Positions 1 to 64,000 of a stretch of DNA of 64,000 nucleotides are shown piece after piece. Source of the DNA: Rhizodiscina lignyota (Eukaryota). How positions within the stretch are numbered: the first letter of the stretch is position 1; each line of letters opens with the position of its first letter. The notes beneath the pieces were generated by a model that did not search any database, had not been told where the DNA came from, and was given only the letters and a program-made list of their open reading frames with translations. A program made the position numbers and the translations under genes. Location of the stretch: contig ML978133.1 of the NCBI GenBank assembly GCA_010015805.1, forward strand, positions 186,001 through 250,000, given 5' to 3'.

Positions 1-358
1 ACATCTCCGATGGGCAACGCAAACACCTCAACAGTCAACTCCCTCGGAAGAGGTTGTGCTGAGCAGATATGCGACAGGCAAGACTCACGTTTTGTAGACT
101 ATAAAGGTAGGTACGGAAGAGAGAGGCACATCAAGGACGAAAAGAGACGGCAACAGCACAGGAGGCTGAACGATAGATGATAATAGCCACCAGTATCGCA
201 CGGTATCACCGTATCAGGCTCTTGCCGAGTCAAAGAAATTGAATAGTTCCCCTTCTTGCTCTATACAGCAATAAGAGTCATAAACACATGGGTAGAAACT
301 AGAAAGCGAATGTGGATTTATCTAAAGAAGGTTATCGTCAACAACAAGTATCCTAGTC

Positions 359-897
359 TCAGTACTTTTTTCCCTTTCTTCTTTTTAATATCATTCTGTT
401 TCGACATCCAGCTTGTGTTGAAGAGTTACTATTCCAAATCATGATCCAAAAATGTATCTCGATTCGCCCGATGAGCGCATGATAGTATGGTAACATAACA
501 TGCTGATTTAGCCAGGCTGTGGTCCGATTAGAGATTGCCTTCTTTGAGCTTAAAGGATGGCATACGCAGCTGGCCCCAGGGCCATTGTTAGAATGACAGC
601 TTTGACCATTGCTGCAAACAGAACCGGACGTGCACTAAATAAGGGAGATGTAAAGTTAGCTTATGGTGTTTAACTGGAGAAAAGATAGTTATAGCATCTT
701 GAAGCTGAATGACGTACGCATTGTCCTAGACCTGGATCGCCATTGACTTGACACAATATTGGGGCGAAACCGCTGCCGCCACACTCCGAGTCGGCCACAC
801 AGCTGCTGGCAAGTTGGCGCTCGAGGACTTGAGCTGAACCAAGGACTTGGGCTGAACCGAGGGCAGCGAGGAGGACTAAATGAAATACAGAACGCAT
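359..897 (-). CDS. Small secreted cysteine-rich protein (effector-like); 3' end uncertain
   Basis: Hydrophobic signal peptide MRSVFHLVLLAALGSAQV. Exon 1 897-718 ends at a GTACGT donor. The intron 717-635 has a GCTAAC branch and TAG acceptor. Exon 2 reads CTSGSVCSNGQSCHSNNGPGASC, giving 8 Cys with a CC across the junction. A possible second donor (GTATGC) at 565 makes the C-terminus ambiguous; unspliced read-through stops at 359. Confidence 0.6.
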
Positions 898-1994
898 TTT
901 TAGCTGCTTTGGTGGGAGTCGTGCGGATGCAATCGCTGTGGTATGGAATGCTTCTGAGAATGTCTCGCCATAGGGAAGTATCCCTTTTTATACCGGGAGA
1001 CCACGGCTGAATGTTTGAACCATCTCTCAACTCAGAGGGATATCTCCCCAGAAACTGGAAGTAACCTTCGAAGTTCCTTTAGCCGCTTTGCGAAAAGTCG
1101 ACTTGCATATGAGTCTAACGTAAGACTTCGCATGCTCTTACTAAGCGTTGACATTGAACTTTGATCTCGTAGATCGATAACTCTTTAAGGAGGAGATAAT
1201 TCTACAATATCCAGGCGTTGTTGTTTCCCTTACAGATTTTTCCTGACCCTGCAGTCATCCCCATATGCGGAGGCGGGGCGGGCCGGACATGATTTTGCCT
1301 AATTGCAGCATTACCTTACAATTGTATCTGGCCCCTATATGTCCTATAAGGCACCTTCATCCCTTTTCTTAAACAGCATTCAGCCGAAGAAACAGGCAGG
1401 CCGCCCTGGAACCCCTAGCATCCAAACCGAGTCAACCGAATCTATAAATGCCATTCAGTCTTTGGCCGGCCAACGTCCTTCCCAAACAAGTACACTCTTC
1501 AGACATAGGACACAAGATGACGCGGGGAAGCTGGATGTAGATCTAAATACACGAGGAAAGCTGCATTTGACGGACGTTAAAAAGATGGAAGAGTATAGGC
1601 TAAGAGACCGTAGACGAATTTGGACTGAGAAGTAACTTGAAGATGCAAACGAGGATTCCAACCGAGCCCAAAAACCGAAAGAAATTCATCACCCCTGTTC
1701 GGCTGCCCGTGGGCCGGGGAATCGAACATAAGCGAATTAACATGTCCGCCGCATCGGAACAGGTCCAATCCTAAGGACAGGAAAACACAGAGCGATACTG
1801 AGCCCCCAAGCAACGTCCAACATTACTCGGCCTCTTCTCAAATTGTTCCAGGTTGAGGGAATCCTTCCATCAGCGTCATGACGACACGGAGTAGGGATCC
1901 TGGCGATCGGGCTCCTGATCCTGTCCACTGGTTAGACCGTTCCAAGGTCAGCTAACATGTCATTCGATTCAATTCGATTTCCCCGGCATGTCGT

Positions 1995-4393
1995 CTATGA
2001 CGATGCGGCGCCGTTCGTCCCTACGTTCTGAGACGCCAATGCTCTTGCAGCCTTCTCCGCAGCTTCTTTAGCCTGGCGAAGTCTCTCGCGCTCAATCGCA
2101 GCAGCCTCTTGCCTCCGTTGGAGCTCGGATTCTTGGGTTTTCTCATCTACGAGGCCACATCTTAGCCCTGAGTACGCGCAGGGGGGAATGATAATTCTGG
2201 AGAACGATTAAGCGTATGGGACTCACCAGAACTCTGGGGCTTGTGACGGAACCAGCCCGCAATCATGTTTCCCGCCTTCTTGATCGTTTTGAAGAGCAAA
2301 GAAAAATTCTGCTTGATAAAGCTGCTGCCGAAGACAAAATCCCAGACGTTGTCGAGTACGTCGGAAACATAGACGTCCCGACGAAAGGCCTTTCCAGAAA
2401 CACGAAACTGCATGTTGCGGATAACGCCCCGGATCGTGATTTCGTGCCCGCTGAGACTGTATGTTGGACATTCTTCGAAATTGGTAGAGACCTCTGACTC
2501 CCTTCCCATCTCACGGATCAATCTTCCGGAGCAGCAAAGAGGTACGTAGGAGCCAGAATCCATATATCCAGAGGCTGACATAGGAGGGAATCCACTCTTA
2601 TCTGGGAATTCCATCTCGCGGCTGAAAAATTGCTAGACAGAACTTCAGTCAGAATCGGAACGGGACCAGTGCATAGCGGACTCACCTCATCCGTCATGTC
2701 ATTCTCAATTCTTTGACGAGCCCCTCGACGGTGACGTGCTCTGGCCGGTGGCTGTAGGAATGGAGCATTGGGATGATACGATGCCTTCTGCTCAATCGGT
2801 TTGTCTGGAAATAAAGGGATCTCTTCGATACAATCAAAATCACATAATCCGAGTTCTTCACATTCGCGAGGAGAAACTGTTTTCCGTGGTATAGTAGATT
2901 CCTCGGGGCCATGAAGAGTTGCACTGCGGAAAACCGATGCACTACGGAAAACCGATGGAGTGTCTCGATTTTGTGTAGGACGAAATTGCTGCTCCGATGG
3001 ATGGGGCTCCAACTGGTAGCTGCACTGAGCCGCGAAATAGGTCCTCCGATAGCTTGTCCACATTTCGTCGGTAGAGGGAATATAGTCTCGCTTGTGGAAG
3101 CAGCGCAGATGCTCTTGGAGATTTTCGTTGCGAGTAAAACCACTGCCGGTGCTGCGTTTGCAGGTCGGTTCAGGACATAACAAATGCTTCCTCGTGCCCC
3201 CATGCAGCCCATGCACTTCACGCTGGTGTCGTAGCAGCCCGCCGCTGTAGGTGAAGCCTAGCAGCTTCGCGCACTCCGCTCGGTCGCAGCGATATGGTCT
3301 GTCGTGCTTATCCATATGCTTTCTACGATCGATTAATATGGCTCCCCGGTGATCGTGGAGTGTCTATGCTTACCCCCACTCGCATTTGCGGTCAAATGTA
3401 AGACCTGCACAGCTTGGATCTGCCTCACATATCATCTTTCCATCAGCGTTGCAGGGTGGATCGCGGCGAATCTTGGACGCATATCTACGAGGGGGAGCGA
3501 TGATGTGTGGGAGATCTGAGTCCGAGTCTGAGAGAGCTGCAGAAGCGTCTGTATCATTCATAGCTGAAGGCGAGGGCGACTGCATCAATTGCTCTTCGGG
3601 CAGAATTCCGTCCGCTAGAAGCAACGTGCTATCAAACTCTTCCTTGAGCATTACCACTAGATCTTCCTCGAGCTTTATCGCTTGCTCTTCCCACGCCTGC
3701 TTCTCCTTCTCGAGCTCTTCAGCACGCGCCTTCTTTCGCTGTCGAGAGTCAAGCCTTGAAGTAGAAGTTAGCGAATTGCTATCACCCAGAGGTTAAACGC
3801 CTAAAACTGGTCTGATATACAGAAAGGGGGACGTACGCAGCTTGCCGATTCCTGAGAAGTCGCTTTTGTTGTTTCAATTCCTTGATCATCTCCTCATCGG
3901 AGATCATCTTCTCAATGTTATCAAGGTTCAGTTCAGGAGGAATCTCGAACCGAGCATTCTTCTGAGGAGTAGTACTAGTAGATAAAGCACCGCCCGAGGG
4001 TAAACCTGCAGGATTCTGTCTATCGTTGCTCGCCCAAACCTTGAGTACATATATTGTATGGCCATCTAGGACCTTCACCTGCTCTAACGTATGATCTTCA
4101 CTGAGGCGGTGGCCAGAGAAGACAAGGCGTTGGCGGTCTACGGGAAGGTCGGTATATTCTGAGGAGATCTTGGATTTGAGGTCACGGATGGTCGTAGAGA
4201 GGGGTAGTGTGAAGACGCGCCTCTCACCCGAGGAGATTACTTTGATGGTGACTTGCGGCTCAAGCGCCTTGTCCGCGGCGGTGGGAAAAAGAGGTGTATG
4301 CTTGACGAAAGGAGCTCGTGTAAGGGGATAGTTGGGGATGGACATGTCGACGGGCCCGTAGTAGGCTTCCCCGGACCAGTAGTCCTTGTCCAT
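1995..4393 (-). CDS. Chimeric 5-exon gene (~710 aa): ubiquitin-like domain + bZIP + 3 C2H2 zinc fingers + retropepsin-like aspartyl protease domain + coiled-coil tail
   Basis: Exons 4393-3837, 3754-3374, 3322-2686, 2632-2227 and 2146-1995 total 2133 nt with all phases compatible. The introns are GT..AG, of 82, 51, 53 and 80 nt. Motifs: UBL (TIRDLKSKI..RQRLVFSGHRLSEDHTL..DGHTI); bZIP KQQKRLLRNRQAA|LDSRQRKK; zinc fingers CEADPSC..CEWG|KHMDKH, CDRAEC..HQREVH and CPEPTC..HLRCFH; protease-like GYMDSGS..WDFVFGSSFI. Confidence 0.75.
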
Positions 4394-4462
4394 TGTAAGA
4401 TGATTATGATGAAAACGTATGTCAGAATCGAGTTGGGCGCCTGATGCCGTTCTTGGAGTAAT

Positions 4463-5746
4463 ATGGCTTGGGCCAGTATGGGGAGCTCAGCGGGCGAAAA
4501 AGGAAGTGATATCTCACTCGCACTCGAGAGACCCCCGAGTGCAGGTAAGGCAGCAGAGGCACGAGTTGAAAATAATTTGGTGCTCTGGCGGGACACGACG
4601 CGTAGAAAAGAGAAGGCGGGCAAGGCAACTGGGTTGGGCACAGCCTCAGATGCGAACCATCGAAAAAGAAAACTCCGCAGGGCTTCCTTTCGCAGAACGT
4701 TTATTCCGTACGACCCTGCACTTTATCACCCTAATGAAATGAAAGGTTATACAAAAATTGCGGCATTGATGTCGCAGTACCCTGAATCAGCCATAGTGAA
4801 GAGGTTCAGTGATTTAAACATTCAAAATATTCTCTACCTTCAGGCTGAGCTGGTTGGGCTGCAACAAGACTTACGAAGGTGTGAGGCTGAAAACGAAACA
4901 TCAAGAGACGTGGAGAAAGAACAATTATTGCTGGATTGGTACACTTTGAGCAGTACAAGAGATGGAGAAGAAGACAACGAGCAATGGCAGTTAGCACTTC
5001 GGATCCGTGAGAAGCTGAAGGAATATGGTGCCGTTCATCACTTGGCCATTTGTGACAGCAGGCGCTGAGGTTCGATGTTGTAGATGAAGCTGTCGTTCGA
5101 TACAGTCAAATGCTCTCCCTGCAAGAGCCCGGAGAGTATGAGCTCAGAAACCTTCAGGAGTGGTTCAGACGACCGACGATGGGAGCCGTGTACCTGACAG
5201 GCAGGGACCGAGATGTGTGGAAAGACGGAGTCGATCTCGTAGCTTTAAAGAGCGCAGAGCGGCATTATCCATTTGTAAGCTGGTTAAACGGACTCACTCC
5301 AACCTTCCATCGGATATTTGGGAAATACTATAAGGTACGTAAGTTGGGTTGAGTGTTGGAGAGGAGAATGTTGATGTAACAAGCACCCTGACCCAACAAC
5401 CGCCGACTTCGCTCCGAATACCGTCTACTACACCGACTCGAAGATATCTAGTTTTGCTGCTTTGATAGGTGCGGTGATTGCTTCACTGCTACCGGTTCTT
5501 GCCATTGTCGTCCTCTACTTTGTGACGGAGATGGGAAAGCGACTTGGTTTGGTGGCGGCGTTTACTGCAGTCTTCTCCATATGCCTTTGGTTTCTTACGG
5601 AGGGGCGGCTGATCGAAGTCTTCTCTGCGACGGCAGCGTAAGTACTTTCGTGAAGGGCGGCTTTAGAAAGACAGACGATGTTAACCAGGCATAGATTCTC
5701 CGCGGTCCAGGTTGTCTTCATAAGTACGAACACTCCAACAGGATGA
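4463..5746 (+). CDS. DUF6594-family membrane protein (about 3 C-terminal TM helices)
   Basis: N-terminal family signature GYTKIAALMSQYPESAIVKRFSDLNIQNILYLQAEL. Introns at 5028-5083, 5335-5383 and ~5638-5695. C-terminal hydrophobic segments IASLLPVLAIVVLYFV, RLGLVAAFTAVFSICLWFL and EVFSATAAFSAVQVVFIS. The start could alternatively be a downstream Met near 4734-4739. Confidence 0.8.
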
Positions 5747-6147
5747 GATCCTTGCCAGGTGCTATATTAAACCCCTCCTACGGAGTAGTCAGACGAAAAC
5801 GTCATTTCTAGCAGCGGCCATGGGCAGGCTTGTATTACATACGATAGCATTAATCAATGTTCTGCATATAGCAAGCATTTGATATCATCGATTCATGTAT
5901 TCCATCTCCAATACCTCGATAACCATTCGAGCAATTCCAAAAAAGTGACGCTGCTTTTGACTAAACAAATCACACATAGCAGTGCAGGTATAATGAATCC
6001 GTAGGACGCCATCTCAAAAGCAAAATCTTTCCAGGCCGCCATAGCACAGTCCCACAATTCCAATCCATGAGGCCTTAACGCCTCTATCCCGCCATGTCTC
6101 CATCACTTCATCATATGTCCATGGGTGTCCCCCAGATTCGACATCAA

Positions 6148-7473
6148 TCATTGCGTGCTCAACAAATCCTTGACGCTCATTCCTCTCCCACTCCATGCCC
6201 TGCGGTCGGTATTCAGCATCAACAGCGCACTCGCTGTGGCCTCATGGTCCTCGGTCGTCAGTTCTCGTGAGTTGCCTCTAGCGCTGATATCAACACTACT
6301 AGCACTTAGTGGGCCTTGACCCCGCTGCGCCTGAATCTCTGGCGAAGCAAGGCTTAGGCTCGGCAGCCGCGGCGGATACTGTTGTTGCTGCGCGAGGAAC
6401 GCAGGGGATGGCAATGTGCTGAGAGATTGATTCGCGCTAGTGCCGGGACGGCTGAATAGAGGAGACTGGGTTGCGGATGGAAGAATGGCGGGAGAAATTG
6501 AAGGACGGGATTGCGTGGCAGTAGAGCTTGTGTAGCGACGATCTTGGAAGGCGACGGGTTGTGCTGGTGGTGCTTCGGACATCTCGTCGTCAGACGCTTC
6601 CGAGTCTTCGTAGTCCCCATCGACGTTTGGGGTCGTACGGGTAGTAGTGGTCACGGAGGGAGGAGGGAGGGTAGTGAGGTTCTCGAGTCGGTCACTGGCG
6701 GAAGAGGGTTTGCAATTCTTGTGAGCGGCTTTCAGCTCGGCGACGCAGATTTCGAGGTAGCGCATATATTCTATGCTGGCCTGAGACACAAGTTAGCATT
6801 ACATTGGCCTACGAGTCTTTATCCAAATTCCTACCTGGAGGATAGCCAGCTTGTGCATGTCTTGGCCGCTACATGCTGGTATCATATCCTTCAAGACTCC
6901 AAACTCCTCATTCATCTTCGAGCGTCGTCGGCGCTCAATGAGACTATGCGCTGTCTTCCGAGCAATCTTCCTTCCAGCCGCCGTTGAAGCGGTAGGTTGC
7001 TTCTTCTTCCCACCAGTCGCACCAGCATTGCCATTCGCTGGTGGAGCAGTTGCGCCCTTGGTGGGCGAGTTCGACATCGGCGTCGACGGTTGCTGCTCTT
7101 GTACCTTCCCCTTCGCCGTCTGGGGCTTCATCTGAATAATCTTCCTAGAGCGCGTCGGCGGCGGAGGAAGCGCATAGTCCTCGCCATTGTTTGCGCCAAT
7201 TTCTGCGGCAGCGCTGGAGCGCTTTCGAGCGGAAGTTGAGGGTTGGCTCTTATCGAGGGCTTTCTGGCTCGACCTTGCTTCCGGCGACGCAGGCGAAAGC
7301 GGGCGGTACGAGGAGTCCGAGTTGGCGGAGGTGGTGCTGCTAGAACTGATGCTCGCGCGAGCGCTGTTTATGGCGGCGGGCGGGAGTTGGATGGTGTCGA
7401 GTTGAGCGGACAGCGCATTTGGCTTACCCGCAATGTCGGTCGAGGGCGCCGGGGTAGGCGGGAGGTTCGCCAT
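6148..7473 (-). CDS. bHLH transcription factor
   Basis: ARKTAHSLIERRRRSKMNEEFGVLKDMIPAC..MHKLAILQ|ASIEYMRYLE, joined by intron 6834-6781. S/P-rich flanks and a C-terminal MSVKDLL motif. Confidence 0.9.
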
Positions 7474-7791
7474 GGTGCGCGCTGCTGGAGAGGAAAATTC
7501 AAAGAAAGAGTGCACTGAGATTTGAAAGAAGGGCTTGGCCTCTTCTTGAGAGGAGCGTGACGATCATTGATACGGCGATGAGGGCGAGGGGAGGACGGCA
7601 ACAAGACCTACATCTGCTCGCGTGCCAGTCTTGCAACCACCAGAGAACATGTGAGGCAAAAACGACCCAAGGCTAGGAGCGTGGCAGCGAGTTCCGCGCT
7701 GATTGGGCGTCGCCCGCCATGCTGCAGAAAGCGGGTAGATATTGATTTCCGCAGCAGCGGAGTAACGAATCGCTATTTCCCCCCAGACGCC

Positions 7792-8339
7792 CACGTGCGC
7801 GCTCAATTTGCGATGATGGCCATGAGGGTCTGCCCCGGCGCTGCCCTAGTCGCGCATTTCTTACGGTTATGTTGCATGTTCCGTACAGCCACTGCTACCA
7901 CCCGCTTTCGCAGTCTCCTTGTCTCATCGCCCGCGTAACCAAATCAGAGAGAGAAGCGAAGCACGAGCGATAACCGTTGAGCGCACTTTGGCCAGTCGCT
8001 GGGCTGCCGAACATATTTCATCGGCCAAAGTAGGAGGATCAGTGCGCCATCCTTCTCCACCCTTATCCGTGCTGCCGCGCAGGACAGGCCTGGAGGAACT
8101 GGAGACGCGATTTCGATAGCACGTGCTCCTGTTCGCACGCTGTTGCGCGGAAGATCGTGAGTCGCTCCTTCAGGCAAAACTTTTCTGGCGCGTAAAGCGG
8201 ACACACGCGACTCGGCGCCGCTCGTGCTTTCTAATGGGCCCTCAGTATGAGGGGATCGGAGGCGTATCTCTCGTCAGAGAGTGGAAATCCACCACTGTCC
8301 CTGCATGGCCGCCTTCATTTCTTTCCTTTGCAGCACGTG
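7792..8339. promoter_or_regulatory. Cluster of three CACGTG E-boxes upstream of the bHLH gene
   Basis: CACGTG at 7792-7797, 8120-8125 and 8334-8339, all within 870 bp of the bHLH start codon. Confidence 0.45.
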
Positions 8340-9153
8340 AAGCAGTTGCCATGAAGTAGGGGGAGCGGAGTGTACCTGCGGCGTTTCAACTCCATGGAAA
8401 GCACATCTATTCATCGCGATTCGTTCGATATCGAGCGGGAACCTGCCTAGAATACGCGGCACGTTGCAACCTCCGACATCTGACAGGGCGTTTGGCTGTG
8501 CGCTATGGACGTGCCAAGGTTCGTGAAGCTGGTGTTGAACATAAAGACACCCATTCTTCGTGATGCTACGCGTGATGGTTGAGCCGTGGTTTGACGCGGA
8601 GTTCGAATTCTCCGGCGATAGCGCGAACACTTCCTGAGCTGTGCTTTAACGTTGTGTTCGTTCTTCGACGATGGAGCTGGAGTTCGACGTAGACGCTAGA
8701 CTGTGCGATCGACGCGCCCCTAAGTGAACAGTTGCAACCCGACGCTAAGACCAGATTCTTTGCTGGGAACGCGAATACTAGGTACGTGAGCTGCAGTTGG
8801 GCCTCAATGACAGCGCGAACGCTTGTCAGATGGCGATTCAACAACAAGACCATCGCTATGCTCATCCACTTCACCTTGTGCATTAGCACCGTGTTCCATC
8901 AATCGTCTGCTTCGAGATCATTCACTGGCTCCGCGAATAGATGTCGAGATGCAAATCAAGCCCTCGTATTCATCAACAGTAAGTCTTGGATTAAACATTT
9001 GCGATTAACATTTGAAGGTATCTGGTTAATATCAATCGAACGAGCGGATCTCATCAAGAGCGTGCTCATGAGCGAGAGTGGATATACCCCAAACGAACCC
9101 AAAACGCCGTGTCGAAGCACTTTCCCGCGCATCTATGCATATCCCATCATCCG

Positions 9154-11320
9154 TTATCTTTTTGTACTGGTAGTCGTCGCCTTCGTAGAGCTGGTCTTTT
9201 TTGAAGTCGTCTTCTTGTCATCGTCATCATCTTTGGTCTTCGTAGAGCTGGTCTTGCTCGAACTCGTCTTCTTATCATCATCGTCATCTTTAGTCTTTGT
9301 ACTCGAAGTTGTCTTCGACGAGCTCGATTTAGAGGTAGTAACTGTCTGCAAGGTAGTCGCGCTGCGTGTGCTCCAGTACTCCTCCAACTCCTCCTCGAGC
9401 TCGCTAACATCAGAGTATGCATCCAAGTCGGTAAAGTAATTGACCTTGTCTTCGATTGCAGAGTCAGAGAAGTCGCCTGTGCGATCGGTCAGATCGGTCG
9501 CGGAGAACGACTTTGCGCGGTACCGTGGCTCCATGGGATCGATGAAGTGTGTCTTCTCTGTGTAGCCGAAGTCTTCGAGCCCAGTGACATTGAAAGCAGC
9601 CATCATCTCGTGGTCTTCATGAATGAGGTTGTGGCAGTGGAACATATATCTAAATCATGTCAGCTTGGCAAATCCGAATGTTAACCTTAAAGGGCAAACT
9701 CACAGCCCGTCCCAAGGTGCATATCGTGCGATGACTTTAACTGTCTCGCCTTTCCCCAACCACACAACGTCCTTCAGGGCGACCTTCTCGTACGGTAGCA
9801 CGGTGTTGCGCTGGCCTCCTGTGCGCGAGATGATCTGGAAGTCGATGAGATGGATATGGATGGGATGCGTCCAACCGCCGGACGAGTTCTCAAGTTCCCA
9901 GACTTCTATAGCGCCACGCAGAGGCTTCGCCATGACGCGATTCGCTTCGTCCGCCCAGGTCACGCCGTTGATCTTCCACTGTCCTCCGCTGCTCTCGAAC
10001 CGGAAATGTCTGTCAACTGTGGTCTTGAACGGAGGGAATGGGACGTCACGGAGCTTTGAGGGAATAGGGCCATTATTCTCAGTGCTGGTGACCACTGTAC
10101 CCACGACAAAGCGCATGACACGGTCAGTCCCCGCGTATTTGGTGTCTGCGCCAATATCGCCGACATTCTTAAAAGTCAGATTCTTGCCTGCGTAGCTAGC
10201 AAAGTCAATAACCACCTCCCAACGCTCGGCCATTGAAATGTCGAGGTCGGTAGTCTGAACCGAGTTCAGAAGCAAGCCAGTATCCGAGCCGATGACCGTC
10301 ATGGGAATCTTAGTGCTGGTCTTCGTATCTTCAACCAACGAAAGCTCGAAGGAGCGGCTGACGGCAGAGTTCAAGAAGCGGAAGCGGTATTTGCGTGGCT
10401 CGACCTTGAGATACGGCCACGGTTGACCGTTAACGTGGAAGACGTCGCCATATATGGAGGTCTTCTCGCCATTCTTCTCAGGGTCCCAGAGCGAGCCATC
10501 TTTCTACTCAACGTTAGACTAGCTGTGGCGAGTGTTGATGGCGGAGAGTGAGCTTACATTGTAACGCCTTGACGAAAGACCGAGAGCCACTTCGTATTTG
10601 CCGGACGGGAGATTGAGTGCCTGCTCCTCAGGATCGGATAGAATATAGAAGCCTGCTTGGCCAAAGTAGGCATTCTCGGCAGTGTGGTCAATCGCATGGT
10701 CATGGTACCATAGGGTCCTTGCCGCCTGTACGTTTGGATAGTAATAGTCCTTGTATTGGCCTGGCTCTGTCGTGTCTTCTGCCCAACTAACAATATGTTA
10801 GAGTCATGAACTTGTAGAAGTCAAATTGGACTTACCCATCAAATGGGGCGCGGGAGTACGAGCCGTGAAGGTGCACAGAGTTTGCACGATCCGCGTGGTT
10901 AATGAATCGCACAATTGCTTCGCGGCCTTGGGTCATTCTGAAAGTTGGACCGGGAACTTGACCATCGTAACCGACCAGGCGCGTCTTGCCGAGGCCAGGG
11001 TAGAGTTGCTGTTCTACTGGCTTGATGTCGACTTCATAATAGTCGATTGGGTTCCCGGTGGCAGGGTTGGTGAAAGTTCTATACTCACACTTGTTAGGCT
11101 CTGAGGCAGGAGGTCAGAATGACATAAAGGTCGAAGCCGGTGCTGGTTGGCCGGACGTCTGGGACGAAAGAGGAGAAAGATAGAAGACTTACTTCAATGG
11201 AGACTTCGTCGATGGGAGGGGAAGAGGAAATTGGAAGAAATATTTGTACTCTGGGCTCTCCCAATCTTTTGCAAGGGAAAGAGTAGCGAATGACGAGAAA
11301 AGAAGTGCGTTAATTAGCAT
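9154..11320 (-). CDS. Secreted multicopper oxidase, bilirubin oxidase-like
   Basis: Signal peptide MLINALLFSSFATLSLA. Copper-binding motifs VHLHG, WYHDH, HPIHIH and MFHCHNLIHEDHEMM lie in spliced exons (introns near 11192-11079, 10836-10789, 10557-10505 and 9704-9650). S/T/K/D-rich tail. Confidence 0.93.
9181..9310 (-). repeat. 57-bp (19-aa) tandem repeat in the oxidase C-terminal tail
   Basis: TSSTKTKDDDDDKKT(S/T)S occurs twice, plus a partial third TSSTK. Confidence 0.8.
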
Positions 11321-14259
11321 TATGAGAGTTATATGTGTCATAGCTTAACGAATGGAGTCAATGAAGAACCCAACGACGGCAAAGCTCTGGAGCAGCTATG
11401 ATGAGCGGGGTTGAGCAATTGGAGGACATAGTCTCAAATTTATGCTGCCCAAGGCCTTCGCACTGTCTTGCAAAGGCACAGCAAAGTCTCTACACATTCG
11501 TTGACCAATGCCCAACATCGCGGAAAAGGTCGTCTTCCCGTTGACATGTTGTCGAGAACGTGGCTGTCCCTAAACCCAGATCAATATCGTGTATCGCTTA
11601 ATTGTCCTCGACCGGTCTCGTGGTATCTGGCCACGTTTGGCAATCGTGTATTTTGTGGGTCGGAATTCTTGGGAAGGCTTCTTCGAGTGTCTGCTCAAGG
11701 CGTTCCGCTGAGAAGAAGCGGAAGCGGAATCTTGGCACACGCAACTGATGCTGGAAATCCAGGAGTACAAATGTAGTAAATACGATTAGACGAATAGGTA
11801 TGGAGTAATGACATCTGCAACAGGTGAGCTAGAGTTTGCTCAATGTCGGAGGCCTTGGCGCTCCTCCAGCAGCGCGGCGGAGAGGGAGCTCCACGAGTGC
11901 TTGATTTTGCTTGGGGGAGCTTCTCTAGAGCCAGTAGATGGACGGAGATCCTCGATCTGGGCTAATCGAACAAATTAGCTAAACGAGATAAACGAGACTT
12001 GGCAGGCTATGGCTTAAGAGGGGTATGGTTATCGAGCGGCTAATGCATGAAAGATGCATTTATGTTGCAATTGAATCTTTTTAGAGAAAGTATAGCACTG
12101 TAGATTTCCAGGTCCGTTCGTATTCCTGGACGCCGAGGACGGTAGTCATCACACTGAAGGGCTCCAGCTTTTGGTTAGCGTAGCTGAGATCAAGGTGGAG
12201 GGTAAGGACTCTGGAACCGGACCTCCTGACTATTACAACGCTCAGGGCCATTTAACTAGGGTTCTCGGAGAATTTTTAGCTCCTCAGCCAAGATGTGCGC
12301 TCCTTTTTTGGCTGTACCGGCAGCTTGTACTAGATCTTCGCCGGGAGAGATGGGGGAATCCGACTCGTATTCGACAGATTCACCAAGACGAATAAAGGGA
12401 CAAATAAGTGTATCAAATGCAATGGCGATGAATGAAATAGAAAGATTCGAGACATAAGCACAACTTAAAATATCTTTTTATTGAACGCGGAGAGCATAGA
12501 TCCAGTGTGCCTCCCGCAGGGCGAGCGACCAGGAGCAAGAGAGTAGAATTTAGCCTCTTCATGCAAAGGCAGAAGTGTTGACCAGACAAGCAGGTGAATC
12601 AGCCCGCTAATTCTCTGTTTTTGGCTCCAGGAAGCAATTGGAAAGGCAGGATTGAAGTATGACGGGATGAAGTCCCAGGTCCAGTTCCTAAAATGGATGC
12701 GGGGACTAGCCGAAAAGAGGTGTGGAAAATCCTTCTGAGGAACGGTCGCCAAGATTCCAAGGCTGTGGAACCGTCCAGATTTGCCATGTGGCCCAGGTGG
12801 GAGAAGTTCCGCTCCCTCTGGTACACTTCGCTTCTCATGCTTTGCCATTTGCACATTTGACCCGCTACCAAATTGTGGCTGCATCTTAGATGCTAGAACT
12901 TCATGGTGAGGCTCGTCGCAATCGCGAGCTGAGTGCAAAGCGTGAGTTGGCGAAGGATCGCAGCTCGGTTGAATACGACCTTTTCCTCTCGGCGTGCAGC
13001 GAGAAAGCGAGGCGTAAGACTTCTGGATGCTGTTTCAATGCGCTTCTGGCATCTCGAACTTTGGATATGGTCCACCCGCGTGCATGTAGATGTGTTGCAA
13101 GTGGCCAGCAAATGCTTGGTCCTCTATCCAGTCCGGCAGAACGGAAGAGGATTGCACAGAAATAGATATATCCTTCAAACGTGAAGTGGCCATCCAATGC
13201 AAAGTCTAGACTTGACAGATTGCTGTCAAGAGGCATTGGTGCTGAAAGGCGACCTCACTCCCAGGGCGAGCGTGCTGATCGATTCCAGCGAGTTTGACGT
13301 GGATCGGACTCCGCTCATACCAGTAATTTTAAAGTTATGTCAAACTTCTGAGCATCAGTTGTAAATAGTGAGATACATAAGCTCAGTGTGGATGGCATGC
13401 AACTATCTCAACTTTCGACTTACAGTAGTTGCTCCAGTTTCAAATGGAGAGGAGGTGCCGAGGGTGTCGCATTGCGACGTCCAAAGGCCGCCTTGCGCTC
13501 AAGTACGAGATCGTAGCCTCCCAAGGTGCTCTTTGATGGCCCTGCGAATTCGGTCGGCGTATTACTAGGCTTCATAATTTCGTCGATTGAGCAGATTGAA
13601 AGCAGGCTCATGGGGAATTGCCGCTATCGCTTGTTAGCCGAATTTCTGTCGAGTACCAGCACGAAGTCGCGAACTCAGGAGAGGCCACGAGGCAACGGGA
13701 ACGGGAACTCGGCCACGCGGATGCATGAACATGACAGCGATGACCTAAGCAGAAATGCTCTGTCGCGTGCACAAATCCCGAATCCATCTGCGAGGATATC
13801 TTGGGGAAAGTCTGAGCTTCGGCTCTCTCACCTCCTCATCAACCGCCGTAACTTTGGCCGGATGCAGAAGTTATCATCTTCCTAATCGACTTTACCGTAA
13901 CATGGCGCGCTTGCTAAGCGCTAAGCGCTATCAAAGGGGATTCCATAGCTACGGGCGAACAACGGACTAATTCTTGTTTGGGTGCGTTACAAAGATGACT
14001 GCAGGCGAGGGAGGCTGAGCCTCCTTTCTCCGAGCGCCGCAGATCGACGTACGGCGTTAACGTCTATCCAATTCAATCCATGATGGCATCATTTCCCTTA
14101 AGCTTTCATTAGCTAAACATCTTTCGTACTCATTCTCTTTCACTCTCTTCTACTATATGCTCCAATTGAGACAGTCAGCCGTGCGATCTCGAGCCAGCCG
14201 CGAGGCTCCCCTTTGACCAACTCCACAATTGCGTGGTGGTCACGATCTCCGGAGCAGCC

Positions 14260-16708
14260 ATGTTGCGAAGCTTCTTAGGCTCGAGCCGAAAGGCTAATAA
14301 CTCCACGCAATCGTTGAATGCGATCGAGGAGACTCAATCTCGTAAGAAAAGACCTCGAATGTGCCATTCAATAGCGTGCACTGATCCTCATAATCCCAGT
14401 CGAGGACGCCATGATAGGTACCGACCTTTATTATCTGGTCTCGTGACCACATATAACTGACACGCGAGTATCAAAGGAGTCTTGAATATCATGAATGACG
14501 ACATTGTGAGTGCGGAGGAGAGCCTTTCCAAAGGCAATTCTCCGTTTCACTATGTAAGTGGGCCTAAAATGACAGATATCGGCGTGATCCTTGCCAAGAG
14601 CTGATACCAGGCTGCGAATACATAGCTCGGGCGAGGTCTCTCAATATTCTTAAGAGCTGTCCTGGGCTTCGAACAAGATGTTATGCATGAGGGTAAACTT
14701 CTTTCTTCCGTCGTACAACTTTTCACGCAGCTAACAGAAAGTACGTAGCCGCCAAAACTCTTGGTGAGGCCGAAAGTCTTGCATCAGAGGCACAAACCCG
14801 CGCGCACCGCCATCCAGACACCTCACAAGCTGAGATCTACCCCGCTGGGTCAGAGTACGCTCTGTGCATTGCGGAATCCCAGCTCATGCAAGCCGTCCTT
14901 GGAGTTCTGAATGAGAGTTTGACTGAGAGCATCCGTGGATTCTACAAGCTTCGCAAGGCTTACATCACGCTCAATAGTATTGCAGATGCAGAGACGAGGT
15001 ATCTTGCCCGTCAAAGTACTAGCAGCGTGAGCACTGCCAGCACGCCCGCTTCCCAGTCATCGACGAAGCTGTCCACGTTGGAGCAGCCGACAGCATCCGC
15101 GAGTTCTGAAGTGTTAGTGACAGCTACAGAAAATTTTACCATTAAGGAGGAATCGTCAATTGACTTCATCGACGCTGAAGAGGCATTGGGCCGTAGCGAG
15201 ACCATCAAAGCGCACTATGAAGGTCACTTATCGATTGAGGGCACTGTGACTAGCACAGCTGCACAGAATATTCCAAAAGAAAATGGCCACCTTGAACCGC
15301 CAGCACCCCCATCGGCGACTGCGTCTACTACTAGCCTGGTGGAAGAACCAATCGCCCAGCTCTTTTCATCGAATCCCGTTGATGAATTCATTCATGCCGG
15401 CTCAAACTTGTGTTTTGGCGTTCTTCTACTAATGATATCCATCATCCCTCCCACATTCGCCATGCTTCTGAAGATTGTGGGCTTCAGGGGAGACAGGGAA
15501 CGCGGGCTGACACTGCTGTGGCGAGCTACGGAGGCGAAGAAAGACATTAATGGCGCATTCGCCGGCCTCGTCCTGCTTGGATACTACAATAGCGTTATCG
15601 GCTTCTGCGACATCTTCCGCGAGGATGCATATCCCCGAGAGCGATGCAAGGCACTGCTGATGGATATGCGAACGCGGTTTCCCAAGAGCCGACTTTGGCT
15701 CCTGGAAGAAGTTCGGATGCTTGCCGGAGAGAAACAGCTAGAGAAAGCTGTGGCCTTGATGACTGAAGAGGGCAAGAGCCCTCTCCGACAAGTCCAAGCG
15801 CTGCAATATTTCGAAAAGAGTTTGGACTGCATGTATATGCACGACTACAAAGGCTGCTCCGACTCTTTCCAGCATTGCGTTACTTTGAATAACTGGTCTC
15901 ATGGTCTGTATTACTACATTGCAGGCGCTGCCACCGTGGAGATGTACAGACAAACCAAAGCCAAGGGCGATACTGAGGCAGCAGCGAAACACGCTTCCGA
16001 AGCGACGAGATTGATGAAGTTGGTTCCACAGCATGCAGGCAAGAAACGTTTCATGGCACGCCAGCTTCCGTTTGACATCTTTGTGTGCCGGAAGATCACA
16101 AAGTGGGAAGAGCGCGCCAAGGCTTGGGACGTGGACTTTGTCGACGCGATTGGTGTGAGCCCGATGGAGGAGATGATCTTCTTCTGGAATGGATACAAGA
16201 GGCAGCGAGTTGATCATTTGGAGAAGTCTCTAGAATGCCTCGCGTGGTCAGAGTCCGAGCATAACCCGCACTGGGAGAAAGAAGGGATTGATGAGCGCGC
16301 AATGCTCTCCATGCTGAGAGCAGTATGTCTGAGGCACCTCAAGCGGGGTGACGAAGCCAAGGAGATCCTGACGAGTGTCATCGCGCATGACTGGGCGCAA
16401 TTCAAAGGCGGCCACAAGGACAACTGGCCGTGTCCCATAGCGCATTACGAAATGGCTGTTAACCTGTGGGAAGAGCGTGACGGGACGTCGGATGACAAAG
16501 AGCGATTGCAAGAGTGCTCGAAGTGGCTGGAGAAGGTGGCCAATTGGGAGAGCTATGATCTTGACACTAGGTGAGTCTGCTTAATAGGCTGTCATCATTG
16601 CTGTATCGTGCGATTGTAGTGCTGATGTGGCGCAGATTCGGTATGAGGATTACGACTGCTCGAGAGACATTGAAGAAACACGACATTGGAGGAGCTTCGG
16701 CAGCATAA
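14260..16708 (+). CDS. IML2: IML2/TTC39-family TPR protein (inclusion-body clearance protein)
   Basis: Several short 5' exons (MLRSFLGSSRK.., IMNDDIVSAEESLSKGNSPFH, LRAVLGFEQDVM). Large exon with YPAGSEYALCIAESQLMQAVLGVLNESLTESIRGFYKLRKAY, GFRGDRERG, NNWSHGLYYY and AGKKRFMARQLPFDIF. Final exon after intron 16572-16635. Confidence 0.88.
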
Positions 16709-17552
16709 ATATGGTCAGACTTGACCTGGGATTTGGGATCTTTTGAATTTGGATATATCTAACCACTCATATATATACTTGCACTTTCCTGATGAGGGGA
16801 AACGGCACTTGCTGAGCTGTGGCCGCACAGACATCGCAATGAAATCTCCGAATCGTTCAGCCCAGTTGCTGGAGGCGTTGATGGGCTTGAGCGTTGCGCC
16901 CGTGCGGAATCGGGAACTCCGAGAAATTGGGTTCATTCATTTGGGCGGTAGAATCTTTGGGCTTCAAATAGAAAATAGGGAGAAAATGTGTTGCATGGAT
17001 CACAGTCATCTCACGGGGCTCCATGGGGAAAGGGGTGCGCTCTACGTGATGTTAAAGGAGCTGTCAGCGGCAATAAATTGTGGTGTAGCTCGAGCTAACG
17101 GCACAAGGGCAAGGTCAGAGAAAGCGGCACAGGCTCATGCACGGTGTGATGGGATGCACCTGGCACCGCTGGTTGGACGCGGTGGAGCGTTCGGGGAGGG
17201 CTCACGACCAACTGCCCTTTACCTTTTGCTACACCCCCCCCCCTTGGACCTCGAGGGCTCCTGCCATTCACAGACTCATCAAACAAAACCACATCACACC
17301 GTGCCCGAACCTCTCCTTTCGTTTCTTTTACTCTGCACTCCCTCACACTACTTCCCCGCGACCCATTTCTTACGCCTCACGCCCACCGCGCACTGCCCAC
17401 CACGCCTTCGTATCGGACCCGGCTTCAGAGCTCGATCTTTCGGCGCGTTCTTTTTTTTGACCCACCGGAACCGCACCCCTGATCGCGTCGAGGTACCCGC
17501 ATGTCATGCATATATAGTATAACGGCACGACGCTGCAAACCTAGGGGCACGA

Positions 17553-20177
17553 ATGGCTACGCAGGATTTTCTTCTTCATCAGCAAAACCGCTTCCACCCA
17601 CAAATACAGCTTCAGCGCCCTCTCTCCCCCGCGCTGTCGAACCCAGACCTCATCCTTCCCGATCGTGACCCATCGACCGAGATACCGCGCTACGCAGAGC
17701 GTCCCCCGTCGCCATCGCAAATCATCCGCAAAGTCCACTCTCAGGGACGAATTGGCGGGACTAGTCGCGCAATTGGCGGCAGTCTAACGAAAGCGCACAC
17801 AGGAACTTCTCCGTATCGCCTCAATTGGCAGGACCCGCATCTGGTGCAGATACAGTCGCACCCGCGCGCGCTCCTGGTCAAGACACCCCCGCTGAGCAGG
17901 AAGTCGAGCAACCTGGAGGACATTGATGAGCTCGATGCCACACCCACGCGAGCAGATTATTCGAGCGCAAATGAGGCGCTGGCGTCGTCGCCGGCGTTGA
18001 AGGAGAACAATACCTTCTCGACGCTCACACCAGGATTGGGGCTGCCCAAAACTGATAGGAGGTGGAGCACGACGTCAAGCTCAGTGCATAGCGATGACTT
18101 TGAGAGCTTGGAGAGCCTGAAGTGGCCTGGATTCGATGGAGTTGCGGGAGAAGATGTGGATGAAGCGGATATCATTCTAGACGATGAGGAAGAGGAGAGA
18201 TTTGGCAGTTTCCCCGCTTCGAGGCATGAGAATGAAGGAGATGAGGACCAGGAGAACTGGGATCCCAAGAAGGAGGAGGATGAGGATGATCCGTATTCTC
18301 CAGATGCGTTAAGCAGAAGGGCGGATGTCATCCTTGCAAACGCGAAGAGGAGACTAAATGTGCGTCAATGCATTGTAAAATGTCTTTATAACAAGAGCCG
18401 ATTGAGACTGACCGTTTTGCAGCTTTTCGAAGGCAACCTACGAGGTGCCCGTCATTCGTTACCTATTTCACAGTCCATGTCCATGACGTCCCTGCGAACT
18501 CCCCCCGACCTCCCGCCATTACCTACACCTCCACGAGACCGTAGCAAATACAGTGGCCTGTCAGGCCCACTGAAAGGAACGCAAACTGGGGAAGGAGGTG
18601 GACACAGCCGTGGTCACAGCGACACTTCTGCATCATCATTCATACAACAACTCATGGCAGCTCGAGCAGCGAAAGGAGAGCCACAACGGTCTGTTAGCGC
18701 TTTGGCGACACACACTGCAGCGAATCAACTTCGGAACACGCGCAGTCAAGAGATAATGAAGGAAAACCGGATTCGAAGTTGGGTTTATGGAAATGCGCAG
18801 CCCTCCCTTGCGTCTCCTGCGCATTCCGAACCCTCGAAGCACCGCGACGGAATTCGACGCTCTCCATCCACTACCAATGATCTTCGCTCGCAGATGAATG
18901 AGTTGAAAGGCAAGATATCAAGTCTACAACAGCGTGCACGTGAAGAGAATCAGAGAAGGCGGAGCCTTGCAAGCACTAGGACGCACAGTCCGTTTAGTGA
19001 CACTGAGCCGCTTTACCAAGTCAATGGCTATGGCAATGGCTCAAACAGCAATCTTGCACGCTCCACCGACGCAAATACTCAGGAATACGCGGCGCATAGC
19101 GTCCACGACGTTGATCACAATGTCACAGACATGCTTAACGATGATGAGGAGAGCCAGTATGAGAGCGCCGAAGAACCGTTTGATGATGCCATCGAGCACG
19201 AGTCTCCAGACCCCCAAGCCATGATGGGTACCGCTTTCCCAGACTTCTCGGAGGACAGTCCATATGCGAGCACAGACGATGGAGAGTCGGTATACGAGAG
19301 TATCATTTTCGACGACGAAACACCAGTACAGCCAGCCGAACGACATGAAGATCGGCCGGATGCGTTCGACTATGAGAATTTCTATCTTCACAGCGCTATG
19401 GGCAGCTACAGCAGGGGTGATAGAAGCAGCAGCGTTAGCTCGAATGAGTCGGTCGAGACGACGAAGCCAGCCTCTCCGCTGAGGAAAGTGATGACTATGT
19501 CTCCAGAGGCCCAAGAAGAGCAAGGGTATGATGAAGAGTACGAAGATGGAGAGGTCAAGTCACCCGGTCGATTCCACAAGCGTAGTCAAAGCACGGACTC
19601 AATCTCCACGATGGCAACGTTCATGACTGCGACTGAGGGCTTCGGAGATGATGAAGATGATGATTTTAATCCGCTCGATAAAGCTCTCCCACCACTCCCT
19701 CGACCCAATCCGTCACAGCTATCACTCCCATTAGCAGTCACAAATTCTCTCCGTGACTCGGCTGTTTCCTTGTCCCCTTCAACAGAAAAACCACCTTCTT
19801 CCTCGGGTGCTGATACTGTGCGCCGGATTGCTCCAAGCCTCAGTCCACTTCCCCTTGGTTCACCATCTCCCTCAACTGCTCTCTCTGCGTCCGACAGTGG
19901 GAGCAACGGTACGCACGAGTCCGTCTTAATGCTCTCGCCGACTCGTTTGAGCTTCGCCGGCAGTCCGATACGGTTGCAGGAAGAGGACCAACAACTTGTG
20001 CTCGCGCTCGCAAAGAGTCTGGAGAAGGTGTGTTTGGCGCTCAGAGACACGGAGACGGGGCAGTATGAGGGGAAGATCTTCAGGAGGAGGCTAGACGAGG
20101 CGAGGAGGGCGCTTGATGGCGTTGAGGAGGTCGTCGTTAATGGACAGAGCAGTAAAGAGGCAGGAAGCTCTTCTTAA
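17553..20177 (+). CDS. Hypothetical low-complexity protein with coiled-coil segments
   Basis: 874-codon ORF with acidic and Ser-rich tracts and islands LSRRADVILANAKRRL, DLRSQMNELKGKISSL, HEDRPDAFDYENFYLHSAMG and RRRLDEARRAL. Probable in-frame 63-nt intron at 18360-18422 (GTGCGT..TTGCAG). Confidence 0.75.
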   Translation: MATQDFLLHQQNRFHPQIQLQRPLSPALSNPDLILPDRDPSTEIPRYAERPPSPSQIIRKVHSQGRIGGTSRAIGGSLTKAHTGTSPYRLNWQDPHLVQIQSHPRALLVKTPPLSRKSSNLEDIDELDATPTRADYSSANEALASSPALKENNTFSTLTPGLGLPKTDRRWSTTSSSVHSDDFESLESLKWPGFDGVAGEDVDEADIILDDEEEERFGSFPASRHENEGDEDQENWDPKKEEDEDDPYSPDALSRRADVILANAKRRLNVRQCIVKCLYNKSRLRLTVLQLFEGNLRGARHSLPISQSMSMTSLRTPPDLPPLPTPPRDRSKYSGLSGPLKGTQTGEGGGHSRGHSDTSASSFIQQLMAARAAKGEPQRSVSALATHTAANQLRNTRSQEIMKENRIRSWVYGNAQPSLASPAHSEPSKHRDGIRRSPSTTNDLRSQMNELKGKISSLQQRAREENQRRRSLASTRTHSPFSDTEPLYQVNGYGNGSNSNLARSTDANTQEYAAHSVHDVDHNVTDMLNDDEESQYESAEEPFDDAIEHESPDPQAMMGTAFPDFSEDSPYASTDDGESVYESIIFDDETPVQPAERHEDRPDAFDYENFYLHSAMGSYSRGDRSSSVSSNESVETTKPASPLRKVMTMSPEAQEEQGYDEEYEDGEVKSPGRFHKRSQSTDSISTMATFMTATEGFGDDEDDDFNPLDKALPPLPRPNPSQLSLPLAVTNSLRDSAVSLSPSTEKPPSSSGADTVRRIAPSLSPLPLGSPSPSTALSASDSGSNGTHESVLMLSPTRLSFAGSPIRLQEEDQQLVLALAKSLEKVCLALRDTETGQYEGKIFRRRLDEARRALDGVEEVVVNGQSSKEAGSSS

Positions 20178-22233
20178 TGATGGCATACATTCCTTTGCAT
20201 GATAACACAGCAGTCTCCTTTGTCAATTGATGATTCACAGCGTGGCGCTGGTTGGTATGACTCAAGTCCTAATGCTAAAGAGGTTCATCTAGATCTCCTC
20301 GCGAGCAATCGAACCGTGTTTATGTGGGACGCAAAGGGGTTTTTAGACGAGGTTGTATCTATATGCCATTAATCAGCACATCTTGCATTTACAATTGGCG
20401 TTCTTCGTTGACGTGGAAAGAGCACTCGTGGCACCGAAGTCGGAACACCATACGTGGCTCGCACCTTCCCGAACTGTCTCTTGGGTCTACCTGCGTACGG
20501 ATGCCTTATCAACTTTAATTCAACTTCAATCATACATTTTCGGCTCTGCAATTGCAACGTAGGCCAAGAATGATCTGACTTCACCGCAAGGACAGGTGCA
20601 TTTGTTGAACTCGATGGTAACACCTCATACTGACCACTTTGGGAAGTCCATCCATCATTTCGTCAGATATATGCAGCGGACCCCAACTGCCTGCATTAAC
20701 CTCCGCAAATGAGCCCAATCCAATGCTTGACAAATCGGGCAGAGATCTCATTCTCAGCCCACTGGCTGTAGAGAGAAAAACTCTTCACGCTTTGTATGCA
20801 CGGCCAGCTCTCACGGTCCCAGCAGTCCCTCGTACCTTGCCCGCTTTCTACTTTTCCAGAACGTGTCAATTCGTCAGACGCCTCGAGGCGGTGGAATGCG
20901 CCTCGAAACGGCCCGCAATTGACGTGGCCTCATTCGCTCCAGCATTCTGCAGCGCGCACTGGAGTTCGCGCCGCAGCTGCACACGCGATTTGTCTCCTGC
21001 CCTGCGGCGAACATGCGGTGAGGGCCACGCGTGCTCCTATTCGTCGCGCCCTGTGCATTAACCACCAGACTATTTTTTCCTTATGTGTCTCTGCCTCAAC
21101 TGCCTTCCTCACGTAACGTTTTCCACGTACAAGGAAAGCCGATGGAGGATCTTGCAAGGCCCGAGCCGGAGGCGTGACGCGATTCGCAACCCTGCGCGCG
21201 CATGAATCCGGGACGCCTTTTCGCAGTCTAGCTCGCTTCTCTCTTTCCATCCCCTCCTCCGTGGGTGTGCAGCACATGCCCTTCTTCGGCAAGTCAAGTG
21301 ATATGCAGTCGCGGCCCCAGCGGAGCGTAGAGGCGGGTATGTAGCCAGCATGTACATGTACCGCCGGCAGCGAAAAAAAAGGCCAGGCTGTTTAACTACC
21401 TGCGCGTCTCCGCCCTGTTTACCTTTCCCTTTTCTCTTTCTCCTCCCTCCGACCCTCGAATTTCATCAGGAGTGTATCGATACCGTCAGCCCAAATTTCG
21501 GACGGGGGGCAAAATATTTCTTGTGTGCGGTCCAGGGTTCGTGCCAGTCGACGCACCCATCTTGATTGGCTTTTCGCGATTGGCGCTCGCCGTGCCCGCC
21601 TCGCTGCAGGGGACACCGTGAGGGAGCGAGTGAGGACAGCGGGCGAGGAGAAGAGTGCTGCGCATCACACCGCGCTGCTTCTGCTCTGACGAAGGGGGAG
21701 CTTTTGCAGGCAGACTCCTGGCAGCGATTTGCACCACTTCAGACGCTCCGAGCCCACCCTCATCCACCTCCCACACCAATCCAGACGAGCACCTTGTGAC
21801 ACCTCCTTGGCTATCCCTGCCCGTCGTGTCTCTGCTCACGTTGCCTTATTGCTGAGTTCCTTTCAACGTCGCCCGGGGGGCGTTTCTCCTATTCTCTCTG
21901 CGCCTTTTAGCAGGGCGCTGTAAAACGACCAAAGTAATCTCTCTCGCTCTGTAAACAGTTCGGGAGAGCCGTCTCATCTCAATTTACGAAGGTCGACAGC
22001 TTGCGCCGTCTGTGCTTTCCGCGCCGCAAAGCCACCCACAACCGATTTTCGCCATAAGACGGCCCCCGTCTCGTCTCGTCTGGATTGTCGCATCCTCACA
22101 ACAGACGAAACAATTCCTCCTCCACCACGCTCACTGATTTCCGAACCCCGATTGCGAATTCCCGCCCAACGACATTGCCAAATGCGCCCGTCCACCACCA
22201 CCGGACGACACAGTGCTGCGAATACATACTACA

Positions 22234-24871
22234 ATGGCTGCAGTCGCCAGTTTCCGTGGAGAAAACCAGCACGGAGGCGGGTGGGACAGGCGAGGGATCC
22301 AGAGATCGAAGACTGGGTGGGATGAGAGCTTATCACCGAGTGGAAGCAAGGCAGCGGAAGCTCTGGCTGATGTTTTGGGAAGCTTGGCAGGTGGTTGGCA
22401 GGCGCTTGCGCTGGAAAATGTGAGCTCGATTTTACGAGTGAGATTGGTGAGATTGAGACGTAACGTGCTAATTATACGTGTAGCAATTGAAATTTGAAGG
22501 GAATGGAAAGTCTGGACTGAAAGCTCTCGATTTATGGATATCCAACGCTCTCCCAGCCACCTCCGCTCCTCCAGCGTACGAAGACGCGATATCCGACACA
22601 CCACCCGATTATACCGCTACGGAGGCAGTTGCTGTCGCACAGTTGCCTCCATATACTCCTTTTGACTGTAAACTCGTGCTTTCAGAGCCGCAGGAGAAAT
22701 CCCGCGACAGCACGAGTGACATCATACCTACTTCTAACCCACCACAGATCGACTTCTCGCAAGACGACTTCCGCACGCACGGCAAGAAACAGAAAGCCAA
22801 GCAGGCAAAAGCCTCTGACTTTTGGGGGGAAAGTGAAGAGAAGAAAGATGAAAATGGTGGTGGCGAAGGCGGCGAGCAGAACGGCGACGGTGCCGGGAAC
22901 GGTGCCGGTGGTGGTGCTGGTGGCGGCGATGGTGGAGATGGCGATAAGGGTCAGGGTGAAGATGACGATTGGGCGGAGTGGGGCACAAGCAAGAGCAAGA
23001 AAAAGAGTAAGAAGAAGCAGCAGGAGGAAGAAGAGGAGGAGGCTGCCGCTGCCACGAAGGCCGCAGAGGAAGAGAAGCTGGATGCTGAACAAGACGATGG
23101 ATGGGGAGGATGGTCGACAGGGAAGGCCAAGAAGGGAAAGAAGGGCAAGGTGGAACCCGCCATTCCTCCTGTCAAAGAGGAACCTGCAGCCGAAACGACA
23201 TTTGCAGATATCGACCTCAATGATGACGCACCGAAGCTAGAGTTCGACTTTGGCTCTACGGACAAGAAGTCAAGCACTCTGGATTTCGGATCGAGTTGGG
23301 GTGGTTGGGGTGCCACAGCCAGCAAATGGAGCTTCGGCGGCTTGGGCGAGTCGAAGAAAGAGGAAGACAACAAGGCCAGCGACGTCTGGGGTTCTATTGG
23401 CGGCAAGAAAGAAAAAGACAAGAAAAAGAGCACGGCCTCAGATTCGCTTGGGTTTGATTTTGGCTTCAATAACGGTGCAGACCCTGGTATGGAAACGGGT
23501 ACTGGCGACCTTGGCGAGACGAAATTCGAGGACGACGACGCTTGGGGCGGCTTTACGATGGCGTCTGTCAAGAAGTCCAAGAAGAAAGGTCTCGTTGAGG
23601 ATATTTCCAAACCTCCTATTGCAGCAGTGCCTGAAGAAGAACCGGAACCAGCGGCGGACCCGTGGGGAGGATGGGGCCCTAAGAAGGACAAGAAAAAGAC
23701 CACGAGTGCTCTGTCGAACGCTTTGGCAGAAGTGAAGGAGGCAGAGCAACCAAAGACGGAAGAAGTCGACGACTTCGGGTGGGGCGGCTTTGGCAAGAAA
23801 AGTAAAAAGGGAAAGAAAGAGGAAGAACTTGCGCCTCCTCCTCCTCCGCCACCTCCACCCGCGCCGTTTGAAGAGAAGGATCCCAACGAAATCGATTGGG
23901 ATACCTGGCAGTTCATGAGCAACAAAGACCGCAAGAAGGCACTCAAAGAGGGCAAGAAGGAACCGACACAGCCTCCGAACCCAGAACCGATGATGGAGCC
24001 TGAACTAGCGCCAGAACCGGTCGTCGAGAAAGACCCGAATGAGATTGACTGGGACGTCTGGCAGAGAATGAATAGCAAAGACCGCAAGAAGGCTCTCAAG
24101 CAAGGCAAGAAGGAGCCAACGAAACCTCCAACTCCAGAGCCGGAGCCAGAATTCTTTGAGCCGGAGCTAGAGCCAGAGCCAGAGCCAGAGCCGGAACCGG
24201 TCCCGGAACCAGTCGTTGAGAAAGACCCAAACGAAATTGACTGGGATGTCTGGCAAGCCATGAGCAGCAAAGACCGTAAGAAAGCTCTAAAGCAAGGCAA
24301 GAAGGAGCCCATGAAGCCTCCAACCCCAGAACCAGAGCCGGAACCAGAGCCGGAATTCTTTGAGCCAGAACCTGCGCCAGAACCTGCGCCAGAACCTGCG
24401 CCAGAACCAGTCGTCGAAAGGGACCCAAATGAGATTGACTGGGACATCTGGCAGGGCATGAACAGCAAAGACCGTAAGAGGGCTTTGAAGCAAGGCAAGA
24501 AGGAGCCCACAAAGCCTCCAACTCCAGAGCCTGAACCTGAACCTGAACCTGAGCTGGAATTCTTTGAGCCTGAGCAAGAATTCTTCGAAGCCATTGAGGA
24601 AAAAGATCCTAATGAGATCGACTGGGACACCTGGCAGGGTATGACCGGGAAGGATCGTAGAAAGGCCCTCAGGGAGGGCAGAAAGGAACCAACCAAGCCG
24701 CCTACCCCTGCGCCGGAACCCGAACCAGAGCCTGCAATAGTTGAGATCATTGAGGAAAAAGATCCGAACGAGATTGATTGGGACATATGGCAGGGTATGA
24801 ATACGAAGGACCGCAAAAGGGCTCTTAAGCAAGGCAAGAAGGAGCCCACAAAACCTCTAACTCCCGAACCT

Positions 24872-24906
<35 letters not shown>

Positions 24907-27900
24907 AGAAATAGTTGAAATCATCGAGGAAAGGGATCCGAACGAGATTGATTGGGATACCTGGCAAGGTATGAATTCGAAGGAGCGTAGAAGGGCTCTC
25001 AAAGACGGTAAAAAGGAGCCTACCAGACCGCTCACCCCTCCGCCAGAGCCAGAGCCAGAGCCAGAACCAGAGCCTCCAATGGTTGAAGTTCTTGAGGAAA
25101 AGGATCCCAACGAGATTGATTGGGATGTCTGGCAGGGTATGAATACGAAGGAGCGTAGAAGGGCTCTGAAGGACGGTAAAAAGGAGCCCACCAGACCGCC
25201 TACTCCTCCGTCGGAGCCAGAGCCAGAACCAGAACCCGTTATTGAAGAAAAAGACCCCAACGAGATCGAGTGGGAGGTGTGGGAGCTCATGAGCAGCAAG
25301 GATCGCAAGAGAGCGCTCAAGAACGGCAAGAAAGAGCCGAAACCACCAGCACCTCTAGCTTTCGAGCCTGAGCCTGAACCTGAGCCTGAACCTGTGCCGG
25401 AGCCAGAGCCTATCATGGAGATCGTGGAGGAGAGAGACCCCAATGAGATCGATTGGGACACTTGGCAGCTCATGAGCAGCAAAGACCGCAAGAGAGCCCT
25501 CAAGAACGGCAAGAAAGAGCCCAAACCTCCCGCGATCGAGGTTCCAAAAGAACCAGAGTGGGAGCCGGAGCCGGAGCCGGAGCCAATGCCTGAGCCTGAG
25601 CCTGTTCAAGAGGAAAAGGACCCGAATGAGATCGAGTGGGACATGTGGCAGTACATGACTCCTAAAGAGCGCAGGAAGGCGCTGAAGGATGGCAAGAAAG
25701 AGCCGAAACCGCCGTCAGCTGTACCCGAAGTTATCGCGCCGCCGCCGCCACCTCCTCCACCTGAGCCAGTCAAAGAAGAGAAGGATCCCAATGAGATTGA
25801 CTGGGACACTTGGAACTTTATGACCTCTAAAGAAAAGAGGAAAGCTCTCAAGGAAGGCAAAAAGGAGCCCACAAGGCCATCAGAGAAAGCTGCCAAGACC
25901 GAGGTTGATGTCGACCCTCTCGCTGCGTACGAGCCAATCAAAGATCCCACGGATGACTGGACTGATGTCTGGGGCTCAACGTCTGTGAAGAAGAAGTCCG
26001 TGTCTATACCACCTCCCCCTAAGGATGATATCCTTGGCAAAGCTACAACTCTGAGCTCGAACAAAGACGATGAATGGGGTGGTGACTGGCTTAGCCTTGG
26101 CAAGAATGACAAGAAAAAGAAGAACGAAATCCCTTCCAACGACATTCCTTCCATACCAGATCCCGCTGCAGACACCGATGCTTGGGGGAGCGCAACGTTT
26201 GGGAGCTTCTGGGGCAGCTCCAAGAAAGATGACAAGGCAAAGAAAGAACCAAAGGCTGATCCGTTCGAGAACATGCTCGGAAACAAGAAAGCACAAAAAC
26301 CGGATGAGGTCGACGAAGGCAATGATGATTGGCTTGGCTTTACCACCACTACAAGCAAGAAGGGCAAGAAAGACAAGAAGGGTCCCATCGAAGTTGCCGA
26401 GACGACATCAGGAATTGCCATGATGCCCGACTCAGTGACCGAGGACAAGTCCAATCCGGAGGATGAAGGGTTCCTGGGCATTTGGGGCTATGGCAACAAG
26501 AAGAAGAATAAGAAGGGCATTGTTGTTCAAGACGCAGATGCTCCGCCTGCTCCAACTCCACCCGGAGAGAAAGAGGAGAAAGAGCCCGACACCGGAATGA
26601 AAGCTATCGAAGCTTCTGATGAGATTTGGGGTGCTGCAGCCGGAAAGAAAACCAAGAAGGGCAAGAAGGATAGCGTTAGCCAGGCTTCCGATCCTCCCCT
26701 GAGCCGGACTGTCACCAAGGAGAGCAAATCCCCCAAATCATCAGCTGACAATGTCCTTCCGCCGCTCAGCAGGACACTCACCAAGGACAGCAAATCTTCA
26801 AAATTAGGAGCCGATGATGTTATTTCGTCGCTTAGCAGGACTGTCACCAGAGAGAGCAAGTACGGGTCCCCCAAAACATCAGCTGACAACGTTCTTCCGC
26901 CGCTCAGCAGGACACTCACAAGGGAGAGCAAGTCTTCGAAAGCAGCTGCAGACGATGTTCTTCCCTCACTTAGCAGGTCGCTCACCAAAGAGAGCAAGTC
27001 GTCCAAGACCGCAGCTGATGATCTTCTGAACTTCTTGGATGATCCAATTCCACCGGTTGAGCCAAAGGAAGAAGCCAAGGTCGAGACGCCGGCAGCAGCT
27101 GCACGGAGCATCTGGGGCAGTTGGGGTTCATCGAAGCCAGCGACTCCTGCTCCCGCGAAGCCCCTGACTGCGAGGGAGAGACTGAAGGCCGAGAAGGAGC
27201 GGATAGCCAAAGAGAAGGAAGAGAAGGCTCGCAAAGACGAGGAAAAGCGATTGGCAAGGGAAGAAGAAGAGCGTTTGCAGCAAGAGGAAGAGGAAAGGCT
27301 GCAGCGGGAGAAGGGGGAGGCGGAAGAGAAAGCGCGAAAGGAAGCAGAAGCGGCCGCGAAGAAGCCAAAGACCAAGGCAGAACTCCGTGCTGAAGCAAAG
27401 GCGGCTAAGGAGGCGGCTAAGGAGGCGAAGAAGAAGGGCAAGAAGGAACCTGAACCTGAGCCTGAGCCTGAGCCCATCGTCGTTCCCGAGCCAGAACCAG
27501 AGCCGGAACCATATTTCGCCGATTTCGCTGAAGAGCCGATGGCGGCGTGGAACTCTGACAAGACGAGCGCGGATGCCGCACCATCCTGGGGTATATGGGG
27601 GGTGAATCTGAAGAGCACCAAGAAGTCCGGCGCTAAGACCGATATGGCCGCAGCCCCGCCAGCCAATCAAGACATCGTAATTACCGAAGATGCGCCGAAG
27701 GCTCCAGAAGCATCCAACGTCCGCGAAGCCACTTTGCCTCTTGACACATTACTCACCAAGACCGCGTCAGCATCTTCTACAAAATCAACCAAAGCCACAC
27801 CTAAAGGTTCTGTCGCAGACCGTATCCGGGCGTTGGAGAAGGAGAAATTGAAGAAGAAGGAAAAAGCTGCTCTTGAAGAAATTGCCCCACTTCCGCCTCC

Positions 27901-30202
27901 ACCTCCACCACCAGAACCCGAACCAGAGGCTATAGAGGTCGTACCCGAACCGCCACCTGTCATTCTCGACAAAAAAGCTGCGCGACGTGCTGCAAAGGCT
28001 GCCGAGAAAGCGAGGAAAGCTGCTGAAGAAGCCGAGGCCGAAGCTGCTGAAATCTTAGTTATTCCTGAGGAGCCTCCGAAAACTCAAAGTCCGTTGCCTG
28101 GCTTGTTCCCCGAAGACGAAGAGGAAGAGGAAGAATTTTTTGTGCCTCCACCGCCTCCACCTCCTGTAGAAGATTTTAATATGGGCAAATCCGCTGCTGC
28201 CGTTCGCAAAGCCGAGAAAAAGAGCAAAAAGGCCGCCAAAGCCGAAGCTCTCCCGCCGCCACCACCGCCGCCTCCGGTTGAAATCGTGGAAGAAGGCACA
28301 CGCGCCTCTGGTAGCACAACTGCTGTTGAGGATCCTGCCAGGCCGCCAACTCCACCTCCGGAGGAGACCGAAGACGAACAGTTCAGTACGCCACCCCAAG
28401 CAAAGAAGGAACGCCCCAAGGTTGTGCGGAACGGTACGACCTCCTGGGGAATGTGGGGCTCATCTACTCCGAGGTCCTCTAGGCCTGTCATGGCATCTCG
28501 TATGAAGGAAGTCAATCCGGAGAAAGAGAAAGTCATCCCCCCTGCGCAAACGCGTCTAAAGCCTGCTCGCAAGGCCAGTGACAAAGACAAGGTTGAAACG
28601 AAATCGTCCGAGTCAGAAAAGGCCGACAAGACTGCCAAACCTGCCATGGCGTCTCGACCAAAGTCTTCAAGGGCTAACACTGGCTTCTCGCTCTTTAGTC
28701 CCCCACCACCTCAACGCTCGCGATCGATGCGCGAGAGCAAGGTCGCGTCCAGAGGTGCATCTGTAGACCGTGGTATTCCCACTCCGCCACCCGAAGATGA
28801 GCCGCCAAGGATCAGTGGCAAGGCTGCCAAGATCATGGGCGTCCGCGAGGGTCGCAAGTCCTCGTCTAAGAAAGACAGGAGGAAGTCTGCGCCAGACCCA
28901 TACGCCCTCCCAAGTGACTTGAGCGGCGATGGTGATGAAACCGAGGCAATTGTCGATGTCCCTCCACCTCCACCGATTGAGAAAGTGTCGAGTAAGAAGT
29001 CGAAGCGCCAGTCAATGCCAGTCGCGCCTCCTGCTGGCGACTTGCTCGATATGGGTGACTTTGGCCCTGGCGCACCCGTCGTACCACCTGTAACGCTTGC
29101 TTTCGAGGATACGCCATCAAAGCGACCACCATTGCAGCGGGCCAACACCACGAATCCTGCGCGCAAGTCGACTGGCGGCTTCATGGCGGGCATGTTTGGA
29201 GCATCGTCTAGTCGGCGTGACACTCGCCCTCCGCAGGCTTCACGTAATCGGACGGGAAGTTCGCATCCCGGATACGAAAGTGAAGGCGGCACTTCACGTC
29301 GCATGCAGACTGCTTACGACGACGACCAATCCCGACGCATTCGCCGGGAAAGCCGCAAGGTGGCCGACGCTGCGACGGATGCTGAGACCGAAGCTCGCCG
29401 CGCTGAGCGTAGAGCTAGGCGCGCTGAACGAGAACAGCGCAAGGAGAGGGATGAGTACGATTCGAAGAAGTCGCGCGCAAGAGACGCGCGAGATCGCGAG
29501 ACTCGTGAAGAGGAAGAGCGTGAGGCGCGTCGTCAAGCGCGCAGAGCCGCTCGAGAGGAGCGCAAGGCTGCAGAGGCTGCAGCGCAGCGCGAAGAAGAGG
29601 CCCGAGAACTTGACCGGAGAGCCAGGCGCAAAGAGCGCGAGGCTGAGAAGGAACGCCAGCGCATTGAGCGAGCTCGAACTGAGAAGACCGACCGAAGGCG
29701 ATCTGAAGTCCCTCCACCTGAGGCTGATGAAGAGCGCCGCGCGAGAAAGAGAGCTCAAAGGAAGTCGCTTGCACCTGAGGATGCCAATGCAAACCGCCCG
29801 TATCTCTCAAACGGCGGTGACAAGACTTCCTCGTGGGTCGATCAGATCAACGCGGAGCCTCCACCACCACCACCGATTGAAGGGACGGTCCTCGAGCCGG
29901 GGCCAGACTTGAACATAGACCACGGCGAGGGTGCTGAGAATGTACGAGAGGAAGAGAGGATATACAATGAAATGAAGCGCAAGACTCCAAAGGATCCATT
30001 GAAGCGCCGCGACAGCCATCGCGACCGTGAGAGAGACGATAGGCGCCGCGACAAGCGCCGTGAAGAAAAGAAGAGCAGTGACGGGAGTGGTGGAGCAGAC
30101 AGGAGGCGGAGCACCGCATATGGATATGATGACAGAGAGAGGCCGAGAGAACGCCCTGCTGTAGGTGGCAGGAGGCAGAGTTGGTTCCAGAAGATATTCT
30201 AG
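22234..30202 (+). CDS. Giant (~2,630 aa) repetitive, largely disordered protein of unknown function
   Basis: Exon 1 22234-22419, intron 22420-22483 (GTGAGC..GCTAAT..TAG, phase 0), then a 7.7-kb open exon. Contains PPxY motifs, WG/KK-rich tracts, two repeat arrays, PE/poly-P linkers, R/E coiled coils and a C-terminal SWFQKIF. Confidence 0.85.
23869..25880 (+). repeat. 12 copies of a ~33-aa coding repeat separated by (PE)n linkers
   Basis: Consensus E(K/R)DPNEI(D/E)W(D/E)xWQxMxxK(D/E)R(K/R)(K/R)AL(K/R)xG(K/R)KEP counted 12 times in the ORF translation. Confidence 0.92.
26687..27030 (+). repeat. 5 copies of a ~22-aa coding repeat
   Basis: Units such as D(N/D)VLPPLSRT(L/V)T(K/R)ESKSSK. Confidence 0.85.
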
Positions 30203-30697
30203 TCTCCACTGAGCAACATGGAGCGGTATTGTATTTCGGATTCTTGATTGTTTTGAGTTAGAGATACCTGCGCCTACGCGCTGTTGGATGTTTGGATGCT
30301 TCTTATCTGTCGTTAATGTCAGCCTGCTGAGCCGGCCCTCACAGGTTTTTTGGTGGCACTTACGGATGGACATGGATGTTCGATTCTTTACAAATACCCC
30401 ACTTCATGTTGTAGTTCGAATGAAAGAGACACTTTTAATTTCGAGAGGATTACGGTTGCAGGACATAATAAGAAGTGCATGAATATTTATTCTCCTTGAC
30501 AGCCAGCAACGTCGGATGGTGCGAACAGGTGATGTTAACCAATCTCGTAGGGCCACATCGCGACGCGTTGCGGATCGCTGGGATGAACATGCACGACGAC
30601 CATTACGATCCCGCCCGTGCACCGTACATGATGCTGCAGAAGTCACAACAACTGAATTTGCTTTTGGTCTTTCAAAGAGAAATACAACGCACGAAGC

Positions 30698-31514
30698 TTA
30701 ACCCCTGCCCGAGGATGCCACCTGGTCATCCTCCGTACGCTCATAATACCACTTGGGATCCTCCTCCCATGGACAGTACTGACTGTGATTACAACTGGCG
30801 TGCATCTTCCAGGTCACCTCAAGCACGTCCTTCCAGAACTGGACCGGCGCATGATTCCAGTCCCTTGGCTGACCGTGAGTGGCAATGGGGACGCAGTCAC
30901 GGCTACCAAAATACGCATACATGTCGACCAGCAAACGCCACAACGGCGAAGACTCTAAGCCGTCGGTGACCAGTGATTCCGCAAGATCCGAAGGGAAGCT
31001 TTTCGAAATAATGATTCGGTCGATGAATCCCTTTATGGTGGCGTTTTTGGCGTGGCGATCTTGCACCATGTTTGCGAAACAGTAAAGACCATAGAGGAGT
31101 CTGAATTCCCGAGCATCGTGAAGTCGACTCGGATCTCTTCTATCATCGGCCGGGCTTGTTCTGATGTAATGGATGCTTTGTTCCGAGTACAGCCATTGCA
31201 AGTATAGCTCAACAACGTCTTTCTTCTCGTGCGGGAGGTTGATAATCTCGTGCGGTTTGTTGGCTTTCTTCCTTCTCCACTCTTCCTTCAGTCTATTGCG
31301 GAAAAAGGTTGATGATTTCCGGAGGACGCTCTCGTGGACGAGGAATGAGTGCTTCTCTGGACCAATTAAGAGTTGAATGACTCCACCCGTCAATCTACTT
31401 CCAGATCAGTCTCCATAATCACCTTACAGGTAATTGCAAGACGCACATTATTCCATTGTGTGGATTATTGGTAAGTAGAGGTGACTGAACTGGGCGCTGA
31501 TCCATATTCGACAT
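30698..31514 (-). CDS. BTB/POZ-domain protein
   Basis: VIQLLIGPEKHSFLVHESVLRKSSTFF..EEW..INLP..VVELYLQWLY, then LYCFANMVQDRHAKNA. Exon 1 31514-31447 and intron 31446-31395 (phase 2) join in frame. Confidence 0.82.
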
Positions 31515-32036
31515 CGATTCTTCAAGATGGCGGGTTTCCTCTTGTCGAAACCAGTGCGGATAGTCTGAGATCTGAGCTCCGCGGTTAGCGTTTATTCACA
31601 AGAGAACAGCAGGACATTACTTGATATCTCATTCTCGAGGCCAGAAGTCTTCAGTGTCGTTATGAATAAGATGCTCAGTTCGTAAATATGCTTAGTTTGT
31701 CTAAAGCGGAACAACGAATGTAACTGCAGTCGGTTGAGACAGAACGATTGATGCTTTTGAAAATGCTCGACTAGTGGTGAAGGCAGGGAAGACATGTATG
31801 TAATGCAACGCAAAAAGGACTTTTGTTGTTAAACAGAAGATCAAATGTGCAAACGCCAGTCAAGGAAACCACGGCCCTCCCAGTGTATTATATGGAAGCG
31901 GCGAACGCGCTCCATCTTCGTTTGAACTCCGAACTCCAAATATCCCGATCAGACAATAGGCATCAATTCCAATGCCAGCCCCGCCGAATCATCGATCCAA
32001 ACTCGACGCACACGTTCTGCTTTCATGATGTCGGTA

Positions 32037-33368
32037 TCAAAGACATCTCTCTCCATCAGCATGATCATGGTAAGTGCACATCTTTCGCGTCCACAGCGGC
32101 TCCACAACCTTCCCTGGCAGACCACCGCTAATATCCAGAGCCCTACTCATGATATCCTTCCAGTACTTGTCCGGGTATGGCCGCAGATTGTTCGGCTTGG
32201 CCAATCCGGGGTCGAAGTGCTCCAGGATGACGCTTTGGTGATCAATGATGTACAAGTCAACAAGAAGCTTGATGAGAGCGCAATTTGATGGAAAACGGTT
32301 GCGATACGCCCAAGGAATGATGTTGTCCAAATAGAACTCGTCGCGAAGGACCATCTCGGTCATAGAGTCGATAATGGCGTTTCGGAAACTGGAGTCGCGG
32401 GCAACGACTCCAAGCTTGTAAGCCTCTGCGAGAAGATAGATCTCTCGGGAGAGTACAGTCTCCACGGTTTCAGTTGGCGAAGCCTCGCAGATGCTGAAGA
32501 TGTTTCGTGCATACATCCACTTCGAATAGAGGCGCACCGCGTCGAAGCTGCAATCCTTGAAGCTTATTCGAAAAGCATATGGCTGCTCTCTGATGAAAGT
32601 AGAGGTCGTGCAGGCGAGTGCACGGTGCACAAGGGCGCATGAACCATTTCCAACGTCAAGGCCTACTAGAATCTTGTCCTTCTTGTCGACTGACACAAGA
32701 TTGTTCAGGCTGCACAAGTTAGCGAAAGTCAGGAATTCCAAATGCAAGACGTACTATTCTCCATCCTCTGCGGATTTGCGCATTGGAGCCGTCTCATATC
32801 GAGGCAGCATAGTGTACCGATTCTTGGAAAGCTTTGCTTGAGCAAAAGGACGCTCCTCAGAATTTCGAACCATATTTCTCGTTTGGTTTTGCGGTGGAAC
32901 CGGACCGCGATTCTCCTGAGGAAGAGGATTTGCAGACTTGTGATTTCTTGCAGCTGCTTGATCCTTCGCGTGCATATGTGTATCTTGTTGCTGCTTGAGT
33001 TTCGTTCTTGGGCTGGCGCGGTCCGAGGAATGCGTCACTCTGTCTTGACCATTTTTTCGATTACCCAACTCTGATGGCTCGTCGTCCGCAATAGCCCAAT
33101 TGGTTGCATGGAATTTGGGTGCATCTGTGCTGGCGAAGCTCCATCTACTTGCCGCCGGAGAACCTCGCGAATCCGACAGAGCAACATCTGTGTTCAAGTG
33201 TACATGAGAGCGTAACCATTTATAAACTTTGCTAAAGCAGCTTTGAGACTCACGCGACCAACTGTCGCCAGCGTCCGAAGGAATCGGGCCTGCCGTAGGC
33301 TGGAGATCATGGCCCTGAATAAAATTATCAGGCATTGTTTTGTGTGTTGTCACATCGCGGCGAGACAT
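32037..33368 (-). CDS. Divergent BTB/POZ-like protein with a long disordered N-terminus
   Basis: ILVGLDVGNGSCALVHRALACTTSTF..FDAVRLYSKWMY..LAEAYKLG..DSSFRNAIID..LIKLLVDLY..CTYHDH. The upstream ORF joins via a GTACGT..GCTAAC..CAG intron at ~32754-32710. Confidence 0.7.
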
Positions 33369-33874
33369 GGTGGGACTTACTTGAGTCTGAGGCGAGTTGG
33401 GACTGGATAGCGTGTTAGCTTCGAGATCTAAAATGGCTGATCTGATCCTTACGGTGTTTTCATATCCCGGAGAGAGCAAGTGCAGCGACGAGCATGGCGG
33501 CCGCAGGAACCACACCGCATCGTATTTTTGTGATTTTGAGAGTAGTTGAGGGTGTGGAGAACAAATAGTCCGCTTGCGCGAGCTATGACTGAGAGCACGG
33601 CCAAGTCAAACGCGCCCAAAAAACATCTAGCGATCAATTTTGGGTAGGCGAAAGATAGCCTCGAATGTAAAAGAAGGAAGAACGAAAGCCCGAGAGATTT
33701 GGGAGCTTTCGCGAGATTTGTGCGTAGGGAAAATCTCGTAAAGGTGCGCACTTGGTTGGGTGTTCGAAAATGGGTGAGGTAGGAGAGGAAGAGACTGGGC
33801 TCAAAGTTTGATACAGTGACACCAATAAACCCGCCAAGGAACGCGTCGTGTTAACAACACAGACTAATTTGACG

Positions 33875-34673
33875 TCATGCCTCGATTTTCAGCTTCGATA
33901 CATCGATCGACTCGTCCCCATCATCTTCCTCTTCGCCCTTACCAGCCAGACCTCTCTCCCATAGTTGCTTGCCTGTTAACCGTACCTCCTCCTTCATGGC
34001 TCGCCTCTTCTTATCTTCTGCAAGCATTTCCTCTTGCCGCCGCTTCTCTGCCTCCTCAATCTCCAGTCTGAACTTCTCCCTCCATGCTAGAAACGATTCC
34101 CTCGTGACCGCCGATCCATGGAACTTGGCGTTCTCTTCCTCCTCTGCCTGGGCAGCCTCGAATTCCTTTTGTGCTTGAACAGCCTTCTGACGTTCCGCTA
34201 TCAGGAGCTCCGCACCATCCTTGAGAGTGCTGACGAGCGTGAATATCATTGCCATGCCCATATTCTCCTCGATTGTGGGTTCCAGAGCTTCAAGAAGCCG
34301 CGCTTTGTCTTCTTGAATATCGAGATGCTTGTGCTTCGGCGCATTTGGAGGGGTCGAGAGGTCGAGTCTTGGAGCTTCATCGGGGTAGTTCTCTGGGTAT
34401 TGCACTTGTAGTATTATCGTCGCTGTAGAAGGTACGGATAAGCAGTCCTGCCATAGTGTCGAGCTTTAAAAGGGACGCCATACGTGGCTCCGAATCGTCA
34501 CCATCTTCGTTTGTTACATCGAGGCTGATTGAAATACGATATTCGGTCTCCGAGACGTCTGAACCTTACTTAGCCAATACTTTCAACAGATTGTGAGAGA
34601 GCGCACCTGTGATTTCGTCTGGAAATATCGAGTCCAAGACCTCTCTCTCCTCCTTCTGCTCCTCTATCCCCAT
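33875..34673 (-). CDS. GIR2: RWD-domain protein (GIR2/RWDD1 family)
   Basis: MGIEEQKEEREVLDSIFPDEI, YPENYPDEAP (YPxxxP), ENMGMAMIFTLVS, FHGSAVTRESFLAWREKF and LTGKQLWE. Two introns. Confidence 0.9.
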
Positions 34674-35043
34674 GATGTTACTCTTCAGATGAGCTGGCAG
34701 TACAGCTGGTAGAGGATTGCCACTCTTAAAAGCAGTGTATCTTCAAAACTTCGGAAGGAACTTCGTATCTTGGCCACTTACAACAAGTAGCAAGTAAGGA
34801 AGTCATGCGCACAAGCGATCATATTTTGGAGATTTTGCGAGTCATGGCCTCGAGGTTATGAAGTATCGTATCAAAAATGTCATTTTCAGCCTAGCGCAAA
34901 ATTACGGATCTAAGACGAGGTATTTTCCAGAAGAGGTAACTACACATGTGGTTCGTCGCTGCCTTTGCACAACACCACTCCGGTGAAGCTACTTATCTTC
35001 GCAGCTTATTCAATTGTTATGGACTTCATCCTAAACCGTCGAA

Positions 35044-37412
35044 ATGTCAAAAAAAGACCCAGAGCTAGAAGAGAAACGGCGCTTCTTTGCCCGGCTCGAC
35101 GCAATCGGCAGAGACGACGATGAAGAAGTTGATGAAGGCCTAGAAGAATCTCAAGCATTTCTTGCCGCTGCTAGAGCCAAACCCAAGCGACCACGTACAG
35201 CACCGGGTGGTACTCGGGTCAACAAAGCCAATACCAATTCTGTACGATTTGAGCCCGAGCAAAGTTCAGGTCTAAAGCGCACTGCATCCGCACCTGACAA
35301 GTTGAAGGGAGCCAAAGCTTCACACAAGCCAAAGGCTTCCTCATTTAGTACGTCCAAGACTACTCTAAGTAAGGAAAACTCATCGGCACTTTCACTCTCA
35401 CGAAGCCTTTCAGCAATCGGGCCTGCTGCAAATCCGTCTGGCCGGAAGAGGAAACGAGAAGAGGCCATCAAGATGGTCCCAGAAGCACAGCGGATTTTTA
35501 AGGATAAGACCTTCTGTATGTTTCCTCAATCATGAATCATTTCACAATCTAATATTTCACAGTTTTCTTTCCAAATAACGATGCGAATGCCACTCGCAGA
35601 CTGCGAATCAGGAAAGCTCTGGAGTTCGGCGGTGCTCGGGCTGAAGAGTGGAATGACAAGATTACATATGTCATTGTGGACAAGGGAGCCAACTTCACTG
35701 ACCTTCTCAAACACCTTAAACTCATGAAGATTTCCGTGAGTTTCCGCACGTGTCACGATTCAGTTGTATAAGTTCTAACTTTGACAGCCAACAATCAAAG
35801 TCGTGAACGATACATACATTCCAGAGTGTGTTCGATACCACTGCGTGCTGGATGTCGACACCGCCCCATTTCAAGTACCCGGATACAAAGAAGTCATGGC
35901 GGAAGCATCAAATGGGAACACGGATAAGGTTTCAGCAATCTCGAACCCACAGCAATCTTCCTCCACCGAGTCCTCATTGGCATTGAAACCTCCTGGGCAT
36001 GGTGTACTTACTCGACCGGCGCAAACTCCGTCAAGGACAGATGAAAGCAGTATTGAGACTCATGAGCTTCCTCACATCCCTAAGCCAAAAGAGAATATCC
36101 CGACGATAAAACGAGCGGGAAATCCCACGTCCGAGTACAATGATGCGCTAGAGGAAGCCATTAACAAGACAAAGGCTTTTCAGGATATAGTGAGCATGCT
36201 GATTTGATCCCTTCAATGCTAAATCCTACTAACTAGACGCAGCCGATTGAAGATATCGAGGAGGACGGAAGTACCAGCCAACCACCTTCTACTCCTGCTT
36301 CTGATTCCGAATCAGATGATGAAAAGGCTGAAAAACTCGGCCCAAAACACCAGCACATGTCTTACCAAGAGAAGTTCCAATGCATGGGGAAGCATGATGG
36401 CAAAGAAAAAGAGGGAGAGTCTAATCCGAACGCGCATACCATTGAGATACTCGAGAAGATGGCCGATTACTACAATGGCATGAAGGATGAATGGCGCATT
36501 CGAGCTTATCGCAAGGCCATCTCGACTCTTCGAGGACAGACGAAGAAGATCGCGACGAAGCAAGAAGCAATGGCTTTGCCAAACATCGGCGAGAGGCTGG
36601 CAGCCAAGATTGAAGAGATTGTCCTCACTAGTCGCCTTCGCCGTCTTGATACCGTTCTGGCAGACACGACCGATGAGATACTTCGATGCTTCACAAAGAT
36701 ATATGGTGTCGGGGCCGTCCAAGCAGCGAAATGGATCGATCAAGGCTTCCGCTCTCTCGACGACTTGCGCGAGAAGGCGACGTTGACGAAGAATCAACAA
36801 ATCGGCATCGATCACTACGACGACTTCAACGCGCGCATCCCGCGATCAGAAGTCGAACAACTGGGCGCGATTGTGCGCAACGCCCTCAGAGCCATCGACC
36901 CGGCCTTCCAAGCCTTGATCATGGGCTCCTATCGTCGCGGCGCACAGGACAGCGGCGACATCGACATGTTGATCACGAAGCCGCACGAGTCGTTCGGCGC
37001 AATCCGCACCGTCGTACTCGAACAACTCGTCCCGAACCTCGTCAAGTCCAATTTCCTCCGCGCCGAGCTCGCTGCTACGTCCAGAGACACCGGTACGAAG
37101 TGGAACGGTGCATGCGCGCTTCCATTCGGTGGTGCGCCGTGGCGCCGCATCGACTTGTTGCTGGTGCCGTGGGACGAGATGGGGGCGGCGCAGATATACT
37201 TCACCGGCAATGATATCTTCAATCGAAGTATCCGGCTGCTGGCGAGCACGAAGGGCTTTCGGTTGAATCAGCATGGGCTGTTTAAGGATGTCATGAGGGG
37301 CAGGGGGAGGGTGAAACTGACCGATGGCACGTTGATCGAGTCGAAGAGTGAGAAGAAGATTTTCGAGATTCTGGGGGTGCCATGGAGGCCGCCGCAGCAT
37401 AGGATTTGCTGA
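35044..37412 (+). CDS. POL4: DNA polymerase X family (polymerase lambda/POL4) with BRCT domain
   Basis: BRCT-like exons (RIFKDKTF..ITYVIVD). 8-kDa lyase domain WRIRAYRKAISTLR, HhH LPNIGERLAAKIEEI, IYGVG, GSYRRGAQDSGDIDMLIT, RRIDLL, YFTGNDIFNRSIR and LNQHGL. Confidence 0.93.
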
Positions 37413-37766
37413 TCACTCGCTGATGTGCCAACTAATGGTTGCGCTACAGGTTTAATGTCGAACTCCTAAGCGCTGCGATTCTTCAGTATAGATACCACAT
37501 CTTCCTTATAGCCGTATAATGTCAATAGACACTGCGAAATCAACATGAGATTAATCATCCATTCATACTTTTGCTTGTGTTGAAGAACAAAACTCATTTG
37601 TTCTGCACCCTTTCGGCGTGCGTCAAGGCCAGCTTTTGGTCACGCTCAAGTCACTCTTCGATTCCGACGCAACAGAGTTCCCTAAACGACTGGCATCTAA
37701 GCGTAGATGCACTTATATGGCACATTACTTCTACATTCCAAGACCTGATCATTCGCTGCAGTCTTC

Positions 37767-39784
37767 TCAATCCCTCAACAACGCCCCAAAACTCGCCGCC
37801 CTAGCCCTCCTCCTCGCCTCCCCCTTCCCACACCCCTTCTTCCCACCACCCGCGCCCCACTCCTTCCCCTCCATCCCCGGCGTCGCCGGATCAAACGGCT
37901 TTCTCCGCCGCACAACCTGATACCCGCGATCCAGCTCGACCTCCACGGCGCAGCGCACCTTCAGCGCCCCGATAGCCGGCCACACGGACCGCTCGCCGCG
38001 CAGGATCCACGCGTTCACGCTCTGGGGCGTCGGGCTCTCGAGCAGGCGCGCCAGGTCCGCGAGGCTCAGCTCCGGCACCAGCGTCACGCTCGCGCCGGGG
38101 ATGTTCTCGTCGAGCAGGAAACGGCGCGCCACGCTGGGGAGGAGAGAGAGTTGGTCGAGTTGCAGGAGGCGGTGCTGCAGCTCCATCATCGCGAGTCTGA
38201 GCAGCGGGAGCGTGAGCAGTGTGAAGCGGCTGTCTGTGCGCGGGTTCGGGTGGTGGGTGTCGGAGCGCAGGAAAGGGGCGAGGTAGGGCCGGGCTTGTGA
38301 GACGATGAAGTGGTTTACGTTGAAGAGCTCCGCGATGCGGGTGAGTGGGGAGGGGTGCTGGGAGTCGATGGTTGCGGCGGTGGAGAAGGAGCGCGCGCCG
38401 GCGGAGGCGCTGGAGATGGGGGAGGAGGGGACAGAGTCGGTGGAGGGGGTAGTCCACGGGGTTATGCTGCCGTCGGGGGATTTGCATTGGAGGGTTACGG
38501 GGGCGTAGAAGGTGGATGATGTTGCGTTGGAGGCGAGGGCAGCAGACCAGATTAGCTGTTTAAAGGATTAGCATGTTGGATGAGATTGTGAGAGAAGTGA
38601 CATACCACGTTTGGAGCGGTCAGATAGTTGAGCAAGCTCGGTATACCTGTATTGCCCGTCGTGCTGATAGTGATATTGAGCACGCGCTTCGTCTTCGCAT
38701 AAGCCTCCTCGAACGTCAAGTCGCCGACATTCGCCCGTACGCATCTTTCGAGGACACCGATGTCGAGAAAATAGCCCTCGTTGATGAGTCTGCGCGACCT
38801 CCGCAGAAGCGTAGCGATATAACCTGTATCCTTCGGCGTCGGCGCACCGTTCGCCTTGTCCTTCTCGCTCTCGGCGTCCTCTGAGAATGCACTCAGGTCG
38901 ATCGCCTCGCCAGTCAAAGAGTCGAGTAACTCGTCCTCCGTCTTCACGCCCACCAGCGCCGCAATGAGTGCTCCAGTCGCCGTCCCAGCAATGATTCTCG
39001 GCAGCAGCCCGCGCAAATGCAACGCCTTCACCACCCCCAAATGGCACAGCCCAAATATCGCACCGCCCTGCAGCACCAGCGCGCTCCGTCCAAATGCCTG
39101 CCTTGTATCATGCAGCACATCCAGTTTCGCCTGATTCGTCAGGCCGCCGTCCAAGCCCGGGGACGTCGGGTATGCAGTGACATGCTCGACTGCCAAGGCG
39201 ACTTGTGTGATGTAGTCTTCGATCAGGAGCTTCGTGCCTGCGAAGGCGCGGTTGAACAGTCGCGGCGCTGTGATGTTGCCTAAATTACGCACGAGGCCGG
39301 AGCGCAGCAGGTTCACGAGGGAGAGGATGTCATCTTCTTCGCGCGCTTCGATGATGGCTTGGAGGCGCTCGTAGATGAGACGGTAGTCATAGTGCTTGCT
39401 CGTTGGGTTTTGGCGCCTGCGTTCACCTTCATGTTAGGTATGTGCCATCCTGAGGGGGAGATGATATTGCCTTACCATAGGTCAAATCCAAGCACCTCGT
39501 CCAGTTGAAACGCGGCGGCTTCCCATTCTTCGAAGATACGCGCCTCGCCCAGCGCCTCGAGCAGGAGGTCCTTCGGGAGCCGCTGGGTCCACCAGTTGTA
39601 CAAGCGCTGCATCCGTCAGACCCGTCCAACATCTGTATCGAGCGCGAAAATCAGGTCACCAAAGCGAAAAGCGCGTACTGGGGGGCGCAAGGGTAGGACG
39701 TACCAACCACCAGAAGAAGAAGACGTCAAAGAGGAGAGTTGCGACGGATTTCAGCAGCGCGACGACGTTGTACTTCTGGAACAT
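37767..39784 (-). CDS. Patatin-like phospholipase / TGL-family triacylglycerol lipase homologue
   Basis: N-terminal TM segment, DUF3336-like region (YDYRLIYERL, LRSGLVRNLG), FGRSALVLQGGAIFGLCHLGVVKAL, LTFEEAY, LNYLTAPNV|LIWSAALAS and ELFNVNHFIVSQ. Three introns. Confidence 0.88.
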
Positions 39785-41249
39785 TGATGAACGTGTGGCC
39801 CCAAGAGAGTGACCATGGTTGGGGCTAAGAAGCTTGATGAGAGCACGAGGGAGCACGAGGGAGGGAGGGGAACGTGGCTTGTCGTGTACATGGCGTGCAG
39901 TCGACTTTCACATGAAGATCCGGGGAAGCTGCTCGCACGGACCACCAGTGACTTCGAACGTCATTCCGCAGCTTGCCAGCTCCAGACAGCTGTCTCAATT
40001 GGTTCAATTTTGGTAAATCGATGCTCTGATGGTACAATTGGAATGATATGGTGAAGCAGTTGGCGTAATATAATAACAGCAGTGCTCGGACTATACTAAG
40101 CACGTTATCAAAGCGCAATGCCAGGTGAGAACAGCTTCGAAGCACCCAATGTCCACCCGGTTTAACAGAGTATCAAAGGGTCTTCTCTCTGGCTATGCCC
40201 ACCGCCGTCTCATCCTCTTCATGCTCTTCTCACCGATCTAATTCATGATGTTGTCCCTTCTTTATTCTCCTCCATCAGTCCTCCGCCTTTCTCTCCCCAT
40301 GTAACATTAACCTCCGAGATCCCGCCCTCACGCTACGGCTCCGATCCACAAGGATGGCTTAATGGTCTCGAATTCCCAGGGCCGCAGTATGCTAGAGACA
40401 TAGTCAGCTTCACCGCGCTCGACACCGAGGAGCCGTTCTTCCGGAAATGTAACATCCGCGTGAAGAAAGGGTCTATCGGATTGTTGAATCTCGCTGCAGA
40501 GGCGAGAAGCGTAGGGGTCCTGGGGAGGAAAGATGGCGGCCAGGAAGTCGTCTGGTGGTTAGAGCAGAGCTACAGGCCGCATTGTAGCTTGATGTAGTAA
40601 GTCACTCATCGCGGCGAATGTACCAAGGAGTTAGTTTCCAGCGAGCGGACAGACTGCGGAGCCACCCTATTAAAGTTACATTCGAGGTAGTTCAGGGGCA
40701 GCTTACCTGGCCCGTCTTAGAAGATTTGCTTCTTGTCATTAAGGAGAAGGGACCTCGATACAGATCTTACACCCCTGTGATGAGTCTGTATTCGAGGTGA
40801 TTAGGAGGTAGCTTGCGCAGCCTGCCTTAGAAGGTTTACTCTTCGATGTCACGGAAAACGGATGCCGTCGCAGGGTCTCGTTCGCTCACCGGAAACTAGC
40901 TCCTTCGCAGCGTATGTCATAGCTAGAGGCTAACAGAGATTTAGTGGTGACATTTCGATTGGCGAGGAGAAGAGACAAGAGGTAGAGAAGACGATCAAAG
41001 AAAGGGGCATAAGTTTTGACGGAGACGAGATGGGAGGGTGGACGGGCGGTCAGGTGTGGCTTGTTCCAACGGACAGGCCAATCGAAGAATGGAAGCCTAT
41101 TGCAGTCAGAGACTTACCCAGTTAACTGAACTGCTGCTGTCAGGCCGAGTTTTATTCTTCGGCCCAGATGAGAGCATCTCTGGAAGCCGTTACTATACGA
41201 TCGAGTTGTGCTCTTCTACACATCTGATAGCATCTGTGAAAGTTCAGTA

Positions 41250-41860
41250 TACTATACTTCAGCTGTAGTATTGCTGACTCACACGGCCTCGAGGAGTTTA
41301 GCATGTTTATGAGAGATAGAAAGGCTGATATCTCTGATAAAGGTTGTAACGGCAAAGCAATCACGCTGTTTGCTCTTCAATACAAGCGAGAGCATTGCCA
41401 AAAGCTTCATGTGATATAACATATCTGCTAATGTTGTTGAAGTTTTCCTTCAACAGACCTCATCTATGCTAATCGAAAAGGGTTGTGCAAACGCAACAGA
41501 GAACAGAAAGAAATCGTCCCAGTTAGATACCAAATTGCAACTCGTACAAGTTTGCCATGAGTCATGACTTTAATAGCATTTGCTATTACATTATAGCTGC
41601 TTGCTAGGAGCTTCACTCGGCCTACTTTAGCAAGGAGCTTAAGTCATCTCGTAGAAGAGATAGAAAAGCTGGCCTCTACTAAAGGCTGAAAGGGCACAGA
41701 ATTCACGAAGTTCGTTCTTCAATACGGACGGGGGCACTGCCGAAAGCTTGATGTGATATAATATATTTGCTGCTGCTGTTGATGCAGCCGTCGTTCGAAA
41801 CTTGCTCTATCTTAACCAAAGAGGGTGCGCAGACCCAACAGAACGCACCGAGAAATCAGA
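41250..41860. repeat. Degenerate direct duplication (~270 bp, period ~340 bp) downstream of GLE1
   Basis: For example, TCTTCAATACAAGCGAGAGCATTGCCAAAAGCTTCATGTGATATAA (41374-) versus TCTTCAATACGGACGGGGGCACTGCCGAAAGCTTGATGTGATATAA (41716-). GAGATAGAAA and AGAAATC anchors are also shared. Confidence 0.75.
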
Positions 41861-43430
41861 CGAAACGAAGATTCAGCTTCTTCGCGTACAGATCTGCCAT
41901 CACCTTGATGGACATTGCCGCGACGTTGTTGCTGCTCGCCGGAAACTCCACAACCGCCCTCTTCAACAGCAATATGCCTATATTGCCGTACTCTTCGATG
42001 AATTTCGCCGCGTATGCAGGATCCAATAGTGCTTTAAGCACGATGAACAGCGTGTCGGTAATCGCCGCCGGTGGAGTGTTGACGATCCTAGCCAACGCGC
42101 TCCAGTAGAGGGATGAGGGGAAAGGGTTCTTGGACCTCAGGCCCGGGGGGTACTTGCGCAGAGTGGTGGCGGCGAAACCGGCAGCGAGGCCAGTCATCTT
42201 CTCAGCGTACTCTGAGGTGAAGCCTTTCGGGAGGATGTCGTAGATGCCGAACAGGGCGGGACATTCGTGATGGTACTTTGCGAGGTGGATGTCGGCAAGG
42301 TGTAGCTGGCCAGCTACTTGAATGAGATTGTGTCCGAAGATGGAAGTCACCAAGAGTCCTAGTGGCTCAGCTTTTGTGGGCTTGATGCCAGCGTCCTCGA
42401 CCATCTGACTCATGGCGCTTTTCGAGACCTGGTTGAGGAGATAGATGAAGAGGCCAGAGACTTGCGCCTTGTCGTCTGGGTATTGGCCTTGGTGTGCCGG
42501 AATGACGAAGTGGCGGATGTCCACGTAGTGTTGGTCCGTTTGCAGAGCCTGCTGGAGCACAGCGCGAATTTCCTTAATCTAGAGTTTAGGTTAGTGTTTA
42601 GTATGTTCTGTGTCGAGTCGCTTGAGACTCACCCTATCAAGATTGCCCTCCTTGATCTCTTTGGAAGTGCCATCGATCATCTGACCAACTTTTGCCCGAA
42701 TGAACCTTCTAGCATCGCCCATCCACTGCTTGAAGGCCTGGTCCCGCTTGGCGAACTCGGCCATACTCTTGCGAAGCTCCTTCAACTGCTTGTGCAACGC
42801 CAAATACTGCACATGTTGAGTTTTCCTAGCTCGTAGTAAGGTAGTAATGTTGGCTTCAGTGGGTGCGGGTACTTGCTGTGTGTGAACACCAGTAGGGTTA
42901 GTGGCGCGTCGATTCTGAGCAGCATCCTTCTCCGCCTTATCCTTGGCAGCTTGTGCCCGAGTAGCTGCCAGCTCAGCTGCACGGCGTTCATCTTCCTGCT
43001 TTTGTCTCTTCTGTCGCTCTTGCTCCTCGCGCTGTGCGCGCTCCAGGACCCTGCGCTCCTCGTCCAGACGGCGACGTCGCTCAAGATCTTCATGTTCGCG
43101 CTGAATTCGCTCACGCTCCTGCTGTTCCTTATCAAACTCGGCTTGTCTCTGCCTTGCGGCAAGCTCGGCCTTGACCTGCTCGAGGCGGAGTTGTTCTTCT
43201 TGCTCGGCCCTTTGTCGCTCTTGTTCTCGCTGGAGGCGGAAGAGCTCCCTCGTCCTCTCGGCATTCAGTCGAATTCGCTTGTGTGCGGCAGAAGCATTGG
43301 CGATAAGCTCTCGGTGGGTACGCTCCTTCTCCTCGAGGGCTTCGTCGAGCTTCCTCTTGGTACTGCGCTCGCGGTCTCGGTGGAGCAGATGAAGATCCTC
43401 CAGCTGCTCCTGCGAAGCAGACGCAGGCAT
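41856..43430 (-). CDS. GLE1: mRNA export factor GLE1
   Basis: N-terminal R/E/Q coiled coil, then after an intron (~42631-42580) the GLE1-like domain YLLNQVSKSAMSQ..AEPLG..AKYHHECPALFG..YAEKMTGLAAGFAA..NPFPSSLYWSALARIVN. Confidence 0.82.
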
Positions 43431-45009
43431 GGTGACAAAAGTCATGAACGAAAAGAAGGTTGTATGTAACAGGCGGCCTTCAGGATGGTCGGTGTTGTTG
43501 AAGGTGGTGAGAGGAAGGTTGTGGATTGAAGGTTGGGAAGTGCGGGCGCGAGGTGTTGGATGGAGTTCGACGCGACCATTGAGCTGCAGCTGTCCTATTG
43601 TGGAACAATTGAGCGATGACATAAGCAGCGGCGGAAGGTGCCGAGCATGAACAATGGACTCGCACTCACACACTCACGTGCCCCACAAAACTGCCAGGCT
43701 GCTGCGGTGCGCACCCCTGCCCGCCCGCTCGGCCCGCTGGGAGCGCCAAGGGTGGCGCGCCCCAGAAAATAGCGGGCGCCGACTTGTTAGGAAACACACG
43801 AGAGAGATCGAGCGATGCATCCAGCACCACCGATGCACACAGCACGAATGTTGTCCCGGCCAAGCTACGATGTATCTTACATGCGAGAGCACTCCCTGCT
43901 TCCCCGATGCGTACGCTGCTGCCAGCCCGCCCAAAGCGGATTGAGCAGCTAAGCGATACATGCTTCTTACCAAAGATCAAGCAGGAGGCAATAGGCATGC
44001 TTAGCCGGCAATCTGGTTTATTTGCTTAGAATAGCTGAGTGGGCCGAGTGGAGCGGATGTTCCATTGTCCTCTCGGTGCTCGTGCGAGCAGTTGTTGCAC
44101 TCTGAGACCCCGGGGTGCGTGGAGTGCCTGTGAGAAAGCGCCCGAAACGTGCCAGAGGGAGGCGAGGCAGAATCGCGCAGAAGTGCCAGAACGCAGCGCA
44201 ATTCTCTCAGCTGCAGCCGGTGGAAGCCGCCGAGTCGCCCTCGAATTCACGCTCGAATTGACCCCGGCCCTGCACTCGCTTTGGCTGGCGTGCGCGGCTG
44301 CTCTGCGTGCTGCGCTTGTCGAGCTAGCGCACACTGCTCCTCACGCTGACCTCCCACAATCACTTCCGCCTTCGTTCCACTTCCACTTGCTCTCCCATCG
44401 CAACTCACCACCACCCCCCCCATCCACCTTCCTTTGCAGCCCGCTCTTCTCGCCACTTCCCGTCACTCTCTCCCTTCTCTCACTCTCTGCAATCTTGCTT
44501 TACACCACGGCGCCTGCCCATTGCTCGACTCGCTACTGTTTTTGTCCGCGGTCGGGGCAGCAACGTCATCCGCTCACAGGCAAGCCTTCTGCCGGCCACG
44601 CCCAGTCCTTATCAACCAAGCACCATCGCAACGCAAGCCTCTGCAACACAGTCTCTCAGAGCACCGCGCAGCACGCACGTCTCGCAAACTCGCTCTGTTG
44701 CTTTTCCAAGAGCTTCTGCAAGCCAGCTGCACCCAGCACGCCTCTTCCGCTCAGCAGCGGCTGAACGCACCTCGAGCCGTCCTCGAGAATCGAGCTCTTC
44801 ACACTCTAGCTTCCAGCATAATTGCAACACTGGCAGTGAGCACCTCCAATCTCAATACACTGCCGCCTTCACCACTGACATCGCCTGCCCCGCAGATTCT
44901 CTTCGCTGATTAAGCCGTCTTCGCCAGTCAACCTCTGGCACGTTTTCTCTTCGACCGTCACGCCGCAGCCAAACGCGGAGTCTACGGAGAATATTTAGCA
45001 CCACCAGAC

Positions 45010-48000
45010 ATGGATCAACAAGGTCAACAGGGTGCCATGGGCCCAGGCGGTCGCAAATTCCACATTGCGCACCGCCGCAGTCCGTCCGAGCTCACTCCCT
45101 TAATGAGTATGTCATATGCCGTATCACTTGAAGTGGGACACCCCTCTCCTCTAAGAAACATGCTAAACTCTCACAGTGGAACAGCTCGCCCTTGCCCAGC
45201 AAATCGAGATGCTCCAACAGCAGCAGCAGCAGATCGCTGCCACGCACCAGCACTATGTCAACATGGGCATGATGCCTCCACAGCAAATGTCCGGCGCAGG
45301 CGGATATCCTGTCCAAGGACAGGTAGCAAACATGTCTCCTCACGCAAACACCTTCCAGTTCCCTCAGCAGATGCCACAGCAGCAGCATCTTAACATCCCC
45401 GTCAATTCGCCACAGCAGTCATCCGCCCACCGACGCAATCAATCGGCCGTGGCAGGCATGGGTACAATGGGACCACCACCCGCTCCTTCCTCCGGTGCAT
45501 CTGGGTTTGGAGAATTCAACAATGGCAATCAAAGCCGAGAGAACGTTAACCCTCGTGGTAGGGGTGGTGGCGCTGCAGGTAGTGGACATGCGAGGCGCCA
45601 CTCTCTGGCACTTCCAGAGGCTAAGAAGGCCGCCGAACTTGCCGAGCAGAAGCGAAAGGCTTCTGGATTTCAATTCCCTCAAGTCCCGGCCTCCGCTACC
45701 GAGGGCCCTACTGGAGGACTGTCTGCATCACCTACAAGTGCCGTGGCGACACCCACCCGTGGCGGCCGCGGCGGAGGAGGACATGGCAGAAGCCAGAGCG
45801 TTGCTGTTAGCAACGGTCGTGGTCGTGGAGGCGGTAACTTTCAGTTCCCTACCGGTCAAGGTGGTAACGATGGCACTGGCAATCATACTGGCGGAGGCGA
45901 CTTCCAGCGCCGTGGCAGTCAAGGACACGGTCGATCCGGTTCACGAAACTTCGAGGGCAACTGGCGCCAGCAGAACAACCAGCAGCAGGGATCTCAAGAG
46001 ACTCATTCACAGAGCATGGGTAACTTCAACATGAACCAGGCAGCTAACGCGCCTTCCTTCCAGCCGGGACACCGTAACCGCGGATCTGTCAGCGGTCAGT
46101 CAATTGGTTCTTTCGGAAACTTCCAATACCCCGGTGCACAGCCTCAAGTTCTCCAGCTCCCACAAGGCCAAGTCCTTGTCCAACCAAATCTATTCGCGGG
46201 ACAGGGCATGAACCCTCTTCAGCTCGCCCAACTTCAGGCATTGCAGGCCGCACAGTTGAATGGCCAAGGTATTGGCGGGTTGGCCGGAAGCCAGCATGCG
46301 CCGCAGCAAATGTCTATGCAACAACAGCAGCAGCAGCGCAAGACTCTCTTCACCCCTTACCTTCCTCAGGCTACATTGCCAGCATTGTTGAGCGATGGCC
46401 AACTCGTGGCCGGTATCCTGCGAGTCAACAAGAAGAACCGAAGCGATGCATATGTCACGACTACTGATCTCGATGCCGATATCTTCATTTGCGGTAGCAA
46501 GGATAGAAACCGAGCTTTGGAGGGCGATCTTGTGGCTATCGAGCTGCTCGATGTGGACGAAGTTTGGGGCCAGAAGCGTGAGAAAGAGGAAAAGAAGAAA
46601 CGCAAGGATAACACCGATCCTCGTGGCAGCAGCATCGCCGTCAACGATGCAACCACCCAGCCCGAGTCTTCCGCAGCTGAAGGAGGTATTCGCCGTCGCG
46701 GCAGTCTCCGTCAGCGTCCGACACAGAAGAAGAATGACGACGTCGAAGTTGAGGGCCAGAGTCTCTTGCTCATGGAAGAGGAAGAGATCAATGATGAACA
46801 GAAGCCTCTCTACGCTGGCCATGTTGTCGCTGTCATTGAGCGTGTCGCTGGACAAATGTTTTCCGGAACCCTCGGACTTCTGCGCCCAAGCAGTCAAGCC
46901 ACGAAGGAGAAGCAGGAGGCTGAACGCCAGGCTCGTGAAGGTGCCTCTGGCCAGAGGCAGCCGGACCGCCAGCCAGACAAGCCAAAGATTGTGTGGTTCA
47001 AGCCTACCGACAAGCGCGTTCCGCTTATTGCGATCCCGACTGAGCAGGCTCCTCGCGACTTTGTTGAGAGGCACCAAGACTACGCGAACAGGATCTTTGT
47101 CGCATGCATCAAGCGATGGCCCATCACTTCCCTTCACCCATTCGGCACCCTTGTTGAACAGCTGGGTGAAATGGGTGACCTCAAGGTCGAGACTGACGCG
47201 CTCTTGCGCGACAACAACTTTGGCCCAGATGACTTCTCCGATGCCGTCCTGAAGAACGTCGGATTTGAAGACTGGTCGGTCACAAATGACGGCGAGGCTG
47301 CCCTCGAAAACCGCCGTGACTTCCGCGACGAGAAGACGTTCACAATCGACCCCAACGGAAGCAAGGAGCTCGATGACGCTGTCCACTTCAAGGCGCTGTC
47401 TAACGGCAAGGTTGAGATTGGCGTGCACGTCGCTGATGTCGCCCACTTCATCAAGGGCAACTCTCTTGTCGACCGCGAGGCCAAGAAGCGTGGTACTGCT
47501 GTGTACCTCATGAACCGCACCGTCAACATGTTGCCTCCTCGTCTGTCGACTGACATCTGCTGCTTGAGCCCTGGCGAAGAGCGCTATACCGTCTCGATTG
47601 TCTTCACTGTGGATGGCCAGTCTGGTCAAGTGCTTGAAGACGAGACATGGATTGGCAAGGGTGTCATCAAGAGCTCTGGCAAGCTGACTTATGACCAAGT
47701 GGATGCTGTTCTTGGAGGTCGTGGCAATGGGGATCTTTCTGACGAGCAAGTTCAAGTCATTAAGACGCTCAATGCCATCACCCAGAAGTTCCGCCAAGCT
47801 AGATATGGCGATCGTGAAGGAGACATCACTTCTCTTCGCTTGCTGTACCAGCTCGATGATGAGAATGTTCCGGTCGAGCACAACATCTTCGACTCGTCTC
47901 CAGCACATGAGCTTATCGAGGAGCTGAGCCACAAGGCAAACATGTATGTTGCGCAGAAGCTTGTGGCAGGCTTGCCTGAGAAAGCACTGCTTCGTCGCCA

Positions 48001-49226
48001 TGCTTCGCCCAATCCGCGTCGTCTCCAGACGTTTGCCGAGAGGATGAACAACATTGGCTTCGAAATCGATACGACTAGCAGTGGCACTCTCCAGGGCAGC
48101 TTGTTCGGGGTCGAAGACCCCGATCTCCGCAAGGGTATGGAAACTTTGCTCGTCAAAGCCATGCAGCGCGCCAAGTATATTGTTGCTGGCAAGAGCATTG
48201 AGCAGCAGTATGCTCATTTTGCCCTCAATCTCCCGGTGTACACGCACTTTACGAACCCATCCCGTCGCTACGCAGATATCATCGTCCATCGCCAGCTCGA
48301 GGCTGTCCTTTCGAACGGAGCGACTGAGTTCAACGATGATGCTGAGTCCTTGGCCAAGACGGCTGAAATGTGCAACACGAAGAAGGATTCTGCGCACAGC
48401 GCTCAGGAGCAGAGCGTGCACATCGAGGCGTGCCGTGAGATGGACAAGAAGCGCCAGGAGCTTGGCGGCGACCTTATCAGCGAGGGTATCGTTCTCTGCG
48501 TGTACGAATCAGCATTCGACATTCTTATCCCGGAGTATGGCTTCGAGAAGCGTGTGCACTGCGATCAGCTCCCGCTCAAGAAGGCTGAGTTCGACAAGCA
48601 CACTAGGCTCTTGGAACTTTACTGGGAGAAGGGCGTGCCATCTTCTGCATACATTCCCGAGGACGAGCGTCCTCAGTCCGGATCTATCCGTGGCAGCAAC
48701 AATGCCGGAGCTGCTCGCGATGCTGAAGCGGCTAAGCAGCGCGCCAAGGAAGAGGAGGCGACCCGCCGCCAGATGGACACGGGAACGATGTCGACTGACG
48801 AGGAGGCTGCTCTCTTCGACGATGATGAGGACGCAGCCTCTGAGCTCGCAGACATGACTGCCGGCGTGTCGCTCAACCCCGACCGCCCGACCCAGAGCAT
48901 GCCTCCATCGCCAACCCGCAACGGCTTGTCTTCCAGCCAGGCCCCGCACCGCACCAAGTCGGACTCCAAGCTAGCGCACAGCGCGACCGATGCTCCCGAG
49001 AGCAAGCTGAGCAACAAGGAGAAGTACCTCAGCCTCTTCTCGCTGCGTGAGCAGAATGGCGACTACATCCAGGACGTGAGGGAGATGACTCGCGTGCCGG
49101 TTATCCTGAAGACGGACTTGACCAAGAGCCCTCCGTAAGTGTTCCACTCTACTGATGAATTGACATTGATGCTAACTGTGCATTAGATGCTTGACCATTC
49201 GCTCTCTCAACCCATACGCGTTGTAG
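45010..49226 (+). CDS. SSD1: SSD1/GUL-1 RNB-family RNA-binding protein
   Basis: HIAHRRSPSELTPL, multiple HxRxxS (Cbk1/Cot-1-type) sites, RKTLFTPYLPQ, GILRVNKKNRSDAY, ICGSKDRNRALEGD, IKRWPITSLHPFG and YTHFTNPSRRYADIIVHRQL. Introns at ~45107-45176 and 49135-49187. Confidence 0.95.
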
Positions 49227-51400
49227 ATTGCCTTTTAACGCAGCGCCCCACTCTCCTTTGTCGAAAATGTTCATCACGCCTTTTCGTGCTCTCTTATCGA
49301 ATAGAGAGCTCGATAAGACCTTTTACGAAAAAAAATGGATTACATCCAACTGGACTCACACGACACACACATTACAATATCCAGGGCCGATGGTGTTCTT
49401 TTGTTTCACACTCGGCCCAGGTCTAACCCGAAAGTTGATTTTTGCAAAAAAGTAACGTAGCAGCTGGAACATCATTGGGCGGAGGGAAGATCATCCGGAA
49501 AGGACAAGCGAGCAAGTTGGTGGCTGTGGAGATGAGGTGGGAGGGGGAGATGGTGGTTGTGCGTTTTGAATGGTGGCGGTAGTGCGTCGTTCCGGAGTTG
49601 AAACAAAGTGGAATCTGAACCGTTTTAGGACGGCATCGGACGAGAGGGTGTTTTTGCATGCCGGATAAAGTGTCAAGTATGCATATACTCTAATTTGTAG
49701 TTTGGTTCCCTTTTTTTAGCTGCTGCCTCTTGCTTGCTTGCTGCCCTTTTCCTTTGTTGGGCTGTGGTGATGGTTTTGCTAGCGGTGAATAACTAGCTAG
49801 AAATGTCTCTGCTCCACTACTCGATTCGCCTGGATTGAGGCGAAAGTGTGAATAATCCAAAAAAGTTTTGTTAAAAGGCGTTTTGATGCAATTCGATATG
49901 AGCAGCAAATTGTGCAATCGTTTCATGGCTTATGGTGTTGGCTCTGCAGTACGATAGTGAGTGTTTCCCAAGGCGATAAGAAGCGAAATGTGAAACAGGC
50001 ACACGCTCTCTATTGCTGCCTCTACAATTGGGAGATCGCACATGATCACACACCAATGAGCAACGACTTGTGCGAGCATGGTCTGTTTCGCGCTCTCAAG
50101 GCGCGCGATAACGGAAAAGGATGGATGATTGAGGCGGGCAGCGCGTGCTCGTGTCTGTGACACTGCAAGTCCGCTCCCCTCGCAGGCGCAAGTCAGAAAC
50201 ATCATCTCGACTCGAAGAAACATTCCGCGCGTCGAGAATGGTATTTCCAGGGACGAAACGCACATCTTGCCAAGAAGGCGGAGGATCTATCTTTCTTTTC
50301 CTCGCATCTCTTACAATGGCTGAAGGGCGAGCACAGGCGCGGATTTCATGTTTGTGTTTCGACCGCTTCACCTTGTGACAAGCCAATTTCCCCCTGCCAC
50401 CGGCCTTTTCGACGCCATCGCCAACACGGCCTTTCCAGCGATGGCCCTTACGCGCCCGGGGTCGAGCATGGCCGGACGAGAAGGAAATACTAGATAGCAG
50501 GAAAGCAAAATGTCTAGATTATTGAAGAGGCGAGAAAGAGAGGTGTGGTAGAGCTTCGGAGCTCCGTTCTATTTGTGTCTCACTCCTCCCCTCCGGAACA
50601 ACATCAGTCCTTGATGGCATCTCCATAATCGCAAATCAACTTCCTCATAAACATCTTCCAGCACGGAAGTGCGTGCAGCCGTAAGTCAAGCCCAGCAGAC
50701 CAAGCTCCATGCTCCAGCCTCGGAGAATAGACAAGAGCGCTGGGCATAAGCGCCTCCGGAGGCAAGCCGGGAGCACTCACCTCCGCTTGCGCCGCTCCAA
50801 CGCGAACGGTTTCATACGACCTCGAGCACCGTCGCAGAAGCAGAACTCTGCGACGATGTTTCTTCCGTCCTGAAAACACCATCCCCGGCGCTTCTACGCT
50901 ACTCTCACCAATTGCGCTCGCCTTTGGGCCGCTCGGAGGGCCGTGAGGCCTTCCAGACCCTGCGCCAGCAGCGCGTGGCATTCGCCAGGCCCGAGCAAAG
51001 CTTGATGCGATATACCCAAAATTGTCAAGGAAACCAAAGGGGCTCGGCAGTAGCTTGTACCATATTCCGCTGGCCTTGCTCCCTTCCGTGCGGGTCTTTG
51101 CAACATTGGCATGGGGGAGTGTGACCCGGTCTCAGGTTTGCAAGTCGCCTTTGGTCCATTATAAGGCCTGCGTTCCCATCTTCTTCGTCTTGTTCTCTCA
51201 TCAAAGGTGTTTCTGGTGGCTTTTATTTGCTGGACATTACCCACACGACTTTTTTCTTTCTTTCCACCTTTCTTCGATTCTACACTCACTCTTTAACGTA
51301 TACTACTTGCCTCATCGTCCCTGGTTGGACTCGACTTCGCTTCTTGTACAGCAACCGTCATTCATTGCCTCCGGTAATACCTTCGAATCAATAATTCAAG

Positions 51401-52529
51401 ATGCCGAGCATCACTCAGTTGGTCACCCTCGGCCTGGGCCTCATTTCGGTCGCATCAGCACTCCCAAATCCTCCAAAGCAGGAGAGGCATTGGCGCTTCG
51501 AGGCACGACAGGCAACATCGTCATCTGCACCTGCTTCCGCAACTGCCAGTGCGATGCCTGCAGCTTCTTCAGCCGCAGCACCAGCTCTTACTGATGGCGA
51601 TATCCTACAATTGTGAGTGTGCCTGTGCAGAAATCGCTGGGATCGGAACACTAATGCTCGTATACAGCGCCCTGACACTTGAGCACCTGGAGTCAACATT
51701 CTACGCCCAGGCCTTCCAAAAGTTCCCGGACAGTGACTTCATGTCACTCGGCCTGAGCCAGTCTCAAGTCGATTCGCTCAAGTCAACGGGCATGACCGAG
51801 TCCACGCACGTGACAACCCTCACTGCTGCCATCACACAGGCTGGTGGCATGCCGGTGCAGCAATGCCAATACGACTTTGGTTTCACAGACGCAAAGACCA
51901 TGCTTGCGACCGCACGTGTCCTTGAGGCTGCTGGTATTGGAGCGTAAGTGTCATGTACCACCGTCCACAGATTCGCAAGGCTAATAGTCTCAAAGCTACC
52001 TTGGCGCTGCGCCCCTCGTCAACTCATCCGCTGTCCTCAGTGTCGCCGCCTCCATCGTCACTGTCGAAGCCCGCCATCAGTCCAACATCCGTGCGCTCTC
52101 CGGCGCCGAGCCCGTCCCAGCTGCCTTCGACACTGCGCTCGGCCCAGCTGCCGTCTTCACCCTGGCCGCACCGTTCATCACATCTTGCCCTTCGGGCAGC
52201 AACCTGGCCATCCAGGCATTCCCGCAGATCAAGCTGACGACGGCGGCCGTGTCGTCCAACCAGATGCTGGTGCTCCAGAACCCGGCGCAGCCCACGGGCG
52301 CCATGTTCTGCGCGTTCGTCAACCAGGCAACACCGCAATTCACGCCGCTGACGAACGGAGCGTGCACCGTGCCAGGCAACCTTGCGGGTGATACGTTCAT
52401 GATGGTGACGTCGTCCATGAGCATTGCTGATACTGCGGTTCTTGCTGGGTATGATTCCTAGAGTGCCACTGTATGACCTGCTGAAAGCTAACGATGATAA
52501 ACAGTCCTTCCGTGCTCGAGATCTCATAG
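51401..52529 (+). CDS. Secreted ferritin-like domain protein (Rds1-like)
   Basis: Signal peptide, then LTDGDILQ|FALTLEHLESTFY, ESTHVTTL, LEAAGIGA|YLGAA, IVTVEARHQSNIR and FITSCP. Three introns; TATA-like element at ~51160. Confidence 0.85.
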
Positions 52530-53411
52530 TCGCCGCAATCACTTAGCAATCTATCATTCACTACTCTCACTAAGACATGACGTCCGCCTTCTCGTCAGCG
52601 GGGGAAGCGATTGTTGTATTGGTCAATAACATCGACGTCACGGGGGAACGGGTGCACTGGATCGTGAAGGACTTGGGTGTGTGTGTCTCTGTAAATGCGC
52701 GTGTGTCAAAGTAGACTGGTTGTTGCTACGGTGTTTCTTGCATTATTTTTCCTCTTTGTTCATCATCATCACAAGCGTACTCGCTGAGATATTACCACTT
52801 AATTAGCAAAAGTGGTAGGTACTAACCATCTGTACCCTTAATTCTTTTTCTTCTTCCAAAACCTGGGTCCACGAACAAAAAAAAAATTCCAAACCAAAAT
52901 AAAAAAATTCCTGAAAAGGCCCCTGGTTCGACCCAAACCCCTTTCGGCTCCTTCTGCCCTTTTCTGGAACACACTTCAAACTTGAAGGGGAATGGCACGT
53001 GCGACAGCCCTGAACTGAAATTCTGAAACTTGTGTGAGACTTGCAGGGAAGAAATTCCCCGGTCGTCAATGCCCTTTGCAAACCTCCGTAATAGAAAGAC
53101 GGATATGCTTGAATCGGAGAGATGGTCCTCCATGTTGCACCGCGCTTGGCATCAATGCTGTAAATCATCTCATTCTTTGAATCTTCTTACGCGTATTGGG
53201 CGAACGGGATTTGGAGAAGGCCACGGGACTCGCACTATTCGCTTGGAGATGAGTATGAAAAGTGCCGGTTCCTTTTCCTCAACATTACCAGAGAGAGAGA
53301 GAGATCGCTCGTCTTCGCTCATTTGCTGACAGGTTCAATGAGAACTGGTGGAAACCCAAGCTTTGTCTATCTTTGTCCATGCTTTCAAGATGCGTGCAGG
53401 TTGCTCTATGA

Positions 53412-56400
53412 CTAATTTCTATACTCCTCAATGACACTTCTGGGCTCTACATAATCTCCAAGAGGGACGTAGTCAACATCGTGACCAAATGCTCGCGGTC
53501 CTCCGATTTCTAGCCCAGCCTTTGTTTCCACCCAGCGTGGACTACAGGTGATTCCGATGACTATAACCAGTAGTCCGTACTTGAACTCTGGCACCCCTAT
53601 CCCCTTCCCAGTGGCCGCATCAATGACCTCGATCAAGTCGGGAACCATCGCAATGTTCCGCACCGTCCCATCTTCAGCTTCGTGGATCGCGAGGATGTTT
53701 TCGTTCTTGAAGGGAATCTTCAGGACGCCGCCTGTGGCTACTGATGGCATCTGATTCTTTGGCGCTTCCGGATCATCTGCAGGTGCACTCGCGATATGAA
53801 CCTCGCCGTAGGAATGGCCCTTGAAAAGGCGTCTCTCGACGGCAGTGATTTTCCCACGGAAGAGGATCTTTGCACTCTTATCTCCGCCTGCTTCCGCGAC
53901 GATCTGTTCGGCGACCGTAGCGATAGTATTGGTAGCTCTGGCGAGCGCAAGACATCTGCCCACCCTCCATGCCAAACTGCAGGTGTTCAACACCCCAAAC
54001 TTCCTCACTTTCTCCGTTGTCGTAGGTTTTGCGGCCATGCCGACTCGACTTCCCATCTCCGCGCAGGAGGCTCTTAAGGCTCTGTCCACGATCTCGTCAT
54101 TTGATGTACGGACCATCAAGATGCTCTTCCCATCTCCGCTGTCAATGGAACATGGAACGAGCTCGTTGGGACAGTGAACGGCGAGAGTGGTCTGCCAGTA
54201 CGTCGGATAGGCCCTACCCATCCAATCCCCATCAATTACAGGGCGGTCAAAAAACTTGGTGGACCCCACGAGAAGCGGTTCCAGTCCGTTTGCGCCTCCA
54301 ATTTCCAGACCCATTACGGCGTCGAAAGACTTGTGGTTGAGATACTCCATTAGCACTTCAAACGCGTATATTGTTTCAAGAGCGTTGAGACGTTCAACGG
54401 AAGTGGCAGGCGAGCCCATGTGCCCGCCCCAGTAGACGATATCGTCGTCTTTTAGGGAAGATTGGTCGATAATGCGCATCTTGTAGCCCGCTCGGAGTTG
54501 GTCCCGCAACTGGATACGAGTGGCAGCTGGACTACCTCCGCCAGCGCAGCCCAAGATGTAACAGCCGTCTGCAAGATAGTCAAGGTCGGTTTCGCTAATG
54601 TGCCATTCTGGAACACCATCTGAGTTTGTTATTATTGAAGGTTTGTAAGTCCGAGGATCAACGGCCTTGGTCTCCGGGATGTCGATAAAGTCGCTCTTGA
54701 CGTCTTCGGGAGCGACATCCTCATCATAATCACCGTTCATGTCCAGTTCAGAGAGCTTCTTGGTGAAGTCAAGCTCCCCGACGGCTTTGACGATCGTGCG
54801 GACTTGGTTTGCAACATATTGCAGTGGAATTGATTCGACCTCCGCAATAGTGATCGTGTCTGGTACCGCACCAGCACTGATGGCGCGCTTAATGGCCAGT
54901 TCTTTAGCATATTGAGTGGCTTGGGCGACGGTCTGATGTACAGTGTTCTGCACAATGTCGACAGTGCCACCAACTCGACTAACAGCTGCACCAATGGCAT
55001 TTGCCACATCGTGAAACTGTGGAGTGATGACTTTTGAAGCACCTGCTAGGGTAGCTGGGGCGAGAATAGAACCTCCCCCAACCAGTATTACCGGTAGTGG
55101 ATCAGGCGCCGTCTTGATGACATCGATGGCGCCTTCTAAAAGAGTTTTGATACATGCTTGCGCTTTGTCGACGATTTCGGATTGAATGGTTTGAACTTTC
55201 GAGCTGTCACCAATTTCGGAGCTTCCAGCTGCTACACTGATATCAGTCGCTGTCATCTTCTGCCCGCCGAAGACCATGGCTTCTGTGCTGAGATAATGGC
55301 CAACAGAATCCGGGCCGACCGTGATCTTGCCATCGTGATCTCGCACAAGGGAGCCTCCGCCGAGCCCAATAGAATGCAGATGCGGCATTGAATAGTTGAC
55401 ACGTACACCTGCGACAGTAGCGAAATACGATGCGGCTCGCGGTAAGCCGGACGGCAAGAGAACACCAACATCGGAGGTCGTACCGCCGATATCAATGACA
55501 ATGGAGGACGATCCTTCACTATTGATTCCAGATAGATATGCTGCGCCTCGCATGGAATTTGTCGCACCTGAGGAGAATGTCTTTATCGGAACTTTCGCGG
55601 CTGACGCAGAATCAAGGAGGGTGCCATCGTTCTGGGTAATGAACAACGGGCAGGTGAGTTTGAGCTTCTGCAATGCTACCTTGAAGCTTTTCACCGTCCG
55701 TCTGGCGTACTTTAGAATTGCTGCGTTCAAGATGCTAGCGTTCTCTCTTTCCATGAACCCTATGTTCGCGACCTCGTGCGAGCAGACAACATCAACTCCA
55801 GGCAGCTCACGGAGCACAATTTCTCGTACTTTGTTCTCCTGTTGAAAGACTTCGTCGATTGGCGAATACACACCAGCCACGACAATTGCAGTGAGACCTT
55901 TCTCCTTGATGATTCGGCATTGTTCGACGACCTGGCTCTCCACTAATGGCGCCTCCTGCGAGCCATCAATGTGAAGGCCACCGTCCACATAGCCGCAGTA
56001 GCCAGAGATGATACGTGTAAGAGCCGGAGGGAATTCTGAGAATGGCGGAATCTCCCTGAGGAACGATTTGGAAAGCCGTATGATCGCAACTCTGGTGAGG
56101 CGGCGTGCATCCCTTTCTAAGACGGAATTGATGAAATGAGTTGTTCCAATTGTGACGCTGGCGATTTGATCTGAAGAAAGGCCGGATGTACTAATCACTG
56201 TCTGAACAGCCGTTTCAATACCGGAGGTAACGTCGGGCGTGGTTGGCGTCTTAAAGTGAGCAATCACTCCTCGATCCTTCTCTGCTTGCTTTGAAACATC
56301 GAGGGCAACAGCATCCGTGTTGGTTCCTGCAGGAATTTGTCAGATCTAGATCGATGAACGGGCAACCTTCTGGACTTCGCCTGACCTCCAACATCAACGC

Positions 56401-56495
56401 CTAGCTCGTGTTAGGCACGCAATCTTCTAAGCATAGATTTTATATATATACGAACCGATGCGTATGGCACTAACAGCGCCATTGAGATCTGCCAT
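53412..56495 (-). CDS. Hydantoinase/5-oxoprolinase-family protein fused to DUF917
   Basis: IRIG|VDVG|GTNTDAV assembled through a 15-nt micro-exon (56400-56386). Also IGTTHFINS, QNDGT, SSGATNSMRGA, DIGGTTSDVG and GLGGGS. DUF917 part: GCYILGCAGGG, EIGGANG, DGDWMGRAYP, FKNEN and VPDLI. Confidence 0.92.
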
Positions 56496-56652
56496 TCCTG
56501 TCACAACTTGAGCGTCAAGAACGAACAATCAAGCACTCACAGCTTGTGCAATGTCACGATATGTTCGAGAGGTCGGCTCTCACTCCCCTCAACAACAATT
56601 ACTCACTAGTCAGTTACGCAGATTCGCATAGTCATGCCGAATTCGCAATCGC

Positions 56653-57022
56653 GATAAGCGGCCAATCTCCTCACACTCCCCACACCCCTGATGCCGCTCC
56701 TGCAGGCGTGAGGTGTTGAAACGCGGAGAAATTATTCACCGATGAAGCTTGAGCAAATCGGCGTTCCAGCCGTCAGCTCCGCCTGATTTCCTGCGCTGAC
56801 TTCAAGTTGCCGATGTGCATCTCTGTTTCCCATTCGAGTTTAAGATCCCTCCTCTCAAGTACCACGGGTATTCGACTGCACTCATCCGAATAATGCAGCT
56901 CCGGGCGCCCTTATCGCGAGGACAGATCACATATCGTGCGCCTGGGAGATATCGCGCAAAGAGCTCTGAACCATGGAGCTGCATTTGGGAAATGCACAGA
57001 GCTTGTCCAGCCGAACTGATAG
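56653..57022. promoter_or_regulatory. GATA (AreA/Nit-2-type) sites in the bidirectional hydantoinase/NCS1 promoter
   Basis: GATAAG at 56653, CTTATC at 56910 and TGATAG at 57017, within the 639-bp divergent spacer. Confidence 0.35.
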
Positions 57023-57134
57023 GCACGTCGTGATACTAAAGTCGATGTAAGTAGATATGTACTGCTGATCCCTGGAATATATTCTCTCCTCCCTTTCAAC
57101 CTTTGTCGGCATCACCTCTGTTCTTTGCGACAAG

Positions 57135-58981
57135 ATGTCGTTCGCGCGCGCAGTGCAATTCTTACGAGTCCCAACCGAATCGAAATCTGTGTCAAATATA
57201 TGGATAAACGATGATATCAAGCCATTGCCACCGACGAGAAGAACCTGGAATCGGCTCGCGTTCATTTCCTTTTGGGCGATCAATCAGATCTGTCTGTCAA
57301 ATTGGCAGCTTGGCGGATCTCTTGTAGCCTTTGGACTTTCAGTATGGCAATCCATTATCGCAATCATTATCGGCAAGATTATCACGGCACTCGTTGCGGT
57401 GTACAATGGCTACGTTGGCGCGGAATGGCACATTGGATTCCCTGTCTATTCGCGCCTCATTTGGGGTGTATACGGACAGTATCTTGCTCTAGTACAGCGT
57501 ATCGTGCTGTCGCTCGTATGGTTTGCTGTACAATCATGGACAGGCGGTTTATGTGTGGAAGCAATCCTCTCCAGCATATTCTCTTCGTACCAGCATATGC
57601 CAAATCACTTCCCGGCATCAGCGCACATGGATACGAGGCAATTTATCGGCTGGGTCATCTTCAATGTTCTCATGATCCCAATATTATATGTACCTCCGGA
57701 GCGCATTAAGTGGATCGTTCTCTGGATGAACGTCGTATCGGCCATTACCCTCATCTGTATGATGATCTGGGCACTCTCCGCCGCTCACGGTGCAGGACCT
57801 TTACTTTCAGCTCCAGCAACAGTTCAATCTGGCAGTGAACTAGGCTGGAGCATTGTGCTGGGTATCACAACTGTCATTGGCAGCATTGCTGTGGGCCTTA
57901 CGAATCAGATGGATTACAGTAGATTCGCGCGAAGAACAGGCGATCAGGTAACGACACGTAGTGCGAACCGTCCGAGAGGGCCTTTGCTAATTTGGTGAAT
58001 AGGTCTTTGGCCAGTGGTTCTCCATTATATTCTTTGGGACAATAATGCCGCTGTTTGGTTGTTTAGTCTCGTCAGCTACCCAGCAGATCTATGGAGAGGC
58101 CATCTGGAACCCGCCGATCCTGGTACAGAAGTGGATGGACACCGACTACAATGCAAAGACGAGAGCGGCAGGGTTTTTTGCTGGCTGTGGACTTGTTGGT
58201 AAGACTTCTCGCTTCTGGAGTTCTTGTCAAAAGTGTCGAACATCACTGCTAAAATTGCACAGTATGCCAACTCGCAATCAATGCGATTGATAACGCGTTC
58301 TCGACAGGATTTGACATGGCCGGTTAGTTTCCAATTCTTGCTTCTGATATTTTGTTCAACTAAGTATCGACAGGGCTATTTCCAAACTTCATAAACATCC
58401 GCCGCGGTGCATATATCGGCCTCATTCTAAGCATTGCTTTATGCCCCTGGGAACTTCTTTCATCTGCGGCCACCTTTATTTCCGTTCTATCGGCTTACTC
58501 AGTCTTTCTTGGGCCCATGGTGGGAATTCAAATTGCGGAATACTGGATTATTCGTCGACGCCGAATCAAGCTTTCTGACCTATACCATAATCGACGCAGT
58601 GGCATCTACTACTATTTCTACGGCATCAACTGGAGGTCATTTGTGTCTTGGGTCGTGGGCTGGGCAAGCCAGATTCCAGGGTTTGCACATGCCGTGAACA
58701 AGAACATCGTCGTCCCGGCAGGCTGTAATGAGCTGTATTACTTGGCATACCCGCTTGGATTTGCCATCTCGTTTGTCGTCCACCTGGCTTTGAACAAATT
58801 CTTTCCTCCACCAGGGCGAGACCTCATCGATCCGATCGATTACTACAACACATTTTCCCCGGAGGAGGCAGCGCACTTTGGAGTCGAGCCGTACGACGGT
58901 AGGATTGAGGGACAGGTGATTATTGATGAAGATCAGGATGTGATCCACGATGAAATCAAAGCAATGGACCAGAAGCTATGA
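57135..58981 (+). CDS. NCS1 (Fur/Dal4-like) nucleobase/allantoin permease
   Basis: WINDDIKP..RRTW, WHIGFPVYSRLIWG, NQMDYSRFAR, IWNPP, FINIRRGAYI, CPWELL and YFYGINWRSF. Many TM helices; three introns. Confidence 0.92.
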
Positions 58982-59394
58982 TTTGCGGGAAAGAATATGA
59001 AACTTTGGTGGGGAAATGGTATGCTACCTAGTGAAATCCACGAGATGATTTAGCTCGGGATGGCGCGTCTCTATGCAACAGGCACGTTACCTTCCGACAT
59101 AGATCCGCAGCGGTACACTATTGGGTCTGTGAGCACAGAAACGCAGTTGATCAGTTCCGTGTTGCGCGTTTGTGTCCGCACCCTTGCATCTCACGTGGTT
59201 CCCACTTCTCATTTCCGTTAACACGTCGCCCCGTTTGATGGCCGCGTTTGTGAATACTCACGGCTTCAGGGAAACTTTTCTTGCCAACACACGTAGTTTG
59301 CGTGCTGTTTAATACCCATCAAAATCCCTTTCTTTTCGTTCTCGCCTGTCTATCTTCCTAGACATCATTGCCTTATGATTCGTCTTCCTCAACA

Positions 59395-61443
59395 ATGGAT
59401 TTAGACCAGAAGCTTAAGTCGTTAAGCTTGTCGCAGGATGAGCATGTCACAGTTCGGCGTCTCCAGTGTGCTAACGTCGTTACGGATGAAGATGGCTTAG
59501 TCCGTAATTGCAGGAATAGCTCAACAAAGACTTGCAGCAGCTGCTACTTAGTGCAGGTAAAACATGACCAAGCTTTTGGACCATGTAGCAGTGCTCTTAC
59601 TAACAATCCTCCAATAGTATTGCGGCGAAGATTGCCAGAAAGCGCACTGGAAAGCGCATAAGCCCGATTGCAAGTCGGAAGTCTCAAAGGAGTCATGGGT
59701 GCCAGGTTGGCAACAAGAGAACCGGACTCCGGATTTCATCGAAGCAAACGATGACGGTCCACCGACTTCTTATACCTTCGTGGGGAGCTTTCAAAAGCAT
59801 CTGTGGGGAAACGTGCCGGCCATTGACGTTCTAAAGCTTGAAACGAACGAAGGTCTGAAGCATCAGAAGGACTTGCATCTGATGTTCGCTGGTGTGTTCA
59901 CAAACCATGGATATACAGCACTGCTGTGCCGCTTACCGAGTCATAACTAACAACTAAGCTAGCATCGGGAGATCTTCGCAATGTTCTTGAGACCGTGATA
60001 GGTATCCCCGATACGTACAGAAGCACATGTCACATTCTCGTCAACGACCGCGACCAGGACATTGCGATCCGGAATACGGTACTCCTCCTCATGGGAATAT
60101 CCTCGGACGTTTCCCTGGACCAGACAGTTGAGGCTATGATACATATTTGGTACTCCACCTTCCTGACTGACACGAACGTCAATAAAGTCCTCTTGCCTGC
60201 GCTCTCCCTGATTCAAGACGTCTACCTGAAGGTCAAGGATAAGACTACAAGTACTCTGTATTCGAAAAGTTGGACCTTCGGAGGTACAACGCTGCGCGTC
60301 GCACTCGAGAAGGATGACTGGGAAGATATGTACAAGCTTTCACTTCCCTCCGGCTTGTCGGCCAGTCAAGCACAGGAAGTCAGGCGCTCTGTGACACTCG
60401 CACGGAAAGATCACCTGGATCGCCATCTTTTCTCACAGTCATGCGGCTACCGCGTGCCAATCACAAGATTCCGAGAGGATGGAATGCTGCTTCCTTTCTC
60501 CACTTCAAGATCTTCTTTCACAAAGCCAAATCCGTAAGACCCTATGAATTGCAATGAGGGTGGATGTCAGTGGAGCTAACAGTATCAGGACTTTCTTTCG
60601 CTACCCAAACAAGTGGCCAATGATGGACTCTGCTGATCCTGAGAGTTCTTGGCCACTCCGCGCAATCTGGAACTTGCAAATCGGTCAACCAAGAAATGAC
60701 TTCTACGGGAAGCTGTTCTTCTACCTTCAAGAGCGACTACGGAGATTCGTGCAGAAACTGCGCAAGAGCAGCTTCAAAATCGTCATCCTCCGACAAGACG
60801 CAGCTCAGCTACCGGATTCTGCAAAAGATCTCGCATTTGGCAAGGACGGCATTGATAGAATCGAGACATCTAACATTGCTGACCTGCACTATATGGGAAC
60901 GGTCGACGTAGTCCGACTGTTCAGTCCTCTGCTGAAGAGTCCGAAAGACAATCCTCACTCCACGCTTATCACGCACTACTTGAATGCGGCCAAAAATGCT
61001 CACATGTGGTTGACGGACGCTGGACCTAATCCTGAATACGAGAAAGAACTCACAGAGGCCCTCACGAAGGTGAGTCGGTATCGCGGATTTTTTTGGCCGA
61101 CAAGCAACATGGACGCTCGGATTCTCAGGTCACTCTACGAGAGGGACCTCTTCATCAACTGGGACAAATACTTCAATCAGTGAGCACATACTACACTCCC
61201 TTAATATTTGTGCAAGTGCTTATTGTTAAACTTCCCAGCTACATGAAATACCTTAAATTCGACCAGATTTGTAACCGATTCAACGTTAAAATCAGAGAAC
61301 GAAACACCATCGTCGAGAAATCGCCGTTCAGATTGAAGAAGAATCCTGACGAAAACGGCGCTCAAGAAGAGTTTCTGGTGTCAAGCGCGTCGAATCATGG
61401 TGCCCATGAGCGGTACCTGGAATGGGTTCGAAACTCCGCATAG
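59395..61443 (+). CDS. MYND zinc finger + DUF4470 protein
   Basis: CSSCYLVQ|YCGEDCQKAHWKAHKPDC (MYND). LWGNVPAIDVL..LMFA|ASGDLRNV..NDRDQDIAIRN..IHIWYS..FREDGMLLPF..WPMMDSADP..DRIETSNIAD. Four introns. Confidence 0.85.
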
Positions 61444-61589
61444 ATGTGGTTTTACGGGTGGTTCAGATCGAGATAGCACGCCCCACGTCTTCACAAGCCA
61501 GCGCATTGCGAGATGTCATCTGTAGCAGCTCTACTAGATAACGGGCGATTGTGTCTTCGTCGCTACGACCGCTACCCCAACTTCAAGCT

Positions 61590-61772
61590 TCATGCATGTG
61601 CAAGAGTAATTCCAACGAATGCACCCTCATCCTCGTAAAACTTCTTCTTACTGCCGCCCGTCAGCTCAAATCTGTAAACAGCGCCGCCCAAGTCCGTGGT
61701 GTAGAAATGATGATTCTTTAAATCTAAGTTAATCCCGATTGCCTCATGCAGATTGCGTCCCGGGTCCAGCAT
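61590..61772 (-). pseudogene. Isolated C-terminal fragment of a YWTD/TolB-like beta-propeller protein
   Basis: RNLHEAIGINLDLKNHHFYTTDLGGAVYRFELTGGSKKKFYEDEGAFVGITL resembles the last blade of fungal propeller proteins. In-frame stops lie just upstream, and only ~500 bp remain before the next gene. Confidence 0.55.
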
Positions 61773-62292
61773 CGGATAGAGTACGGGGTTGGCACGCTAG
61801 TGGTTTTAATACAGCCAACCTTGCACCTTGTACTTAACAACATACAATACACTCTCCGCAAGAAACAGACTCCCCCGGATCTCCGCCGCGGTCGGGGCAT
61901 GCGGATAAGTGGGTCATCGCCCCTGCACTAGAGAGCCAGGGGGACTGTGGACAGAAATTTTGACCTTCTCTAACCTCACGTCCGGCCGCAGCACGACTTT
62001 CTGACTTAGCTGTTCTGAATCTCAGCGGCCGCTCATACATTATGTATGTCTGTATCGAGAGTAAGTTGACCGCAAGGGCTGAAATTTACTTTAGCCACCC
62101 CTGTTGGCCACGTGAATGAGCGGGGGTACAGCAGGAATCTCATTTACCCTACCCGACAGTTCTCTGTTGTTGCGCTCTCTGTCAGCAGCCATGATCGAAA
62201 CCAAAATTCGGCTGCTGATTTCTGTGCTCAATCGCGCCAATTTGATTCTGCTGTCTACATCAAGATGCTAAATCAGTCTTGAGCCTGACAAC

Positions 62293-64000: not shown

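What the first reader, a model, noticed from the sequence alone, without database searches (positions are those of the whole stretch)
3090..4260. Sensor modules look like captured fragments of three different housekeeping genes, introns included
Seen in sequence: each module is a short block with abrupt edges, and the bZIP and first zinc finger each contain an intron inside the motif (RNRQAA|LDSRQ; CEWG|KHMDKH). From my recollection of fungal families (not a search): the UBL with trailing ASNDRQNPA resembles Dsk2/Dph1; RFEIPPELNL..IKELKQQKRLLRNRQAALDSRQRKK resembles the ada-1/ZIF1-type bZIP; and KHMDKHDRPY..GFTYSGGLLRH..EVHG resembles a conserved Pezizomycotina C2H2 factor. Inference: DNA-level gene-fragment capture (not retroposition) assembled this gene relatively recently.
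Basis: partly seen in the sequence, partly recalled or inferred. Interest (0 to 1): 0.7.

Follow-up and report, generated by a model that had tools for sequence, protein, structure and literature searches.

The report
Fungal gene stitched from three genes
One fungal gene carries, in a row, DNA copies of pieces of three unrelated genes of the same genome (two still holding the parent's intron), joined to a retrovirus-type protease-like domain, which makes it a clear but old case of a new gene built from genomic fragments.

Summary
The minus-strand gene 4393..1995 has 5 exons and 710 codons. In series it carries:
- a ubiquitin-like block, 68.5% identical to the Dsk2/Dph1-type protein P0001 of Rhizodiscina lignyota and at most 51% to other Dsk2 proteins;
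- a bZIP block, 73% identical to an Ada-1-like bZIP family;
- a three-finger C2H2 block, 78% identical to P0122 of R. lignyota.

Contigs of the only run holding this DNA include two other contigs that match the bZIP and zinc-finger blocks at 80-89%. Parental paralogues therefore lie in the same genome.

Both introns sit where the parents' introns sit, in phase 2:
- bZIP: 11 of 12 picked unspliced ORFs read RNRQAAY.
- Zinc finger: 52 of 80 metagenome loci have the intron there.

Breakpoints lie inside exons, so the pieces were copied as DNA and not from mRNA.

'Recent' is not supported. Silent sites look saturated, and the copies sit on long branches beside almost unchanged parents.

The C-terminal core has a retropepsin fold (best matches Ddi1 RVP) and belongs to a small fungal family (59 hits).

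No RNA data exist. The 'sensor' role is untested.

The parts
1995..4393 (-). Whole chimeric gene: 5 exons (4393-3837, 3754-3374, 3322-2686, 2632-2227, 2146-1995 including stop TAG), 2133 nt, 710 codons.
   Evidence: Splice sites read from the sequence. The spliced frame has no internal stop and all four introns are GT..AG. No RNA evidence: no RNA holder listed.
3965..4282 (-). UBL block (protein residues 38-143): copy of the ubiquitin-like domain and first linker residues of the Dsk2/Dph1-type gene. It holds no intron.
   Evidence: PF00240 E 2.5e-15. 68.5% identity over 108 aa to P0001, at most 51% to the other Dsk2 proteins. Sister to P0001, SH-aLRT 97. Four of 4 picked unspliced Dsk2 ORFs have no intron in this part.
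3649..3964 (-). bZIP block: pre-basic motif, basic region and zipper of an Ada-1-like bZIP gene, with intron 1 inside the basic region.
   Evidence: 73% over 45 aa and 51% over 35 aa to P0006. A same-genome contig matches 3900-3963 (57 of 64 nt) and 3684-3772 (74 of 89 nt).
3755..3836 (-). Intron 1, 82 nt, phase 2, inside the second Ala codon of RNRQAA.
   Evidence: GTACGT..CTAAC..AG. Eleven of 12 picked unspliced ORFs of the parental family read RNRQAAY and one stops at RNRQAA. The same-genome parental contig also matches the last 18 nt of the intron.
3088..3579 (-). C2H2 block: about 50 residues upstream of the fingers plus three fingers, with intron 2 inside finger 1.
   Evidence: 54% over 50 aa and 78% over 78 aa to P0122. 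The spliced 132-aa block is 69% identical to P0122 and its sister, SH-aLRT 96.6 and 99. A same-genome contig matches 3212-3321 at 88 of 110 nt.
3323..3373 (-). Intron 2, 51 nt, phase 2, between CEW-G(G) and KHMDKH.
   Evidence: GTAAGC..TAG. Fifty-two of 80 metagenome loci of the parental family have a phase-2 intron at this site. The parental contig's similarity stops exactly at 3321 and its own sequence ends ..CAG + 1 base.
2686..3087 (-). Rest of exon 3: 134 residues with no detected source. It ends in RHRRGARQR, a weak form of the family's RRGRGxRRNxAYW motif.
   Evidence: No match beyond residue 78 of exon 3 to P0122 or P0217. Motif seen in alignment A1.
2920..2955 (-). Tandem duplication of 18 nt inside exon 3 (two copies, 94% alike).
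   Evidence: family D1.
2227..2632 (-). Exon 4: retropepsin-fold domain with D-S-G-S (protein residues 550-553), the core of a small fungal family.
   Evidence: 59 relatives among 1.84 billion representatives. AlphaFold2 model, mean pLDDT 82. Best PDB matches are Ddi1 RVP domains, E 2e-6, TM 0.54-0.65. Nearest ESM Atlas clusters carry RVP_2 / gag-asp_proteas, score 0.95.
1995..2146 (-). Exon 5: charged, helix-prone tail shared with the family (..WF..K.ET.E.K.ERE..).
   Evidence: Alignment A1. 38% over 39 aa to P0241.
4739..5641 (+). Neighbouring head-to-head DUF6594 gene (three coding pieces). About 345 nt lie between the two start codons.
   Evidence: PF20237 in all three pieces: E 1e-18, 1.2e-6, 2.1e-19.

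Best explanation
The gene is an old chimera specific to this lineage.

Origin (shown):
- Genomic DNA was copied from three unlinked, conserved genes of this fungus and joined head to tail, in frame, in front of a gene whose core is a retropepsin-fold domain.
- Piece 1 is the UBL and first linker residues of the Dsk2/Dph1 ubiquilin-type gene.
- Piece 2 is the basic-zipper piece of an Ada-1-like bZIP gene.
- Piece 3 is the three-finger piece of a conserved C2H2 gene.
- The breakpoints lie inside parental exons.
- The two parental introns that fell within the copied pieces came along and are still used.

Mechanism of copying (inferred):
- Short templated copies were joined during break repair or template switching. 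No transposon is needed.

Later history (shown):
- The copies diverged fast while the parents stayed almost unchanged.
- The copies kept the residues that make the domains work: the UBL fold, the bZIP N-x2-AA-x2-SR signature with an L-W-L-M heptad, all 12 zinc ligands, and D-S-G-S in the protease-like domain.

Function (inferred, low confidence):
- It is a dimeric nuclear protein. Both the zipper and the retropepsin fold dimerise.
- It can sit on the DNA sites of the parental factors, or pair with them, and can dock on ubiquitin/proteasome receptors.
- It thereby brings a Ddi1-like protease-type domain to them, acting as a modulator or antagonist of those factors.

The confidence given is for the origin. 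For the proposed function I would give about 0.2.
For: Source of each block:
- UBL 68.5% identical to P0001, at most 51% to the other Dsk2 proteins compared.
- UBL is sister to P0001, SH-aLRT 97, with branch lengths 0.71 against 0.
- bZIP block.
- zinc-finger block is sister to P0122 (96.6 and 99). The copy's branch is 1.28-1.45; the parent's is about 0.02.

Same-genome parents:
- two further contigs of the run that holds the window match the zinc-finger and bZIP blocks.
- the base differences of one of these contigs reproduce the P0122 residues E13, P15, S18 and Q21.

Introns inherited:
- 11 of 12 picked ORFs read RNRQAAY.
- P0134 and P0210 read through an intron between CEW and KHMDKH.
- 52 of 80 loci have a phase-2 intron at the site; 12 are continuous, 12 were not assessed, and 4 are unclear.
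- similarity stops at the exon edge for the zinc-finger block, and runs 18 nt into the intron for the bZIP block.
- the parental UBL part has no intron (4 of 4 picked ORFs).

Breakpoints inside exons:
-.

Intact gene:
-.

Core domain:
-.

No transposon marks in 1-9000 and normal G+C:
-.

Single copy at 80% likeness or more:
-.
Against: - No RNA evidence shows that the five exons form one transcript.
- No protein identical to any exon turned up in three large searches, so public annotation seems to lack the gene.
- The joins of exon 3 to exon 4 and of exon 4 to exon 5 rest on predicted splice sites only.
- The closest relatives of the core (P0241 and P0242, 214 and 215 aa) carry no such front part.
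- The copies' long branches, and the UBL's odd letter make-up, could also mean relaxed constraint.
- The silent-site estimate rests on 14 codons.
- The parent of the bZIP block could not be placed on a tree, because no R. lignyota bZIP protein was among the fetched hits.
- The parental DNA could not be fetched, so the junctions could not be inspected for microhomology.
- Nothing tested here bears on the proposed function.
Confidence: 0.75

Rival explanations
1. Recent capture: the fragments were copied a short time ago and the gene is young.
For: - Each tested block is closest to the protein of the same species.
- The parents' end branches are about 0.
- The last 18 nt of intron 1 are still alignable to the parental contig.
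Against: - Identity to the parents is only 68.5% and 69% at protein level.
- At 80% likeness or more, only 64-110 nt stretches of two blocks align, and none of the UBL block does.
- In the 14 central codons, 6 differ silently only, and 10 of 12 changes are transversions.
- The introns are otherwise unalignable.
- No close relative of R. lignyota was in the trees, so 'sister to the parent' spans a long stem.
Confidence: 0.05
2. Dead mosaic or gene-model artefact: the UBL-bZIP-zinc-finger frame is an unexpressed relic, or a separate gene. The protease-like gene then starts on its own, for example at the Met seven codons into exon 4.
For: - No RNA holder is listed.
- No identical public protein was found.
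- The nearest relatives P0241 and P0242 are short.
- The copies sit on long branches.
Against: - A 710-codon frame stays open across five exons with four canonical introns, although silent sites look saturated.
- All zinc ligands, the bZIP signature and the zipper heptad are kept.
- The family's pre-domain motif lies in exon 3 and its domain in exon 4, so the family core itself spans intron 3.
- Differences from the parent are mostly at third codon positions (8 of 12).
Confidence: 0.15
3. Old family architecture: a zinc-finger plus protease-like fusion is ancestral in part of the family (compare P0276). The likeness to the same-genome C2H2 gene would then come from gene conversion or from conservation.
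For: - P0276 and its cluster (3 members) carry the same kind of C2H2 block in front of the same domain.
- An AU test does not reject a clade of the window's block with P0276's block (p 0.41).
Against: - The window's block is 69% identical to P0122 but 51% to P0276.
- It is sister to P0122 with support 96.6 and 99.
- The two protease-like domains are only 29% identical.
- Closer relatives of the core lack the block.
- None of 80 ordinary loci of the C2H2 family has the protease-like domain within the DNA held.
- This reading does not explain the UBL and bZIP blocks.
Confidence: 0.1
4. Transposon-mediated capture, as by Helitrons, Pack-MULEs or a large cargo-carrying element, brought the fragments together.
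For: - Serial arrays of short fragments of unlinked genes are typical of such elements in plants (abstracts of PMC3288121 and PMC1947982 in the listing).
- The core domain resembles retroelement proteases.
Against: - No terminal inverted or long direct repeats in 1-9000; the longest repeat is 19 nt.
- G+C is normal.
- The locus is single copy at 80% likeness or more in the genome run.
- No transposase or reverse transcriptase was looked for beyond this gene, so this is weak evidence.
Confidence: 0.07

Closest known systems
Chimeric new genes made by DNA-level duplication of gene fragments (Drosophila chimeric genes; 'exon shuffling hotspots' and 'tinkering loci' preprints 10.1101/2025.10.28.685065 and 10.64898/2026.08.09.743762, seen only as abstracts in the listing)
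   Same: Pieces of several unlinked genes are copied as DNA and stitched into one reading frame. The parents stay intact.
   Different: - This is a filamentous fungus.
- The breakpoints are inside exons, and two inherited introns are still used.
- The gene is old, not young.
- The receiving gene belongs to a family whose other members also have mosaic front parts.
Ddi1 / DDI2 (UBL + retroviral-protease-like domain shuttle proteases; DDI-1 activates the bZIP-related factor SKN-1A, abstract of PMC4987142 in the listing)
   Same: - An N-terminal UBL and a retropepsin-fold domain with D-S-G are in one protein.
- The best structural matches of the domain are Ddi1 RVP domains.
   Different: - There is no sequence-level relation to Ddi1. 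A Pfam scan gave only PF02160 at E 0.17, and a profile search of PDB sequences found nothing relevant.
- The UBL comes from Dsk2, not from Ddi1.
- A bZIP and three zinc fingers lie between the two domains.
- No UBA domain was found.
Dsk2 / Dph1 / ubiquilin (parent of block 1)
   Same: The UBL and the following linker residues are 68.5% identical to the R. lignyota protein P0001.
   Different: Only residues about 8-115 of the 474 in P0001 were copied. The UBA domain, which P0001 has, is absent.
Ada-1-type bZIP factors (N. crassa Ada-1 NCU00499, FpAda1; passages of PMC7198649 read)
   Same: - The pre-basic motif KNARFEIPPE.NL..I, the basic region, the zipper heptads and the intron site are shared with the roughly 600-aa family hit.
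- FpAda1 is given as 598 aa, the length of the Fusarium culmorum hit P0083.
   Different: - Only about 80 of the roughly 600 residues are present.
- That the hit family is Ada-1 itself was not tested by sequence here.
Integrated decoy domains of plant NLR immune receptors (from general knowledge, not searched)
   Same: Copies of host transcription-factor or ubiquitin-pathway domains are fused to a protein with a different core.
   Different: There is no NLR core and no evidence of an immune role. The partner is a protease-like domain, and the neighbouring gene is a DUF6594 gene.

Membership tests
Ubiquitin-like domain (Pfam PF00240) | Profile match above the curated cut-off | tested here: met
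   56.4 bits against a cut-off of 25.4, E 2.5e-15, residues 48-116.
Dsk2/Dph1/ubiquilin | N-terminal UBL of the Dsk2 type | tested here: met
   68.5% identical to P0001 and its sister on the tree.
Dsk2/Dph1/ubiquilin | C-terminal UBA domain | tested here: not met
   No UBA match in any of the five exon translations at E up to 1. P0001 has one. The block is a fragment of the family, not a member.
bZIP transcription factors (PF00170 / PF07716) | Basic-region signature N-x2-AA-x2-SR-x-RK followed by heptad hydrophobic residues | tested here: met
   The spliced protein reads RNRQAALDSRQRKK, followed by L-x6-W-x6-L-x6-M. The parent P0006 has L-F-L-M.
bZIP transcription factors (PF00170 / PF07716) | Pfam profile match above the cut-off | tested here: inconclusive
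   Exon 2 alone scores 15.0 bits against a cut-off of 27.6, because the intron splits the domain. The spliced protein could not be given to the Pfam tool.
Conserved Pezizomycotina C2H2 family (precomputed Pfam PF26176 + PF26177) | Three fingers with the KHMDKH..GFTYSGGLLRH.REVH..GFTR.ENL.EH motifs and all Cys/His ligands | tested here: met
   - 78% identity over 78 aa to P0122.
- All 40 invariant columns of alignment A3 include the window's residue.
- The Pfam copy at hand appears to lack these two models, since P0122 itself gave no match.
Conserved Pezizomycotina C2H2 family | Full-length architecture (long N-terminal region and C-terminal coiled coil) | tested here: not met
   Only residues about 743-887 of the 999 in P0122 are represented.
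Retropepsin-like aspartic proteases (clan AA, retroviral type) | Retropepsin fold | tested here: met
   Model with pLDDT 82. Foldseek against PDB gave Ddi1 RVP at E 1.9e-6 and TM 0.54-0.65, with HIV-1 protease lower in the list. Atlas features 0.95.
Retropepsin-like aspartic proteases (clan AA, retroviral type) | Catalytic D-[ST]-G-[AS] after the third strand | tested here: met
   D-S-G-S lies directly after strand 18-24 of the model. In the family the Asp is kept in at least 90% of 32 sequences, but the Gly is not.
Retropepsin-like aspartic proteases (clan AA, retroviral type) | Proteolytic activity | not testable with these tools
   Needs an enzyme assay.
Ddi1/DDI2 | Sequence-level homology of the RVP domain, plus the helical HDD domain | tested here: not met
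   No Pfam RVP or Asp_protease match. The profile search of PDB sequences found only coiled-coil noise. The resemblance is in fold and domain order only.

The most novel reading that the evidence does not exclude
The small fungal family with the retropepsin-fold core may habitually collect fragments of host genes at its 5' end.

What was seen in the family:
- C2H2 fingers in the window's gene and in the P0276 cluster.
- An insulinase-type M16 piece in P0251 and P0297.
- An Est1-like piece in P0252, P0278, P0282 and P0297.
- A fourth block shared by P0269 and P0297.

Two readings that the evidence does not exclude:
- The collected pieces act as baits or decoys. They would tie a protease-type domain, perhaps together with the neighbouring DUF6594 membrane protein, to particular host regulators or to the molecules that attack them.
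- The locus type is a fungal counterpart of the 'tinkering loci' proposed for Drosophila.
Probability: 0.12. Interest if true: 0.85.

Novelty: new variant of a known kind. Interest (0 to 1): 0.55.

Why it matters
New genes built from DNA copies of several gene fragments are documented mainly in flies and plants. Filamentous ascomycetes are thought to be poor at keeping duplicated DNA.

Here all the parts can be traced:
- three parents in the same genome;
- breakpoints inside exons;
- two introns inherited at the exact site and phase;
- very unequal rates of change after copying.

The product is also unusual. Among the listed hits of the searches made (best 120 rows each), no other protein joins a ubiquitin-like domain, a bZIP, three zinc fingers and a retropepsin-fold domain.

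It re-creates the UBL-plus-protease layout of Ddi1 with two DNA-binding modules in between. That gives a direct experimental handle on what this unstudied protease-like family does.

Tried and rejected
- **Whole-genome search of the window's own genome:** not held.
- **RNA evidence:** no RNA holder listed. This says nothing on expression.
- **Exact look-up of seven long ATG-to-stop frames of the window:** none is in the collection. The frames are probably not the annotated gene models, so this was uninformative for naming the organism.
- **Metagenome scan with the protease-like family:** The single scan was then spent on the C2H2 family.
- **Search for further C2H2-plus-protease-like chimeras:** none among the 80 loci found.
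- **Profile search of PDB sequences with A1:** only coiled-coil noise.
- **Pfam on 27 of the 59 family members:** 25 have no family.
- **Literature:** 'DUF6594' occurs in 0 papers of the library. No paper on this protease-like family or on fungal multi-fragment chimeras appeared in the listings (12 rows each).
- **RIP as the cause of the divergence:** rejected, because 10 of the 12 listed changes in the zinc-finger stretch are transversions.
- **Classical intron-mediated exon shuffling:** rejected, because the junctions lie inside exon 1 and exon 2 and not at introns.
- **Retroposition:** rejected for the bZIP and zinc-finger blocks, because their introns are present. It cannot be excluded for the UBL block taken alone, since the parent has no intron there.
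Full report
**What is there**

The finding lies on the minus strand. Reading the sequence and checking it in a script gives one gene of five exons:
- exon 1: 4393-3837
- exon 2: 3754-3374
- exon 3: 3322-2686
- exon 4: 2632-2227
- exon 5: 2146-1995

The coding sequence is 2133 nt, or 710 codons, with no internal stop. The four introns are 82, 51, 53 and 80 nt long, and all are GT..AG. Pfam finds a ubiquitin family domain in exon 1 (PF00240, E 2.5e-15). Exon 2 gives only a sub-threshold bZIP match, because intron 1 cuts the basic region. The spliced protein reads RNRQA-A-LDSRQRKK, a canonical bZIP signature, and CEW-G-KHMDKH in the first zinc finger. Both introns split a codon after its second base.

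**The three blocks and their sources**

A search with exon 1 among longer proteins gave 618 hits at E up to 0.001; the best 120 were listed.
- One listed hit is a UBL-UBA protein of Rhizodiscina lignyota, P0001. It is 70% identical over residues 38-127 of exon 1.
- The other 119 rows match only 23-36% of the query. This is the pre-basic and basic part of a bZIP family of about 600 aa; for example, 33 of 45 residues are identical to P0006.
- No listed protein carries both domains.

The zipper part in exon 2 is 51% identical to P0006 over 35 residues.

A search with exon 3 gave 261 hits, of which 120 were listed.
- All listed hits are members of one C2H2 family (precomputed PF26176 and/or PF26177).
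- The most alike is again from R. lignyota: P0122, 61 of 78 residues identical.
- The match runs back into exon 2, with 27 of 50 residues identical.

The edges are abrupt. The Dsk2 match ends at residue 143 and the bZIP match begins at residue 144.

A paper on FpAda1 gives 598 aa for that Ada-1 homologue (passages read; PMC7198649). This equals the length of the Fusarium culmorum hit P0083. That the family is Ada-1 was not tested by sequence.

**Parents in the same genome**

No whole genome is held. One DNA run holds the window. Its contigs were laid on 1900-4600 at 80% likeness or more. Besides the window's own contig, two others match:
- One contig covers 3212-3321 with 88 of 110 bases identical. 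The match stops exactly at the first full codon of exon 3. The contig's own sequence there ends in ..CAG plus one base, which is an acceptor in the same phase.
- The other contig covers 3900-3963 (57 of 64 bases) and 3684-3772 (74 of 89 bases, including the last 18 nt of intron 1). It has 143 letters where the window has 127.

Putting the listed differences of the first contig into the window's codons gives E13, P15, S18 and Q21. These are exactly the residues of P0122. The genome that holds the window therefore also encodes the intact C2H2 gene. No contig reached 80% likeness on the UBL block.

**Introns as in the parents**

For the bZIP family I picked 12 short or Pfam-less hits that looked like unspliced ORF calls. 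Eleven read ...RNRQAAY and then nonsense, which is GC|GTAYGT read through. One stops at RNRQAA. The window's own unspliced frame reads the same way.

For the C2H2 family:
- P0134 and P0210 read through an insert between CEW and KHMDKH.
- Three others start in or after that insert.
- Four are continuous.

A scan of metagenome contigs with a family alignment returned 80 loci, which sort as follows:
- 52 have a phase-2 GT..AG intron of 45-196 nt at exactly this site.
- 12 are continuous; whether these are transcripts or intron-less genes is not known.
- 12 did not match my strict pattern and were not assessed.
- 2 had no CEW within 400 nt.
- 2 were unclear.

For Dsk2, four picked unspliced ORFs run without a break from upstream of the start through the UBL to ..FGPDGG. 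The parent therefore has no intron in the copied part, and neither has the copy.

Because the unspliced parental ORFs are open on both sides of the block starts, the breakpoints lie inside exons. This rules out retroposition for two blocks. It also rules out classical recombination within introns.

**Age**

The UBL block is 68.5% identical to P0001, and at most 51% identical to the other Dsk2 proteins fetched.
- On a tree of 121 rows it is sister to P0001 (SH-aLRT 97).
- Its end branch is 0.71, against 0 for P0001.

The spliced 132-residue finger block is 69% identical to P0122, and the next best hit is 65.8%.
- It is sister to P0122 with support 96.6 on 115 rows.
- Support is 99 on 39 rows. 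For that tree eight long-branch rows were dropped and 36 rows were drawn at random.
- Its end branch is 1.28-1.45, against about 0.02 for P0122.

The copies were thus made on the line leading to this species, after it split from every other sampled fungus. They then changed fast while the parents did not.

The copying is nevertheless not recent.
- Only the best-conserved stretches still reach 80-89% at DNA level.
- Of the 12 differences listed in the central finger stretch, 8 are at third codon positions.
- Six of the 14 codons there differ only silently.
- Ten of the 12 changes are transversions.

This pattern means saturated silent sites under protein-level constraint. It is not RIP. The sample is small.

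**The receiving gene**

Exon 4 has only 59 relatives among 1.84 billion representatives.
- Named members come from Lasiodiplodia, Botrytis, Elasticomyces, Pestalotiopsis, Xylaria, Apiospora and a lichen fungus.
- The alignment shows a pre-domain motif RRGRGxRRNxAYW, a domain with a nearly invariant Asp, and a charged tail.
- In the window the motif is weak (RHRRGARQR). It lies at the end of exon 3, in the same exon as the fingers, while the domain lies in exon 4. The family core itself therefore spans intron 3.

An AlphaFold2 model of the domain has mean pLDDT 82.
- Its best PDB matches are the retroviral-protease-like domains of Ddi1 from several organisms (E 1.9e-6 to 7e-5, TM 0.54-0.65).
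- Bacterial and viral retropepsins come lower in the list.
- D-S-G-S follows strand 18-24, as in retropepsins.
- Protein-language-model features point the same way: clusters carrying RVP_2 / gag-asp_proteas score 0.95.
- Sequence profiles do not see the relation.

The neighbour, head to head, is a DUF6594 gene. That name occurs in no paper of the library.

**Other members of the family**

Of 27 members scanned, 25 have no Pfam family. P0251 has an M16 peptidase domain with a truncated second domain, and P0297 has a truncated Est1 domain.

P0276 and its cluster carry the same kind of C2H2 block in front of the domain.
- That block is 51% identical to the window's block.
- An AU test does not reject a common origin of the two (p 0.41).
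- Independent capture is therefore likely but not shown.

P0297 shares three separate front blocks with P0269, with P0252/P0278/P0282, and with P0251. Mosaic front parts may thus be a trait of the family. None of the 80 ordinary C2H2 loci has the domain nearby.

**How it arose and what it does**

Shown:
- DNA-level copies of three internal gene pieces.
- In-frame junctions inside exons.
- Inherited introns.
- Intact parents in the same genome.
- Long divergence with the domain-defining residues kept.

Inferred:
- The pieces were joined by break repair or template switching and not by a transposon. There are no repeats over 19 nt in 1-9000, G+C is normal, and the locus is single copy.
- On function, the protein should dimerise, through the zipper and the retropepsin fold.
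- It should recognise DNA sites or partners of its two parental factors. Its heptad is L-W-L-M, against L-F-L-M in the parent.
- It should dock on ubiquitin receptors through the UBL.
- It would so carry a Ddi1-like domain to them.

Nothing here tests the function, and there is no RNA evidence. No identical protein appeared in the three large searches, so the gene seems to be missing from public annotation.

**Verdict**

The reading is right on the sources, on the introns and on DNA-level capture. It is wrong on 'recent', and it is untested on 'sensor'. This is a well-resolved fungal example of a known way of making genes, with an architecture not seen elsewhere in the searches made.

Noticed in passing
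window 4739-5641 (+): A DUF6594 gene in three coding pieces lies head to head with the chimeric gene. About 345 nt separate the two start codons, which suggests a shared promoter region.
   Followed up: partly
window 2920-2955: An 18-nt tandem duplication (94% alike) inside exon 3 repeats six residues of the unassigned linker.
   Followed up: no
proteins P0297, P0269, P0252, P0278, P0282, P0251 (relatives of exon 4): The front parts of several family members are mosaics. P0297 shares three separate blocks with three different sets of members, including an Est1-type piece and a 59-residue piece of an M16 peptidase.
   Followed up: partly
protein P0276 and cluster members P0300, P0301 (Logan assemblies): A second family member has the same kind of three-finger C2H2 block in front of the retropepsin-fold domain. 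It has no UBL or bZIP.
   Followed up: partly
window 6148-7563 (-): The next gene downstream of the DUF6594 gene reads like a bHLH transcription factor (..AHSLIERRRRSKMNEEFGVLKDMIP.. in the frames listed).
   Followed up: no
loci L007, L010, L017, L028, L031, L034, L040, L042, L049, L059, L077, L078: Twelve metagenome loci of the C2H2 family read CEW-x-KHMDKH without the intron. They may be transcript assemblies or intron-less genes.
   Followed up: no
window 1995-4393: No protein identical to exon 1, 3 or 4 appeared in the two word-indexed searches or in the exhaustive search. The gene seems to be absent from public protein sets.
   Followed up: partly
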